Assembly (NCBI RefSeq): GCF_056712565.1
Contig: NZ_CM160072.1
Reading direction: 5' to 3' (one strand)
Length of the DNA stretch: 64,000 bases
The position numbers were made by a program, and so were the translations under genes. The notes beneath the pieces were generated by a model. The model was not told the DNA's origin. It saw only the letters and a program-made list of their open reading frames with translations, and did not search any database. Positions 1-64,000 of this stretch are shown here, in pieces. Position 1 is the first letter of the stretch, and each line of letters begins with the position of its first letter.

Positions 1-765
1 CGGGCATCGCCGTCCACTTTGGTCAACACTACACCGGTAAGCGGTAACGCTTCATTGAATGCTTTTGCCGTATTGGCCGCATCCTGACCGGTCATGGCAT
101 CGACCACAAACAGGGTTTCAACCGGATTAATCGACGCATGGACTTGTTTGATCTCGTCCATCATCGCTTCGTCAACGTGCAGACGACCGGCAGTATCCAC
201 CAGCAGCACGTCGTAGAATTTCAGTTTGGCTTCTTTCAGCGCCGCGTTAACGATATCTACCGGCTTCTGACCAACATCAGAAGGGAAGAAATCAACGCCC
301 ACCTGCTCTGCCAGCGTCTCAAGCTGTTTGATTGCCGCCGGGCGATAGACGTCGGCAGAAACCACCAGCACTTTCTTCTTGTGCTTCTCGCGCAGGAACT
401 TACCGAGTTTACCAACGCTGGTTGTTTTACCGGCACCTTGCAGGCCCGCCATCAGCACGACCGCAGGCGGTTGCGCAGCCAGGTTCAGGGTCTGGTTCTC
501 TTCGCCCATCGCCGCAACCAGTTCGTTACGGACAATTTTGACGAACTCCTGCCCCGGCGTCAGGCTCTTATTAACTTCATGACCAACCGCTTTCTCTTTT
601 ACGCGATTGATAAACTCACGCACTACCGGCAGAGCGACGTCCGCCTCCAGCAGCGCCATGCGCACTTCGCGCAGCGTATCTTTTACGTTGTCTTCAGTGA
701 GGCGTCCACGGCCACTGATATTGCGCAGCGTGCGCGACAAACGATCGGTTAAATTATCAAACATT
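1..765 (-). CDS. ffh: Signal recognition particle protein Ffh, N-terminal part (gene runs off the window start)
   Basis: Reverse complement of ~690-765 encodes MFDNLTDRLSRTLRNISGRGRLTEDNVKDTL, the Ffh N-terminus; the + strand ORF 138..752 is its antisense shadow. Confidence 0.9.
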
Positions 766-930
766 GTCTCTCGCCTGGGGTGGAAACGGTTGGCCGCAAT
801 CGCGACACATCATCAGTATTTTGCCGCAGTATAACATGAAGGCGTCTTTGTTGTTATGCAACGGTTGGAGCAGCGTTCACCTGACGCTATACTGCTTCTC
901 TTTCTTATTGCTCAAACTGTCGACATTACT

Positions 931-1722
931 ATGCCCGTTTTTGCTCTGCTCGCGCTTGTCGCCTACTCCGTCAGTCTTGCGCTGATTGTTCCCGGTCTGC
1001 TGCAAAAAAACGGCGGCTGGCGGCGCATGGCTATTATTTCTGCGGTCATCGCGCTGGTCTGCCACGCAATCGCTCTGGAAGCCCGCATCCTGCCCGACGG
1101 TGATAGCGGACAAAACCTCAGCCTGCTGAACGTTGGTTCATTGGTCAGTTTGATGATCTGTACGGTAATGACCATTGTGGCTTCTCGCAATCGTGGCTGG
1201 TTGTTGCTACCCATTGTCTATGCCTTTGCGCTTATCAACCTGGCGCTGGCGACCTTCATGCCCAATGAATACATCACCCATCTGGAAGCAACGCCGGGGA
1301 TGCTGGTGCACATTGGCTTATCGCTTTTTTCCTATGCCACGCTAATTATCGCTGCCCTGTACGCGCTGCAACTGGCGTGGATTGATTACCAACTGAAGAA
1401 CAAGAAGCTGGCGTTTAACCAGGAAATGCCTCCATTGATGAGTATCGAGCGTAAAATGTTCCATATCACGCAGATTGGCGTGGTGCTGCTAACGCTCACT
1501 CTTTGCACTGGCCTGTTCTACATGCACAACTTATTTAGCATGGAAAATATCGACAAGGCCGTGCTCTCTATCGTGGCGTGGTTTGTCTATATTGTGCTGC
1601 TGTGGGGACATTATCATGAAGGATGGCGTGGACGCCGCGTCGTCTGGTTTAACGTTGCGGGTGCAGTCATTCTGACACTGGCCTACTTCGGCAGCCGAAT
1701 TGTCCAGCAGTTAATCAGCTAA
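931..1722 (+). CDS. ypjD: Inner membrane protein YpjD (cytochrome c assembly family)
   Basis: ORF 856..1722; start taken at internal MPVFALLALVAYSV to give the 263-aa product I recall for YpjD; multi-TM hydrophobic sequence. Confidence 0.85.
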   Translation: MPVFALLALVAYSVSLALIVPGLLQKNGGWRRMAIISAVIALVCHAIALEARILPDGDSGQNLSLLNVGSLVSLMICTVMTIVASRNRGWLLLPIVYAFALINLALATFMPNEYITHLEATPGMLVHIGLSLFSYATLIIAALYALQLAWIDYQLKNKKLAFNQEMPPLMSIERKMFHITQIGVVLLTLTLCTGLFYMHNLFSMENIDKAVLSIVAWFVYIVLLWGHYHEGWRGRRVVWFNVAGAVILTLAYFGSRIVQQLIS

Positions 1723-1766
1723 CCCCAGAAAAGGAGTTTCCCCTGGAACACATTTCTACTACTACG

Positions 1767-3029
1767 TTGATCATTATTCTGATCATCATGGTGGTCATTT
1801 CAGCCTATTTTTCCGGTTCAGAAACTGGAATGATGACACTCAACCGCTATCGCCTGAGACACATGGCGAAGCAAGGTAATCGCTCGGCAAAACGCGTCGA
1901 AAAATTACTGCGCAAGCCAGACCGCCTGATAAGCCTGGTGTTAATCGGCAATAATCTGGTCAATATCCTTGCTTCCGCACTCGGCACTATTGTCGGGATG
2001 CGCTTGTATGGCGATGCTGGCGTGGCAATTGCGACTGGCGTGCTGACCTTCGTAGTGCTGGTTTTTGCTGAAGTATTGCCGAAAACCATTGCCGCGCTGT
2101 ACCCGGAAAAAGTCGCTTATCCGAGTAGTTTTCTACTGGCTCCGCTGCAAATTTTGATGATGCCGCTGGTCTGGTTGCTGAATGCTATTACCCGCATGTT
2201 AATGCGCATGATGGGCATCAAAACCGATATCGTGGTTAGCGGCTCTTTAAGCAAAGAAGAGTTGCGTACCATCGTGCACGAATCACGCTCACAAATTTCC
2301 CGTCGCAATCAGGATATGCTGCTGTCGGTGCTCGATCTGGAAAAGATGACCGTCGATGACATCATGGTGCCGCGCAGTGAAATTATCGGTATTGATATCA
2401 ACGATGACTGGAAATCGATTCTGCGCCAACTCTCCCACTCACCTCACGGGCGCATCGTGCTCTACCGTGATTCGCTGGACGACGCCATCAGTATGCTGCG
2501 TGTGCGTGAAGCCTGGCGACTCATGTCGGAGAAAAAAGAGTTCACCAAAGAAACCATGCTACGCGCCGCGGACGAGATCTATTTTGTCCCGGAGGGTACG
2601 CCGCTCAGCACACAGTTGGTGAAGTTTCAGCGCAACAAAAAGAAAGTCGGCCTGGTCGTCAACGAGTATGGAGACATTCAGGGACTGGTGACGGTCGAAG
2701 ATATTCTCGAAGAGATTGTCGGCGATTTCACCACGTCGATGTCGCCAACACTTGCCGAAGAGGTCACGCCGCAAAACGACGGGTCGGTGATTATCGATGG
2801 CACCGCCAACGTGCGAGAAATTAACAAAGCCTTTAACTGGCATCTACCGGAAGATGATGCTCGTACTGTTAACGGCGTCATTCTGGAAGCGCTGGAGGAG
2901 ATCCCGGTAGCAGGCACCCGCGTGCGTATAGGCGAGTACGATATCGATATTCTCGACGTACAGGACAATATGATTAAGCAGGTAAAAGTTTTTCCTGTAA
3001 AACCGCTGCGCGAGAGTGTGGCGGAGTAA
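1767..3029 (+). CDS. yfjD: CNNM/CorB-family transporter YfjD (DUF21 + CBS + CorC_HlyC)
   Basis: 420-aa ORF with N-terminal TM region and C-terminal CBS/CorC-like part; conserved position between ypjD and grpE. True start may lie upstream. Confidence 0.85.
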   Translation: MIIILIIMVVISAYFSGSETGMMTLNRYRLRHMAKQGNRSAKRVEKLLRKPDRLISLVLIGNNLVNILASALGTIVGMRLYGDAGVAIATGVLTFVVLVFAEVLPKTIAALYPEKVAYPSSFLLAPLQILMMPLVWLLNAITRMLMRMMGIKTDIVVSGSLSKEELRTIVHESRSQISRRNQDMLLSVLDLEKMTVDDIMVPRSEIIGIDINDDWKSILRQLSHSPHGRIVLYRDSLDDAISMLRVREAWRLMSEKKEFTKETMLRAADEIYFVPEGTPLSTQLVKFQRNKKKVGLVVNEYGDIQGLVTVEDILEEIVGDFTTSMSPTLAEEVTPQNDGSVIIDGTANVREINKAFNWHLPEDDARTVNGVILEALEEIPVAGTRVRIGEYDIDILDVQDNMIKQVKVFPVKPLRESVAE

Positions 3030-3033
3030 CGAA

Positions 3034-3061
3034 AACGGCCCGGCATTCGCATGCTGGGCCG
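3034..3061. terminator. Hairpin between convergent yfjD and grpE
   Basis: acggccc...gggccgt inverted repeat followed by T-rich run. Confidence 0.3.
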
Positions 3062-3083
3062 TGATTTATTACGAAAGCAGAAA

Positions 3084-3710
<627 letters not shown>

Positions 3711-3799
3711 CTAACTTCGCTTATTATGGGGATCAGTTTCAGGGTTTCAAGGGAAGCACTCACATTGTCATCAATCTTCGCAACAAGGACCTCGGAAAA

Positions 3800-4678
3800 A
3801 TGAATAATCATTTCAAGTGTATTGGCATTGTGGGACACCCACGGCACCCCACTGCACTGACAACACATGAAATGCTCTACCGCTGGCTGTGCACAAAAGG
3901 TTACGAGGTCATCGTTGAGCAACAAATCGCTCACGAACTGCAACTGAAGAATGTGAAAACTGGCACGCTCGCGGAGATTGGGCAACAGGCTGATCTCGCG
4001 GTTGTCGTTGGCGGCGACGGTAATATGCTGGGCGCGGCGCGCACGCTCGCGCGCTATGATATTAAAGTTATTGGAATCAACCGTGGCAACCTGGGTTTCC
4101 TGACTGACCTTGATCCCGATAACGCCCAGCAACAATTAGCCGATGTGCTGGAAGGCCACTACATCAGCGAGAAACGTTTTTTGCTGGAAGCGCAAGTCTG
4201 TCAGCAAGATTGCCAGAAACGCATCAGCACGGCGATTAACGAAGTGGTACTTCACCCTGGCAAAGTGGCGCATATGATTGAGTTCGAAGTGTATATCGAC
4301 GAGATCTTTGCGTTTTCGCAGCGTTCCGATGGACTGATTATTTCGACGCCAACAGGCTCCACCGCATATTCCCTCTCTGCGGGCGGTCCTATTCTGACAC
4401 CCTCTCTGGATGCGATTACCCTGGTGCCCATGTTCCCGCATACGTTGTCAGCACGACCACTGGTCATAAACAGCAGCAGCACGATCCGTCTACGTTTTTC
4501 GCATCGCCGTAACGACCTGGAAATCAGTTGCGACAGCCAGATAGCACTGCCGATTCAGGAAGGTGAAGATGTCCTGATTCGTCGCTGTGATTACCATCTG
4601 AATCTGATTCATCCGAAAGATTACAGTTATTTCAATACATTAAGCACCAAGCTCGGCTGGTCAAAAAAATTATTCTAA
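3800..4678 (+). CDS. nadK: NAD kinase
   Basis: 292 aa, [17 protein letters not shown]...[11 protein letters not shown] motif. Confidence 0.95.
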
Positions 4679-4763
4679 TTTTACGCCAGCCTCTTTACTG
4701 TATATAAAACCAGTTTATACTGTACACAATAACAGTAATGGTTTTTCATACAGGAAAACAACT

Positions 4764-6425
4764 ATGTTGGCACAACTGACCATCAGCAACTTTGCTATCG
4801 TTCGTGAGCTTGAGATTGATTTTCATAGCGGCATGACCGTAATAACTGGCGAGACCGGCGCGGGTAAATCTATTGCAATAGATGCCCTCGGCCTTTGTCT
4901 CGGTGGTCGCGCTGAAGCCGACATGGTGCGTACCGGCGCTGCTCGTGCCGACCTGTGCGCCCGTTTTTCTCTGAAAGATACGCCAGCGGCCCTGCGTTGG
5001 CTGGAAGAAAACCAGCTTGAAGACGGGCATGAATGTTTGCTTCGTCGCGTAATCAGCAGCGATGGTCGCTCCCGTGGTTTCATCAACGGTACAGCTGTTC
5101 CTCTGTCACAACTGCGCGAACTGGGTCAGTTGCTGATTCAGATCCATGGTCAGCACGCTCATCAGTTACTCACCAAACCCGAGCACCAAAAATTCCTGCT
5201 TGATGGCTATGCCAATGAAACCTCTCAGCTCCAGGAAATGACCGCACGTTATCAGTTGTGGCATCAAAGCTGCCGTGACCTCGCGCATCATCAGCAGTTA
5301 AGTCAGGAACGCGCCGCCCGTGCGGAGCTGCTGCAATACCAATTAAAAGAACTTAACGAATTTAATCCGCAGCCTGGAGAGTTTGAGCAAATCGACGAAG
5401 AGTACAAACGTCTGGCGAACAGCGGTCAATTGCTGACCACCAGCCAGAATGCATTGGCATTAATGGCTGACGGTGAAGACGCAAATCTGCAAAGTCAACT
5501 TTACACGGCTAAACAACTGGTGAGCGAATTGATTGGCATGGACAGCAAACTGTCCGGCGTACTTGATATGCTGGAAGAGGCTACCATCCAGATTGCTGAA
5601 GCCAGTGATGAACTACGCCACTACTGCGATCGTCTGGATCTCGATCCCAACCGACTGTTTGAACTTGAACAGCGCATCTCAAAACAGATTTCGCTGGCAC
5701 GTAAACATCACGTCAGCCCTGAGGCATTGCCACAGTATTACCAGTCGCTACTGGAAGAACAGCAGCAACTGGACGATCAGGCCGACTCACAAGAAACGCT
5801 CGCGCTGGCGGTAACGAAACATCATCAGCAGGCACTGGAAACGGCGCGCGCGTTACACCAGCAACGCCAGCATTATGCAAATGAGTTGGCACAGCTGATC
5901 ACCGATAGTATGCATGCACTCTCTATGCCACATGGGCAGTTTACGATCGATGTTAAATTTGACGAGCATCACCTGGGCGCTGACGGCGCTGATCGTATTG
6001 AGTTTCGGGTAACCACCAACCCAGGTCAGCCAATGCAGCCTATTGCCAAAGTCGCATCCGGTGGTGAGTTGTCCCGCATCGCATTGGCAATCCAGGTCAT
6101 TACCGCGCGTAAAATGGAAACCCCGGCACTGATTTTTGATGAAGTGGATGTAGGGATTAGCGGCCCAACAGCGGCAGTTGTCGGCAAACTGCTACGTCAA
6201 CTTGGCGAATCAACTCAGGTGATGTGTGTTACCCACCTGCCACAAGTCGCGGGATGTGGTCATCAACACTATTTTGTCAGCAAAGAAACCGATGGTGCGA
6301 TGACAGAAACGCATATGCAATCCCTGGATAAAAAAGCGCGGTTACAAGAGTTGGCGCGCCTGCTTGGTGGCAGTGAAGTCACACGTAACACACTGGCGAA
6401 TGCGAAAGAACTGCTTGCGGCGTAA
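4764..6425 (+). CDS. recN: DNA repair protein RecN
   Basis: 553 aa, [37 protein letters not shown] Walker A, coiled-coil middle, SMC-like C-terminus. Confidence 0.95.
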
Positions 6426-6573
6426 ACTTTTTTCCTGCTTCACGGTCAGAGTAAACAGCAAAACGCCGTAAGACCGGAAAGCAAAAGGTTTTAAAGTGAT
6501 GAAAGGTCTATTATCATCGGCATATTACAGATGAGCCACGTACTGCTCGGGCCCGAAAAGGAATCAAATCACT

Positions 6574-6915
6574 ATGCGCTGTAAAACGCTGACTGCTGCA
6601 GCAGCAGTACTATTGATGTTGACCGCAGGCTGTTCCACTCTGGAGCGAGTGGTTTACCGTCCTGACATCAACCAGGGGAACTATCTGACCGCTAACGACG
6701 TATCCAAAATACGTGTTGGCATGACGCAACAACAAGTTGCGTACGCATTGGGTACACCGCTGATGTCCGATCCATTTGGTACAAATACCTGGTTCTATGT
6801 CTTCCGCCAGCAACCTGGTCATGAAGGTGTAACGCAGCAAACGCTGACGCTGACCTTTAACAGTAGCGGTGTGTTGACCAACATTGATAACAAACCTGCG
6901 CTGAGTGGTAACTAA
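6574..6915 (+). CDS. bamE: Outer membrane protein assembly factor BamE (SmpA)
   Basis: 113 aa with lipoprotein signal ([11 protein letters not shown]). Confidence 0.9.
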
Positions 6916-6940
6916 TAATAAAGTTGCTCTCAAAGACGTT

Positions 6941-6970
6941 AAAAAAGGTGCTCAATGAGCACCTTTTTTC
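6941..6970. terminator. Bidirectional rho-independent terminator between bamE and ratB
   Basis: aaaaaaggtgctcaatgagcaccttttttc: perfect hairpin flanked by A-run and T-run. Confidence 0.6.
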
Positions 6971-6976
6971 TGTCTG

Positions 6977-7264
6977 TTATTTATTCGCTGATTTTTCTGC
7001 TCGTTGCCTGCGAAGCTCTTTCGGATCGGCAATGAGAGGACGATAAATCTCCACCCGATCGCCATCATGCACAATATCGCTGAGTTTTGCCGGACGGCTG
7101 TAAATGCCGACTTTGTTTTTAGTTAAATCGATATCGGTACGCAATTCCAGCAAACCACTGGCGCGAATAGCTTCTTCAACCGTCGCGCCCTCCTGCAACG
7201 TCACGCGCTGCAGGTACTGCTTCTCAGGTAGCGCATAAGCCACCTCAACGGCAATTTTACCTGG
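6977..7264 (-). CDS. ratB: RatB (YfjF, UPF0125)
   Basis: Translation (V)[26 protein letters not shown]...; probable GTG start, the ORF track extends further upstream. Confidence 0.8.
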
Positions 7265-7733
7265 CACTGTAGACCTCTTTTGCACGAACAGTAAAAGCCT
7301 GCACCATATTAGCTGCCAGCTCTTTAAACACACGACCAAAGGCGAGTTCAATCAACTTATTGGTAAACTCAAAGTCGAGATGAAACTCAATACGGCACGC
7401 GTCCTGGCTCAACGGCGTAAACTTCCAACCGCCGATCAATTTCTTAAACGGTCCATCAACCAGACTCATGAGAATACTTTGATTACTGGTCAACTGGTTG
7501 CGGGTTGTAAACGTTTTGCTGATCCCAGCCTTAGACACATCTACCGCAGCAGTCATCTGCCCAGGAGTGGACTCCAGAATCCGACTTCCGGTACAACCCG
7601 GCAAAAACTGAGGATAAGACTGAACGTCATTCACTAACTGATACATTTGCTCCGCGCTGTAGGGCACCAGTGCGGTCCGGCTAATCTGAGGCATAACAAT
7701 TTCCATCAACAAAAATCCAACAAATAATATCAT
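7257..7733 (-). CDS. ratA: Ribosome association toxin RatA (YfjG, SRPBCC family)
   Basis: 158-aa [50 protein letters not shown]... Confidence 0.9.
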
Positions 7734-7864
7734 TTATCCTGCTGTAAAAAAAACGCTATCCCGGCGCTGGGTAACATCGGGTTCATGCTAAGATAGAGCC
7801 TTGTCCCCCGCAGGATTGATATGGGGTGTTTTCGATTTCAGATTACCGATGATTCACGACGCTT

Positions 7865-8347
7865 ATGACGAAGAAAAAAGCACATAAACCTGGTTCAGCG
7901 ACCATCGCGCTTAACAAGCGCGCCCGTCACGAATACTTTATCGAAGAAGAGTTCGAAGCGGGACTTGCCCTGCAAGGCTGGGAGGTTAAATCCCTGCGCG
8001 CAGGAAAAGCCAATATCAGCGACAGCTATGTCCTTCTGCGCGACGGAGAGGCATTTCTGTTTGGCGCTAACATCACGCCAATGGCTGTGGCCTCCACGCA
8101 TGTGGTGTGCGATCCTACCCGTACCCGCAAGTTACTTCTCAACCAGCGCGAACTGGACTCATTGTACGGTCGCGTCAATCGAGAAGGCTATACCGTAGTG
8201 GCGCTCTCCCTGTACTGGAAAAATGCCTGGTGCAAAGTGAAAATCGGCGTCGCCAAAGGTAAGAAACAGCACGATAAACGTTCAGATATCAAAGAACGCG
8301 AATGGCAGGTGGATAAAGCGCGTATCATGAAAAATGCCCACCGTTAA
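7865..8347 (+). CDS. smpB: SsrA-binding protein SmpB
   Basis: 160 aa, [51 protein letters not shown]... Confidence 0.95.
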
Positions 8348-8561
8348 ACCTATATAAGCGATACTAATCAAATCCTCACCGCGCCTCCCTATCCGGTGGC
8401 GCGAATGAACATCTTATCGACTGTCAAATCTGACACAGATGTAGCCATCCCATTGCTTAATCGAAAAAAAATCATACTATGCAGGCGCTAATTCCAGGAT
8501 GATAACGCCTTTTGGGCTAGTCATGCTGCTCATAAATCTGGTATACTTACCGTTACACATT

Positions 8562-8924
8562 GGGGCTGATTCTGGATTCGACGGGATTTGCGAAACCCAA
8601 GGTGCATGCCGAGGGGCGGTTGGCCTCGTAAAAAGCCGCAAAAAATAGTCGCAAACGACGAAAACTACGCTTTAGCAGCTTAATAACCTGCTTAGAGCCC
8701 TCTCTCCCTAGCCTCCGCTCTTAGGACGGGGATCAAGAGAGGTCAAACCCAAAAGAGATCGCGTGGAAGCCCTGCCTGGGGTTGAAGCGTTAAAACTTAA
8801 TCAGGCTAGTTTGTTAGTGGCGTGTCCGTCCGCAGCTGGCAAGCGAATGTAAAGACTGACTAAGCATGTAGTACCGAGGATGTAGGAATTTCGGACGCGG
8901 GTTCAACTCCCGCCAGCTCCACCA
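8562..8924 (+). ncRNA. ssrA: tmRNA (SsrA, 10Sa RNA)
   Basis: Begins GGGGCTGATTCTGGATTCGACGGGATTTGCGAAACCCAAGGTGCATGCC, contains tag-peptide coding region, ends ...GGTTCAACTCCCGCCAGCTCCACCA; 363 nt. Confidence 0.95.
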
Positions 8925-9085
8925 ATCATGATTGGACGGTGTAAGGACAACACCAACAAAAACAGGAAGTTAGAAGTCTCAGCAGGACACCGACCAGACG
9001 GTGAGGAGACATAAAAGGATACGCAAAGGAGCCGCGGCTCCGAAGTGAAATGAAAGCCCGCTGATGCGGGCTTTTTTGCTTCTTC
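8898..9085 (+). repeat. attL: ssrA 3' core (cgggttcaactcccgccagc) plus ~170 bp similar to the attR copy
   Basis: Near-identical to 53357..53540 by direct comparison, including the terminator hairpin aaagcccgctgatgcgggctttttt. Confidence 0.7.
9055..9077 (+). terminator. Rho-independent terminator downstream of ssrA
   Basis: agcccgctgatgcgggct hairpin followed by TTTTTT. Confidence 0.6.
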
Positions 9086-9452
9086 TCTTTAGCCTGATTC
9101 GACACTCTCAATGCGGCCATAAACAACAACCCACTTTTCTTATACCGTAGCCTGTCCCCCTCTTCCTGCTTTCTAACCATAACAGATGTGAGCGTTTGCT
9201 ATGAGCGATATATAGTCATTCGTACCCTCCGATACTAATCATCACAGAAATTAATATATTCATTCCTTACTGAAAAGCTATGAAGTAGATATATAGGATT
9301 GGGGCGCGTATGGCACTGGACAGTTATGCATCTCCGAATATTATTCCGGAGCTAAGACAACTAGACTGGCCCCCTGAATCTCCAGACAACCAATATCACT
9401 TATTTAAGTGATAGTCTTAATACTAGTTTTTAGACTAGTCATTGGAGAGCAG

Positions 9453-9818
9453 ATGATTGATGTCTTAGGACCGGAGAAACGCAGACGGCGTACCACACAG
9501 GAAAAGATCGCAATTGTTCAGCAGAGCTTTGAACCAGGGATGACGGTCTCCCTCGTTGCCCGGCAACATGGTGTAGCAGCCAGCCAGTTATTTCTCTGGC
9601 GTAAGCAATACCAGGAAGGAAGTCTTACTGCTGTCGCCGCCGGAGAACAGGTTGTTCCTGCCTCTGAACTTGCTGCCGCCATGAAGCAGATTAAAGAACT
9701 CCAGCGCCTGCTCGGCAAGAAAACGATGGAAAATGAACTCCTCAAAGAAGCCGTTGAATATGGACGGGCAAAAAAGTGGATAGCGCACGCGCCCTTATTG
9801 CCCGGGGATGGGGAGTAA
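9453..9818 (+). CDS. insC: IS2 transposase OrfA (InsC)
   Basis: [56 protein letters not shown]... Confidence 0.85.
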
Positions 9819-10681
9819 GCTTAGTCAGCCGTTGTCTCCGGGTGTCGCGTGCGCAGTTGCACGTCATTCTCAGACGAACCGATGACTGGATGGATGGCCG
9901 CCGCAGTCGTCACACTGATGATACGGATGTGCTTCTCCGTATACACCATGTTATCGGAGAGCTGCCCACGTATGGTTATCGTCGGGTATGGGCGCTGCTT
10001 CGCAGACAGGCAGAACTTGATGGTATGCCTGCGATCAATGCCAAACGTGTTTACCGGATCATGCGCCAGAATGCGCTGTTGCTTGAGCGAAAACCTGCTG
10101 TACCGCCATCGAAACGGGCACATACAGGCAGAGTGGCTGTGAAAGAAAGTAATCAGCGATGGTGCTCTGACGGGTTCGAGTTCCGCTGTGATAACGGAGA
10201 AAAACTGCGAGTCACGTTCGCGCTGGACTGCTGTGACCGTGAGGCACTGCACTGGGCGGTCACTACGGGCGGCTTCAACAGTGAAACAGTACAGGACGTC
10301 ATGCTGGGAGCGGTGGAACGCCGCTTCGGCAACGAGCTTCCGGCGTCTCCAGTAGAGTGGCTGACGGATAATGGTTCATGCTACCGGGCTAATGAAACAC
10401 GGCAGTTTGCCCGGATGTTGGGGCTTGAACCGAAGAGCACGGCGGTGCGGAGTCCGGAGAGTAACGGCATAGCAGAGAGCTTCGTGAAAACGATAAAGCG
10501 TGACTACATCAGTGTCATGCCCAAACCAGACGGGTTAACGGCAGCAAAGAACCTTGCAGAGGCGTTCGAGCATTATAACGAATGGCATCCGCATAGTGCA
10601 CTGGGTTATCGCTCGCCACGGGAATATCTACGGCAGCAAGCCAGTAATGGGTTAAGTGATAACAGGTGTCTGGAAATATAG
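9776..10681 (+). CDS. insD: IS2 transposase OrfB (InsD), DDE integrase-like catalytic domain
   Basis: 301 aa overlapping orfA in another frame (frameshift fusion arrangement typical of IS3 family). Confidence 0.9.
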
Positions 10682-10839
10682 GGGCAAATCCAACAACCGA
10701 ATGCCGCAGCAGGTAAGATCACGCTAGGGGGGCTGGACAGAATGGCTGTTACGCCCAGTGTGAAGAAAAGAAGGCTAAGTATGGTAGAATTTCCATACGC
10801 ACAGACCTTGTTATCCGACTATACAGCCTGGAAGGCACT

Positions 10840-11628
10840 ATGACAAATCTACAACTGGAAGAAAGATTTAGGGCGCTTGAGAAAGATTACGATGCGCTCA
10901 TTTCCACAAAATATACTGCGCAGAACGTTCTCACTCACACTATGGAAACCTATGTTGATTCTGGTAAATATAAAAACTGGATCGCCAGAGTGAAAAAGTT
11001 AATAGAGGACAGCTACGGAAAAGAGTCTGATTATTACAATGACTTCAATACTGTAAACAGCAGGTGGTCTTCTAATTACAATACACTGATCAAAAGTTAT
11101 AAACCGTTGTTTGATGCGGCGAGAGATGATCTTGCGCACTCTGCTGTCAGTACTAATACTCCTCAAGAAGGTTCGCCGCTGAGCCTCGTACTTAATATTC
11201 TTAACAGGTTTCCGACCTTTGTTCGCCAGTTAAAGAGGCGGTACAACGGCCGTGCGCCGCTTGAAGTTAATGATGAGTATGACGTACAGGATTTGATTTA
11301 TGCACTGCTGACGCTTCATTTTAATGATATTAGGGCGGAAGAGTATACCCCCAGCTTTGCGGGCGCGGCCTCAAGACAGGACTTTCTTTTGAAAAAAGAG
11401 AAAATTGTGATAGAGGTGAAGAAAACCCGTGAATCTCTGGGAGCGGGTAAAGTTGGTGGAGAGTTGCTTATTGATATGGCGCGCTACCGCGCTCACCAAG
11501 ACTGCGATACGTTGATCTTGTTTGTATATGACCCGGATTGCTACATAAATAATCCTTTGGGCGTGAAAACCGATCTGGAATCTAAAGACGCGGAAGGAAA
11601 AGTGAAGGTTGTTATTGCGCAGTTCTGA
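10840..11628 (+). CDS. Hypothetical protein, helical N-terminus and possible PD-(D/E)xK nuclease-like C-terminus; defence candidate
   Basis: 262-aa ORF; C-terminal D...(D/E)xK-like motifs (DVQDLIYALL ... KEKIVIEVKKTRE); no family recognised; lies in the accessory islet. Confidence 0.5.
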   Translation: MTNLQLEERFRALEKDYDALISTKYTAQNVLTHTMETYVDSGKYKNWIARVKKLIEDSYGKESDYYNDFNTVNSRWSSNYNTLIKSYKPLFDAARDDLAHSAVSTNTPQEGSPLSLVLNILNRFPTFVRQLKRRYNGRAPLEVNDEYDVQDLIYALLTLHFNDIRAEEYTPSFAGAASRQDFLLKKEKIVIEVKKTRESLGAGKVGGELLIDMARYRAHQDCDTLILFVYDPDCYINNPLGVKTDLESKDAEGKVKVVIAQF

Positions 11629-11663
11629 CACGCTTAAGTGTCACCTTACAGGATTAGGTTTGC

Positions 11664-11709
11664 GGCCGTGCCAGCAGGACGAGCATGAAAAAGGCCGCTG
11701 GCACGGCCG
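11664..11709. terminator. Long hairpin between convergent ORFs
   Basis: cggccgtgccagc ... gctggcacggccg, 13-bp perfect inverted repeat. Confidence 0.4.
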
Positions 11710-11715
11710 GATTTG

Positions 11716-12009
11716 TCATCTTTGCCAGGTCAAATCAAAATCTACGTGAAAATCCGCAGGCTTAAGCTCGCAACTGCCACCACGCCCAATTAACGACGTT
11801 ATGTTTACAACGTTTGAACCTGTTGAGATGGCAAGTTGAGTGTCATCTGTAAACGTGATGATTAGCATTTCAGTCTGATGAACCTGTACTCCAGTTTTCT
11901 GAAAACCAATCTGGACAGATTTCACCGTTTTCCCAACCATTTCACGGGCTTGATTGATAGAGTAATTAGCTTCAACTTGTAGGTCATTCCTGAACTTGGG
12001 TAGTGTCAT
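11716..12009 (-). CDS. Small hypothetical protein (97 aa), downstream partner of the GIY-YIG gene
   Basis: ORF co-oriented with and downstream of 12220..13026; no recognisable motif. Confidence 0.45.
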   Translation of the reverse strand: MTLPKFRNDLQVEANYSINQAREMVGKTVKSVQIGFQKTGVQVHQTEMLIITFTDDTQLAISTGSNVVNITSLIGRGGSCELKPADFHVDFDLTWQR

Positions 12010-12219
12010 TTTACATCCTCTTTAGTGAAGTTTTCGCTATTTAAATCAGCAGCATTCCTTTTAAATCACTGGCATGTCAGCAGTGGATAGTCTGAGTGTA
12101 ACGTCCAGTGAGGGGAATAAATATTGGTCAGACTTTGCACAAAAGAGCCAACTATCGCGGGCTCTCTCTCATCATGTGCGAAAATTGACCACAATATGAA
12201 ATCCAGTTCCATTCCGAAA

Positions 12220-13044
<825 letters not shown>

Positions 13045-13152
13045 TCAATTGACAACTTATAATCCCTACTAGTTAGCATTATGATTTCCAGAGTGAGGAA
13101 TATAAAAATCTCTGTTTCTGGCACATAACAGCCCTTAAGATCGTAGCTCGCC

Positions 13153-13200
13153 ATCATGGGGTGTCGGGGGGCGGAGGTTCAAATCCTCTCGTGCCGACCA
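13153..13200 (+). other. Truncated tRNA 3' fragment (T-arm, acceptor, CCA), tRNA-Pro-like
   Basis: catggggtgtcggggggcggaggttcaaatcctctcgtgccgacca resembles the 3' half of tRNA-Pro as recalled; no matching 5' half upstream; followed by hairpin + T-run at 13215-13240. Confidence 0.55.
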
Positions 13201-13441
13201 AAAATCCCTTAAGAACCAGCCTATTATGGCTGGTTTTTTTATGATTGTTTTTTATGCGGAGAAATACCGGGGAATAATTGGGGTAAAACACCTTTAGGCT
13301 ATTCACTTAGCCTACCACCATCAAAATCTTTCCGAATGTATCCATCTCTTTTTTCTTATGCAGCTAAAACGAAGTCTTGATACTGTTTATTTACACAGAT
13401 AAGAATAATACTGTCTACAAACGCAGTACAAAAGAAGTGTT

Positions 13442-13620
13442 ATGCGTATTGAGATCTCCATAGCCAAAGACAAAATGACCAAATGCCAAACGGCGCTGTG
13501 GACGCGTTAAAGGAAGAATTAACCCAACACATTGGCAAGCGTTATGACGATGTGGAGATGATCGTAAAAGCCACCAGCAACGATAGTTTTTCAGTTAGAC
13601 ATACTGCAGATAAAGATTGA
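13442..13620 (+). pseudogene. DinI-like protein, frameshifted and C-terminally truncated
   Basis: Frame 1 [14 protein letters not shown] then stop; shifted frame continues [37 protein letters not shown], matching the DinI-family pattern MRIE..IAK...LP.GA.DAL..EL. Confidence 0.5.
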
Positions 13621-14044
13621 GCTAAAACTTTCGTTCAGGAAACTCTGAATGATACCTGAGAGTCTACTGAAGAGTTGTTTGTTCACTAGTTAGCACGTAG
13701 GAAATCATTCAATACTCGCACTATCGGAAGTTCACCAGCCAGTCGTAGCACGTCCTTGCAAACGACGTGCCTACGGTTTCAATCACCTCTCACCATCAAT
13801 TCTATCAATAATAATTAAACAGCGCCTAGACAAAATAAATAACAACAAGTCAACAACCTCGACAGGATGCCGATGGGATGATGAAGAGATAAGAAAGAAT
13901 AACCAGTAAAGCCCTAAAACGTCAGCGTTCAGACGCGTTTTTTACTTAATCGGTAACAAATACGTTGTATCATAGCAAAATAAAATGATTGTTCTAAATC
14001 AGATTAACTCCTCACTTTTGTACAATGTCGCTTACAGGTATACC

Positions 14045-15934
14045 ATGAAATCCGAGACGCTAACTGTCCAACAACTTTTTCAAGACCGCCGACAATACTG
14101 TGTTCCATTCTATCAACGTGCCTATGTATGGACTCAGCAAGACCAGTGGTCAGCTCTACTGGAGGATATCCTAGAGAAAGTACAATCCCGGCTCTCGGGT
14201 ACAAAACCAACTCCCCATTTCCTTGGTGCGGTTGTACTGGAACCTCAATCAAAAAAAGGATTATTAGGTGTAGATTCCATACATATTATTGATGGTCAGC
14301 AACGATTGACCACTCTTCAATATGTTCTGGCATCCATCCGATTAGCATTACGTGCTACGGATCTTTCCAGCTTAGAGGCTCTCATTTCGCCTTGCCTGAA
14401 AAACTCAAACGAAGACACAATGCGAAATAAAGAAGTAGAACGCTTCAAACTGTGGCCAACTTTTCGGGATCAAACTCATTTTATTCAAAGTTTTAATGTT
14501 GAAAATATTGACGATCTCCGGGACGTATTCTCTGATAGTTTCACGCAGCATGGTACGTTGCGTAAGCATTTTAATCACCCGCCATCACTAGAAGCATTAT
14601 GTTTTTTTACTGAAGCCTTTATAAAATGGATTAAAATAGAAAACCACTCACCACAAGAAAATGCTGTAGCTCTAATTGAGGCTGTCTTAACAGATCTGAA
14701 ACTGGTAAGCATATTTCTCGAAGCTGAAGATGATGCCCAAATAATTTTTGAAACATTAAATGGGCGAGGGGCGGAACTTCATGCTACGGATCTTATTCGC
14801 AACTATATCTTTATGTGCGCTGAGCATGAAAATATTAATGCTATTGAATTATATGAAAATGAGTGGAAGAGCTTTGAAGATAAATACTGGTCGGAAAAAC
14901 AACGCCGTGGACGTATTAATAAACCACGCATGGAGTGGCTAGTACATGCGACATTGCAATCAGAAAGGCAACGTGAAATTGATCTGTCTCGCCTTTACAA
15001 TGAGTATCGTGATTATGTAAGTAAGGACTTGTCTTCACAACGAGCAGATCTGCAAGTAAAGCGCCTCAAACAATATGCATCACAATATAAAGAATTGGTT
15101 GATGGTTTTGGCACAACCCCCATCTCACACTTTGGATATCGCATCGCAGACTATGATGTGACGACACTTTATCCGCTTGCTTTGTTCATTTCGATAGCTA
15201 ACATCGCTGATGATGAGAAAGCAGCCATGTATAATGATCTTGTCTCCTACGTAGTACGAAGAGCCGTATGTGGCCTGACGCCAAAGAATTACAACAATGT
15301 ATTTATGAATGTATTGCGGCACTTGGCTAAAACGGAAATTTCCAGTGTTGAGTTACGTAATATCCTCAATAACTTAAATGGCGAAGCCTCACGTTGGCCT
15401 GGTGACTCAGAATTTCTCAACGCTTGCATCAATGCTCCACTTTATCCTGGCAGGCTCGACGCACCGAAAATGCGCTCAATGTTAACGGAACTTGAAAGAG
15501 AACTTTGTCGCCAAGTAAAGACAGAAAAGCCTGATGTTCCAAATCTTTCTAATCTCGATATCGATCATCTTATGCCTCAAAGTTGGTATTCCTGTTGGCC
15601 TCTCGAAAATGGTCGTATGGTGACAAATTCAGATGCTACGGTATTGAACCAAATTGTTCTGTCTGGAACCGATCTTACCCCTGAACAGCTACTGGTAAGG
15701 AAACGGCAACAAGCGATATCTACTTTGGGAAATCTAACTTTGCTTAACCTTAGCGTAAACCGTTCTGTTCAGAATGCTGTATTTCTGAAAAAACGTGATG
15801 CTCTCATCGTCCACACCAATCTACGACTGAACATTCCACTTATAGTTAAGGATAAATGGGATGAGGATGAAATCCTGGAGCGGGGTAAAAAGTTGGGGGA
15901 AATTGCATTGAAAGTATGGCCAAAACACGATTAA
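14045..15934 (+). CDS. Type IV restriction endonuclease, GmrSD-like (N-terminal DUF262/ParB-like, C-terminal DUF1524/HNH-like)
   Basis: N-terminal DGQQRLTTL motif; C-terminal DIDHLMPQSW...N motif; start taken at MKSETLTVQQLF; AT-rich gene. Confidence 0.75.
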   Translation: MKSETLTVQQLFQDRRQYCVPFYQRAYVWTQQDQWSALLEDILEKVQSRLSGTKPTPHFLGAVVLEPQSKKGLLGVDSIHIIDGQQRLTTLQYVLASIRLALRATDLSSLEALISPCLKNSNEDTMRNKEVERFKLWPTFRDQTHFIQSFNVENIDDLRDVFSDSFTQHGTLRKHFNHPPSLEALCFFTEAFIKWIKIENHSPQENAVALIEAVLTDLKLVSIFLEAEDDAQIIFETLNGRGAELHATDLIRNYIFMCAEHENINAIELYENEWKSFEDKYWSEKQRRGRINKPRMEWLVHATLQSERQREIDLSRLYNEYRDYVSKDLSSQRADLQVKRLKQYASQYKELVDGFGTTPISHFGYRIADYDVTTLYPLALFISIANIADDEKAAMYNDLVSYVVRRAVCGLTPKNYNNVFMNVLRHLAKTEISSVELRNILNNLNGEASRWPGDSEFLNACINAPLYPGRLDAPKMRSMLTELERELCRQVKTEKPDVPNLSNLDIDHLMPQSWYSCWPLENGRMVTNSDATVLNQIVLSGTDLTPEQLLVRKRQQAISTLGNLTLLNLSVNRSVQNAVFLKKRDALIVHTNLRLNIPLIVKDKWDEDEILERGKKLGEIALKVWPKHD

Positions 15935-16029
15935 TGCAATTAATAAAATGATTATAGTGGCCTTACATTAGTAAGGCCGCTACTCACTATTAAATACTTT
16001 AATTTGCATCAAGAACAGCAGTGTCAGCC

Positions 16030-16158
16030 CTAGGTCTCGGACTTTGTACCGCTTATCTTGTCTTCAAAAATCAGCTCGCATCCTGCACAGTTCAGCGCAT
16101 TACGTTGTAGATCTGTGTTCTGGTCATTTGTTGACACACGTACATAGCCAATAAGCAT
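16030..16158 (-). pseudogene. DNA invertase (Pin/Gin/Hin family) truncated to an N-terminal ~41-codon fragment
   Basis: Reverse-strand translation MLIGYVRVSTNDQNTDLQRNALNCAGCELIFEDKISGTKSET then stop; N-terminus of serine invertases including the catalytic-Ser region. Confidence 0.75.
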
Positions 16159-16184
16159 GGTAGATCTCCCTGACAAAAGCAGGA

Positions 16185-16679
16185 ATGATGCCATTTGCTC
16201 GTTATTTCTGCATTTTCATAAACGTTGGTTTGGGAGAAGGCTCTGCATTACCTGTTGGTGTGCCTGTTCCATGGCCTTCAGCCACACCGCCAACAGGCTG
16301 GCTGAAATGCAACGGTGCGGCTTTTTCTGCTGAAGAATACCCGGAACTGGCAAAGGCTTATCCGACAAATAAATTGCCTGATTTACGTGGTGAGTTTATT
16401 CGTGGCTGGGATGATGGGCGCGGCGTTGATTCAAGGCGTGCGGTGCTGTCAACACAAGAGCCAACTGTAGGTACTTTTTATGTGGAGCTAGCTATCATCT
16501 CGGGAACTTTGAGCGGCTCAGGTGCTAAATTTACCGATTCAGTAGGGATTGGATCAACCAGTAGTAACATTACCGTTAGCAACGGTAATGACCAGTCCGT
16601 GTCGGGTACAGTGGCCGTTAACCCCGTCGATACCCGTCCACGCAACATTGCATTTAACTATATCGTGAGAGCAGCATAA
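16185..16679 (+). CDS. Alternative tail-fibre C-terminal cassette (Sv'-like), in the unexpressed orientation
   Basis: Contains phage tail-collar-like motif VPVPWPSATPPTGWLKCNGAAFSAEEYPELAKAYP; shares the LGLGE crossover sequence with the expressed tail-fibre gene. Confidence 0.7.
   Translation: MMPFARYFCIFINVGLGEGSALPVGVPVPWPSATPPTGWLKCNGAAFSAEEYPELAKAYPTNKLPDLRGEFIRGWDDGRGVDSRRAVLSTQEPTVGTFYVELAIISGTLSGSGAKFTDSVGIGSTSSNITVSNGNDQSVSGTVAVNPVDTRPRNIAFNYIVRAA
16226..16240. repeat. Left inverted repeat / crossover site of the invertible tail-fibre segment
   Basis: ttggtttgggagaag is the exact reverse complement of 18141..18155. Confidence 0.65.
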
Positions 16680-17281
16680 TGGATAAAGCAATATTAAATA
16701 GTGGACTTGTTGCTACAAAGGCAGGGGATATTACCGTTTATAACTATGATGGTGAAACTCGGGAATATATTTCCACTTCAAGTGAATATCTTGCCGTTGG
16801 TGTTGGTATCCCGGCATATTCCTGTCTGGATGCACCAGGTATACATAAGGCGGGTTATGCTATCTGTCGTTCTGTGAATTTAAATTCATGGGAATATGTG
16901 CCAGACCATCGCGGTGAAATCGTCTATAACACCGAAACGGGAGAATCAAAACAAATCACAGCACCGGGTGATTACCCCGAAAATACAACCACTATTGCCC
17001 CATTAACGCCATACGATAAATGGGATGGTGAGAAATGGGTGACCGATACTGAGGCACAGCATAGCGCCGCAGTAGACGCGGCAGAAGCACAGCGTCAGTC
17101 ACTGATTGATGCTGCAATGGCTTCCATCGGTCTGATTCAGCTGAAATTACAGGCCGGACGGAAGCTGATGCAGGCAGAAACAACCCGGCTTAACGCTGTG
17201 CTGGATTACATTGACGCGGTGACGGCAACAAATACCAGCACAGCGCCGGATGTCATCTGGCCTGAACTGCCGGAGGCGTAG
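16679..17281 (+). CDS. Tail fibre assembly protein (alternative Tfa, partner of the Sv'-like cassette)
   Basis: 200 aa; C-terminal LDYIDAVTATNTSTAPDVIWPELPE typical of Tfa chaperones; convergent with and overlapping the other tfa. Confidence 0.75.
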   Translation: MDKAILNSGLVATKAGDITVYNYDGETREYISTSSEYLAVGVGIPAYSCLDAPGIHKAGYAICRSVNLNSWEYVPDHRGEIVYNTETGESKQITAPGDYPENTTTIAPLTPYDKWDGEKWVTDTEAQHSAAVDAAEAQRQSLIDAAMASIGLIQLKLQAGRKLMQAETTRLNAVLDYIDAVTATNTSTAPDVIWPELPEA

Positions 17282-17696
17282 GCCATTCAATATCTGGCGC
17301 ACAGGAAGTATCGACCAGTTCCAGTGCGTCCAGATAATCCAGCCACGAATTATATTGCGCCAGTTCCTCGCCTTTCAGACGACCAATAGCAGCTTTGCCA
17401 GGCCACTGATGGGTATTGATGTAGGTATTGACTTCTGAAACCAAAGATATTTTTTTCATTTCAGCCGTCAACACCTCATCCTCTTTTGAAGGGGGTGGGG
17501 AATTAATCCATACTGGCCGTCCTGAACTGTCAGCGCCAATTTCTTTCCCTTCTGGATGCAGACCAAGAAATTGCTCATATGTTTCTCTGGTAATTTCAAT
17601 AACATCATCAGGAAGCGTTCCCGCATCCTCATATTCTGGAAACAATTCTTGCAGATAAAAACTTTTACTTCCGGGTGAAAAGAATACTGAGTTCAT
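17253..17696 (-). CDS. Tail fibre assembly protein (Tfa)
   Basis: 147 aa, C-terminal LDYLDALELVDTSCAPDIEWPTPP motif. Confidence 0.75.
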   Translation of the reverse strand: MNSVFFSPGSKSFYLQELFPEYEDAGTLPDDVIEITRETYEQFLGLHPEGKEIGADSSGRPVWINSPPPSKEDEVLTAEMKKISLVSEVNTYINTHQWPGKAAIGRLKGEELAQYNSWLDYLDALELVDTSCAPDIEWPTPPAVQAR

Positions 17697-17698
17697 TA

Positions 17699-18442
17699 TT
17701 ACCGTCCAATGATTAACGCTGAGACGCTGGTATCTGAAGGAAAGGCTGCATTCAGTGGTTTGTCGACTTTGAACACAATCGTATTATTCCCCCTGACAGC
17801 GGCAAAAGAACAAACCGCCGTCGCGTATGAACCTGTAATATTACTGGATACACCACCATAAGCTGTTGTTGATACCAGAGGGATAACGCCCAGCACCTTA
17901 TTAGGAAATACAAAGGGCAATGTGGCTGTGGCAATATAAGACTTATTAGAACCTGTGATGGCATAAGCATTATCAGTCATTCCATTCATCGCCACTGGGC
18001 CGCTTATACTTACAGTAACCATCTGAATGATTAGCCCGTCAGGTTGACGAATCACAAAATTTCCATTGCCACCAGTAACCGTCCAGAAAGACATATCAGG
18101 GATTTGGTTTTCCCCGTTGCCCACATTCCGTTTTGCCGCTTCTCCCAAACCAAGGTTTTCGAGAGCCGTTTTCACCGTGCCGTCCGATTTGATATCGCTA
18201 AACGGATTCTTGCGGCTTAACAGCAGCGCACGAAGCGCGGTAAGCAGCTGGTCGTGCCGCGCCTTCTCCAGACTGGCACCGGATGCCTCCACCACGCTGC
18301 AGAGTTCTTCCTGCAACATGTCAAAGTAGTCATCATCCAGATCGGTGGCAGGCGTGCCTGTCTGGGGGTTACCACGGGTAAAACCGTTCTTACCCGCGCC
18401 GAACTTATCCTTCTGCGCGGTTTTCGTGTCTATACGATGCAT
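17699..18442 (-). CDS. Tail fibre protein (constant N-terminus + currently expressed variable C-terminus)
   Basis: 247 aa [29 protein letters not shown]...; crossover LGLGE inside the gene; e14 StfP-like. Confidence 0.75.
18141..18155. repeat. Right inverted repeat / crossover site of the invertible tail-fibre segment
   Basis: cttctcccaaaccaa, reverse complement of 16226..16240. Confidence 0.65.
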
Positions 18443-18445
18443 GGA

Positions 18446-19030
18446 TTACTCCGGATATTTAAAAATTACGTAGGTATGCGAAGGGCAGAGTTTGTTAAGC
18501 ACACATTCGACGACGGTGTCGCCCCAGATACGCAGCGCGGAATCACAGGGATCGCCACATGTCATCCAGGTGCTGTTGGTGGCGGCTGGCATGTTGACCT
18601 GCCAGTAATACCGCCATTCCGGCGCATTCACCGCGTCAGTACAGGCCGATGAGCAGGTGAACGTGCTTTTGTCGTATCGCGTGATGGTGGCGTCTGGTCT
18701 GCCCAGGGCAGCAAGCTGTGCAAGGTAAAAATCCTCATTGATGCCGCCCGCCAGGTTAACCTTCGCATCCAGTCGTTGCTGACGCTGGCGAAGGGTCTGT
18801 GTTCCTGCGGGAATACATTCATCCGGCAGGCCGCACAGACGCTCCCAGCGATTTATCAGTTCGGTGGTGGTGCGCGGATCCAGCTCCCGCATCAGGGCAT
18901 CCGCACGCTGATGAACGCGGGTTAATGACTGTGCCGCACCGGCAATCGCCGGATCGCTGGCTGACCACGCCGGACCGGGCGGCAGCAGTGCCGACAACAG
19001 ACGGATGTAATCATCGTTTGTCACGCCCAT
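18446..19030 (-). CDS. Tail protein, Mu gp48 / YmfQ-like (DUF2313)
   Basis: 194 aa [29 protein letters not shown]...; located between baseplate J and the tail fibre. Confidence 0.65.
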
Positions 19031-20078
19031 GAAATCGTCCCCAGAACCGCCAGTTCATTTTTTGCAATGGAGATATTTTCCGCCGGTGCAAGCAATTGAT
19101 GGCTGTATTCCCCGTTCGCACCGGAAATCGCTTCACTGATACGCGACACCTTCAGTTCTCCCTGCGGATAACCATCACGCAGCAGGAACGAACGCAACTC
19201 CGCGGTGATGGCAGCCCGTATTTCCGGTGTATCCGGCGTCACACGGATATGAAAATCCACCGTATGCGCACCGGCCTGAACACATACAAATCAGAGCCTG
19301 CCACCGGGGCCAGTGGCCCGATATGTTGTCTTGCCGCCGTTTCCGTTGATTCTTCCGGAATGGGATTAATCAGGTCACTGCTGGCAATCATCACACCGAC
19401 AGTCCCCGTTCCCATCCAGTGACGGTATGCCCATGCGCGGGTAATGCCGGGCAATTCTTTAGCCCAGACAACATAGTCCCCGTCAGCCCCGCCCTGAGGC
19501 GTCCAGTAATACCGCTCAATGACGCGGGCGCGCCACGTTTCCAGCTCTTCAGTATCAAATCCACCTGTCAGAGTGTCTGCCACGCCGGAAGACGGCAGAC
19601 CATTAACCGGCGTGACCAGGATTAATGACGTACCGTCGTCAGCGTTACCGACCGCGCCTGCACTTGAGCAGGCGATCGGCACGCGCAGGACACCACCGGC
19701 GCTGGTTGCATCGGCAGTTGCCGTGTACTGAATCAGGTCATCGCGCTGAATAACACTCCCGGCGGTCACCTTCAGGCCATCGCTGACGCCTTCCCAGCGC
19801 ATATACCCGCTGGCAGTCGTGGCCCCCTTGCGCGGACACCGTTTCATCGCAGCATGTCGCGCCAGCCAGGACTCATCGCACAGGTCAGGCAGCATGTTCA
19901 TTGCCAGATAATCGATGTACCCGTAAACCGTATGCAGCGCCGCCGCATACACCTTTGCCCGCACGTCTTCATCCATGCGCCGGAGCGTGTCGCTGACGTC
20001 CAGCCTGGCGAATAAATCGTTACGGAGCATACTGATATTTTCTGCCAGCGTCGGGCGCTGAAATTCACTGTCCGCCAT
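19021..20078 (-). pseudogene. Baseplate J-like protein (Mu gp47-like), split by a frameshift
   Basis: N-terminal 279-aa ORF (19239..20078) and C-terminal 79-aa ORF (19021..19260) overlap in different frames; together ~350 aa. Confidence 0.55.
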
Positions 20079-20493
20079 GCGTTATCGCACTCCACAGATC
20101 ATCTAAAGAAATCATTACCGGTCCGTCACGACGCCAGAGAGTGATACTGTTACCCAGTTCATTAATCCCGGTGCGGAGGATATCCAGATCAATACGGGAC
20201 ACCACGCCGTCATCAATCATCCATTGCAGGCATTCGCGGATATACCCCCTTACCGTCTGCACCAGCTGATTGGTCAGTTTGCTGCGCTGAAGCAGCCACA
20301 GTCGGGAGCCGTAACGGTCATTCTGTACCGCAGGCCAGGTATCCCCCCACCATCCCATCGGGACGTCGGCGTTGTCATCAGGCTCCGCCCGCCGCCAGGT
20401 AAACAGGGAAATCACCACGGCGCGGGTCAGCGGATCCAGCGGTGCGCTGGCGCAGGTGCGTTTACCGTTCACCGTCAGCCACAGTTCCATCAT
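20065..20493 (-). CDS. Baseplate protein (Mu gp46 / GPW-gp25-like)
   Basis: 142 aa; position and size in a Mu-like baseplate cluster. Confidence 0.6.
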   Translation of the reverse strand: MMELWLTVNGKRTCASAPLDPLTRAVVISLFTWRRAEPDDNADVPMGWWGDTWPAVQNDRYGSRLWLLQRSKLTNQLVQTVRGYIRECLQWMIDDGVVSRIDLDILRTGINELGNSITLWRRDGPVMISLDDLWSAITHGGQ

Positions 20494-21038
20494 GCCTCCA
20501 TCGCTTTATCAGGTTTGTCGGTGTTACTGCCCTGACCGTTCTCTCTGTGACGATGCCCGTTATAGGCAAGCCGCATCGCTGACATGGTGGTGCCGCTGGA
20601 GTCGCACAGGTCTTTCACCTGTCCTGTCACTTCCAGGTCCATTTCAAAACGTGCTTCAGGTGCATTGCGAAACGTGATCGTTTTACCTGCACCGTCCACC
20701 ACGATCCCCTCCCGGGTCAGCGTCACAGACTGCCCCTGATCGTCATAGACCGCCACCTCACCCGTCTGCAGCCCTTTCAGGCGGTAGCGCCGGTCCGACA
20801 CCGTAACAACCACCGCATGAGAACGGTCACCATCCGGAAACAACACCACCGCTTCCGCACCGCTGTTTGCCCTTGCGGTAAAACCGTAGGGTTCAAGATG
20901 TTCAACCCCGGCTTTGGGTTCACCGGCAATCAGGGACACATCCACGGTCTGACATTTCGTGGCGGCACTGATGCTTTTCACCACTGCCCGCCCAATCAGG
21001 CCGAGGAGTTGTCGCTGCATGGCTTCAATCGTACTCAT
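20490..21038 (-). CDS. Baseplate assembly protein V (Mu gp45-like)
   Basis: 182 aa; synteny. Confidence 0.6.
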   Translation of the reverse strand: MSTIEAMQRQLLGLIGRAVVKSISAATKCQTVDVSLIAGEPKAGVEHLEPYGFTARANSGAEAVVLFPDGDRSHAVVVTVSDRRYRLKGLQTGEVAVYDDQGQSVTLTREGIVVDGAGKTITFRNAPEARFEMDLEVTGQVKDLCDSSGTTMSAMRLAYNGHRHRENGQGSNTDKPDKAMEA

Positions 21039-22117
21039 CAGAACGGGTCCTCCTGTACTCTGGCTTTTTTCTTTTTCCGCGCGCCGGGGGCTTCGGGTTC
21101 AGGCAGATAAGCATCAGGTGGGCCGACACGGATTTCCGTCAGGGTGCCGTTCTGGTCCTGAGTAAACGTGACTTCCGAGACAAGCAGTTCGGTATTGTCG
21201 AAACCACAGACCGGATCGAAGACAATCACCCGCTGGTTGGGCTGCCACAGCGTACCGTTACCCTGTCGCCAGCCCTGCACCACATAGGTGGTTTCATCCG
21301 TCCGCGCCGCCCGTTGTCGGGCTTCAAAGTCAGCACGCGCAATACAGCCTGCCCCCGTAGCCTGCCCTGTCTGCCTGATATACATCGGACGGTAACGGGC
21401 AATAAATGCGTCCTCTGTGCGGGCCCGCAGCGCGCTGGTGGTGGCCTCACCGAAATCATCGTCGTTTCCAGCACGCTGCCCCGCCACCTGGTAAACAGAA
21501 AACCGCTCCCGGATACTCTTCTCCGTATCGCAGGAAAGGATGTTTTCCCCGAGTACCAGCGCAGTATGTGCCCGCGTTGAGCCAATACCGCCAATCACCA
21601 GCCTGCCGTGTGGGTCGTCGTAAGCCAGTGCCTGCTGCTGACCGAGTATTTTGTTGATTACCTCAATCACCGTTTCACCGTGATCGGGCTGGACGTCAGG
21701 AATAACACCCGACGGCGCACCGTTGTTCACCACCTCAATGCCGAAAGGCGCAGCAAGCGCCTGCGCAATCTGTACCAGCGATCGTCCGTTAAACTGTGTC
21801 GGTTCGGCTGCACAGTCAATCAGGTCAGCGGTCAGACTGCGTCCGGCAATACCGGTGCTGACCGAACGGGCATCGTAACGAACGGGCGTCGCCTCCACCC
21901 AGCCGGTGATCACCAGCTCATCACCAATCAGCACCTCCACTTTTGAACCGTTTTTAATGCGCGGCTGAAGCGTGGTGATACCCTCATCACCCGGCCACTG
22001 GCGGGTGATCTCCACACTGAAATCCCGCGCCAGCCGTTCAATACCGGCACCGATGCGCACCGATGTCCAGCCATTCCACTCCCGGCCATTTACCCGTAGC
22101 GTGACGTTATCGTTCAT
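21038..22117 (-). CDS. Baseplate hub / late control D-like tail protein (Mu gp44-like)
   Basis: 359 aa; synteny with Mu-like tail genes. Confidence 0.6.
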   Translation of the reverse strand: MNDNVTLRVNGREWNGWTSVRIGAGIERLARDFSVEITRQWPGDEGITTLQPRIKNGSKVEVLIGDELVITGWVEATPVRYDARSVSTGIAGRSLTADLIDCAAEPTQFNGRSLVQIAQALAAPFGIEVVNNGAPSGVIPDVQPDHGETVIEVINKILGQQQALAYDDPHGRLVIGGIGSTRAHTALVLGENILSCDTEKSIRERFSVYQVAGQRAGNDDDFGEATTSALRARTEDAFIARYRPMYIRQTGQATGAGCIARADFEARQRAARTDETTYVVQGWRQGNGTLWQPNQRVIVFDPVCGFDNTELLVSEVTFTQDQNGTLTEIRVGPPDAYLPEPEAPGARKKKKARVQEDPF

Positions 22118-23484
22118 TGCACTGGCACCTTCAGAGGGATCACCGGCACAAAGCCGGGATGCGTAATGGCATTACGCCGGATAATGTCCGCGTCACGCGC
22201 CGCGTTATCAAACCAGGTCGCCGCCAGCACCAGCGCGGGTAAAACCTCATCCGGTGTGCGCTGAATGATCCGTGCAGACTGTTCAAGGCGCGTGTTGATA
22301 TCCGCATTCAGATCTGCTTTCACCCGGCGCAGCGCCAGAAACAGCACATCACTGGTTGTACGGGACAACTCCTTATCAATTGCCGTATTCAGTGTGTCGC
22401 GAATGTCGGTCAGTTCTTCCCACGTTGGCAGGTCAACCGTGTTTTTCACCGCCGGTGCATTGTTCAGTGCCGGATGCGTGACAGAAGGCCAGCCGGTGCT
22501 CTGCGCGGGTGTTGTTGACTGCCCCACTGTGGCATTCTGCATCACCGCGGAAGTTGTGGGCGCAGGCAATCGTGTGACGGCATACGCCGCTTCGCTGATT
22601 GCGGTCGTACGAAGGGTGCTGGCAACCACGTTACGCTGCTGCGTCGCCGTGGCGGTGGTTTTACTGTCCGTTTTCCAGACGCCGCGCGGTTGCAGATCGC
22701 TGCCGAGGCTGACACCGGAAAGCGTTTTGATCATGGTGACCAGGTCGCTGGCGTTACCATAAAGGCGTTTCCCGGTACGCCACATTTTCTGCACCTGCTC
22801 AACGAAATTTTTGCCTGACGATGGCGGCGGCAGAAGTACCGAGATATCCCCCTGCAACAGCCTGGCGGCATCCGATACGGCAGAATCCACCACTTTCATC
22901 GCATCAGAAACATACCCAAGCATTGTGCTGGCATTACCGACGACGTCGTTCTGCACAAAATCTGCCACGCCATCGATACTGAAACCACTGAAGCTGTCAC
23001 TGATGCAGTCATCCAGTGCAGAACAGGATGACATCAGCGTCTGCGCCGTCGCCGCACCTGAAGTGGGGTAAGAGAGTTCTCCCGCTTCGACAAACTTCAG
23101 GTCAAAGCGGACAATACGCCCTTCACTCTTCGATGTGCTGACCCGAACTTCCCCGTCAACACAGACTTTCAGCTCACCGTAAGTCGGATGGACAAGCGTG
23201 CCGGGACCGGGTTTATTCAGCGCGTCAATCAGGCGATCGCGCTGGTCAAAGCAGTCATCTCCCACCACATAAGCTGTGATGGACGGGCGGAAAGTGATTT
23301 TCCCCAGGTCTTCGGTATAGGGTTTGTCGCGGTTCGGGTATTCGTGCGTTTCCACACGACGACCGGTTCCCGCACTTTCTTCTTCAACCTTAAACGGCAC
23401 ACCGCGAAATGACGCGTCCTGAAGTCTGTCTTTCCACGTCATATAAACTCCGTACATAAAAAATCCCACCGGAGTGGGACTCAT
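22114..23484 (-). CDS. DNA circularisation protein-like tail component (Mu gp43-like)
   Basis: 456 aa immediately downstream of the tape measure gene. Confidence 0.55.
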   Translation of the reverse strand: MSPTPVGFFMYGVYMTWKDRLQDASFRGVPFKVEEESAGTGRRVETHEYPNRDKPYTEDLGKITFRPSITAYVVGDDCFDQRDRLIDALNKPGPGTLVHPTYGELKVCVDGEVRVSTSKSEGRIVRFDLKFVEAGELSYPTSGAATAQTLMSSCSALDDCISDSFSGFSIDGVADFVQNDVVGNASTMLGYVSDAMKVVDSAVSDAARLLQGDISVLLPPPSSGKNFVEQVQKMWRTGKRLYGNASDLVTMIKTLSGVSLGSDLQPRGVWKTDSKTTATATQQRNVVASTLRTTAISEAAYAVTRLPAPTTSAVMQNATVGQSTTPAQSTGWPSVTHPALNNAPAVKNTVDLPTWEELTDIRDTLNTAIDKELSRTTSDVLFLALRRVKADLNADINTRLEQSARIIQRTPDEVLPALVLAATWFDNAARDADIIRRNAITHPGFVPVIPLKVPVQ

Positions 23485-34801: not shown

Positions 34802-35301
34802 GATTCGATGATTTTCAGAAACGGGTTAGTGGCTTTCTTCTGCCCCGCCAGGCCAATCAGACGCTGACGGCTGCTGGGGTCGAGTCCGAGCATTGCCCCC
34901 GTGCTGCTCATCTCGGACTCCTGTTCTTTTTTGGCTGTCAGCTCCGGATTTTTGACCCTGCCGCCCATTGCGCCGGTGATGGTATTGCCCTGTATGGCAA
35001 TATTTTTCACAGCACGTAGCCAGAACTCATAGGCCACGCACCACCGCTCAAGCACCGCGAGGTCAGTCACGCACAGCAGGCCCTGACCGCAGAGTTCTTT
35101 GGTTGTCAGTTGCCACATGATCGTGGCGAGAGGGAGATCTTCTTCAGCGAACCACTCCGGTGGCTCAACACCTTTGATGGGCGTAAAAACAGGTTCATCT
35201 TTGTTCAGGGCTCGCTTGCCGGGGTTTCCGGCCAGCGCCTTGCGCGCCGTTGGCTTGGGGCGACGCCCGGAACGCCCCGCCGTTCCAGCCATATGCGGCA
35301 C
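34798..35301 (-). CDS. Terminase small subunit (P27-like)
   Basis: 167 aa with basic N-terminus, immediately upstream of the large subunit. Confidence 0.7.
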
Positions 35302-35417
35302 TCCTGGTTAAATTTCATTTTTCGCGGGTATAAAAAAACGATGGGGCGGGCAGTCCGGAAGACGTCAGGTCACAGGGATTTGACCCGCCCCTCCCCTCAG
35401 AAAGTTGAGAATTATTA

Positions 35418-35768
35418 TCACTTCAGTCGTTCACGGGCCGTCTTCGCCTTATGACACGGCCAGCACAGGCTCTGCAGATTGCAGTCTGCATCAGTGCCGC
35501 CATGCGCTTTAGGGATGATGTGGTCAACGGTTTTCGCCTCACGCACCACACCGACATGCAGGCACAACTGACACAGGCCTTTGTCACGCTTCAGCACGCG
35601 CGCGCGGATAACATCCCACTTCGAACCGTAGCCGCGCTGGTGACGGGATTGTCCTGGCTTGTATTGTTTCCAGCCTTCGCTTTTGTGGCTTTCACAATAG
35701 CCTGACGGATCAGTGGTGGTTTGGCGGCAGCCGCGAACGCGGCAGGCTTTTGGGGTTCGTGGGGGCAT
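35418..35768 (-). CDS. HNH endonuclease (terminase-associated)
   Basis: 116 aa with CxxC ... DHIIPKAHGG ... N ... CWPCH motifs. Confidence 0.75.
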   Translation of the reverse strand: MPPRTPKACRVRGCRQTTTDPSGYCESHKSEGWKQYKPGQSRHQRGYGSKWDVIRARVLKRDKGLCQLCLHVGVVREAKTVDHIIPKAHGGTDADCNLQSLCWPCHKAKTARERLK

Positions 35769-35870
35769 TTAAAGTGGGATCTAACTCTAATAATTTAAAA
35801 AATTTAATTGGGTCTTGATATTAATCACATAGACTCAATGCTCTTTAGTTCTTACATAGGTGGTTGTATT

Positions 35871-36311
35871 ATGAGTATCCCCAGTTTAGATGTTCATAAA
35901 GTTGTTAAGTGCGCAGAGCATAAAAAGGCTTTAGATGCAATATCTCTCAAACTTAAGAATAACATTATTGACTCAAGCTCTGAATACGATTTTCTTGGCG
36001 ACACAATAATTTTCAATAAAGATAAAAAAAATAGGTTAACCCTCAAACTTTCAACATATGAACTAGAACTTATTTTCAAAGAAACACTGCTAGTCATTGA
36101 TGAAGCTCCTGTATTGAAGTTTGCTGCCATTGACCCAACCGATGAAAATAACAACGAGCTGATTGATTTATTTTTATCCAAAGGTGGATTTATTTATATT
36201 AGAGAATACAAATCCGAGCCACATTATGAGTATGGCGACACTTCTCTATTTTTACATATACTTGACGCTACTCTTAAAGAGCTTAAATCTGCAAACAAAA
36301 TATCCTATTAA
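35871..36311 (+). CDS. Hypothetical protein (AT-rich moron)
   Basis: ORF on the opposite strand to the flanking structural genes; start taken at MSIPSLDVH; strongly AT-rich. Confidence 0.45.
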   Translation: MSIPSLDVHKVVKCAEHKKALDAISLKLKNNIIDSSSEYDFLGDTIIFNKDKKNRLTLKLSTYELELIFKETLLVIDEAPVLKFAAIDPTDENNNELIDLFLSKGGFIYIREYKSEPHYEYGDTSLFLHILDATLKELKSANKISY

Positions 36312-36417
36312 ATAAATTTTTGCTAACATAGCCCCGCGCCATGACAAGATTTTCTGTTCTAGATGCAAGGGCTATGTGTGAATATCTATAAACAAAAACC
36401 CCATCCGGTGATTTTTG

Positions 36418-36669
36418 TCATTTTTTAGCCATCTCAATTGCGGCATCAAAAAGTCGTTCAAGAATAAAATCAGGGTACTGTAATTTTTCTTGCTCGATAT
36501 GAAGCTCATAAATTTTCCCTTCCCACTCCCATTTAAAATTAAATCCAGAAGCAGAAGGTGCGAAATGTGTTTTAGCTTTAGGGTTAGCGTAACCAGCAAC
36601 AGTCAACACATCAAACTTAAAATCTTGAGGTTTAATACGCATAATCATATCCTTTGCCAAGTTCATCAT
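36418..36669 (-). CDS. Small hypothetical protein (moron)
   Basis: 83-aa ORF, AT-rich. Confidence 0.4.
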   Translation of the reverse strand: MMNLAKDMIMRIKPQDFKFDVLTVAGYANPKAKTHFAPSASGFNFKWEWEGKIYELHIEQEKLQYPDFILERLFDAAIEMAKK

Positions 36670-36739
36670 TATTCTTCGCGATTATAAAACAATGAATAAA
36701 ATCATTAAAGCATAGACGTTAAATATCCTCAAAATGTGA

Positions 36740-37177
36740 TTAGTTGGGACATTGCGTCCTGATATACTCCTGCAAGTAATTGACCTGTGAGGTTATCTTG
36801 TCGATTCCACTTCGGAGACGGTAATAATGGAGTTCAGCATCTGCTGTAAGTCTAGGGCTTTCTCCATCGCCCATGCCGCTGGCTCCGGTCGTTGACTTTG
36901 TACAGGTGGCGGCGACTTGCAGGCGCTTATGCCCAGCAGAAACATCAGCACGAAGACTTTCGATAGTCGCATTAGCATCAGCAAGCTCCTTTGTATATCT
37001 GGCATCGAGTTCAGCTACATTACGTTGACGCTTCTGCATATCAGCGATGATGGATGTGGCTTTATCGCGCTGTACTTTGTAGACGATGGCGTCATCACGG
37101 TAATTATCAACAGCCCATGACAAGCAGACGATGATGCAGATAACCAGAGCGGATATAATCACCGTTACTCTGCTCAT
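36740..37177 (-). CDS. i-spanin Rz
   Basis: [23 protein letters not shown]... closely resembles lambda Rz. Confidence 0.8.
36793..36981 (-). CDS. o-spanin Rz1 (lipoprotein embedded in Rz in another frame)
   Basis: [20 protein letters not shown] lipobox followed by Pro-rich sequence. Confidence 0.65.
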
Positions 37178-37650
37178 ACCTGAATCTCTTTGACCGTTCC
37201 GCCGGCTTCTTTGAATTTTGCAATCAGGCTGTCAGCCTTATGCTCAAACTGACCATAACCAGCTCCCGGCAGTGAAGCCCAGATATTGCTGCAACGGTCG
37301 ATAGCCTGACGAATATCACCGCGATCAATCATCGGTAAAGCACCACGCTCTTTAATCTGCTGCAGTGCAACAGCATCCTGGCTTTTTGGAGAGAAGTCTT
37401 TCAGTCCAAGCTGTTTACGGTATGCATCCCACCAGCGGGAAAGAAGCTGGTAGCGCCCGGCAGCCGTTGATTTGAGTTTTGGGTTTAGCGTGACAAGTCT
37501 GCGAGGGTGATCGGAGTAATCAGTGAATATTTCTCCGCCCACAATGACGTCATAACCATGATTACGTGTCGGTTGTAGCCCATTATCCGTTCCTTCTGAC
37601 CAGGCCACCATATCGAGGAAAGCTTTACGCTGAGGATTAAGATTTTGCAT
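37174..37650 (-). CDS. Endolysin, lambda R-like lytic transglycosylase
   Basis: [18 protein letters not shown]...[10 protein letters not shown]...[18 protein letters not shown]... near-identical to lambda R as recalled. Confidence 0.9.
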
Positions 37651-38041
37651 TTTTCACCCCTGTCAGTCGTTCCCAGAAGTACGTCAGTGCAACCGAACCC
37701 ATCGCACCACTAATCCCCGCAGTTGCGAGAATCATGTAAATACTGAATCCACTTTCGATACTGATTAGGCCACCAATAACACCGGTGAATCCTGATACAA
37801 CTATCTGAGCGAGGGCATTTATCCAGCTCCACGTTGCTTTACTCTGCTTCACATCAATCAGGTAACGGACAAGCCCCCCCCAACCTGCGATGATCAGCAA
37901 AACAAGCCAGAACGCTCCGGCAAGATTCTCTTTTTCGTGCATATGAATAGCCGCAGTTTCGCCTCCGACAGAAAATCGGAGCGTGAAATGATATGTTGAT
38001 TTATTATTAATTCGAAAATTACATTCTAATTCATCAGGCAT
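37637..38041 (-). CDS. Holin (3 predicted TM segments); true start may be internal
   Basis: Three hydrophobic helices, immediately upstream of the endolysin. Confidence 0.6.
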   Translation of the reverse strand: MPDELECNFRINNKSTYHFTLRFSVGGETAAIHMHEKENLAGAFWLVLLIIAGWGGLVRYLIDVKQSKATWSWINALAQIVVSGFTGVIGGLISIESGFSIYMILATAGISGAMGSVALTYFWERLTGVKNAKS

Positions 38042-38093
38042 TGATGATTTTATAATAATAAAGGCCGTTCGTTACGGCCTTTATTATTGATAT

Positions 38094-38429
38094 TTATTTT
38101 ACATCCCAAGGTAGTTCCTCAAGAGAGAAGACTAATTCATTATCAATAATTTCGTATTCTGCATAACCTTCAACCTCTCCTGAGAAGTTATTGTCAACGC
38201 ATCCTTCATAATAGCTATATGGTGCTATAAAGTGAAACCCATATTCATCTATCTCTGTGATTTCAAAATTGTAGTAATCGTAAGAATATCGAATATCATC
38301 ATCAGAAATAGAACTAAGTACATAGTTATTAAATTTATCGGAATGCTTAACGATAAGTTCTGACAACGCGTCAAGATTCTCTGGAGAGATATTTCCTAAC
38401 GGTAATCTGTACTCAACGGCATTAATCAT
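38094..38429 (-). CDS. Highly acidic, Tyr-rich hypothetical protein (111 aa), first gene of the late transcript
   Basis: About 24 Asp/Glu versus 5 Lys/Arg; lies between the tR'-like terminator and the holin. Confidence 0.45.
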   Translation of the reverse strand: MINAVEYRLPLGNISPENLDALSELIVKHSDKFNNYVLSSISDDDIRYSYDYYNFEITEIDEYGFHFIAPYSYYEGCVDNNFSGEVEGYAEYEIIDNELVFSLEELPWDVK

Positions 38430-38481
38430 ACAACCTCCTTTTTAACTGATATGAGGTTATATAATGTGTTTCAGTACAAGT

Positions 38482-38508
38482 AAATAAAAACCCGCTCAAC
38501 AGCGGGTT
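38482..38508 (-). terminator. tR'-like rho-independent terminator downstream of the late promoter
   Basis: Minus strand reads aacccgctgttgagcgggtt followed by TTTTTATTT. Confidence 0.5.
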
Positions 38509-38554
38509 CGTGAAAATTATCAACGGCAGACATACAAAGCCCATCGTTGAGAAA

Positions 38555-38583
38555 ATCTTATCCATATTTTTTGAAAAATGCAA
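38555..38583 (-). promoter_or_regulatory. Candidate late promoter (pR'-like) downstream of Q
   Basis: Minus strand TTGCAT-N17-TAAGAT about 30 bp after the Q stop and ~45 nt before the terminator. Confidence 0.35.
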
Positions 38584-38614
38584 GCTTCATGTCACTATCT
38601 TCGGCGAAAATCAC

Positions 38615-39367
38615 TTATCTCGTCACCTTTCTCAATTGTGTTTCAGCATATGCTTCTTCCTGCCAGCACTTTGTTACTAGTTTATCAATTACGTCTGCAT
38701 ATCCTTTGTACCACTGATAATCAGTCAGGTCTGGAACCAGCTTCTGGACATGACGTCGTGCCAGTGTAGTCGGTAAACGGCTAAACCGGTTTCCATTGCA
38801 ACGCCCACAAGTCTTATAAACAGGCGTGCCATGAAGCCGGGTTCTTTTTTCATCCAGGACAATACCTTTACCCTTACACCCTCTGCACGCCGTGCTGACT
38901 TCTCCCTTGCCATGACAATGCTGACACAGTTCCTTCACCCACTCTTCTTTGATAACGGATTCCCCGCTTCTGGAATGTTTCACCACTTCGCGCAATACAT
39001 TATGAAATCCAGTACCAGTACAATGCTCACAGCGAGCCTTACTTGCCGCAGACCTGGAATAATCAGCAAAGGCAAAATTCACAAGGTAAGGGATGATCTG
39101 TAACCGGGTTTCTTCACTCAATTTGTTCAATGTCGGGTTATCCAGTGCCATCGCGTAATTGAGCAGGCCTTCAATCGCAAACTGAGGATCCTGAACACCA
39201 ACTTTTGCCAGGAATAAGGCAAACCCAAGCGGTGCTTTCGACTGCACCATCCCCTGCGCAGCCATTACATCCGTAATTGTTAAACCACCCGAGCCTGTCG
39301 CCGATGCGTCATCGCTCAATTTTGGAGATTTTGGGGAGTAATATTTCGGTAAGGCTTCAAGGTTCAT
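38615..39367 (-). CDS. Antitermination protein Q (multi-CxxC, phage 21/82-type)
   Basis: Start at MNLEALPKYY; C-terminal CEHCTGTG...CQHCHGKG...CRGCKGKG...CGRCNG zinc-binding motifs; position before the lysis genes. Confidence 0.65.
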   Translation of the reverse strand: MNLEALPKYYSPKSPKLSDDASATGSGGLTITDVMAAQGMVQSKAPLGFALFLAKVGVQDPQFAIEGLLNYAMALDNPTLNKLSEETRLQIIPYLVNFAFADYSRSAASKARCEHCTGTGFHNVLREVVKHSRSGESVIKEEWVKELCQHCHGKGEVSTACRGCKGKGIVLDEKRTRLHGTPVYKTCGRCNGNRFSRLPTTLARRHVQKLVPDLTDYQWYKGYADVIDKLVTKCWQEEAYAETQLRKVTR

Positions 39368-39380
39368 GCTCGTTCTCCAC

Positions 39381-40376
39381 TTACACCAGTACGCCAATTG
39401 CCAGCGCACGATCGATAAAACGAAATATCAGCTCCAGCTGGGAGCCATACATCTCTTCAAATGCCACGGTATCCGCATGCAGCTCGTCGTGATGCTTTCT
39501 GCACAAAGGCAACACAAAAAGGTCATGCGCTTTTGTACCCATTCCACCCTGTCCGTGGCCTATCAGGTGGTGGGGATCATCAGCGGGCTTTCCACAACAT
39601 GCACACGACTGTGTCTTAACCCAGCGCGTGTACTTTTCATTAACCCAGCGGCGACGTTTTGGGCGTAACATAAAAGACTCCGGCGACTCCGGATCCACTT
39701 TCAGCGCCAGCACCTTTTTCGCCTTATCCTGGATGATGCTGGTGGCAGGAACCGAAGGCACAAGGTCACTTTCCCGGGTGACAGACGGCACAACAGGCTT
39801 CGGTAATCTCAGTGCCTTACGGGCTGCACTTTCCGGTAAGGCATCCGCCAGATCATTACGAACCAGCCACCAGCACAGTTCCGGCATTGTCACAACGTGA
39901 CTGTCATCAAAACCGAGATCCCGACGCACAACAGACAACACCCAGCGGGCACAGTTATCCGTTGCCATTGATTCCAGCCGTTCCGTGAACTGATCGCGAA
40001 GCAGGTTATCGCAGTGCCAGCACAGACGGATTGCGCCCGGCGCGTGTCGCATTGTGGTCATGTTCTCGCTGTGCCATCCGGAATGAGGCCACTGACAGCC
40101 CTTTTCACGAAGTAACCAGCTTTCAAGACATTCCACACCCCCCGCACGACGAATAACTGCCTCATTGCGGAACACGGCCCGAATGGCAGGATCATCCGCC
40201 AGCGGTTGTGATGCCGCCGGAACGGCACCACTGGCAAAAGATGAATAACGTTCCGGCTCAGGCTCCAGCAGGACACGCCCCTGCATAAACAGGGGCATCA
40301 GCTCTGAACCGGGCCTGAACAATACGATCCCCATACGCGGGGCAATTTCAGGGGTCAGTAGTGCTCTCACGGTCAC
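39381..40376 (-). CDS. DUF968-family phage protein
   Basis: 331 aa; C-terminal Cys/His-rich region (CACCGKPADDPHHL...CRKHHDELH); Nin-region position. Confidence 0.55.
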   Translation of the reverse strand: MTVRALLTPEIAPRMGIVLFRPGSELMPLFMQGRVLLEPEPERYSSFASGAVPAASQPLADDPAIRAVFRNEAVIRRAGGVECLESWLLREKGCQWPHSGWHSENMTTMRHAPGAIRLCWHCDNLLRDQFTERLESMATDNCARWVLSVVRRDLGFDDSHVVTMPELCWWLVRNDLADALPESAARKALRLPKPVVPSVTRESDLVPSVPATSIIQDKAKKVLALKVDPESPESFMLRPKRRRWVNEKYTRWVKTQSCACCGKPADDPHHLIGHGQGGMGTKAHDLFVLPLCRKHHDELHADTVAFEEMYGSQLELIFRFIDRALAIGVLV

Positions 40377-40377
40377 C

Positions 40378-41175
40378 TCAATGAACGGTATCGAGCAGCT
40401 TTAACAGCTCAGGGAATCGGGATTCGAAGAAATGCGGCTGCGTCTCGCGCGGATTTGCAGGACTGGTGATGTTCTTGCCGAACATGCAGCCTTTCGCCGT
40501 CAGCGACCAGAATTTTTTGATGTTGTTAATCGCTGTACGGCTGTATCGTTCGCGCTGTTCGACGATCCCCAGCTTCGCCATCTGGTGATATGCCTGATTA
40601 GCCGTAAGGCGGATACCATACTGTTTCAGCAGTGCACTCAGCGACAGTGTCGGGCGACTTGAGCCATCAGGCGCGTCAGCAGGAGCATCAATGGCATAGC
40701 GCGGTGCCAGATTCGGTAAGCCAACAGCCTCCTGAAGCTTCTGACAGGCTCCAAGCACTGATGAGTTAGACAGGTTTAATTCCCGGCGCATAAAGTCCAG
40801 CAGGATCACGCCAGCCTGCATCTTGTCAGCAGCCTGCCCGGATAATTTTTCCGGTGTGCTGGTTACCATATCGAAAGTACGGATCACCTTCAGATGGAAT
40901 GACGGGCTTATCCACATTGCATAGGCATACACCAGTTCTTTGCAGACATACGTCCCCTGGTTATTTCCGCCACGAATAACGTTAACTGGCTCTATATTGA
41001 CCGAGTTGCAAATCTGCAACTCGCTTATTAAACGTTCAGTTTGCTCATTGCGGAGCCAGAATGCAGGCTTATGCTTATCCAGAGAACCGGCAGCCCTGTG
41101 CAGATCGTTCAGGCTGTAACGCCCATAAGCATCACGACGAACTTCAATACCATCAATAACCATCAGATTATTCAT
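40378..41175 (-). CDS. KilA-N domain protein
   Basis: N-terminus MVIDGIEVRRDAYGRYSLNDLHRAAG resembles KilA-N DNA-binding domain. Confidence 0.6.
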   Translation of the reverse strand: MNNLMVIDGIEVRRDAYGRYSLNDLHRAAGSLDKHKPAFWLRNEQTERLISELQICNSVNIEPVNVIRGGNNQGTYVCKELVYAYAMWISPSFHLKVIRTFDMVTSTPEKLSGQAADKMQAGVILLDFMRRELNLSNSSVLGACQKLQEAVGLPNLAPRYAIDAPADAPDGSSRPTLSLSALLKQYGIRLTANQAYHQMAKLGIVEQRERYSRTAINNIKKFWSLTAKGCMFGKNITSPANPRETQPHFFESRFPELLKLLDTVH

Positions 41176-41194
41176 ACTTCGTTTCTCCTCTTAA

Positions 41195-41584
41195 TCAGGC
41201 AGCTGCACCCGCCGTTTTCTCGTACTTACTGATAGTGATCTCGACCTTCCCTTCCGGGATAACCGGTCCCCACTCCACCAGCATTCTTTTCACCTGACTG
41301 TCGTCTTCCCACACACCCGCGTGGGTCAGGGCGTCAAACAGCGCCTTGTTATAGTTGTCCAGATCGCGGATCCGGTTATCCGGAGGAAACAACACGATCT
41401 CCACTGAAGCAGGTGCCGACGTTGGTTTTGGCAGACGACGTAACTGCTCAACTATTGCTGCACACGCCGCGCTCTGGAATTTGCGCCCCGCCGCGCTTAT
41501 CAGGCTCTTACCAGCAAACGCCCCTTTGTTGGGGTGTCGCCAGTACGTGTTCACGCTGGGCGGAAACGGCAGAATCAGCTTCAT
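41195..41584 (-). CDS. rusA: Holliday junction resolvase RusA
   Basis: 129 aa with LPFPPSVNTYWRH and DLDNYNKALFDALT motifs. Confidence 0.8.
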   Translation of the reverse strand: MKLILPFPPSVNTYWRHPNKGAFAGKSLISAAGRKFQSAACAAIVEQLRRLPKPTSAPASVEIVLFPPDNRIRDLDNYNKALFDALTHAGVWEDDSQVKRMLVEWGPVIPEGKVEITISKYEKTAGAAA

Positions 41585-41907
41585 ACTTTCAGGCCCCTCT
41601 CATGTAACCAGTGGGCTGCACGCAGCCTGGCGTTTTCCTTACCGGCAAGCAGTGAGCGGATAATCCCGACCGCCTCGCTGTCGTCGTCCTTCACCGCGGT
41701 ATGAAGAGTGATACCCCGGGCCACGCCACGCTTTATCGTGATGACGCCTTTTTTCTCCAGTGCTCGAAGATGCTCCACCGCTGCATTCACTGAACGGTAT
41801 CCCAGCATGGTTGCCACCTCCTGATTGGTTGGCGGGAAGCCACGTTCTTTCTGATAAGAAATCAGCATATCCAGCACCTGCTGCTGGCATTGAGTTAACG
41901 TCGTCAT
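41581..41907 (-). CDS. LexA-like DNA-binding domain protein
   Basis: 108 aa; LTQCQQQVLDMLISYQKERGFPPTNQEVATMLGYRSVNAAVEHLRALEKKGVI resembles the LexA N-terminal winged helix. Confidence 0.5.
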   Translation of the reverse strand: MTTLTQCQQQVLDMLISYQKERGFPPTNQEVATMLGYRSVNAAVEHLRALEKKGVITIKRGVARGITLHTAVKDDDSEAVGIIRSLLAGKENARLRAAHWLHERGLKV

Positions 41908-42557
41908 GCCGCCATCTCCCTGAGCAGTTTTTCCGCCTGCTGGCGAACCTGCGCCAGAAACGCCTCACCACATGCCTCAAGTTCATCGCGCCCGATGTAG
42001 CTGATTGCCGGTCCCTTCCAGGTCTTGTCAAAAACAGCAATAGCACCAGCGAAGAAAGCTCCTGTCGGCACCTGCTTCTCGTCTTTCGGGATAAACCAGA
42101 CAGGCAGTTCAAAACCAATACGCCCGCGAATAAAAGCAATATGATCTGCATCTTCCGGCCACCACACTTCGCTGGTGGCAGCTTTGATCAGGAAAACATA
42201 GCGCCCGCCTTTATCACGCATGGCACTGGCATGCTTCATGATGTAACGCATGCCGGTGATGTATTGCCCCTCATGCTGACTGGCGCGGCTGTATGGGGGA
42301 TTACCAAAGGCAGCACCTTTAAGCTCCGCAAGACGTTCTGACCAGTCATGCGCCAGCGCATTGTCTTCCGCCGTGTAATACGCGGCACATTTGGCGTTAC
42401 CACCGTCGGTGAACAGATCCAGAACAAACGGGCCAAACAGGGTGTTAATTCCCCAGAAAATGTTGTCCGGCGTGCGCCACTGATCGCCCACTTCCTTCAG
42501 TTCATGGGCTGGTTTGTTCCGCAGCTCCACCAGCACCTGGCAATATTTATTACTCAT
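41904..42557 (-). CDS. Phage N-6-adenine DNA methyltransferase (Dam-like)
   Basis: Start at MSNKYCQ; contains NPPY catalytic motif (GNPPYSRAS). Confidence 0.7.
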   Translation of the reverse strand: MSNKYCQVLVELRNKPAHELKEVGDQWRTPDNIFWGINTLFGPFVLDLFTDGGNAKCAAYYTAEDNALAHDWSERLAELKGAAFGNPPYSRASQHEGQYITGMRYIMKHASAMRDKGGRYVFLIKAATSEVWWPEDADHIAFIRGRIGFELPVWFIPKDEKQVPTGAFFAGAIAVFDKTWKGPAISYIGRDELEACGEAFLAQVRQQAEKLLREMAA

Positions 42558-43051
42558 TAAGCCCCCACGTAATTCCCTGACAGATACCACTCTTCACCCG
42601 ATGCAGCGCGCTTGCTGCTTTTCCGTAAGCACCGCTCACGACGCGCCAGAAAATTGTTTCGTTCTGGCTGGGAGTGGCTTTCACGGAATGCCGCCATCCA
42701 CACGGTTGCAGCACGACGGTATAAACCCCTGGACTCCAGTTCTTCAGCCTGGCGGGTCAGGCACAAAATCACCCGTGGATCGTTAGTGCCGACATAGAAA
42801 TTGCGCACAGGTCTGGTTTCTCGAACTGGTTGTGGTTCCGGTTCCTGCGCTCTCTCAGTCAGGCGCGGGAAATGTCTGCGTGTATCTCCTTCACAACGGT
42901 GAGCCACACGCCCACTCTGACGTAACTTGCTTGCTGACTGCAGAACGCGCTGTCGTGAGTAACCTGCAAAAGCATCCGCAATGTCACCGGAAGTACACCC
43001 CGGATGGGCTTCAATGAATTTCTGAACGTCATTTAACAGACTCATGATCAC
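42557..43051 (-). CDS. Putative PerC/ANR-like transcriptional regulator
   Basis: 164 aa; AEELESRGLYRRAATVWMAAF resembles the PerC-family signature as recalled; uncertain. Confidence 0.4.
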   Translation of the reverse strand: MIMSLLNDVQKFIEAHPGCTSGDIADAFAGYSRQRVLQSASKLRQSGRVAHRCEGDTRRHFPRLTERAQEPEPQPVRETRPVRNFYVGTNDPRVILCLTRQAEELESRGLYRRAATVWMAAFRESHSQPERNNFLARRERCLRKSSKRAASGEEWYLSGNYVGA

Positions 43052-43989
43052 CCCCTGAATCCTGCCGGGATCTGGCTGTAGTCCACGTTGTCGTAACTGG
43101 CTTTGAAGTACGGGTCCTCGCGTTTTTCGGTGTACGTACTTACGGACGGCGATAAGCGCAGGGAAAGCTCATCCCATTTTTCCCGCAGCTTCGACGGGCT
43201 GAGCACGTTACGGCACCAGAACGGATCGCGGCTGACGCGGCTGTACATCTCGCAGATTTGTTTGTGAGTACGACCATCCTGCACACACATCAGGCGAATT
43301 TCGTTTGCCCAGGCTGTCCAGTTCGGTTCTTTGGGACGAACCACCTCGCCGTCACATTCGGCAGCCTGCTCGTACAGGGCGATGATTTTTTTCCAGAGCC
43401 ACTGTGCGCAGGTCAAATCATCCTGCGTTCCCCACTGGCGCTTTTTAGGGCTGAATACAACAGCATCAGGATGGCGAGTTAAAAACTCCTGTTCAGCCGT
43501 CTGCGTGTCCGGTTGCGAAGCGTCCGGACGAGAAGTTTTTTTATCTGACGGATCATGTTTTGATTTTACTGACGGATCCCCGCCAGATTCTGACGGGTGA
43601 AAACCCGCTTTTTTGCCAGATTTCGACGCATCAAATTTTGACGGGGCAGATTTTGATGCGTCAGATTTTGACGGGTCAGAATCTGACAGTTGAGAAAATG
43701 CCGCTGCCTGAAGCTTCGCAACGTTAAGCTGATAAACATTCGACGCATTGCGGTTACCCTGGCGACGCGCCTTACGCGTTAACCAGCCTTCTGCTTCCAG
43801 CCGTGCGATAGCCGTTCTGACGGTACTCATCCCCGCGCCAATCTGGCGGGCAATGGTTTCAATTGATGGCCAGCACACACCTTCGTCATTACTGAAATCA
43901 GCCAGGCGGGCCATAATTGCCACGCTGGATAACTTCATGCCTGACGCAGCGCAACCATCCCATACATAGCCGGTTAATTTAGTGCTCAT
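43048..43989 (-). CDS. Replication initiation protein (O-like; N-terminal HTH, internal iteron-encoded repeat region)
   Basis: 313 aa; N-terminal winged-helix-like region; middle low-complexity SKSDASKSAPSKFDASKSGKK encoded by tandem DNA repeats. Confidence 0.6.
   Translation of the reverse strand: MSTKLTGYVWDGCAASGMKLSSVAIMARLADFSNDEGVCWPSIETIARQIGAGMSTVRTAIARLEAEGWLTRKARRQGNRNASNVYQLNVAKLQAAAFSQLSDSDPSKSDASKSAPSKFDASKSGKKAGFHPSESGGDPSVKSKHDPSDKKTSRPDASQPDTQTAEQEFLTRHPDAVVFSPKKRQWGTQDDLTCAQWLWKKIIALYEQAAECDGEVVRPKEPNWTAWANEIRLMCVQDGRTHKQICEMYSRVSRDPFWCRNVLSPSKLREKWDELSLRLSPSVSTYTEKREDPYFKASYDNVDYSQIPAGFRG
43541..43695. repeat. Iteron-like tandem repeats (~8 copies of ~15 bp, GAtTtTGACGgntCA) inside the replication gene; candidate origin
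   Basis: ttatctgacggatca / gattttactgacgga / gattctgacgggtga / gatttcgacgcatca / aattttgacggggca / gattttgatgcgtca / gattttgacgggtca / gaatctgacagttga. Confidence 0.55.
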
Positions 43990-43998
43990 GACCGACCT

Positions 43999-44337
43999 CT
44001 ATTTCCCTGAATTTACGACGAAACTGTTCGAGCGGACTGAAGCATTCATGCTCATAGCCTTCGCGGAGGTAGATAACCCGTTGTGTTTCCGGTTCCCAAC
44101 GAATGACTCTGACGGGCACTCCGTAGTGATCTTTGAACCAGCGGTTAACTTGTCGCAAAGGACTGTCTCCTTCTGCCGGTTGAAATCACCCACAGCCCAC
44201 TCAGCAAAGCTGTGGGTTACAATTTCCCTGTCACCTGGTACATTTACTGCATAGCAATACTCCACCTTCGCTTTTCCACCCGGTACAGGAAGCGCAATCA
44301 GTTGCGAGCGACGGTAGTGTGTTGTTAAACTGTTCAT
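43999..44337 (-). CDS. Hypothetical early protein
   Basis: 112-aa ORF whose ATG overlaps the upstream stop (ATGA), filling the gap before the replication gene. Confidence 0.4.
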
Positions 44338-44897
44338 GCGTTAGTTTCTCCACAGTCACGACACGCCACGGCGCCCGGAGCTGCACACTCGCGGGCGTCA
44401 CTACTTTCTGAAACGCAAAAGATTTTGTAGACCAGTGCTGCATGCTCCTGCAGCTTCGAAATTGAGAGGTACAGCTCATCGTTAATTGCTGTCTTCTCAT
44501 GCGGTTCCACTACACCGTCTTCAATTGCTGAACGAATCTGTTTTGAATAACTGCCGATCTGTTCAATGACCTCCAGCAGGCGTTGGTTGATATCGGCGTT
44601 GTCCACATCCTCGACGTCAGGAAGAGACACAAAGACGCCATTTGCAGACTGCGCCACAGCATCAGCAATGAAGTGAGTGCCACCAGCACGCTGTAAAACC
44701 ATTGCCCATCCCAGCGGGAAAATCTGATCGCCATCTGCACGAAGGCGGTTGAATAAAGCGTTTTCTGTTACATCGAGCCAGTCAGCCGCTTCAGCGTAAC
44801 CACCCGGCAACGCCGCGATCGTTTTTCTGGCAGCTTTCACGTACCACTCAGGCTGTTTTTCTATTTTCCAGTGATGCTTACCCACGATTAGCCTCAT
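44334..44897 (-). CDS. Early regulatory protein (CII-like, tentative)
   Basis: 187 aa immediately downstream of cro; family assignment from position and weak recollection only. Confidence 0.4.
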
Positions 44898-44928
44898 CGT
44901 TCTGTGGTTAAAAATTGAAAGTGTTCTG

Positions 44929-45129
44929 CTAATCTTTCGGATAGATATCCGGTCTTAAGTCAGATTTCGTAATTGCACCTGACGTGCATTGCTCAAGTTT
45001 TTTAGCCAGCACAAAACTGGCTTTTTTATAGCCATTGAAAACCAGCCGTAAGTAGCCAGGTGTTGAGCCAACTTTTCCGGCCAACTCGCCCTGCTGTTCT
45101 TTGGTTAAAGAGTCCCAATACGCTTTCAT
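44929..45129 (-). CDS. Cro-like HTH repressor
   Basis: 66 aa, divergent from the CI gene across an operator-containing 90-bp region. Confidence 0.6.
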   Translation of the reverse strand: MKAYWDSLTKEQQGELAGKVGSTPGYLRLVFNGYKKASFVLAKKLEQCTSGAITKSDLRPDIYPKD

Positions 45130-45135
45130 ACAATG

Positions 45136-45202
45136 TGTACCTCAGGTGTACATATTACATGATTGAAATGAACCTTCAAGATACTTGTACCTTAACGGTA
45201 CA
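45136..45202. promoter_or_regulatory. OR-like operator region: two copies of TGTACC-N5-(G/T)GTACA between cro and cI
   Basis: tgtacctcaggtgtaca (45136-45152) and tgtaccttaacggtaca (45186-45202). Confidence 0.5.
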
Positions 45203-45219
45203 AGGGTTTTAATTTCGTT

Positions 45220-45894
45220 ATGAAAACAATCCATGACATCCGGCGGTCTAACGCCAGAAAACTGAGAGATGGTGTTGGCGGGAATTCTTCCTTTGCCACT
45301 ATGATTGATCGCGAGCCAACCCAGACCAGCAGGTTTATGGGAGATGGTGCTACTAAAAATATCGGTGACAGCATGGCACGACACATCGAAAAATGTTTCG
45401 ACCTGCCTGTCGGATGGCTCGATCAAGAACACCAGACAACGAACATCACAAAAAAACCTGATGTTTCAATCACTAATAAACAAATCACATTAGTCCCTGT
45501 CATATCATGGGTACAGGCCGGAGCATGGAAAGAAGTTGGATATTCTGAGGTTGATTTGAGCACAGCAGAAACGTATCCCTGCCCTGTACCCTGTGGGGAA
45601 ATGACTTATATCTTGCGGGTGATAGGTGATTCAATGATTGATGAGTACCGCCCGGGAGACATGATTTTTGTCGATCCTGAAGTACCTGCCTGCCACGGTG
45701 ACGACGTTATTGCATTGATGCACGATACAGGTGAAACCACCTTCAAAAGGTTGATAGAAGATGGGACACAGCGTTATCTCAAAGCGTTAAACCCAAACTG
45801 GCCTGAGCCTTACATTAAGATCAACGGTAATTGCTCTATAATTGGTACTGTGATTTTCTCAGGAAAACCAAGAAGATACAAAATCAAAGCCTAA
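45220..45894 (+). CDS. CI-like repressor (HTH + S24 LexA-like autopeptidase domain)
   Basis: 224 aa; C-terminal RVIGDSMIDEYRPGDMIFVDPE ... TFKRL gives Ser/Lys dyad. Confidence 0.8.
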   Translation: MKTIHDIRRSNARKLRDGVGGNSSFATMIDREPTQTSRFMGDGATKNIGDSMARHIEKCFDLPVGWLDQEHQTTNITKKPDVSITNKQITLVPVISWVQAGAWKEVGYSEVDLSTAETYPCPVPCGEMTYILRVIGDSMIDEYRPGDMIFVDPEVPACHGDDVIALMHDTGETTFKRLIEDGTQRYLKALNPNWPEPYIKINGNCSIIGTVIFSGKPRRYKIKA

Positions 45895-45905
45895 TCAATG
45901 TTTAT

Positions 45906-45930
45906 GAACCTGCTTCGGCAGGTTTTTTTA
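45906..45930 (+). terminator. Rho-independent terminator after cI
   Basis: aacctgcttcggcaggtt hairpin followed by TTTTTTT. Confidence 0.6.
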
Positions 45931-45933
45931 TAC

Positions 45934-45966
45934 TTGACAATGTACCTTTGGGATACATAATGTACC
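45934..45966 (+). promoter_or_regulatory. pL/OL-like promoter with overlapping operator
   Basis: TTGACA-N16-CATAAT overlapping tgtacctttgggataca (same consensus as OR sites) plus an extra tgtacc half-site. Confidence 0.4.
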
Positions 45967-46096
45967 CAAGAGAAACAACAAACAGGCAGGACGCCCACGA
46001 AGTAGCCGCCTGGGGCATATGAAGTCCAGGATGATTCGTTAGCAACAAAAAAGCGCCCTATAGGACGCTTCGCTCTTTAACAATCTGGATGACTTA

Positions 46097-46609
46097 TTAC
46101 TCAGATTTGAACTTTGGTTCTGGCAAAAGAGGAGGAGTTGAGTCCTCGAATCGTAGCCAGTGCTCCCAGATATCGTGGGATTGTAATTCCAGAAGACCAA
46201 TTTGACGTGATGCAACTGCAGTGCCAGCTATAGTTCCTCCTGCATAATCAACCTGGACGGACTTTGACGCTTTCTCAATTAATTCTGTCCAAGCTTCACT
46301 TTCCGCGTTAAAAGAAGCAGTTAATTCCTGCAGACGCTGTGGATCATCCTTGTTGTCTTGTTTCAAACGATTCAGGGCGGCCACCGAATACTTATTCTTA
46401 ACCCAACTAACCTGAGCTAACTGAACTCTCTGACAAGCGTCCATATCAGTAGTTGTTTCCTGAGGCATATCAAAGCAGGAAATAAAAAAAGTCTCAACAC
46501 CATCATTTAGACTACTGCTCGGCTGGTTCAAAGCATCAGAAGCATTGGATGCTATCGGTATTATCAGTGCTACCGACAGAATCAAACGTTTAACATAAAT
46601 CGCTCCCAT
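46097..46609 (-). CDS. Secreted hypothetical protein (signal peptide), moron
   Basis: 170 aa; N-terminal KRLILSVALIIPIASNA signal peptide; opposite strand to flanking early genes. Confidence 0.5.
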   Translation of the reverse strand: MGAIYVKRLILSVALIIPIASNASDALNQPSSSLNDGVETFFISCFDMPQETTTDMDACQRVQLAQVSWVKNKYSVAALNRLKQDNKDDPQRLQELTASFNAESEAWTELIEKASKSVQVDYAGGTIAGTAVASRQIGLLELQSHDIWEHWLRFEDSTPPLLPEPKFKSE

Positions 46610-46895
46610 TTAATTATCCCCTCTAAGAACAGAGTCATCCAGATTAGCCGAATCCTTGTTGTTGGGGAATAACCAGGCCCACCTCGCCTGATGTGGCTAA
46701 AAGCAGGCACATAACAGCTAAGTATTTTCAACCAGAGAGAATCCTTAGCGTTGTGGTGAATGCGGCTCAGCGCACGCGGGTTAAGGTTGAGGCTGACAGT
46801 CGACCTTCTGTGGATACCCACCCGCCTGGTGTGCAACCTTCGCCAGGCACCGGGAGGCACCCGGCACCACAACTTTATGCTGTGTGTAGTCCTGG

Positions 46896-47029
46896 CGGTA
46901 CCAGCTTGTACCCTTGCTTCCGGCTGGTACCGCTCTTTTTACAAAACAGAGAAGAGCATCACCGGACGACGGGCTCATAACCCAATCCACCCGGGCGGCT
47001 GCCACCGCAGGTGTTCTTCTCTGTTTTGT
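46896..47029 (+). promoter_or_regulatory. GC-rich structured leader with two long perfect inverted repeats upstream of the yfdP-like gene
   Basis: cggtaccagc(46896-46905)/gctggtaccg(46923-46932) and acaaaacagagaaga(46941-46955)/tcttctctgttttgt(47015-47029). Confidence 0.45.
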
Positions 47030-47077
47030 GGAGAAACCAACCGACCTTGCAGGGTCGATATGATGAGGAGCAGCAAA

Positions 47078-47440
47078 ATGGCTAGCGAACGCAGTACCAA
47101 CGTGCAGGAATTTATCGGGGAGCTGGACGGCGGCGTATTTGAAACCAAAATCGGCGCAGTTCTCAGTGAAGTCGCTTCCGGTGTGATGAACACGAAAACC
47201 AAAGGTAAGGTCTCGCTCAACCTGGAAATCGAACCGTTTGATGAGAACCGTGTGAAAATAAAACACAAACTCTCATATGTTCGTCCGACTAACCGCGGGA
47301 AAATTTCCGAAGAAGACACCACCGAAACGCCGATGTATGTCAATCGCGGTGGTCGCCTGACTATTCTGCAGGAAGACCAGGGACAATTACTGACTCTTGC
47401 CGGTGAACCTGACGGAAAACTCCGCGCAGCAGGTCATTAA
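47078..47440 (+). CDS. YfdP-like prophage protein
   Basis: 120 aa from MASERSTNVQEF with GAGGAG RBS 8 nt upstream; followed by YfdQ/YfdR-like genes as in CPS-53. Confidence 0.5.
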   Translation: MASERSTNVQEFIGELDGGVFETKIGAVLSEVASGVMNTKTKGKVSLNLEIEPFDENRVKIKHKLSYVRPTNRGKISEEDTTETPMYVNRGGRLTILQEDQGQLLTLAGEPDGKLRAAGH

Positions 47441-47505
47441 TATCGTTCTTAATTAACTGATTATTTATCTCATCACTGAATATCTTTATATAGTGAGGAC
47501 TTATT

Positions 47506-48330
47506 ATGTCTCAGAACTTAGACGCAACCGCAATTAATCAAATCCATGCCCTTATTTCTGCTCAGGGTGTTAATGAAATTATCAGTAAGATTGGTGCCGA
47601 CGCAGTGGCATTACCTGAAAATTTCCGCATTCATGATCTGGAAAAATTTAATTTAAATCGCTTCCGTTTCCGTGGTGCGCTTTCCACTGCCAGCATCGAT
47701 GACTTTACCCGTTATTCTAAAGATCTTGCGGATGAAGGCACCCGCTGCTTTATCGATGCCGATAATATGCGTGCCGTCAGTGTGCTTAACCTGGGTACTA
47801 TTGATGAGCCTGGTCACGCAGATAACACCGCCACTCTCAAACTGAAAAAGACAGCACCGTTCTCTGCTCTGTTGTCTGTTAACGGCGAGCGTAACTCCCA
47901 GAAGTCACTGGCAGAATGGATTGAAGACTGGGCCGACTACCTTGTGGGCTTTGATGCTAATGGTGATGCCATTCAGGCAACAAAAGCGGCTGCGGCAGTC
48001 CGTAAAATCACGATTGAAGCAAACCAGACCGCTGATTTTGAAGACAATGACTTCAGCGGCAAACGCTCCCTGATGGAGTCTGTCGAAGCGAAGACCAAAG
48101 ATATTATGCCAGTGGCATTTGAATTTAAATGCGTTCCGTTTGAAGGCCTGAAAGAACGTCCGTTTAAATTACGCCTCAGCATTATCACTGGCGATCGTCC
48201 TGTACTGGTTCTGCGCATTATTCAGCTGGAAGCAGTGCAGGAAGAAATGGCTAACGAATTTCGTGATCTGCTTGTTGAGAAATTCAAGGACAGCAAAGTA
48301 GAAACCTTTATTGGTACTTTTACCGCCTGA
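47506..48330 (+). CDS. YfdQ-like protein (DUF2303)
   Basis: 274 aa; size and synteny match K-12 CPS-53 yfdQ as recalled. Confidence 0.6.
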
Positions 48331-48457
48331 TTTCATTACTGCAAATGCCCCTGCGGGGGCATTTATGGAAACGTAATTGACTCAATAATCGCCGGATGGT
48401 GAGGGCTTTCTTTTACCAGAATTCAGCGCGGTGCAGCGCATATACGTGGAGAACAAA

Positions 48458-48982
48458 ATGTCATTTATTAAAACTTTTTCCGGGAAGCATTTTTATTATG
48501 ACAGGATAAATAAAGACGACATCGTTATTAACGATATCGCGGTTTCTCTTTCAAATATCTGTCGCTTTGCAGGACATCTTTCACATTTCTACAGCGTCGC
48601 CCAACATGCGGTGCTTTGCAGCCAACTGGTACCGCAGGAATTTGCTTTTGAAGCGTTAATGCATGATGCAACAGAAGCGTATTGCCAGGACATCCCGGCG
48701 CCACTGAAACGCCTTCTTCCTGACTATAAACGGATGGAAGAAAAAATAGACGCCGTAATCCGTGAGAAATACGGGTTACCCCCGGTTATGAGTACGCCCG
48801 TGAAATATGCCGATCTCATCATGCTGGCAACCGAACGCCGCGATCTCGGGCTTGATGATGGCTCTTTCTGGCCCGTACTGGAAGGTATCCCGGCAACAGA
48901 GATGTTCAAAGTTATTCCACTGTCGCCAGGCCATACCTATGGGATGTTTATGGAACGCTTTAAAGAGTTAACTGAGTCGTAA
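48458..48982 (+). CDS. YfdR-like HD-domain phosphohydrolase (5'-deoxynucleotidase-like)
   Basis: HxxxxxxH...HD-like motifs (FAGHLSHFYSVAQHAV ... MHDATEAY). Confidence 0.6.
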   Translation: MSFIKTFSGKHFYYDRINKDDIVINDIAVSLSNICRFAGHLSHFYSVAQHAVLCSQLVPQEFAFEALMHDATEAYCQDIPAPLKRLLPDYKRMEEKIDAVIREKYGLPPVMSTPVKYADLIMLATERRDLGLDDGSFWPVLEGIPATEMFKVIPLSPGHTYGMFMERFKELTES

Positions 48983-49090
48983 AAATCAGCACGTACGAAT
49001 TCAAACTCTGCCATAAAAGAACATATAAGTAATTTATTAACATATAGATATAGGTTATATTACAAATTGAAAAATTATTGGAGAGCAACA

Positions 49091-49957
49091 ATGAATCAAA
49101 ATCCATTCTCATTCTATGACTTTCTTGGATATTTAATACCAGGTGGTTTTTTTATCCTATTAATGTATTTCTGTGGTTTGACATTCGATCTAGATATTGT
49201 TATTGACTTAAGTGAATTGCTCAGAGGTCAAAGTCAAATCTTTGGCATTTTGAACTACGCTTCAATAGTTATTATATCTTATATAGCTGGACATTTTATT
49301 TCTATCACGTCAGCATTTTTTATCGAAAAATACATGAATAAAGAATTAGGATATCCTTCCAAATATCTATTTAAAAAATTGATAGATACCTCAGAAAGCA
49401 TTTGTAGCCCATCATGCGATGAGAGAAGCGCTGATAAAAAAACAAAAATAAAGAATCGCATAATCAAATGCGTATTATGTCCAATAATACTATGGGATTT
49501 TATAACACAAAAACTATGTTATTCTCAATCTCTACCATTTCATTTAGCTAATACAACATGGTTAATGATCAAAGAAGGTTATGAGAAAAAGTTCATAACA
49601 AATCGCCAATTATTACAAGATAAAAACGGACTTGATGATGATCTCTTCAGATTGGCATATCATTATGTTTATGAGTTTTCAAAACAACATCAAACAAAAA
49701 TTCAAAACTATGTTGCATTATATGGTTTTTGCAGAAACATATGTTTAATCTTTATAATTTCATTTTGGGTATCAGTTCCAACCTTTATTTATCGATTATG
49801 TACTCATAGTGATTATCTTTATAGTTTACTTTCAATAATGCTTAGCTTTTTCTTCGTCTATGTTTTCTATGTTGGTTTTGTTAAATTTTATAGAAGATAT
49901 ACTTTAGAAGTATTAATGGCATTTGCTGTACTTCAAAGTAACGACACTATTCGTTAA
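49091..49957 (+). CDS. AT-rich multi-TM membrane protein of unknown function, next to xis; candidate exclusion/abortive-infection gene
   Basis: 288 aa from MNQNPFSFYD with GGAGAG RBS; hydrophobic helices at both ends; markedly AT-rich versus flanks. Confidence 0.5.
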   Translation: MNQNPFSFYDFLGYLIPGGFFILLMYFCGLTFDLDIVIDLSELLRGQSQIFGILNYASIVIISYIAGHFISITSAFFIEKYMNKELGYPSKYLFKKLIDTSESICSPSCDERSADKKTKIKNRIIKCVLCPIILWDFITQKLCYSQSLPFHLANTTWLMIKEGYEKKFITNRQLLQDKNGLDDDLFRLAYHYVYEFSKQHQTKIQNYVALYGFCRNICLIFIISFWVSVPTFIYRLCTHSDYLYSLLSIMLSFFFVYVFYVGFVKFYRRYTLEVLMAFAVLQSNDTIR

Positions 49958-49998
49958 TAATGTTGCTCCCGTGTGCAGACGGGATAATGGAGAAACGT

Positions 49999-50205
49999 AT
50001 GCTGAACCTCGATTGTGTTCCTATCTCAACTTATTGCAAAGAAACTGGCGAAACTCCTGAAGCAATAAACAAACGTGTACAGCGCGGTGTTTGGCGTGAA
50101 GGTGTTCAGGTTTTAAAGGTTGAAGGCGTTAAGGAGAGGTGGATTGATCTTAGTGAGGTTGCAAAATGGGCCAGACAAAACTGCTCAAACTACCGCGCGG
50201 CGTAA
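49999..50205 (+). CDS. Excisionase (Xis-like DNA-binding protein)
   Basis: Small basic protein immediately upstream of and overlapping the integrase; start at MLNLDC with GGAG RBS. Confidence 0.5.
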   Translation: MLNLDCVPISTYCKETGETPEAINKRVQRGVWREGVQVLKVEGVKERWIDLSEVAKWARQNCSNYRAA

Positions 50206-51338
50206 CAATCAGGAAACACCACCAGGGAGAAACGATCAATATAACTTTCACCTACAAAGGAGTTAGATGTCGTGAGCCGCTTTCCAATCTGGAAGTAACA
50301 CCAAAGAACATTAAATACGCCGAGCGTACACTCGGCGAAATCCATAATAAGATCGAAAGGGGAACATTCATTTATGCAGAATATTTTCCCCGTTCTGCTC
50401 GTTTGAAAATTTTTGGTAATGCTGCTGCAAGCAAAACGGTAAAGATGTACCTGGACGAATATCTTGAAATCTGCGAAACAAGAAAACTTTCACCCTCTAC
50501 GATTGGTGGCTATAAAAAATGCCGTAGTGCGTTAGCCTCACTTCACATTTGCCCTGCAAGTGAATTAACACCAGCAACCCTGAAAGCGTGGATTCAAAGC
50601 CAGAAAACAACCTTAAAAACCATTCGCAACCAGTTATCTTTCCTACGGTCAGCACTTGATGAAGCCGTGACCGATGGGGTACTTCAAATTAACCCCGTAT
50701 CGTTAGTAACAGCTTCGCGCTACCAAAGTGATAAGTCAGAAGCAGAAAGCAGCTATGTGGTTGATCCGCTATCACCAGCAGAAGTTGATGCATTACTAGC
50801 AGCAGCCGGAAACAAACAATGGGAAAATCTGTTCCGGTTCGCCATACATACAGGCCTGCGTAGTTCTGAATTATGTGCCCTACGATGGCATGATATCGAC
50901 TTTGTTGGAAAAACAGCCCATGTTCAGAGCGCAAGTGTTGTCGGAGTTATCAAAGGAACAAAGACAAAAGCCGGTACCCGTAAAGTTGAACTGACTGAAG
51001 AAGCAATGTTGGCGTTGATAAACCAGAAGCCATTTACATTCATGAAGGATGCTACTGTCTTTGAAGATCCAAAGACCAATAAACCCTGGGCAAGTGCTGA
51101 TGCAATTAGGAAAAAAGCATGGGTGCCAACATTGCGAAAAGCAGGTATTCGTTACAGAAACCCATATCAAACCAGGCATACATTCGCCACCAGCCATATC
51201 AGCCGGGGAGCAAACCTGTTTTGGCTTGCGGCTCAAATGGGCCATAAAGGGCCTGAAATGTTATTCAGGCACTATGGACAATACTTGAAAGAGTATGATG
51301 GGAGGGCAAGTATCAAGGATAAAAAGGCTTTATTTTAA
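50166..51338 (+). CDS. Tyrosine-type phage integrase
   Basis: 390 aa; C-terminal R...HTFATSH...GHKGPEMLFRHYGQY gives the R-H-R-Y catalytic signature. Confidence 0.85.
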   Translation: MGQTKLLKLPRGVTIRKHHQGETINITFTYKGVRCREPLSNLEVTPKNIKYAERTLGEIHNKIERGTFIYAEYFPRSARLKIFGNAAASKTVKMYLDEYLEICETRKLSPSTIGGYKKCRSALASLHICPASELTPATLKAWIQSQKTTLKTIRNQLSFLRSALDEAVTDGVLQINPVSLVTASRYQSDKSEAESSYVVDPLSPAEVDALLAAAGNKQWENLFRFAIHTGLRSSELCALRWHDIDFVGKTAHVQSASVVGVIKGTKTKAGTRKVELTEEAMLALINQKPFTFMKDATVFEDPKTNKPWASADAIRKKAWVPTLRKAGIRYRNPYQTRHTFATSHISRGANLFWLAAQMGHKGPEMLFRHYGQYLKEYDGRASIKDKKALF

Positions 51339-51947
51339 GTCATTATGCCAATCGTCTACTGTTTGAAACCAAATTTTTAACCTTTGCATAAAGGTACGAT
51401 CCTTTTTGGGAGGGTGGTACCTTTGAAAAGAAGTATGTAACGCTTCGATAACTCCCATACAAGCATCAATTACTTCTTGTGCTTTAACCGGGCGATCGGC
51501 ATCTGAAAGCTTGTGAGCGACCTCACAATCCAGAGTTGCTTTCTCTAGTACAGATGAGAACACCTCGTCAGGTATATACAGTCCTCTGCTTTCCAAAATG
51601 CAAATCAGTTTGGAAACTTGTTGAGCTTTAGCCAAGATAGTTAACAAGTATGAAACAGAAGCCTTTGTTCTATCCTTTTGCAACCTTAACAATCGATGCT
51701 TTGATGCTCTAATTTTAGGTTGAGTTGTCTGACTGAGCCAATAGTTAGAAGAAATATCAGAAATTTCAATAACTAACTTTGAAATAGCATCAATAATTGA
51801 TTTCGATTCAGAACGTGTCGCCAGTTTTACAGAATTATTGTACGCAACTCGCCATCCAATGAAAACTAAGCAGACGCTAACTACTGTGATACACCACGAA
51901 TACTGTCCTATTTGTGCTACTAATGACATTGGTTCCGTACTGATCAA
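51330..51947 (-). CDS. Single-TM hypothetical protein; third gene of candidate defence operon
   Basis: 205 aa with N-terminal TM helix (YSWCITVVSVCLVFIGW); 10 bp downstream of the STAS-like gene. Confidence 0.5.
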   Translation of the reverse strand: MISTEPMSLVAQIGQYSWCITVVSVCLVFIGWRVAYNNSVKLATRSESKSIIDAISKLVIEISDISSNYWLSQTTQPKIRASKHRLLRLQKDRTKASVSYLLTILAKAQQVSKLICILESRGLYIPDEVFSSVLEKATLDCEVAHKLSDADRPVKAQEVIDACMGVIEALHTSFQRYHPPKKDRTFMQRLKIWFQTVDDWHNDLK

Positions 51948-51957
51948 CTATCGCCTC

Positions 51958-52284
51958 TTATACTCTTTCTGGTTGTGCTAAATCAATAAATTTATCAATC
52001 TGTTCTTTGTAGAACGGAACATCACTTTTTATAATCAAACGTGCTTTAACGTTGGCTTTAGGTATCCCTTCCTTACGGATGAGACCTCCAAACGCCTCTT
52101 CTAAGAAAGAGGAACCAACACCCAGTGCTATACCGCGAAAATCAACCACAATCTCCTGTTCAGTACCCTTCAGCGCAGGCACCAAAAACTCTCTACGAAA
52201 TCTTTCCGCACTGTGTGGGCTATCCGTTGTGTAACGTCCGAAAGGTGTTCTGGAGAACTCCTTCGCTATGACGATATTTCTCAT
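51958..52284 (-). CDS. STAS-like (DUF4325-like) protein; second gene of candidate defence operon
   Basis: 108 aa with VVDFRGIALGVGSSFLEEAFGGL, matching the DUF4325 core motif as I recall it. Confidence 0.5.
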   Translation of the reverse strand: MRNIVIAKEFSRTPFGRYTTDSPHSAERFRREFLVPALKGTEQEIVVDFRGIALGVGSSFLEEAFGGLIRKEGIPKANVKARLIIKSDVPFYKEQIDKFIDLAQPERV

Positions 52285-52288
52285 AAAA

Positions 52289-53200
52289 TCATCTCCTGGG
52301 AACCAGCGACCATTGTAGTAAAGTACCCGGTATGTACTCAGCTAGCTTCTCACATCGAGGACTACTGTCATTAGAATTATAGCTATAACGAGCCCTTCCT
52401 ATTAGTATCAGAAGTGTCTCATTATCCTCACAACCTGCCCCAATAGGTCTCTTGATATCTTCAGAGCCATTTCCCCGTCCGGAACCAACAAAGCGGGATT
52501 CCCCTACTAACATAGCTCTTTCCACAGAAGATACTTCGTTTTGAATGCTATGACCATCACCATTAGGCACGAAACTTCTATAAATCCCCAATCCAAGGTC
52601 ACAAACGATAAAAACGACTTTATTTTCATCACGATTGAACCAAGCGCACTGCCACCATCGTTTACCTTTGAGAAGCTGAATATCTGACTCGAACCCCTCA
52701 TCTTCATACGCATGATGAGAAACATTGAGCAAAGCTTCACTAATCGCTGTCAGCAGTAAGCCTAACTGTTCATTATTAAGCAGAGCACTTTTCTGCAGCA
52801 TGAGTACTGTTTCAACAATATGCTCGTAAGGTTCGACAGCTGACTGAAAGTATCGTTCCTCCCTCGTAAGTGCATTCAGTTTCTCTTCTGTGCCAGCAAG
52901 CAAAGCACGAGCAAGTCCAGTACCAACGATCCATCTATGCCCAGATGGGTTATCATCCTTTTTAGGCCATTTAAAACGTATAAAATTAGGGTCCCGGGTT
53001 AAAAATTGAGCTCTATTTACTATGGCAAAGAACAGTACCGATGCCGCAGCTGAGGCAAATTTTACCTTGGACAAATCAACTATAACTCGACCTTTATTTT
53101 TTACTCCAATCGATTCAATCGAGTTGATGAAGTTCAATGTCCCAGCCCTAGAATCATCTGAGTAAATGCAAAATTTGCTTGGGGGTACCAGTATGGTCAT
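52289..53200 (-). CDS. GHKL-type ATPase (histidine kinase/anti-sigma kinase-like fold); first gene of candidate defence operon
   Basis: N-box EALLNVSHHAY, G1 box CDLGLG, G2-like GSGRGNG; 303 aa; AT-rich. Confidence 0.6.
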   Translation of the reverse strand: MTILVPPSKFCIYSDDSRAGTLNFINSIESIGVKNKGRVIVDLSKVKFASAAASVLFFAIVNRAQFLTRDPNFIRFKWPKKDDNPSGHRWIVGTGLARALLAGTEEKLNALTREERYFQSAVEPYEHIVETVLMLQKSALLNNEQLGLLLTAISEALLNVSHHAYEDEGFESDIQLLKGKRWWQCAWFNRDENKVVFIVCDLGLGIYRSFVPNGDGHSIQNEVSSVERAMLVGESRFVGSGRGNGSEDIKRPIGAGCEDNETLLILIGRARYSYNSNDSSPRCEKLAEYIPGTLLQWSLVPRR

Positions 53201-53356
53201 AGCGATGTCATTCTTATACGATGGATTTATAGATTATCTACTATTCATAGTTGGTTATGAAGACTGGGATATAACAGTAAAAGATACGTGTAAGATCCGC
53301 AAGATAGTTAATGTCGAAAAAATCATTAATTACATCAAGTTAGTGATATTTGGACT

Positions 53357-53540
53357 CGGGTTCAACTCCCGCCAGCCAATCATGATTGGACGGTGTAAGG
53401 ACTACACCAACAAAAACAGGAAGTTATAAGTCTCAGCAGGACACCGACCAGACGGTGAGGAGACAAAAAAGGATACGCAACGGAGTCGCGACTCCCTATG
53501 ACATTAAAGCCCGCTGATGCGGGCTTTTTTATTGGTCCTG
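53357..53540 (+). repeat. attR: second copy of the ssrA 3' core plus ~170 bp flanking sequence, with terminator
   Basis: cgggttcaactcccgccagc followed by sequence ~90% identical to 8918-9085 (5-bp tccac indel) and hairpin aaagcccgctgatgcgggctttttt. Confidence 0.7.
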
Positions 53541-53961
53541 ACCCGCCCTGAATAGAATTCATCCAATTACAGTCCAGACATATACAGTATCCCTCAGCTC
53601 AGTATCAGCTTCTCGACAAATGGTCACTGTTATTTACCCGTTGCCAGAAAGAGAATAATTTGCCCCCATAGCCAGCCTTCCCGGAATCTGTATATTCATT
53701 AATATTGTTATCGATTCCATCAAGTAACATAGGTTGGATGCGATTGATCTTACTCACATTAGTCGACACGGAACTCAGTAAGTTGAACTCTGAAAAAGCA
53801 GTTTAAATAGCATTTAAACAAATGCCACCAGTTCGAAAAAGAGTATAAGCACACTTAATATATTGTTTTAATTATTCATTTCCTTTCAACCCAATTCTTA
53901 TCCCTCACATTATTTGTTATTAATTTGTTGTTTTTGATCACAATAAGAAAACAATATGTAA

Positions 53962-55038
<1,077 letters not shown>

Positions 55039-55057
55039 GCGCAAAGGAATTGAGCGG

Positions 55058-56326
55058 ATGTATGATTTTTTGATTATTGGCGGCGGCATCATCGGCATGT
55101 CGACCGCCATGCAACTAATTGATGTTTATCCGGATGCCCGCATAGCGTTGCTGGAAAAAGAGCCCGGCCCGGCCTGTCACCAGACGGGCCGCAACAGTGG
55201 CGTAATCCATGCCGGGGTCTATTACACGCCCGGCAGCCTGAAGGCGCAGTTTTGCCTGGCAGGAAACCGCGCCACCAAAGCCTTTTGCGATCAAAACGGT
55301 ATTCGCTACGACAACTGCGGCAAGATGCTGGTCGCCACGTCTGAACTCGAAATGGAACGGATGCGCGCCTTATGGGAACGCACGGCGGCGAACGGAATCG
55401 ATCGCGAGTGGTTAAACGCCGAAGAGCTGCGCGAGCGCGAACCAAATATCACCGGGCTGGGCGGTATTTTTGTGCCGTCCAGCGGCATTGTCAGCTACCG
55501 CGAAGTGACGGCGGCAATGGCAAAAATTTTTCAGGCCAGAGGCGGTGAGATTATCTATAACGCCGAAGTCAGCGCCCTCAGTGAGCATAAAAACGGCGTG
55601 GTGATATGTACCCGTCAGGGCGGTGAATATGAAGCATCGACGCTGATTAGCTGTTCCGGGCTGATGGCTGACCGGCTGGTGAAAATGCTCGGCCTCGAAC
55701 CGGGCTTTATTATCTGCCCGTTCCGCGGCGAGTATTTCCGCCTTGCGCCGGAGCATAACCAGATTGTTAACCACCTGATTTACCCCATTCCCGACCCGGC
55801 AATGCCGTTTTTGGGCGTGCATCTCACCCGCATGATCGACGGCAGTGTGACCGTCGGGCCAAACGCGGTGCTGGCTTTCAAACGCGAAGGCTATCGTAAG
55901 CGCGACTTCTCATTTAGCGACACGCTGGAAATTTTGGGCTCGTCGGGGATTCGCCGGGTGCTGCAAAACCATCTACGCTCAGGACTGGGCGAGATGAAAA
56001 ACTCGCTGTGCAAAAGCGGCTATCTGCGGCTGGTGCAAAAGTATTGTCCCCGGCTTTCGTTAAGCGATCTCCAGCCCTGGCCCGCCGGTGTGCGGGCGCA
56101 GGCGGTATCGCCGGACGGCAAGCTGATTGACGATTTTCTGTTTGTCACCACCCCGCGCACGATCCACACCTGTAATGCGCCCTCCCCGGCAGCGACATCA
56201 GCAATTCCTATTGGTGCGCATATTGTCAGCAAGGTACAAACGCTGTTGGCAAGCCAGAGTAACCCCGGACGCACGCTGCGAGCGGCACGTAGTGTGGATG
56301 CCTTACACGCCGCATTTAATCAATAA
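55058..56326 (+). CDS. lhgO: L-2-hydroxyglutarate dehydrogenase/oxidase LhgO (YgaF)
   Basis: MYDFLIIGGGIIGMSTAMQL FAD-binding N-terminus; 422 aa. Confidence 0.9.
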   Translation: MYDFLIIGGGIIGMSTAMQLIDVYPDARIALLEKEPGPACHQTGRNSGVIHAGVYYTPGSLKAQFCLAGNRATKAFCDQNGIRYDNCGKMLVATSELEMERMRALWERTAANGIDREWLNAEELREREPNITGLGGIFVPSSGIVSYREVTAAMAKIFQARGGEIIYNAEVSALSEHKNGVVICTRQGGEYEASTLISCSGLMADRLVKMLGLEPGFIICPFRGEYFRLAPEHNQIVNHLIYPIPDPAMPFLGVHLTRMIDGSVTVGPNAVLAFKREGYRKRDFSFSDTLEILGSSGIRRVLQNHLRSGLGEMKNSLCKSGYLRLVQKYCPRLSLSDLQPWPAGVRAQAVSPDGKLIDDFLFVTTPRTIHTCNAPSPAATSAIPIGAHIVSKVQTLLASQSNPGRTLRAARSVDALHAAFNQ

Positions 56327-56348
56327 CCTTTGAAAACAGGATGTAGCG

Positions 56349-57797
56349 ATGAAACTTAACGACAGTAACTTATTCCGCCAGCAGGCGTTGATTAACGGGG
56401 AATGGCTGGACGCCAACAATGGCGAGGTCATCGACGTCACCAATCCGGCGAACGGCGACAAGCTGGGTAGCGTGCCGAAAATGGGCGCTGATGAAACCCG
56501 CGCCGCTATCGACGCCGCCAACCGCGCCCTGCCCGTCTGGCGTGCGCTCACTGCCAAAGAACGCGCCAACATTCTGCGCAACTGGTTCAATTTAATGATG
56601 GAGCATCAGGACGATTTAGCGCGCCTGATGACCCTCGAACAGGGCAAACCACTGGCTGAAGCGAAAGGCGAAATCAGCTACGCCGCCTCATTTATTGAGT
56701 GGTTTGCAGAAGAAGGCAAACGTATTTATGGCGACACCATTCCCGGTCATCAGGCCGATAAACGCCTGATTGTTATCAAGCAGCCGATTGGCGTCACCGC
56801 GGCTATCACGCCGTGGAACTTCCCGGCGGCGATGATTACCCGTAAAGCCGGTCCGGCGCTGGCGGCAGGCTGCACGATGGTGCTGAAGCCCGCCAGTCAG
56901 ACGCCGTTCTCTGCGCTGGCGCTGGCAGAACTGGCGATTCGCGCGGGCGTTCCGGCTGGCGTGTTTAACGTAGTCACCGGTTCGGCGGGCGCGGTCGGTA
57001 ACGAACTGACCAGCAACCCGCTGGTGCGCAAGCTGTCGTTTACCGGCTCGACCGAAATTGGCCGTCAGTTAATGGAACAGTGCGCGAAAGACATCAAAAA
57101 AGTGTCGCTGGAGCTGGGCGGCAACGCACCGTTTATTGTCTTTGACGATGCCGATCTCGATAAAGCCGTGGAAGGCGCGCTGGCCTCGAAATTCCGTAAC
57201 GCCGGGCAAACCTGCGTCTGCGCCAACCGCCTGTATGTGCAGAACGGCGTGTATGACCGCTTTGCCGAAAAATTGCAGCAGGCGGTGAGCAAACTGCACA
57301 TCGGCAACGGGCTGGAGAAAGGCGTCACCATCGGGCCGCTGATCGATGAAAAAGCGGTAGCAAAAGTGGAAGAGCATATTGCCGATGCGCTGGAGAAAGG
57401 CGCGCGCGTGGTTTGCGGCGGTAAAGCACATGAACGCGGCGGTAACTTCTTCCAGCCGACCATTCTGGTGGACGTTCCGGCTAACGCCAAAGTGTCGAAA
57501 GAAGAGACGTTTGGCCCCCTCGCCCCGCTGTTCCGTTTTAAAGATGAAGCCGATGTGATTGCGCAAGCCAATGACACCGAATTTGGCCTTGCAGCCTATT
57601 TCTACGCCCGTGATTTAAGCCGCGTCTTCCGCGTGGGCGAAGCACTGGAGTACGGCATCATCGGCATCAACACCGGCATTATTTCCAATGAAGTGGCCCC
57701 GTTTGGCGGCATTAAAGCCTCGGGTCTGGGTCGTGAAGGTTCGAAGTATGGCATCGAAGATTACTTAGAAATCAAATATATGTGCATCGGTCTTTAA
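56349..57797 (+). CDS. gabD: Succinate-semialdehyde dehydrogenase GabD
   Basis: 482 aa aldehyde dehydrogenase (ELGGNAP, catalytic Cys region). Confidence 0.95.
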   Translation: MKLNDSNLFRQQALINGEWLDANNGEVIDVTNPANGDKLGSVPKMGADETRAAIDAANRALPVWRALTAKERANILRNWFNLMMEHQDDLARLMTLEQGKPLAEAKGEISYAASFIEWFAEEGKRIYGDTIPGHQADKRLIVIKQPIGVTAAITPWNFPAAMITRKAGPALAAGCTMVLKPASQTPFSALALAELAIRAGVPAGVFNVVTGSAGAVGNELTSNPLVRKLSFTGSTEIGRQLMEQCAKDIKKVSLELGGNAPFIVFDDADLDKAVEGALASKFRNAGQTCVCANRLYVQNGVYDRFAEKLQQAVSKLHIGNGLEKGVTIGPLIDEKAVAKVEEHIADALEKGARVVCGGKAHERGGNFFQPTILVDVPANAKVSKEETFGPLAPLFRFKDEADVIAQANDTEFGLAAYFYARDLSRVFRVGEALEYGIIGINTGIISNEVAPFGGIKASGLGREGSKYGIEDYLEIKYMCIGL

Positions 57798-57810
57798 CTG
57801 GAGAATGCGA

Positions 57811-59091
57811 ATGAGCAGCAATAAAGAGTTAATGCAGCGCCGCAGTCAGGCGATTCCCCGTGGCGTTGGGCAAATTCACCCGATTTTCGCTGACCGCGCG
57901 GAAAACTGCCGGGTGTGGGACGTTGAAGGCCGTGAGTATCTTGATTTCGCGGGCGGGATTGCGGTGCTCAATACCGGGCACCTGCATCCGAAAGTGGTTG
58001 CGGCGGTGGAAGCGCAGTTGAAAAAACTGTCGCACACCTGCTTCCAGGTGCTGGCTTACGAGCCGTATCTTGAACTGTGCGAGATTATGAATCAGAAGGT
58101 GCCGGGCGATTTTGCCAAGAAAACTCTGCTGGTTACGACCGGTTCCGAAGCGGTGGAAAATGCGGTGAAAATCGCCCGCGCCGCCACTAAACGTAGCGGT
58201 ACTATCGCCTTTAGCGGTGCGTATCACGGGCGCACGCATTACACACTGGCGCTGACCGGCAAGGTGAATCCATACTCTGCGGGCATGGGGCTGATGCCGG
58301 GTCATGTTTATCGCGCGCTTTATCCTTGCCCGCTGCACGGCATAAGCGAGGATGACGCTATCGCCAGCATCCACCGGATCTTCAAAAATGACGCCGCGCC
58401 GGAAGATATCGCCGCCATCGTGATTGAGCCCGTTCAGGGCGAAGGCGGTTTCTACGCCGCGACGCCAGCCTTTATGCAGCGTTTACGCGCGCTGTGTGAC
58501 GAGCACGGGATCATGCTGATTGCCGATGAAGTGCAGAGCGGCGCAGGGCGTACCGGCACGCTGTTTGCGATGGAGCAAATGGGCGTGGCACCAGATCTCA
58601 CCACCTTTGCGAAATCGATCGCGGGCGGCTTCCCGCTGGCGGGCGTCACCGGGCGCGCGGAAGTGATGGATGCCGTCGCTCCAGGCGGTCTGGGCGGCAC
58701 CTATGCCGGTAACCCGATTGCCTGCGTAGCGGCGCTGGAAGTGTTAAAAGTGTTTGAGCAGGAAAATCTGCTGCAAAAAGCCAACGATCTGGGGCAGAAA
58801 CTGAAAGACGGATTGCTGGCGATAGCCGAAAAACATACTGAGATCGGCGACGTACGCGGGCTGGGAGCGATGATTGCCATCGAGCTGTTTGAAGATGGCG
58901 ATCACAGCAAACCGGACGCCAAACTCACCGCCGAGATCGTGGCGCGTGCCCGCGATAAAGGCCTGATTCTTCTCTCCTGCGGCCCGTATAACAACGTGCT
59001 GCGCATCCTTGTACCGCTCACCATTGAAGACGCTCAGATCCGTCAGGGTCTGGAGATCATCAGCCAGTGTTTTGCTGAGGCGAAGCAGTAG
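57811..59091 (+). CDS. gabT: 4-aminobutyrate aminotransferase GabT
   Basis: 426 aa from MSSNKELMQRRSQAIPRGVGQIHPIF; class III aminotransferase. Confidence 0.95.
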   Translation: MSSNKELMQRRSQAIPRGVGQIHPIFADRAENCRVWDVEGREYLDFAGGIAVLNTGHLHPKVVAAVEAQLKKLSHTCFQVLAYEPYLELCEIMNQKVPGDFAKKTLLVTTGSEAVENAVKIARAATKRSGTIAFSGAYHGRTHYTLALTGKVNPYSAGMGLMPGHVYRALYPCPLHGISEDDAIASIHRIFKNDAAPEDIAAIVIEPVQGEGGFYAATPAFMQRLRALCDEHGIMLIADEVQSGAGRTGTLFAMEQMGVAPDLTTFAKSIAGGFPLAGVTGRAEVMDAVAPGGLGGTYAGNPIACVAALEVLKVFEQENLLQKANDLGQKLKDGLLAIAEKHTEIGDVRGLGAMIAIELFEDGDHSKPDAKLTAEIVARARDKGLILLSCGPYNNVLRILVPLTIEDAQIRQGLEIISQCFAEAKQ

Positions 59092-59103
59092 ATCCGTACC
59101 CAT

Positions 59104-59138
59104 GCCGGAGGCGACGCTGCGCGTCTTGTCCGGCCTAC
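59104..59138. repeat. REP (repetitive extragenic palindrome) element between gabT and gabP
   Basis: gccggaggcgacgctgcgcgtcttgtccggcctac; a second partial copy (gtcggccggataaggcg) lies ~100 bp downstream. Confidence 0.45.
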
Positions 59139-59328
59139 GCGAATCCAGGTCGGATAAAGCGTTTACGCTGCATCCGACAATCTGTATGTGAACAGGAATA
59201 AATCTATGTCGGCCGGATAAGGCGGAGCCGCTCTCCGGTAAAAAGAATCAATAACAATTACACGCGTGACCCGACGCGGGAAATGTCGGGGCGCTCTCCC
59301 AAGTGACACACTTTCGAGAGGATTCAGG

Positions 59329-60729
59329 ATGGGGCAATCATCGCAACCACATGAGTTAGGCGGCGGGCTGAAGTCACGCCACGTCACCATGTTGTCTATT
59401 GCCGGTGTTATCGGCGCAAGTCTGTTTGTCGGTTCCAGCGTCGCCATCGCCGAAGCGGGCCCGGCGGTATTACTGGCCTATCTGTTCGCCGGATTACTGG
59501 TGGTTATGATTATGCGGATGTTGGCGGAAATGGCAGTTGCCACGCCCGATACCGGTTCGTTTTCCACCTATGCCGATAAAGCCATTGGCCGCTGGGCGGG
59601 CTATACCATCGGCTGGTTGTACTGGTGGTTTTGGGTACTGGTTATCCCACTTGAAGCCAACATCGCCGCCATGATCCTGCACTCGTGGGTTCCAGGCATT
59701 CCCATCTGGTTATTTTCCCTCGTCATTACCCTCGCCTTAACCGGCAGTAATTTATTAAGCGTTAAAAACTACGGCGAATTTGAGTTCTGGCTGGCGCTGT
59801 GTAAAGTCATCGCTATCCTGGCCTTTATTTTCCTTGGTGCAGTCGCAATTAGCGGTTTTTACCCGTATGCCGACGTGAGCGGTATTTCAAGATTGTGGGA
59901 TAGCGGCGGCTTTATGCCCAACGGCTTCGGTGCGGTATTAAGCGCGATGTTGATCACCATGTTCTCGTTTATGGGCGCAGAAATTGTCACCATTGCCGCC
60001 GCGGAATCCGACACGCCGGAAAAACATATTGTCCGCGCCACCAACTCGGTTATCTGGCGTATCTCTATTTTCTATTTGTGTTCTATTTTTGTCGTTGTGG
60101 CATTAATCCCGTGGAATATGCCAGGGCTGAAAGCCGTTGGTTCTTATCGCTCGGTTCTGGAATTGCTCAATATTCCTCATGCGAAATTAATCATGGACTG
60201 CGTGATATTACTTTCCGTAACCAGTTGCCTGAACTCGGCGCTGTATACCGCTTCCAGGATGCTCTACTCCTTAAGCCGTCGCGGTGATGCTCCCGCGGTA
60301 ATGGGTAAAATCAACCGCAGTAAAACCCCGTACGTAGCGGTGTTACTCTCCACCGGCGCGGCATTCTTAACGGTGGTGGTGAACTATTACGCGCCTGCGA
60401 AGGTGTTTAAATTTCTGATCGACAGCTCCGGCGCTATCGCCCTGCTGGTTTATTTAGTCATCGCCGTTTCACAATTGCGGATGCGCAAAATTCTGCGAGC
60501 AGAAGGAAACGAAATTCGCCTGCGGATGTGGCTTTATCCGTGGCTCACCTGGCTGGTAATCGGTTTTATTACCTTTGTGTTGGTAGTGATGCTATTCCGC
60601 CCGGCGCAACAGTTAGAAGTGCTCTCCACCGGCTTATTAGCGATTGGGATTATCTGTACCGTGCCAATTATGGCTCGCTGGAAAAAGCTGATAATGTGGC
60701 AAAAAACACCCATTCATAATACGCGCTGA
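59329..60729 (+). CDS. gabP: GABA permease GabP
   Basis: 466 aa from MGQSSQPHELGGGLKSRHVTMLSIAGVIGASLFVGS; APC-family transporter. Confidence 0.95.
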   Translation: MGQSSQPHELGGGLKSRHVTMLSIAGVIGASLFVGSSVAIAEAGPAVLLAYLFAGLLVVMIMRMLAEMAVATPDTGSFSTYADKAIGRWAGYTIGWLYWWFWVLVIPLEANIAAMILHSWVPGIPIWLFSLVITLALTGSNLLSVKNYGEFEFWLALCKVIAILAFIFLGAVAISGFYPYADVSGISRLWDSGGFMPNGFGAVLSAMLITMFSFMGAEIVTIAAAESDTPEKHIVRATNSVIWRISIFYLCSIFVVVALIPWNMPGLKAVGSYRSVLELLNIPHAKLIMDCVILLSVTSCLNSALYTASRMLYSLSRRGDAPAVMGKINRSKTPYVAVLLSTGAAFLTVVVNYYAPAKVFKFLIDSSGAIALLVYLVIAVSQLRMRKILRAEGNEIRLRMWLYPWLTWLVIGFITFVLVVMLFRPAQQLEVLSTGLLAIGIICTVPIMARWKKLIMWQKTPIHNTR

Positions 60730-60749
60730 TAATGATCAGGAGTCACACC

Positions 60750-61412
60750 ATGACCATTACCTCTCTGGATGGCTATCGCTGGCTGAAGAACGATATTATT
60801 CGCGGCAATTTTCAGCCGGATGAAAAATTACGGATGAGTTTGCTGACATCGCGTTATGCACTTGGCGTCGGACCGTTGCGGGAGGCGCTTTCGCAACTGG
60901 TGGCAGAACGACTGGTCACGGTGGTGAATCAAAAAGGGTATCGGGTGGCGTCTATGTCAGAGCAGGAGCTGCTCGATATTTTCGACGCCCGCGCCAATAT
61001 GGAAGCGATGCTGGTGAGTCTGGCGATTGCCCGCGGTGGCGATGAATGGGAGGCAGACGTTCTTGCGAAGGCGCATCTGCTCAGTAAGCTTGAGGCCTGT
61101 GACGCCAGTGAGAAAATGCTTGATGAGTGGGATCTGCGTCATCAGGCGTTTCATACTGCAATTGTGGCGGGCTGTGGTTCTTACTATTTGCTGCAAATGC
61201 GTGAACGGTTGTTTGATCTGGCAGCGCGTTATCGATTTATCTGGCTGCGGCGAACAGTGCTTTCGGTGGAAATGCTGGAAGATAAACACGATCAGCACCA
61301 GACCCTGACTGCGACGGTACTGGCGCGAGATACCGCGCGCGCCAGTGAGTTAATGCGCCAGCATTTACTGACGCCAATTCCCATTATCCAGCAGGCGATG
61401 GCTGGCAATTAA
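60750..61412 (+). CDS. csiR: GntR-family repressor CsiR (YgaE)
   Basis: 220 aa from MTITSLDGYRWLKNDIIRGNF. Confidence 0.9.
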   Translation: MTITSLDGYRWLKNDIIRGNFQPDEKLRMSLLTSRYALGVGPLREALSQLVAERLVTVVNQKGYRVASMSEQELLDIFDARANMEAMLVSLAIARGGDEWEADVLAKAHLLSKLEACDASEKMLDEWDLRHQAFHTAIVAGCGSYYLLQMRERLFDLAARYRFIWLRRTVLSVEMLEDKHDQHQTLTATVLARDTARASELMRQHLLTPIPIIQQAMAGN

Positions 61413-61862
61413 CTACTCTTCAGGAATACGCAACACTTGCCCCGGGTAAATTTTATCCGGGCTTTTTAGCATCGGTTTATTCGCTTCGAAGATTTTATTG
61501 TACAGATTAGCGTTACCGTAGACCTGTTTGGAAATGGCACTCAGAGTGTCGCCAGACTTAACGGTATAAAACTGGCTGGCAGTGGCTGGTGTCGCCGTTT
61601 TCACCTGATCATCGACACTGGCAATACCGGAAATATTCCCCACCGCAACAAGGATTTTCTCCTTCGCCTCCTGACTTAAGCCGTCACCCGTGACCGTCGC
61701 TTTGCCGTCGGCAATTTGAATGTTCACTTTATCGGCATCAGGTATACCGGTTTTGTTCAGATGCTCCTGCACCTTCTTCGCCTGATCGTCTTTATCGTGC
61801 TGACCTGTAACCGCGTCCCAGAGTTTTTCTCCGGCATCTTTCACAAAATTGAACAGACCCAT
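61413..61862 (-). CDS. ygaU: Potassium-binding protein Kbp/YgaU (BON + LysM domains)
   Basis: 149 aa from [21 protein letters not shown]; C-terminal LysM ([32 protein letters not shown]). Confidence 0.9.
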
Positions 61863-61945
61863 AGCTACCTCATTCGTTAACGGAAACACTCAGAAAGTGT
61901 AGCAGAGGAACGCGGCGCGTTAACGCCGCGGGGGTGAACACAGGT

Positions 61946-62104
61946 TTAATCGCGGGTTTGCACCCAGAACGCGTGAATCAAACCGGGGATATACCCAAGC
62001 AGTGTCAGCAGAATATTAATAATGAACGCCCAACCGAACCCTTTACCGAGCAGCACGCCGAGCGGCGGCAGAATGATGGTGATGACGATTCTCCAGAAAC
62101 CCAT
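61946..62104 (-). CDS. yqaE: Small membrane protein YqaE (UPF0057/Pmp3 family)
   Basis: 52-aa reverse-strand ORF MGFWRIVITIILPPLGVLLGKGFGWAFIINILLTLLGYIPGLIHAFWVQTRD. Confidence 0.8.
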   Translation of the reverse strand: MGFWRIVITIILPPLGVLLGKGFGWAFIINILLTLLGYIPGLIHAFWVQTRD

Positions 62105-62286
62105 ATGTACTCCCTATAAGAAAATTACTCATTGTTTAAAAAGAGATTTTATCTCTTAAGCGTAGTAATTTTAGCGGAGCCTGCCAGTTTCAGCTTACGC
62201 TTTTACTCTCATTTACGCTGCTGAGGCTGGTATATGTTGCATTTTTAGTTTAGAGTTTACTTAATTTAGAAAATACTTAAATATCT

Positions 62287-62586
62287 ATGACTGAACTCGC
62301 GCAATTACAGGCTAGTGCCGAACAGGCAGCGGCCTTATTGAAAGCAATGAGCCACCCTAAACGGTTGCTGATTCTGTGCATGCTTAGCGGTTCCCCCGGC
62401 ACCAGTGCGGGAGAGCTGACGCGCATTACCGGACTAAGTGCCTCTGCAACATCACAGCATCTCGCTCGTATGCGGGACGAAGGGCTTATCGACAGCCAAC
62501 GGGATGCCCAACGCATTCTATATTCCATTAAAAATGAGGCGGTAAATGCCATTATCGCCACCCTGAAAAATGTCTATTGTCCGTAA
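62287..62586 (+). CDS. ygaV: ArsR-family transcriptional regulator YgaV
   Basis: 99 aa with HTH; upstream of ygaP. Confidence 0.85.
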   Translation: MTELAQLQASAEQAAALLKAMSHPKRLLILCMLSGSPGTSAGELTRITGLSASATSQHLARMRDEGLIDSQRDAQRILYSIKNEAVNAIIATLKNVYCP

Positions 62587-62595
62587 GGAGTCACT

Positions 62596-63120
62596 ATGGC
62601 TTTGACAACCATTTCGCCGCATGATGCACAAGAATTAATCGCACGCGGCGCAAAGTTAATCGATATTCGTGACGCTGATGAATATCTTCGTGAACATATT
62701 CCTGAAGCAGATCTGGCTCCATTATCCGTGCTGGAACAGTCAGGTCTTCCGGCTAAATTACGTCGCGAGCAAATAATATTCCACTGCCAGGCAGGTAAAC
62801 GCACCAGTAATAACGCCGATAAATTAGCAGCGATTGCCGCCCCCGCAGAAATCTTTTTACTCGAAGATGGGATTGATGGCTGGAAAAAAGCAGGATTACC
62901 AGTAGCGGTAAATAAATCTCAACCCTTGCCGTTAATGCGCCAGGTGCAGATCGCTGCGGGTGGTTTAATATTAATCGGCGTTATACTAGGTTATACCGTA
63001 AATAGCGGTTTCTTCTTATTAAGCGGCTTTGTTGGTGCCGGGTTACTGTTTGCAGGAATTAGCGGTTTTTGTGGGATGGCAAGGTTGTTAGATAAGATGC
63101 CGTGGAACCAACGAGCTTGA
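62596..63120 (+). CDS. ygaP: Rhodanese-domain inner membrane sulfurtransferase YgaP
   Basis: 174 aa; rhodanese active-site Cys (FHCQAGKRT) and C-terminal TM helices. Confidence 0.85.
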
Positions 63121-63166
63121 GAAGCGACGCCGGACGCGCCATAGCAGCAACATCCGGCCTCAGTAA

Positions 63167-63571
63167 TTAGATCAGGAAATCGTCGAGAGATTTACCTTCT
63201 GCCAGCGCCTGAGCGATTGGCTTCGGTGTACGGCCCTGACCGGTCCAGGTTTTAGTTTCACCGTTAACATCGATGAATTTATATTTCGCCGGACGCGGCT
63301 GGCGTTTTTTACCAGCGCGTGGTGCCGCAGCAGAGCTATCACCCAATAACTCTTCCGGGTTAATTCCGTCAGCTTTCATCAGCTCCAGCCAGGTGCTAAT
63401 TTTTTCCTGGCGCTCTGCCAGTTCACGCTGCTGTTGTTCTTCTTCTTCACGTCTTTCTTTAGTGACAACCCTGAATTTTTCGAGCATTTCTTCAAGAACG
63501 TCAATGGAGAATTCGCGAGCCATCGCACGGAGGGTGCGAATGTTATTTAAACTTTGTAACATTACGGACAT
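63167..63571 (-). CDS. stpA: H-NS paralogue StpA
   Basis: 134 aa [45 protein letters not shown]... Confidence 0.95.
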
Positions 63572-64000
63572 AATAAAGAAAACCTTTTAACGCCAAAACA
63601 AAAAAGTATTTCGTCGCGTAGTGTAAGCGATCACTTATTATATTTCCACAAAATTTAATCTATTTACAGTCCTGCACGAGATTATTTCAGCTGTTATTTT
63701 CTGAAACTCTCAGAATAATTTCAAGATTATATATTAGCCATTTTGATGAGTAATTTAGGTTATTGGTGAACAGAGCGGCGCTCTCTGCTCGCTAATTCCG
63801 CAAGCCCGACAAAACCAAAGTGAATAAAAATGCAACTCAACAGAATAAAAGAAAACATCTATCACTGGTGCTTTCTGCTGTCAATGTACATTATCTGGCA
63901 TAAAAAATGCTGAAAATGACCCGATCACTACATACACCGAATTCTCTACGCTTATAGCGTTACCTCCCCCCAAACCTTCATGAGTGAAAATAAAGGTAAA

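Follow-up and report, generated by a model that had tools for sequence, protein, structure and literature searches.

What does an AT-rich gene for a membrane protein do in a lambdoid prophage, where it stands between the early genes and xis-int and is annotated only as coding for a hypothetical protein? The gene was found in a stretch of 64,000 nucleotides of contig NZ_CM160072.1 (RefSeq assembly GCF_056712565.1), referred to here as the window, whose DNA matches E. coli phylogroup B2 genomes, e.g., UTI89, S88, APEC O1 and CFT073. A preliminary description of the window, made from the sequence and its open reading frames, drew attention to the composition of the gene, to hydrophobic helices at both ends of its product around a soluble middle, and to a position at which lambdoid phages often carry superinfection-exclusion or abortive-infection genes. 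No protein family was recognised in it. The product, WP_001075212.1, belongs to PHROG 12528 (phrog_12528), for which PHROGs gives no function, and a search of the literature for WP_001075212.1, DUF4760 (the domain encoded beside one of its relatives) or "Csx27-like" found nothing functional.

The Gene Is an Exchanged Cargo Gene of a Prophage

The tmRNA gene ssrA is located at 8562-8924 in the window, and a 27-bp sequence at its 3' end is repeated exactly and in direct orientation far downstream (Table 1). The two copies are likely the att sites of a lambdoid prophage of approximately 44.5 kb integrated at ssrA. The position of the likely attR places the gene approximately 3.4 kb inside the right end of the prophage. 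Its neighbours, encoded on the same strand, are yfdR upstream and xis-int downstream, in agreement with the place between early genes and xis-int given in the preliminary description.

Table 1. Features of the prophage, the exchanged slot and the gene (positions are those of the window)
Feature	Position	Strand	Evidence
Likely attL, 3' end of ssrA	8922-8948	.	27-bp exact direct repeat with 53376-53402
yfdR (HD-family 5'-deoxynucleotidase), last conserved early gene before the slot	48458-48982	+	Upstream flank
Exchanged cargo cassette, 990 bp, ~28-30% GC	48978-49967	.	Junctions vs sister prophage
AT-rich leader with weak sigma-70-like promoter candidate and RBS	48983-49090	+	Read from sequence
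CDS, 288-aa inner-membrane protein, remote Csx27 relative	49091-49957	+	ORF, profiles, model, dN/dS
N-terminal signature QNPFSxYDFLGYxxPG (aa 3-18)	49097-49144	+	Alignment A1
TM1 (aa 12-32), acidic variable periplasmic loop (aa 33-49), TM2 (aa 50-78)	49124-49324	+	
Helical cytoplasmic domain (aa 79-205)	49325-49705	+	Alignment, model, K+R density
TM3 (aa 206-233), short variable periplasmic loop, TM4 (aa 244-266)	49706-49888	+	
xis-like gene	49999-50205	+	Downstream flank
Tyrosine integrase gene	50166-51338	+	Downstream flank
Likely attR	53376-53402	.	27-bp exact direct repeat with 8922-8948

A sister prophage in E. coli 1802D011 (locus L162) has yfdR and xis-int sequences that are 97-98% identical to those of the window. 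Homology between the two prophages ends at 48977 and restarts at 49968, and the slot of the sister prophage holds two small genes on 610 bp with a GC content of 46%. Since the flanks are the same and the slot genes are different, the gene must have been swapped as a cargo cassette. The exchanged segment takes in the last yfdR codons and a leader of 108 nt, which is AT-rich, and continues through the gene to 10 nt past its end. The matches of the window to sequenced-phage DNA end where yfdR ends.

The GC content of the gene is 28.4% (21.5% at third codon positions), compared with 44-46% in the neighbouring genes yfdQ, yfdR, xis and int and 50% in the whole window. No 867-nt stretch of the 64 kb is poorer in GC (z = -3.5), and the AT-richness that first drew attention to the gene is thus the most pronounced in the window. 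In E. coli, DNA as AT-rich as this gene is often silenced by H-NS. The gene starts with the ATG at 49091, 5 nt downstream of a ribosome binding site (GGAGAG, 49080-49085), and its stop codon at 49955-49957 is followed by a second TAA. The promoter candidate in the leader (TTATTA, 16 nt, TATATT) shows 8/12 matches, and the 108 nt are conserved in variants of the gene that are 85% and 78% identical. No site upstream of the gene passed a stricter consensus promoter scan, and a terminator scan downstream of it found none. PADLOC, applied to the flanking genes of the window and to the three genes past int, returned no matches.

Among 5426 complete E. coli genomes, 204 carried the gene, each in one copy that was full length and intact. 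Comparison with enterobacterial variants from E. coli and Salmonella that are 78-85% identical yielded dN/dS values of 0.16-0.22, indicating that the gene is under purifying selection. This selection, together with the existence of full-length homologues in many phyla, shows that the open reading frame is not due to chance. These results establish it as a mobile, selected cargo gene of the prophage (a moron), probably self-contained, that was horizontally acquired and is swapped as a cassette of approximately 1 kb.

The Product Is a Four-Helix Membrane Protein with a Predicted Cytoplasmic Domain

Kyte-Doolittle hydropathy analysis identified four hydrophobic helices with roughly the limits given in Table 1, separated between TM2 and TM3 by a K/R-rich helical region of about 125 residues. 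An AlphaFold2 model built from 113 homologues consists of helices only and is confident (mean pLDDT 90.5, pTM 0.89); its long helices span residues 8-31, 52-86, 198-237 and 243-287. Over the same 113 homologues, the number of K plus R per residue is 0.15-0.16 in the middle region and the C-terminal tail and 0.08 in loops 1 and 3. This twofold difference in density indicates an N-in/C-in topology in which the middle domain is cytoplasmic. TM2 carries a polar stripe composed of Y64, G67, H68, S74, S75 and E79. The prediction of topology and structure, as suggested with the preliminary description, confirmed the hydrophobic helices at both ends and the soluble middle.

A Large Family with Conservation at the Predicted Cytoplasmic Face

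An exhaustive HMMER search (E <= 1e-3) collected 659 clusters at 50% identity, and almost all their members are full length, with 270-300 amino acids. A genome scan located members in Gamma- and Betaproteobacteria, many Bacteroidota, Firmicutes, Verrucomicrobia, Chloroflexi, Acidobacteria and Myxococcota. The family had been catalogued before, as PHROG 12528 and in Table S5B of Rousset 2022 (PMC9122126).

Conservation was assessed in an alignment of 113 family sequences (A1). The best-conserved segment is the N-terminal signature, in which F6, Y14 and G18 are invariant. A second motif, SYxxGHxxSxxSSxxIExY..GYPS, is located at and after TM2, with GYPS at residues 87-90. A third motif leads into TM3 (FRxxYHYxxE...H..KxQNYVALYGFxR). 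Its first part, FRxxYHYxxE...H..K, spans residues 186-203, and TM3 begins with NYVALYGFxR, where R215 is invariant. K265 is invariant in TM4, which is followed by the motif KFYRRxxxE. Within the cytoplasmic domain P131 is conserved and residues 99-128 are variable. The mean frequency of the top residue per column is 0.79 at the N-terminus, 0.51-0.57 in the segments after TM2 and before TM3 and in TM3, and 0.11-0.17 in the periplasmic loops.

The conserved polar residues D10, Y14, H68, S74, E79, H191, H200, N206, R215 and K265 are found at the predicted inner-leaflet or cytoplasmic face. To judge from the alignment and the topology, they look like a pocket and not like a pore lined along its full length. 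Only the inner-leaflet half of the helices is conserved, which is a better fit to a binding or catalytic pocket than to a full-length pore. The combination of a conserved cytoplasmic face and variable periplasmic loops fits an effector triggered from the cytoplasm better than a classical injection blocker that faces the periplasm.

The Family Is Remotely Related to Csx27

The earlier statement that no family could be recognised held for Pfam, where no family matched the protein at E <= 1 and none recurred among the 113 members. It did not hold for PHROGs, PADLOC and NCBIfam. The protein is a member of a large family with a remote relationship to Csx27, a membrane accessory protein of type VI-B1 CRISPR systems (Smargon 2017; family analysis in Makarova 2019). 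The PADLOC Csx27 model, a profile of 206 positions, matched residues 6-268 of the window protein (E 1.4e-5) and 77 of the 113 family members (best E 2.2e-10). A further 22 members matched tm_4, another PADLOC model associated with type VI-B systems, and no model of a validated defence protein was among the PADLOC matches, which were limited to Csx27 and tm_4. The NCBIfam Csx27 family was matched by 21 of the 113 members (best E 2e-6), compared with two at most for each other NCBIfam family. For this family, the equivalog NF040557, the match of the window protein is confined to the N-terminal 39 residues (E 0.02) with 14.9 bits, compared with a curated cut-off of 65, and the matches of all family members fall below that cut-off.

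Csx27 and the window protein share four predicted TM helices, and they have in common the N-terminal signature and the TM1-TM2 module, which are in register from the N-terminus. It is this signature that aligns with the Csx27 model, and also with a family of shorter four-TM proteins (the short 4TM family, described below). The window protein, with 288 amino acids, is longer than Csx27 (about 201) because of the cytoplasmic helical domain of about 125 residues inserted between TM2 and TM3. Unlike Csx27, its family reaches Proteobacterial prophages and is not limited to Bacteroidota. No Cas13b-like open reading frame or CRISPR array was found beside the gene in about 72-76 genomic loci. The scores below the cut-off, the approximately 85 additional residues, and the lack of CRISPR or Cas13b nearby identify the protein as a remote relative and not as a Csx27. 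Nothing under the name Csx27 was retrieved by a database search with the short 4TM protein, and the link to Csx27 is one of HMM matches. At the level of a superfamily, these matches make the protein recognisably, if remotely, related to the Csx27 profiles. We found no earlier link of the family to Csx27 and no earlier test of it; a description may exist in Makarova 2019 or Brenes & Laub 2025.

A solved structure or an established mechanism is available for neither Csx27 nor the window protein. Cas13b interference is repressed by Csx27, not enhanced, and the repression, which extends to a heterologous Cas13b, reaches 1e5-fold (bioRxiv 10.1101/092577). A search of PDB sequences with the family profile found nothing at E <= 1, and Foldseek with the AlphaFold2 model found no fold match (best E 0.42 in the PDB and 0.55 in BFVD). 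Membership in the SieA/SieB, Imm, Sp, Cor and Llp families of exclusion proteins was considered as well and was rejected, since no match was found in Pfam, PDB or BFVD.

Relatives Occupy Cargo Slots in Several Kinds of Temperate Phages

In IMG/VR, the order gene, xis-like open reading frame of 69-88 amino acids, integrase was observed in approximately 33 of 59 viral loci, which include at least six integrase types and have varied upstream genes. The family gene is poorer in GC than its 5-kb flanks, by more than 3 points, at 59 of 68 genomic loci and at all 56 viral loci. The variant with 78% identity is located in a cryptic prophage, where it adjoins a Panacea-domain gene. P2-like prophages extremely often carry a homologue with 42% identity, placed between gpA and the portal gene (the gpA-gpQ hotspot); the blocks of the assembly collection that list it number more than 15,000. 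It is located 40 nt downstream of a gene for a DUF4760 protein with one TM helix. This DUF4760 gene is confined to the P2-like subset; neither the window nor any of the other loci examined has it. In Table S5B of Rousset 2022 (PMC9122126), the pair figures as system #3 and occurs 1102 times. According to the same study, the hotspot holds old and tin and several of its systems were validated; the DUF4760 pair was catalogued, is not among the systems tested, and DUF4760 does not appear in the main text.

Other relatives were found in a lambdoid prophage, within its nin region and adjoining a nuclease that matches the PDC-M68A, Shedu and CBASS effector models; in the head module of a Mu-like prophage, where the neighbours encode a PD-T4-6-like kinase and a PP2C phosphatase; in an island of the Vibrio type that also holds SIR2 and AAA_23/MC2/CTD6; and in an islet flanked by toxin-antitoxin pairs. 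These four contexts clearly resemble those of defence genes. Some relatives stand alone among housekeeping genes in chromosomes. Lambdoid, P2-like and Mu-like prophages all have relatives in their cargo slots. The preliminary description was borne out in what it said of the position, by the different genes in the sister prophage and by relatives in cargo slots of four kinds of temperate phage, the gpA-gpQ hotspot among them. The P2-like homologue is in a validated hotspot, a status that does not extend to the lambdoid slot of the window gene.

Clustering of the neighbours in 72 genomic loci identified no conserved partner gene, as no neighbour family was present in more than six loci. A PIN_8 gene that forms an operon with a gene for 92 amino acids in Bacteroidales was an exception among the neighbours. 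The 132 immediate neighbours in these loci are mixed and mostly unrelated to defence, including housekeeping enzymes and glycosyltransferases. As a raw count, only about 12 of the 132 are PIN_8 genes, restriction-modification components or integrases.

Proposed Function and Alternatives

The gene and its relatives are found in slots where temperate phages carry anti-phage genes, which makes the product a good candidate for a new phage-exclusion protein. From this context, we tentatively propose that it acts in the inner membrane to protect the lysogen against other phages, and that the conserved cytoplasmic pocket is its sensing or active site. In a first step, the charged and conserved pocket facing the cytoplasm would sense or bind a cue derived from the infection. 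Contributions to the pocket would come from the N-terminal motif, from TM2 and TM3 with their inner-leaflet halves, and from the segments that precede TM3 and follow TM4. In a second step, the protein would compromise membrane function and cause abortive infection or growth arrest, as in the cases of RexB and Csx28. The variability of the loops, the broad range of phyla and the lack of a partner favour a self-sufficient mechanism triggered from the cytoplasm over one based on recognition of a receptor or of a periplasmic phage component. A direct test of the hypothesis is within reach, since the gene is short and standard laboratory material includes its native host as well as the phages in question.

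A more ambitious reading, possible and still doubtful, is that the family represents a new class of stand-alone membrane immune effectors with a new fold. The pocket would then be a ligand-binding or catalytic site formed by the conserved residues D10, Y14, H68, E79, H191, H200, N206, R215 and K265, and the same module would be present, in reduced form, in Csx27 and in the short 4TM proteins.

Superinfection exclusion that leaves the cell unharmed seems unlikely. The protein would block or divert incoming phage DNA at the inner membrane, a mode of action to be compared with those of T4 Imm, P22 SieA and HK97 gp15, or, as a variant, it could serve as a membrane platform at the site of injection. 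Such a role agrees with an inner-membrane product encoded in prophage cargo slots and with the operons in which the related short 4TM family is joined to an MBL-fold hydrolase. Two literature reports point in the same direction. The Csx27 family was predicted to form ssDNA channels, according to the passages of PMC7642515 and PMC11662929 that cite Makarova 2019, and the membrane-bound defence protein SNIPE can act during injection (PMC13190303). However, the conserved site faces the cytoplasm and the periplasmic loops, which are short, are the least conserved parts. In addition, the distribution in both Gram-negative and Gram-positive phyla speaks against a mechanism in which a specific receptor or tape-measure protein is recognised, no SieB or Imm match was obtained in Pfam, and no nuclease domain was detectable.

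A role in the envelope is rather more unlikely. It could be lysogenic conversion, by modification or regulation of surface polysaccharides or lipid-linked intermediates at the inner leaflet, or orphan immunity against a membrane toxin, and its benefit would be indirect, through masking of receptors, or unrelated to phages. The serotype-converting gtr and oac genes of enterobacterial phages are also AT-rich genes for membrane proteins beside int and att. Several Bacteroidota homologues (locus L066 among them) adjoin glycosyltransferase, Polysacc_synt_3, LicD or WecG genes, and the invariant D, H, E, R and K at the inner leaflet resemble a catalytic or ligand site. Nevertheless, these polysaccharide neighbours are a small minority restricted to Bacteroidota, no transferase, flippase or immunity family was matched in Pfam or NCBIfam, and no GtrB, GtrC or toxin partner is conserved. 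The recurrent similarity to Csx27 and the location in the P2 defence hotspot point elsewhere.

It is improbable that the protein is a counter-defence factor or immune modulator, which would restrain an immune effector of the host or of the prophage and thereby allow the lysogen or the induced phage to survive. The idea has a basis in Csx27, the sole relative tested experimentally, which acts as a repressor of Cas13b (bioRxiv 10.1101/092577). It is also compatible with the location of the gene, which follows the direction of the early leftward operon just before xis-int and could be co-transcribed on induction. On the other hand, we know of no type VI systems in E. coli, neither cas13b nor a CRISPR array is present near any of 72 family loci, no partner effector is conserved, and this role is difficult to square with the occurrence of the gene by itself in chromosomal islets outside phages. 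Finally, a silenced passenger with no present function in E. coli, as the extreme AT-richness, the lack of a strong promoter and the annotation as a hypothetical protein might suggest, is highly improbable in view of the low dN/dS values, the intact gene in every carrier genome and the motifs conserved across phyla.

Significance

If lysogens are protected, the family would be a very widespread single-gene membrane defence of lambdoid, P2-like and Mu-like prophages and of chromosomal islets in many phyla, with a confidently predicted fold that has no solved relative. The protein would also offer an experimentally tractable entry, in E. coli, to the Csx27 superfamily, whose mechanism has been unexplained since 2017. 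If the reading as a new class of effectors is true, the mechanism of the E. coli protein would explain the role of Csx27 in type VI-B CRISPR systems, and prophage biology would gain a very common defence made of one gene. Even if the function is not defence, the gene is still among the commonest unexplained cargo genes of E. coli temperate phages.

Comparison with Known Systems

The stator proteins MotA, PomA and ExbB have the topology of the window protein, in which TM1-TM2 are followed by a large cytoplasmic domain and then by TM3-TM4 and a tail in the cytoplasm. These proteins were the top Foldseek matches, which are non-significant (E >= 0.4, TM-score approximately 0.2) and do not constitute evidence of homology. 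Unlike the stators, the gene of the window has no partner of the MotB/ExbD type.

Lambda RexB and Csx28 are, like the window protein, small helical inner-membrane proteins of a prophage or a defence locus. Both act on the membrane potential, and RexB also has four TM helices and is expressed from a prophage. However, no similarity of sequence or fold to the window protein was detected for either of them. RexB requires RexA and Csx28 requires Cas13b, whereas the window family has no conserved partner, and in this family conservation is restricted to the cytoplasmic half of the bundle.

In the P2 old/tin hotspot, the homologue with 42% identity is the third most frequent cargo. This homologue differs from the gene of the window in having a partner gene, the one for DUF4760.

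The short 4TM family shares the N-terminal TM1-TM2 module with the window family. An hhalign comparison of both families gave a probability of 81% (E 1.3e-5) over 69 columns, and only the N-terminal half aligns significantly. In this half, SSYNIFNxLFPG corresponds to FSxYDFLGYxxPG of the window family, and YYFVGxxxSRxGSxxxE corresponds to SYxxGHxxSxxSSxxxE. The short 4TM proteins have approximately 160 amino acids and, unlike the window protein, a short linker between TM2 and TM3. Their gene is always preceded by an MBL-fold (Lactamase_B) gene, both in P2-like phages and in Porphyromonas transposons. Like the window family, the short 4TM family is cargo of mobile elements, being system #34 of the P2 hotspot (Rousset 2022, PMC9122126) and a component of Porphyromonas conjugative transposons.

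Cargo Sites of the Prophage

The prophage is integrated at ssrA, the tmRNA gene. A 27-bp sequence, CCAATCATGATTGGACGGTGTAAGGAC, is present as an exact direct repeat at the 3′-end of ssrA and 44.5 kb downstream, and the two copies are likely the attL and attR of the prophage. Its int gene is placed at the end distant from ssrA, which is unusual among ssrA-integrating phages.

The gene for the 288-aa inner-membrane protein occupies the slot between yfdR and xis-int. In the sister prophage of E. coli 1802D011, this slot has normal GC content and contains two other small genes, one coding for a 120-aa "phage protein" and one for a 71-aa protein. The presence of different genes at the same location shows that cargo is exchanged between yfdR and xis.

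A three-gene cargo module with a GC content of 36–43% was found inside the prophage, adjoining the att site at the int end. It codes for a 303-aa protein with a weak match to HATPase_c_2 (RsbW/SpoIIAB-like kinase), a 108-aa STAS-like protein that matches DUF4325 (E 6e-14), and a 205-aa protein that has a TM helix at the N-terminus and no family assignment. None of the PADLOC models matched these genes. The set resembles a partner-switching module.

Two ORFs of the window, of 167 aa and 111 aa, are located at two other low-GC spots (33–36% GC over 867 nt) and may be further morons. Both are close to HNH endonuclease and lysis genes. Between yfdP and the repressor gene ymfK is a 170-aa ORF in opposite orientation. 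It has a signal-like N-terminal sequence and a weak match to the lysozyme inhibitor LprI, and it seems to be a further accessory gene.

Locations of the likely prophage ends, cargo and candidate accessory genes
Feature	Location	Coordinates	Strand
ssrA	window	8562-8924	
27-bp repeat, ssrA copy	window	8922-8948	
167-aa ORF	window	35808-36311	+
111-aa ORF	window	38094-38429	-
170-aa ORF	window	46097-46609	-
Three-gene module	window, between int and likely attR	51330-53200	-
27-bp repeat, downstream copy	window	53376-53402	
yfdR-xis slot genes	L162, sister prophage	1986-2560	
Ser/Thr kinase and PP2C phosphatase	L165, Photobacterium marinum Mu-like prophage	7565-9125	
363-aa protein	L157, lambdoid prophage	9917-11008	

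Neighbors of Homologues in Other Genomes

Two homologues of the 288-aa protein adjoin prophage cargo. One neighbors the kinase/phosphatase genes inserted in the Mu head module, where the kinase matches PD-T4-6 (E 3e-32), and the other neighbors the 363-aa protein, whose N-terminus was recognized by the nuclease effector models of PDC-M68A, Shedu, and CBASS. A subset of the homologues is encoded in a tight operon, with abutting or overlapping ORFs, that consists of genes for a 92-aa protein and a PIN_8-domain protein (~323 aa) followed by the 4TM gene (L066, L075, L078, L087, L091, and L092; Bacteroidales and one Bacilli MAG). Glycosyltransferase genes often adjoin this operon.

The short 4TM proteins (~160 aa), which have the N-terminal TM1-TM2 module in common with the 288-aa family, are labeled "phosphohistidine phosphatase" by NCBI, a name that seems wrong for a membrane protein. 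Their gene forms a conserved two-gene module with an MBL-fold (Lactamase_B, ~359 aa) gene. This pair is cargo of Bacteroidota conjugative transposons (L166-L169, Porphyromonas gulae) and is also found in the gpA-gpQ hotspot of P2-like phages, where it corresponds to system #34 in Table S5B of Rousset 2022 (PMC9122126).

Follow-up and report, generated by a model that had tools for sequence, protein, structure and literature searches.

What does a close-packed trio of genes do in the slot between the integrase and the attachment site of an E. coli prophage? In the window analysed here (the whole 64,000-nucleotide stretch from contig NZ_CM160072.1 of RefSeq assembly GCF_056712565.1), the original prediction had singled out three tightly spaced, co-directional genes at 51330-53200, designated A, B and C below, as a candidate undescribed defence operon. 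It read them as a GHKL ATPase of the RsbW/SpoIIAB type, a DUF4325 STAS protein and a protein with one N-terminal transmembrane (TM) segment, and took them for a partner-switching module reused against phage. The layout holds: the genes occupy the minus strand between the integrase and an ssrA-derived attR, with gaps of 4 nt between A and B and 10 nt between B and C, and the convergent integrase gene overlaps C by 9 nt (Table 1). The three are probably translationally coupled; PGAP calls a shorter C, of 199 residues, from an ATG at 51929. The AT-richness claimed for the operon stands against the prophage core and the host glaH-gabD region (41.1% GC versus 52.2% and 56.2%, respectively), but against the adjacent integrase (44.1%) it is slight. 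The sigma-70-like promoter upstream of A is a candidate only, because the number of such matches in the scan is not above the shuffled expectation.

Table 1. Features of the operon and its surroundings, in window coordinates
Feature	Position	Strand	Length	Description or basis
Gene A	52289..53200	-	303 aa	STAS-like domain and SpoIIAB/RsbW-type GHKL Ser kinase, VapK-like
A residues 1-121	52838..53200	-		N-terminal STAS-like alpha/beta domain
A residues 128-301	52298..52819	-		GHKL (Bergerat) kinase domain; invariant columns and fold matches
Gene B	51958..52284	-	108 aa	DUF4325 STAS-like protein, VapS-like, presumed kinase substrate
B Ser58-Ser59 codons	52108..52113	-		Candidate phospho-acceptor; motif G-S-S-F-L-E-E-x-F-G-G-L-x-R invariant
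Gene C	51330..51947	-	205 aa from TTG	Single-pass membrane protein, cytoplasmic four-helix bundle; orphan family, presumed effector
C TM segment, residues ~13-35	51843..51911	-		Hydropathy; sole hydrophobic segment
Prophage tyrosine integrase	50166..51338	+		ORF; annotated site-specific integrase
attR	53352..53495	+		Duplicated ssrA 3' end and downstream sequence; direct-repeat partner 8893-9041
attL repeat	8893..9041	+		At the 3' end of ssrA (tmRNA gene, 8562-8924)
Candidate sigma-70-like promoter, TTCATA-17-GATAAT	53233..53261	-		Consensus scan; in the attR-A spacer, 33 nt upstream of the A start codon

The larger, C-terminal domain of A carries an N-box with Glu155 and Asn159, a G1 box Asp201-x-Gly203-x-Gly205 and a G2-like motif Arg242-Gly243-x-Gly245, as well as a subfamily signature, Arg181-Trp-Trp-Gln..Trp187. 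All these positions are invariant in 45 homologues of A; the match to Pfam HATPase_c_2 is weak (i-E 1.2e-4), and the closest structural relatives are SpoIIAB and RsbW. Judged by its sequence, A is a STAS-plus-GHKL serine kinase of the SpoIIAB/RsbW/VapK type, with an intact active site. The original prediction had missed the STAS-like domain of A itself, which is also found in VapK and CapK. It lies at the very N-terminus of the protein, and A has no helix-turn-helix (HTH).

B matches Pfam PF14213 (DUF4325) at 9.3e-14 and consists of a STAS domain alone, with no DNA-binding domain. Profile searches thus recovered both predicted domains, the ATPase weakly and the STAS protein clearly. Ser58 and Ser59 of B are invariant in 39 homologues; in the alignment, Ser58 coincides with the functional Ser48 of VapS and Ser59 with the serine of RsbS, and the Ser-Ser pair occupies the position that is phosphorylated in these two proteins.

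The most informative comparison is with VapKSC, which is made of the kinase VapK, the STAS antitoxin VapS and the PIN toxin VapC (Chambers et al., EMBO J 2026, PMC13373217). Both systems are three-gene operons with the same order, encode no phosphatase and are found in mobile or defence contexts. Both begin with a STAS-GHKL kinase of about 300 residues belonging to PHROG 3364, followed by a DUF4325 STAS protein of about 110 residues with a conserved serine at the same aligned position. In pairwise BLASTP neither A with VapK nor B with VapS scores significantly, and a database-scale search with the A-family HMM misses VapK. Since direct similarity is weak, the case for homology is built on PHROG and Pfam profiles matched by both systems, on profile-profile alignment and on fold. 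PHROG 3364 is matched by A at 3.6e-65 and by VapK at 3.6e-38; hhalign aligns the A family with VapK over 236 columns (E 1.4e-4); VapS, like B, matches PF14213 (2.7e-17); and when the B-family profile is run against the whole PDB, the best match is VapS itself (9z7o_A, E 0.035). A is a remote homologue of VapK and B of VapS, within the CapK/VapK-CapS/VapS superfamily named in 2026.

CapK-CapS belongs to the same kinase-STAS superfamily, and there, too, a kinase with its own STAS domain phosphorylates a serine on a partner STAS protein. DNA-binding domains set CapK-CapS apart, however: an HTH at the N-terminus of CapK and a winged HTH at the C-terminus of CapS, both missing from A and B. CapK-CapS also lies upstream of the immune operon that it controls at the level of transcription (CBASS, Bub or Thoeris), whereas A and B are followed only by C and the convergent integrase.

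Phe54 of VapK is a reported ssDNA-contact residue, and Trp68, Lys237 and Lys239 of CapK take part in ssDNA sensing, the contacts of the two lysines being predicted (PMC13373217). Phe48 of A aligns with VapK Phe54, and the position is Phe or Tyr in 30 of the 45 homologues; here the A-VapK alignment was relied on alone, MAFFT placement of the N-terminal region of CapK being ambiguous. The basic hairpin at the two CapK lysines (KGKRR in CapK, IKKNE in VapK) aligns with NRDEN in A, and the A-family consensus is acidic, so that the signal may differ from ssDNA. Residues 94-116 of VapS form a C-terminal helix which reaches into the toxin active site and is required for neutralisation of VapC (PMC13373217). 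B has no equivalent: the B-VapS profile alignment ends at residue 104 of B (about native VapS residue 92), and B stops at 108, without the 24-residue tail. Any inhibition of C by B must therefore work differently.

The third protein differs, VapC being a PIN nuclease and C a membrane protein. The predicted single N-terminal TM segment is present. Upstream of it, homologues of C have on average 0.4 Lys and Arg residues, and downstream 4.3 (39 homologues), which by the positive-inside rule makes C a single-pass inner-membrane protein with its four-helix bundle on the cytoplasmic side; the bundle is thus able to meet A and B. A near-invariant juxtamembrane motif, Ala-Thr-Arg45-Ser-Glu47-Ser-Lys, directly follows the TM segment. 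The AF2 model of C is all-helical and confident (pLDDT 92); the four-helix bundle that it shows is a generic fold without informative relatives. C has no Pfam match even at E<=10 and no similarity to a known toxin or pore; profile search finds 48 homologous proteins, all 'hypothetical', with no Pfam match and no domain fusions. To call C a membrane-acting effector, as the original prediction did, was an overstatement, and we treat this role as presumed.

The trio is inherited as a unit. Related loci came from a peptide-pattern scan of genome contigs (9 species-representative loci, this small number reflecting narrow patterns), a viral scan (40 loci) and look-ups of exact proteins. The order A-B-C is constant in all 59 of them, with gaps of -11 to +27 nt; such constancy in independent loci argues that the trio is not a chance arrangement. 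The same order recurs in each of 11 distant relatives sampled (A-profile E 1e-60 to 1e-24), where the third gene is always of membrane type, and in none of the 70 related loci examined is a PIN gene in third position. A, B and C are always found together in the sampled loci, as expected of one co-inherited operon, and about 40 non-redundant trios went into paired alignments. The A-family profile collects 2311 clusters at 50% identity; megablast against 50,697 phage records gave no match. The related loci are mostly in prophages, and the type of integrase seen in the window follows C immediately in about 20 of 58 loci. Other slots are used as well, namely just downstream of CI or C repressors (L017, L060, L061 and L064) and between gpA and portal in P2-type prophages (L063); the slots of the family are either expressed in the lysogen or hotspots. 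The operon is one of the accessory modules that prophages carry and belongs to a large 'kinase-STAS-membrane protein' family, hitherto without a name, whose architecture is sister to that of VapKSC.

The claim that the operon was undescribed holds only in part: its kinase/STAS pair belongs to the 2026 superfamily, and the operon itself is the DefensePredictor candidate 'VPUS' (DeWeirdt et al., Science 2026, PMC13092281, Table S6). The VPUS span is the same 1871 bp, B (WP_001244589.1) and C (WP_000060412.1) are identical, and the two A proteins (WP_000154254.1 versus WP_000154253.1) are near-identical alleles. VPUS received a DefensePredictor log-odds of 5.75, and the paper gives no domain or mechanism analysis of it (PMC13092281). 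Cloned under its native promoter in a low-copy plasmid (MG1655 pCV1-VPUS), it failed to protect against any of 24 E. coli phages and was scored 'defensive = FALSE'; because no defence was seen, it has no DS name (PMC13092281). The cloned operon has so far shown no phage phenotype, whereas VapKSC does have one, protecting against Bas42 alone among the phages tried (PMC13373217). Bas42 is absent from the DefensePredictor supplementary files, so a single negative screen is weak evidence. None of the three proteins matches a PADLOC-DB v2.0.0 family at E<=1, and searches against NCBIfam and single-sequence searches of the PDB returned nothing useful for any of them.

The mechanism of the characterised relatives provides a plausible, though tentative, scheme for the operon, in which, by analogy with VapKSC, it would be a phosphorylation-gated switch of toxin-antitoxin or abortive-infection type whose effector acts at the membrane. 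The kinases VapK and CapK are activated by ligand, and the effector is held by the STAS substrate rather than by the kinase (PMC13373217). In a lysogen, unphosphorylated B would bind the cytoplasmic bundle of C and keep C inactive. A signal associated with infection would activate A, which would phosphorylate B at Ser58 or Ser59; phospho-B would let go of C, and free C would perturb the membrane, by oligomerisation or depolarisation, so that the cell is arrested or dies before the invading phage completes its cycle. As no phosphatase is encoded, the switch would be one-way, like a toxin-antitoxin trigger. The conservation of the trio, the homology to the VapK/VapS pair, the published VapKSC/CapKS mechanism, the topology of C, the location of the operon and its DefensePredictor score all point to this scheme; the negative 24-phage screen, the lack of toxin or pore likeness in C, the missing tail of B, the acidic hairpin of A and the remoteness of the homology speak against it.

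In an alternative reading, the roles are reversed. C could be the input, a membrane-anchored sensor or scaffold for envelope or DNA-injection events that controls A through B, and the output would consist in phosphorylating further proteins of the host or phage, or simply in blocking injection at the membrane (superinfection exclusion). That the juxtamembrane motif, rather than the TM segment, is the most conserved part of C fits this arrangement, as do the absence of a recognisable toxin domain and the acidic hairpin of A, which argues against CapK-type ssDNA input. We nevertheless consider it unlikely: the four-helix bundle faces the cytoplasm, unlike the periplasmic sensor domains that it resembles, no other output gene was found conserved beside the trio among the neighbours of related loci, and in both VapKSC and CapKS sensing falls to the kinase and control of the output to the STAS protein (PMC13373217).

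A second alternative, to which we give similarly little credence, is that the module is not directed against phage at all but serves as a toxin-antitoxin system for prophage addiction or stability, or else regulates the physiology of the prophage or its host, for instance how lysogeny is maintained, when induction occurs or how stress is answered. The negative screen, limited as noted above, agrees with this, and so does the occurrence of the family mostly within prophages, often in the repressor operon. CapKS is a transcription-control module that answers DNA damage, and the authors of the VapKSC study regard the boundary between stress response and defence as blurred (PMC13373217). Regulation of this kind would, however, sit poorly with a B that lacks a DNA-binding domain and an A that lacks an HTH. 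The slots occupied by the family are, moreover, typical of prophage defence and exclusion genes, such as rexAB after cI in lambda and old and tin in P2.

The original prediction had in mind partner switching, and this part of it survives incompletely: the broad notion of a kinase/STAS switch turned to phage conflict is supported, A and B being remote homologues of the experimentally demonstrated VapK/VapS pair, but no sigma factor or PP2C phosphatase is found in the operon, in its immediate neighbours or among the called neighbours of related loci. A shares with SpoIIAB and RsbW the character of an anti-sigma-type GHKL serine kinase with intact N-box and G-boxes; it differs from the SpoIIAB-SpoIIAA and RsbW-RsbV pairs in being fused to its own STAS domain, in having a presumed substrate of the DUF4325 branch and in residing in a prophage rather than in a developmental or stress regulon. 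Classical partner switching, in which A would sequester C until unphosphorylated B, otherwise inactivated by A through phosphorylation, competed for A and freed C, with a drop in ATP or sudden synthesis of B as the trigger instead of kinase activation, is how SpoIIAB and RsbW work, and ATP depletion during infection could plausibly provide that trigger, but we think it very improbable here, with neither a PP2C phosphatase to recycle B nor a sigma-like target encoded, and with the nearer relatives VapK and CapK being activated by ligand and leaving the effector to the STAS substrate.

Returning to the VapKSC-like scheme, a bolder version of it can be assembled from the family data, although as a whole it is rather unlikely. 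Instead of a rare offshoot of VapKSC, the trio, which spans more than 1000 sequence clusters and whose sampled loci are mostly in prophages, would be the prevailing architecture of the CapK/VapK superfamily; it would represent a new class of phosphorylation-gated, membrane-directed abortive infection or superinfection exclusion, with a kinase input other than ssDNA and with the orphan four-helix-bundle protein as a new kind of membrane effector. If the operon is functional, the kinase/STAS phospho-switch would emerge as a modular trigger in bacterial immunity, able to drive a membrane protein as well as the transcription factor CapS or the RNase toxin VapC; the wiring to a membrane protein appears very common, judging by the 2311 A-family clusters and the 11 of 11 distant relatives, which occupy classic accessory slots of prophages, the one right behind the repressor among them. 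C would then found an orphan family of membrane effectors, possibly answering to a new infection signal, and the case for testing again a candidate that scored negative in a large screen would be a concrete one.

A functional parallel is offered by lambda RexAB, a prophage-encoded module expressed in the lysogen, in which a cytoplasmic sensor acts with a presumed depolarising protein in the membrane. RexB differs from C in having four TM helices, and RexAB involves no kinase or STAS chemistry; to our knowledge, it has no sequence or fold relationship to the operon. The likeness lies in the design of a lysogen-expressed prophage module and in position, several relatives of the operon being found directly after the CI repressor.

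The copy of the ssrA 3' end in attR spans 53357-53376, within a direct repeat of about 145 bp, and in other E. coli genomes the sequence from window position 53341 onward adjoins ssrA directly, marking the empty site. Collinearity of the window with E. coli S88 and with ATCC 11775 was considered and rejected on the ssrA side in both cases: the window has an extra IS2 there, and S88 carries another element.

The three genes of the minus-strand operon between the prophage integrase and attR, designated A, B and C, are separated by gaps of only 4 nt (A-B) and 10 nt (B-C), with a 9-nt overlap between C and the integrase stop. The tight co-directional spacing, the integrase-to-att position and the elevated AT content noted in the original prediction all hold: GC content is 41.1% in the operon, as compared to 52.2% in the prophage core and 56.2% in the host genes to the right. 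The operon is real and its domains had been read correctly, with each observed sequence element recovered in our analysis.

Features of the prophage, its attachment sites and the A-B-C operon (positions in the window)
Feature	Position	Strand	Size or remarks
tmRNA gene (ssrA)	8562-8924
attL repeat	8893-9041		starts in ssrA 3' end
IS2-type insertion (IS3 family)	9408-10681	+	orfA 9408-9818, orfB 9776-10681
PD-(D/E)XK-domain protein	10840-11628	+	262 aa; ssrA-proximal end of prophage
LEM-3-like GIY-YIG protein	12220-13026	-	prophage left arm
DUF262 protein	13985-15934	+	649 aa; prophage left arm
AT-rich ORF	49067-49957	+	296 aa; 28.4% GC, several hydrophobic segments
Integrase	50166-51338	+	prophage right end; A-B-C read toward it
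Gene C	51947-51330	-	205 aa
Juxtamembrane motif of C	51800-51815		C residues 44-49
Gene B	52284-51958	-	108 aa
Gene A	53200-52289	-	303 aa
attR repeat	53352-53495

Protein A is a STAS-plus-RsbW-type kinase with an intact active site. This assignment relies on a weak match to Pfam HATPase_c_2 (i-E 1.2e-4), on the motifs that are invariant in 45 homologues, i.e., N-box E155 and N159, G1 residues D201, G203 and G205, and G2-like R242-G-N-G245, and on the AF2 model (pLDDT 86, pTM 0.88), where an N-terminal α/β domain (residues 1-121) is followed by a Bergerat-fold domain (128-301). The GHKL ATPase was thus rightly recognized at the outset, and the STAS half was overlooked. Protein B is a DUF4325 STAS-like protein, as had been proposed (9.3e-14), with the motif G-S58-S59-F-L-E-E-x-F-G-G-L-x-R essentially invariant in 39 homologues. 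B also matches the C-terminal 100 positions, and no others, of the 441-aa phage profile PHROG 5816 (1.4e-17), positions 191-284 of which are weakly matched by VapK, the kinase discussed below; the two matches suggest that single-chain GHKL-DUF4325 fusions may exist in phages.

Protein C has no match in Pfam, NCBIfam or PADLOC, and its 48 detectable homologues are all unannotated, none of them fused. Its confident AF2 model (pLDDT 92) consists of a long helix (residues 9-72) and a four-helix bundle. The anticipated single N-terminal transmembrane segment is indeed the sole hydrophobic segment (about 13-35), located within the long helix, and the positive-inside count (K+R of 0.4 before it and 4.3 after) indicates that the bundle is cytoplasmic. 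Conservation in C peaks at the juxtamembrane A-T-R-S-E-S-K, with invariant R45 and E47; the many Ser and Thr residues of this motif make C itself a possible kinase substrate.

The closest named systems are CapK-CapS and VapKSC. ssDNA activates CapK, an HTH-STAS-GHKL kinase, and CapS is a STAS-wHTH repressor freed on phosphorylation of a conserved serine; in the three-gene toxin-antitoxin defence system VapKSC, which blocks phage Bas42, VapK (STAS-GHKL) phosphorylates VapS (STAS with a C-terminal helix), freeing the PIN toxin VapC (Chambers et al., EMBO J 2026, PMC13373217). VapK, VapS and partial CapK sequences were taken from the AlphaFold files of that study. VapS, like B, is a DUF4325 protein (2.7e-17), and VapS 9z7o_A is the top match of the B-family profile among 177,635 PDB sequences (E 0.035), with B S58 aligned to the functional VapS S48; RsbS is also matched, aligned on S59. 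A and VapK share PHROG 3364 (3.6e-65 and, over VapK residues 26-289, 3.6e-38), and hhalign aligns the A family with VapK over 236 columns at E 1.4e-4. Pairwise BLASTP is insignificant both for A with VapK and for B with VapS, and VapK is not retrieved by the A profile at database scale. The relationship is remote, and several differences stand out. C, unlike VapC, is no PIN protein; the C-terminal helix that VapS requires to neutralise VapC is missing from B; and where CapK has a basic hairpin with K237/K239 (predicted ssDNA contacts; KK in VapK), A has an acidic hairpin, NRDEN. Of 45 A homologues, only 30 have F or Y at the aromatic position corresponding to VapK F54. On this comparison, the operon is VapKSC-like in outline without being a VapKSC member; with a switch of the CapK/VapK-CapS/VapS superfamily, it is not categorically new.

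A-B-C is a strictly co-inherited system, and a conserved, surprisingly widespread prophage module. Homologues of A occur in Enterobacterales, Vibrionaceae, Alteromonadales, Oceanospirillaceae and one betaproteobacterium. A, a DUF4325 gene and a C-like gene follow one another, spaced by -11 to +27 nt, in all 59 fetched loci (18 genome or assembly records, one distant relative and 40 IMG/VR prophage contigs). At E<=1e-3, an exhaustive A profile search yielded 2311 clusters (50% identity), of which 1203 remained at E<=1e-10; the clusters are nearly all full-length. All 11 distant members sampled (E-values 1e-60 to 1e-24) have the kinase, DUF4325 and small N-terminal-TM protein in this order, and none of the 11 has a PIN protein as the third gene; the C profile recognises most of these third genes (2e-35 to 5e-10), the rest being TM proteins of 117-163 aa, either divergent or shorter. 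The int-att position is found for the window operon and also in Salmonella, with the same integrase type. Among other relatives, the trio directly follows a CI-type repressor in matching orientation (loci L017, L060 and L061), lies directly behind a P2-type C repressor and ahead of int, on the repressor strand (L064), occupies the P2 gpA-portal slot (L063), follows tail genes in a Yersinia prophage, and in one case, in Photobacterium, forms an isolated chromosomal islet. The post-repressor slot is the position of lambda rexAB, and the arrangement in L060, L061, L017 and L064 suggests that the trio is expressed from the lysogenic maintenance transcript.

The exact operon, the same 1871 bp, is listed as VPUS in DefensePredictor Table S6 (WP_000060412.1, WP_001244589.1, WP_000154254.1; log-odds 5.75, category 'Structural defense homolog'), with defensive = FALSE and no DS name (Science 2026, PMC13092281). 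Strain MG1655 pCV1-VPUS was constructed, and candidates were screened under native promoters on a low-copy plasmid; the phage phenotype expected of the cloned operon was not seen against the 24 phages of this one published screen (PMC13092281). Its authors anticipate that testing additional phages or other hosts would validate many of the remaining candidates; Bas42 is absent from the supplementary files (PMC13092281). The claim of an undescribed operon therefore stands in part: the switch superfamily is named and the operon had been predicted and cloned, while the third component, a membrane protein, and the extent of the operon family carrying it appear to be undescribed in the literature searched.

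The most likely mechanism is inferred by analogy with VapKSC, including all contacts, phosphorylation, toxicity, the trigger and any phage phenotype. The cytoplasmic bundle of C would be kept inactive by unphosphorylated B until an infection-linked signal activates A; A would then phosphorylate B at Ser58 or Ser59, and C, set free, would damage or depolarise the membrane, aborting the infection. With no phosphatase gene in the operon, the trigger would be one-shot. Rival readings are less likely. C may act as a membrane sensor or scaffold instead of an effector. A non-defence addiction or regulatory role would agree with the negative screen, and the prophage-hotspot locations fit the abortive scheme. 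A third rival, a classical partner switch with A sequestering C, would depart from the VapKSC precedent.

The window comes from a B2/ST95-like E. coli chromosome, and S88 and ATCC 11775 share the operon at 100% identity. The prophage (~44.5 kb) is inserted in ssrA and flanked by an unusually long direct repeat of ~145 bp, comprising the ssrA 3' end and ~120 bp downstream (95% identity). Since 5 bp (TCCAC) of the tmRNA 3' end are missing from the attR copy, ssrA is completed only by the attL copy; in element-free genomes ssrA directly adjoins window position 53341 onward. The IS2-type insertion that separates the attL repeat from the PD-(D/E)XK gene is absent at the corresponding place in ATCC 11775, indicating that the window strain is neither S88 nor ATCC 11775. 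In S88 and ATCC 11775 the PD-(D/E)XK protein carries accession WP_000183405.1, listed as RED2, or DS-24, a validated defence system (DefensePredictor Table S6, PMC13092281). The GIY-YIG and DUF262 proteins, with a DinI-like pseudogene between their genes in reference annotations, are likely further defence cargo; the DUF262 protein resembles GmrSD-type, type IV restriction-like enzymes and carries an HNH-like 'DIDHLMPQSW' motif close to its C-terminus. The AT-rich ORF, annotated as hypothetical protein WP_001075212.1 and not found in the DefensePredictor tables, lies just upstream of an excisionase-like gene and the integrase, and is a second horizontally acquired moron of the integrase-proximal region.
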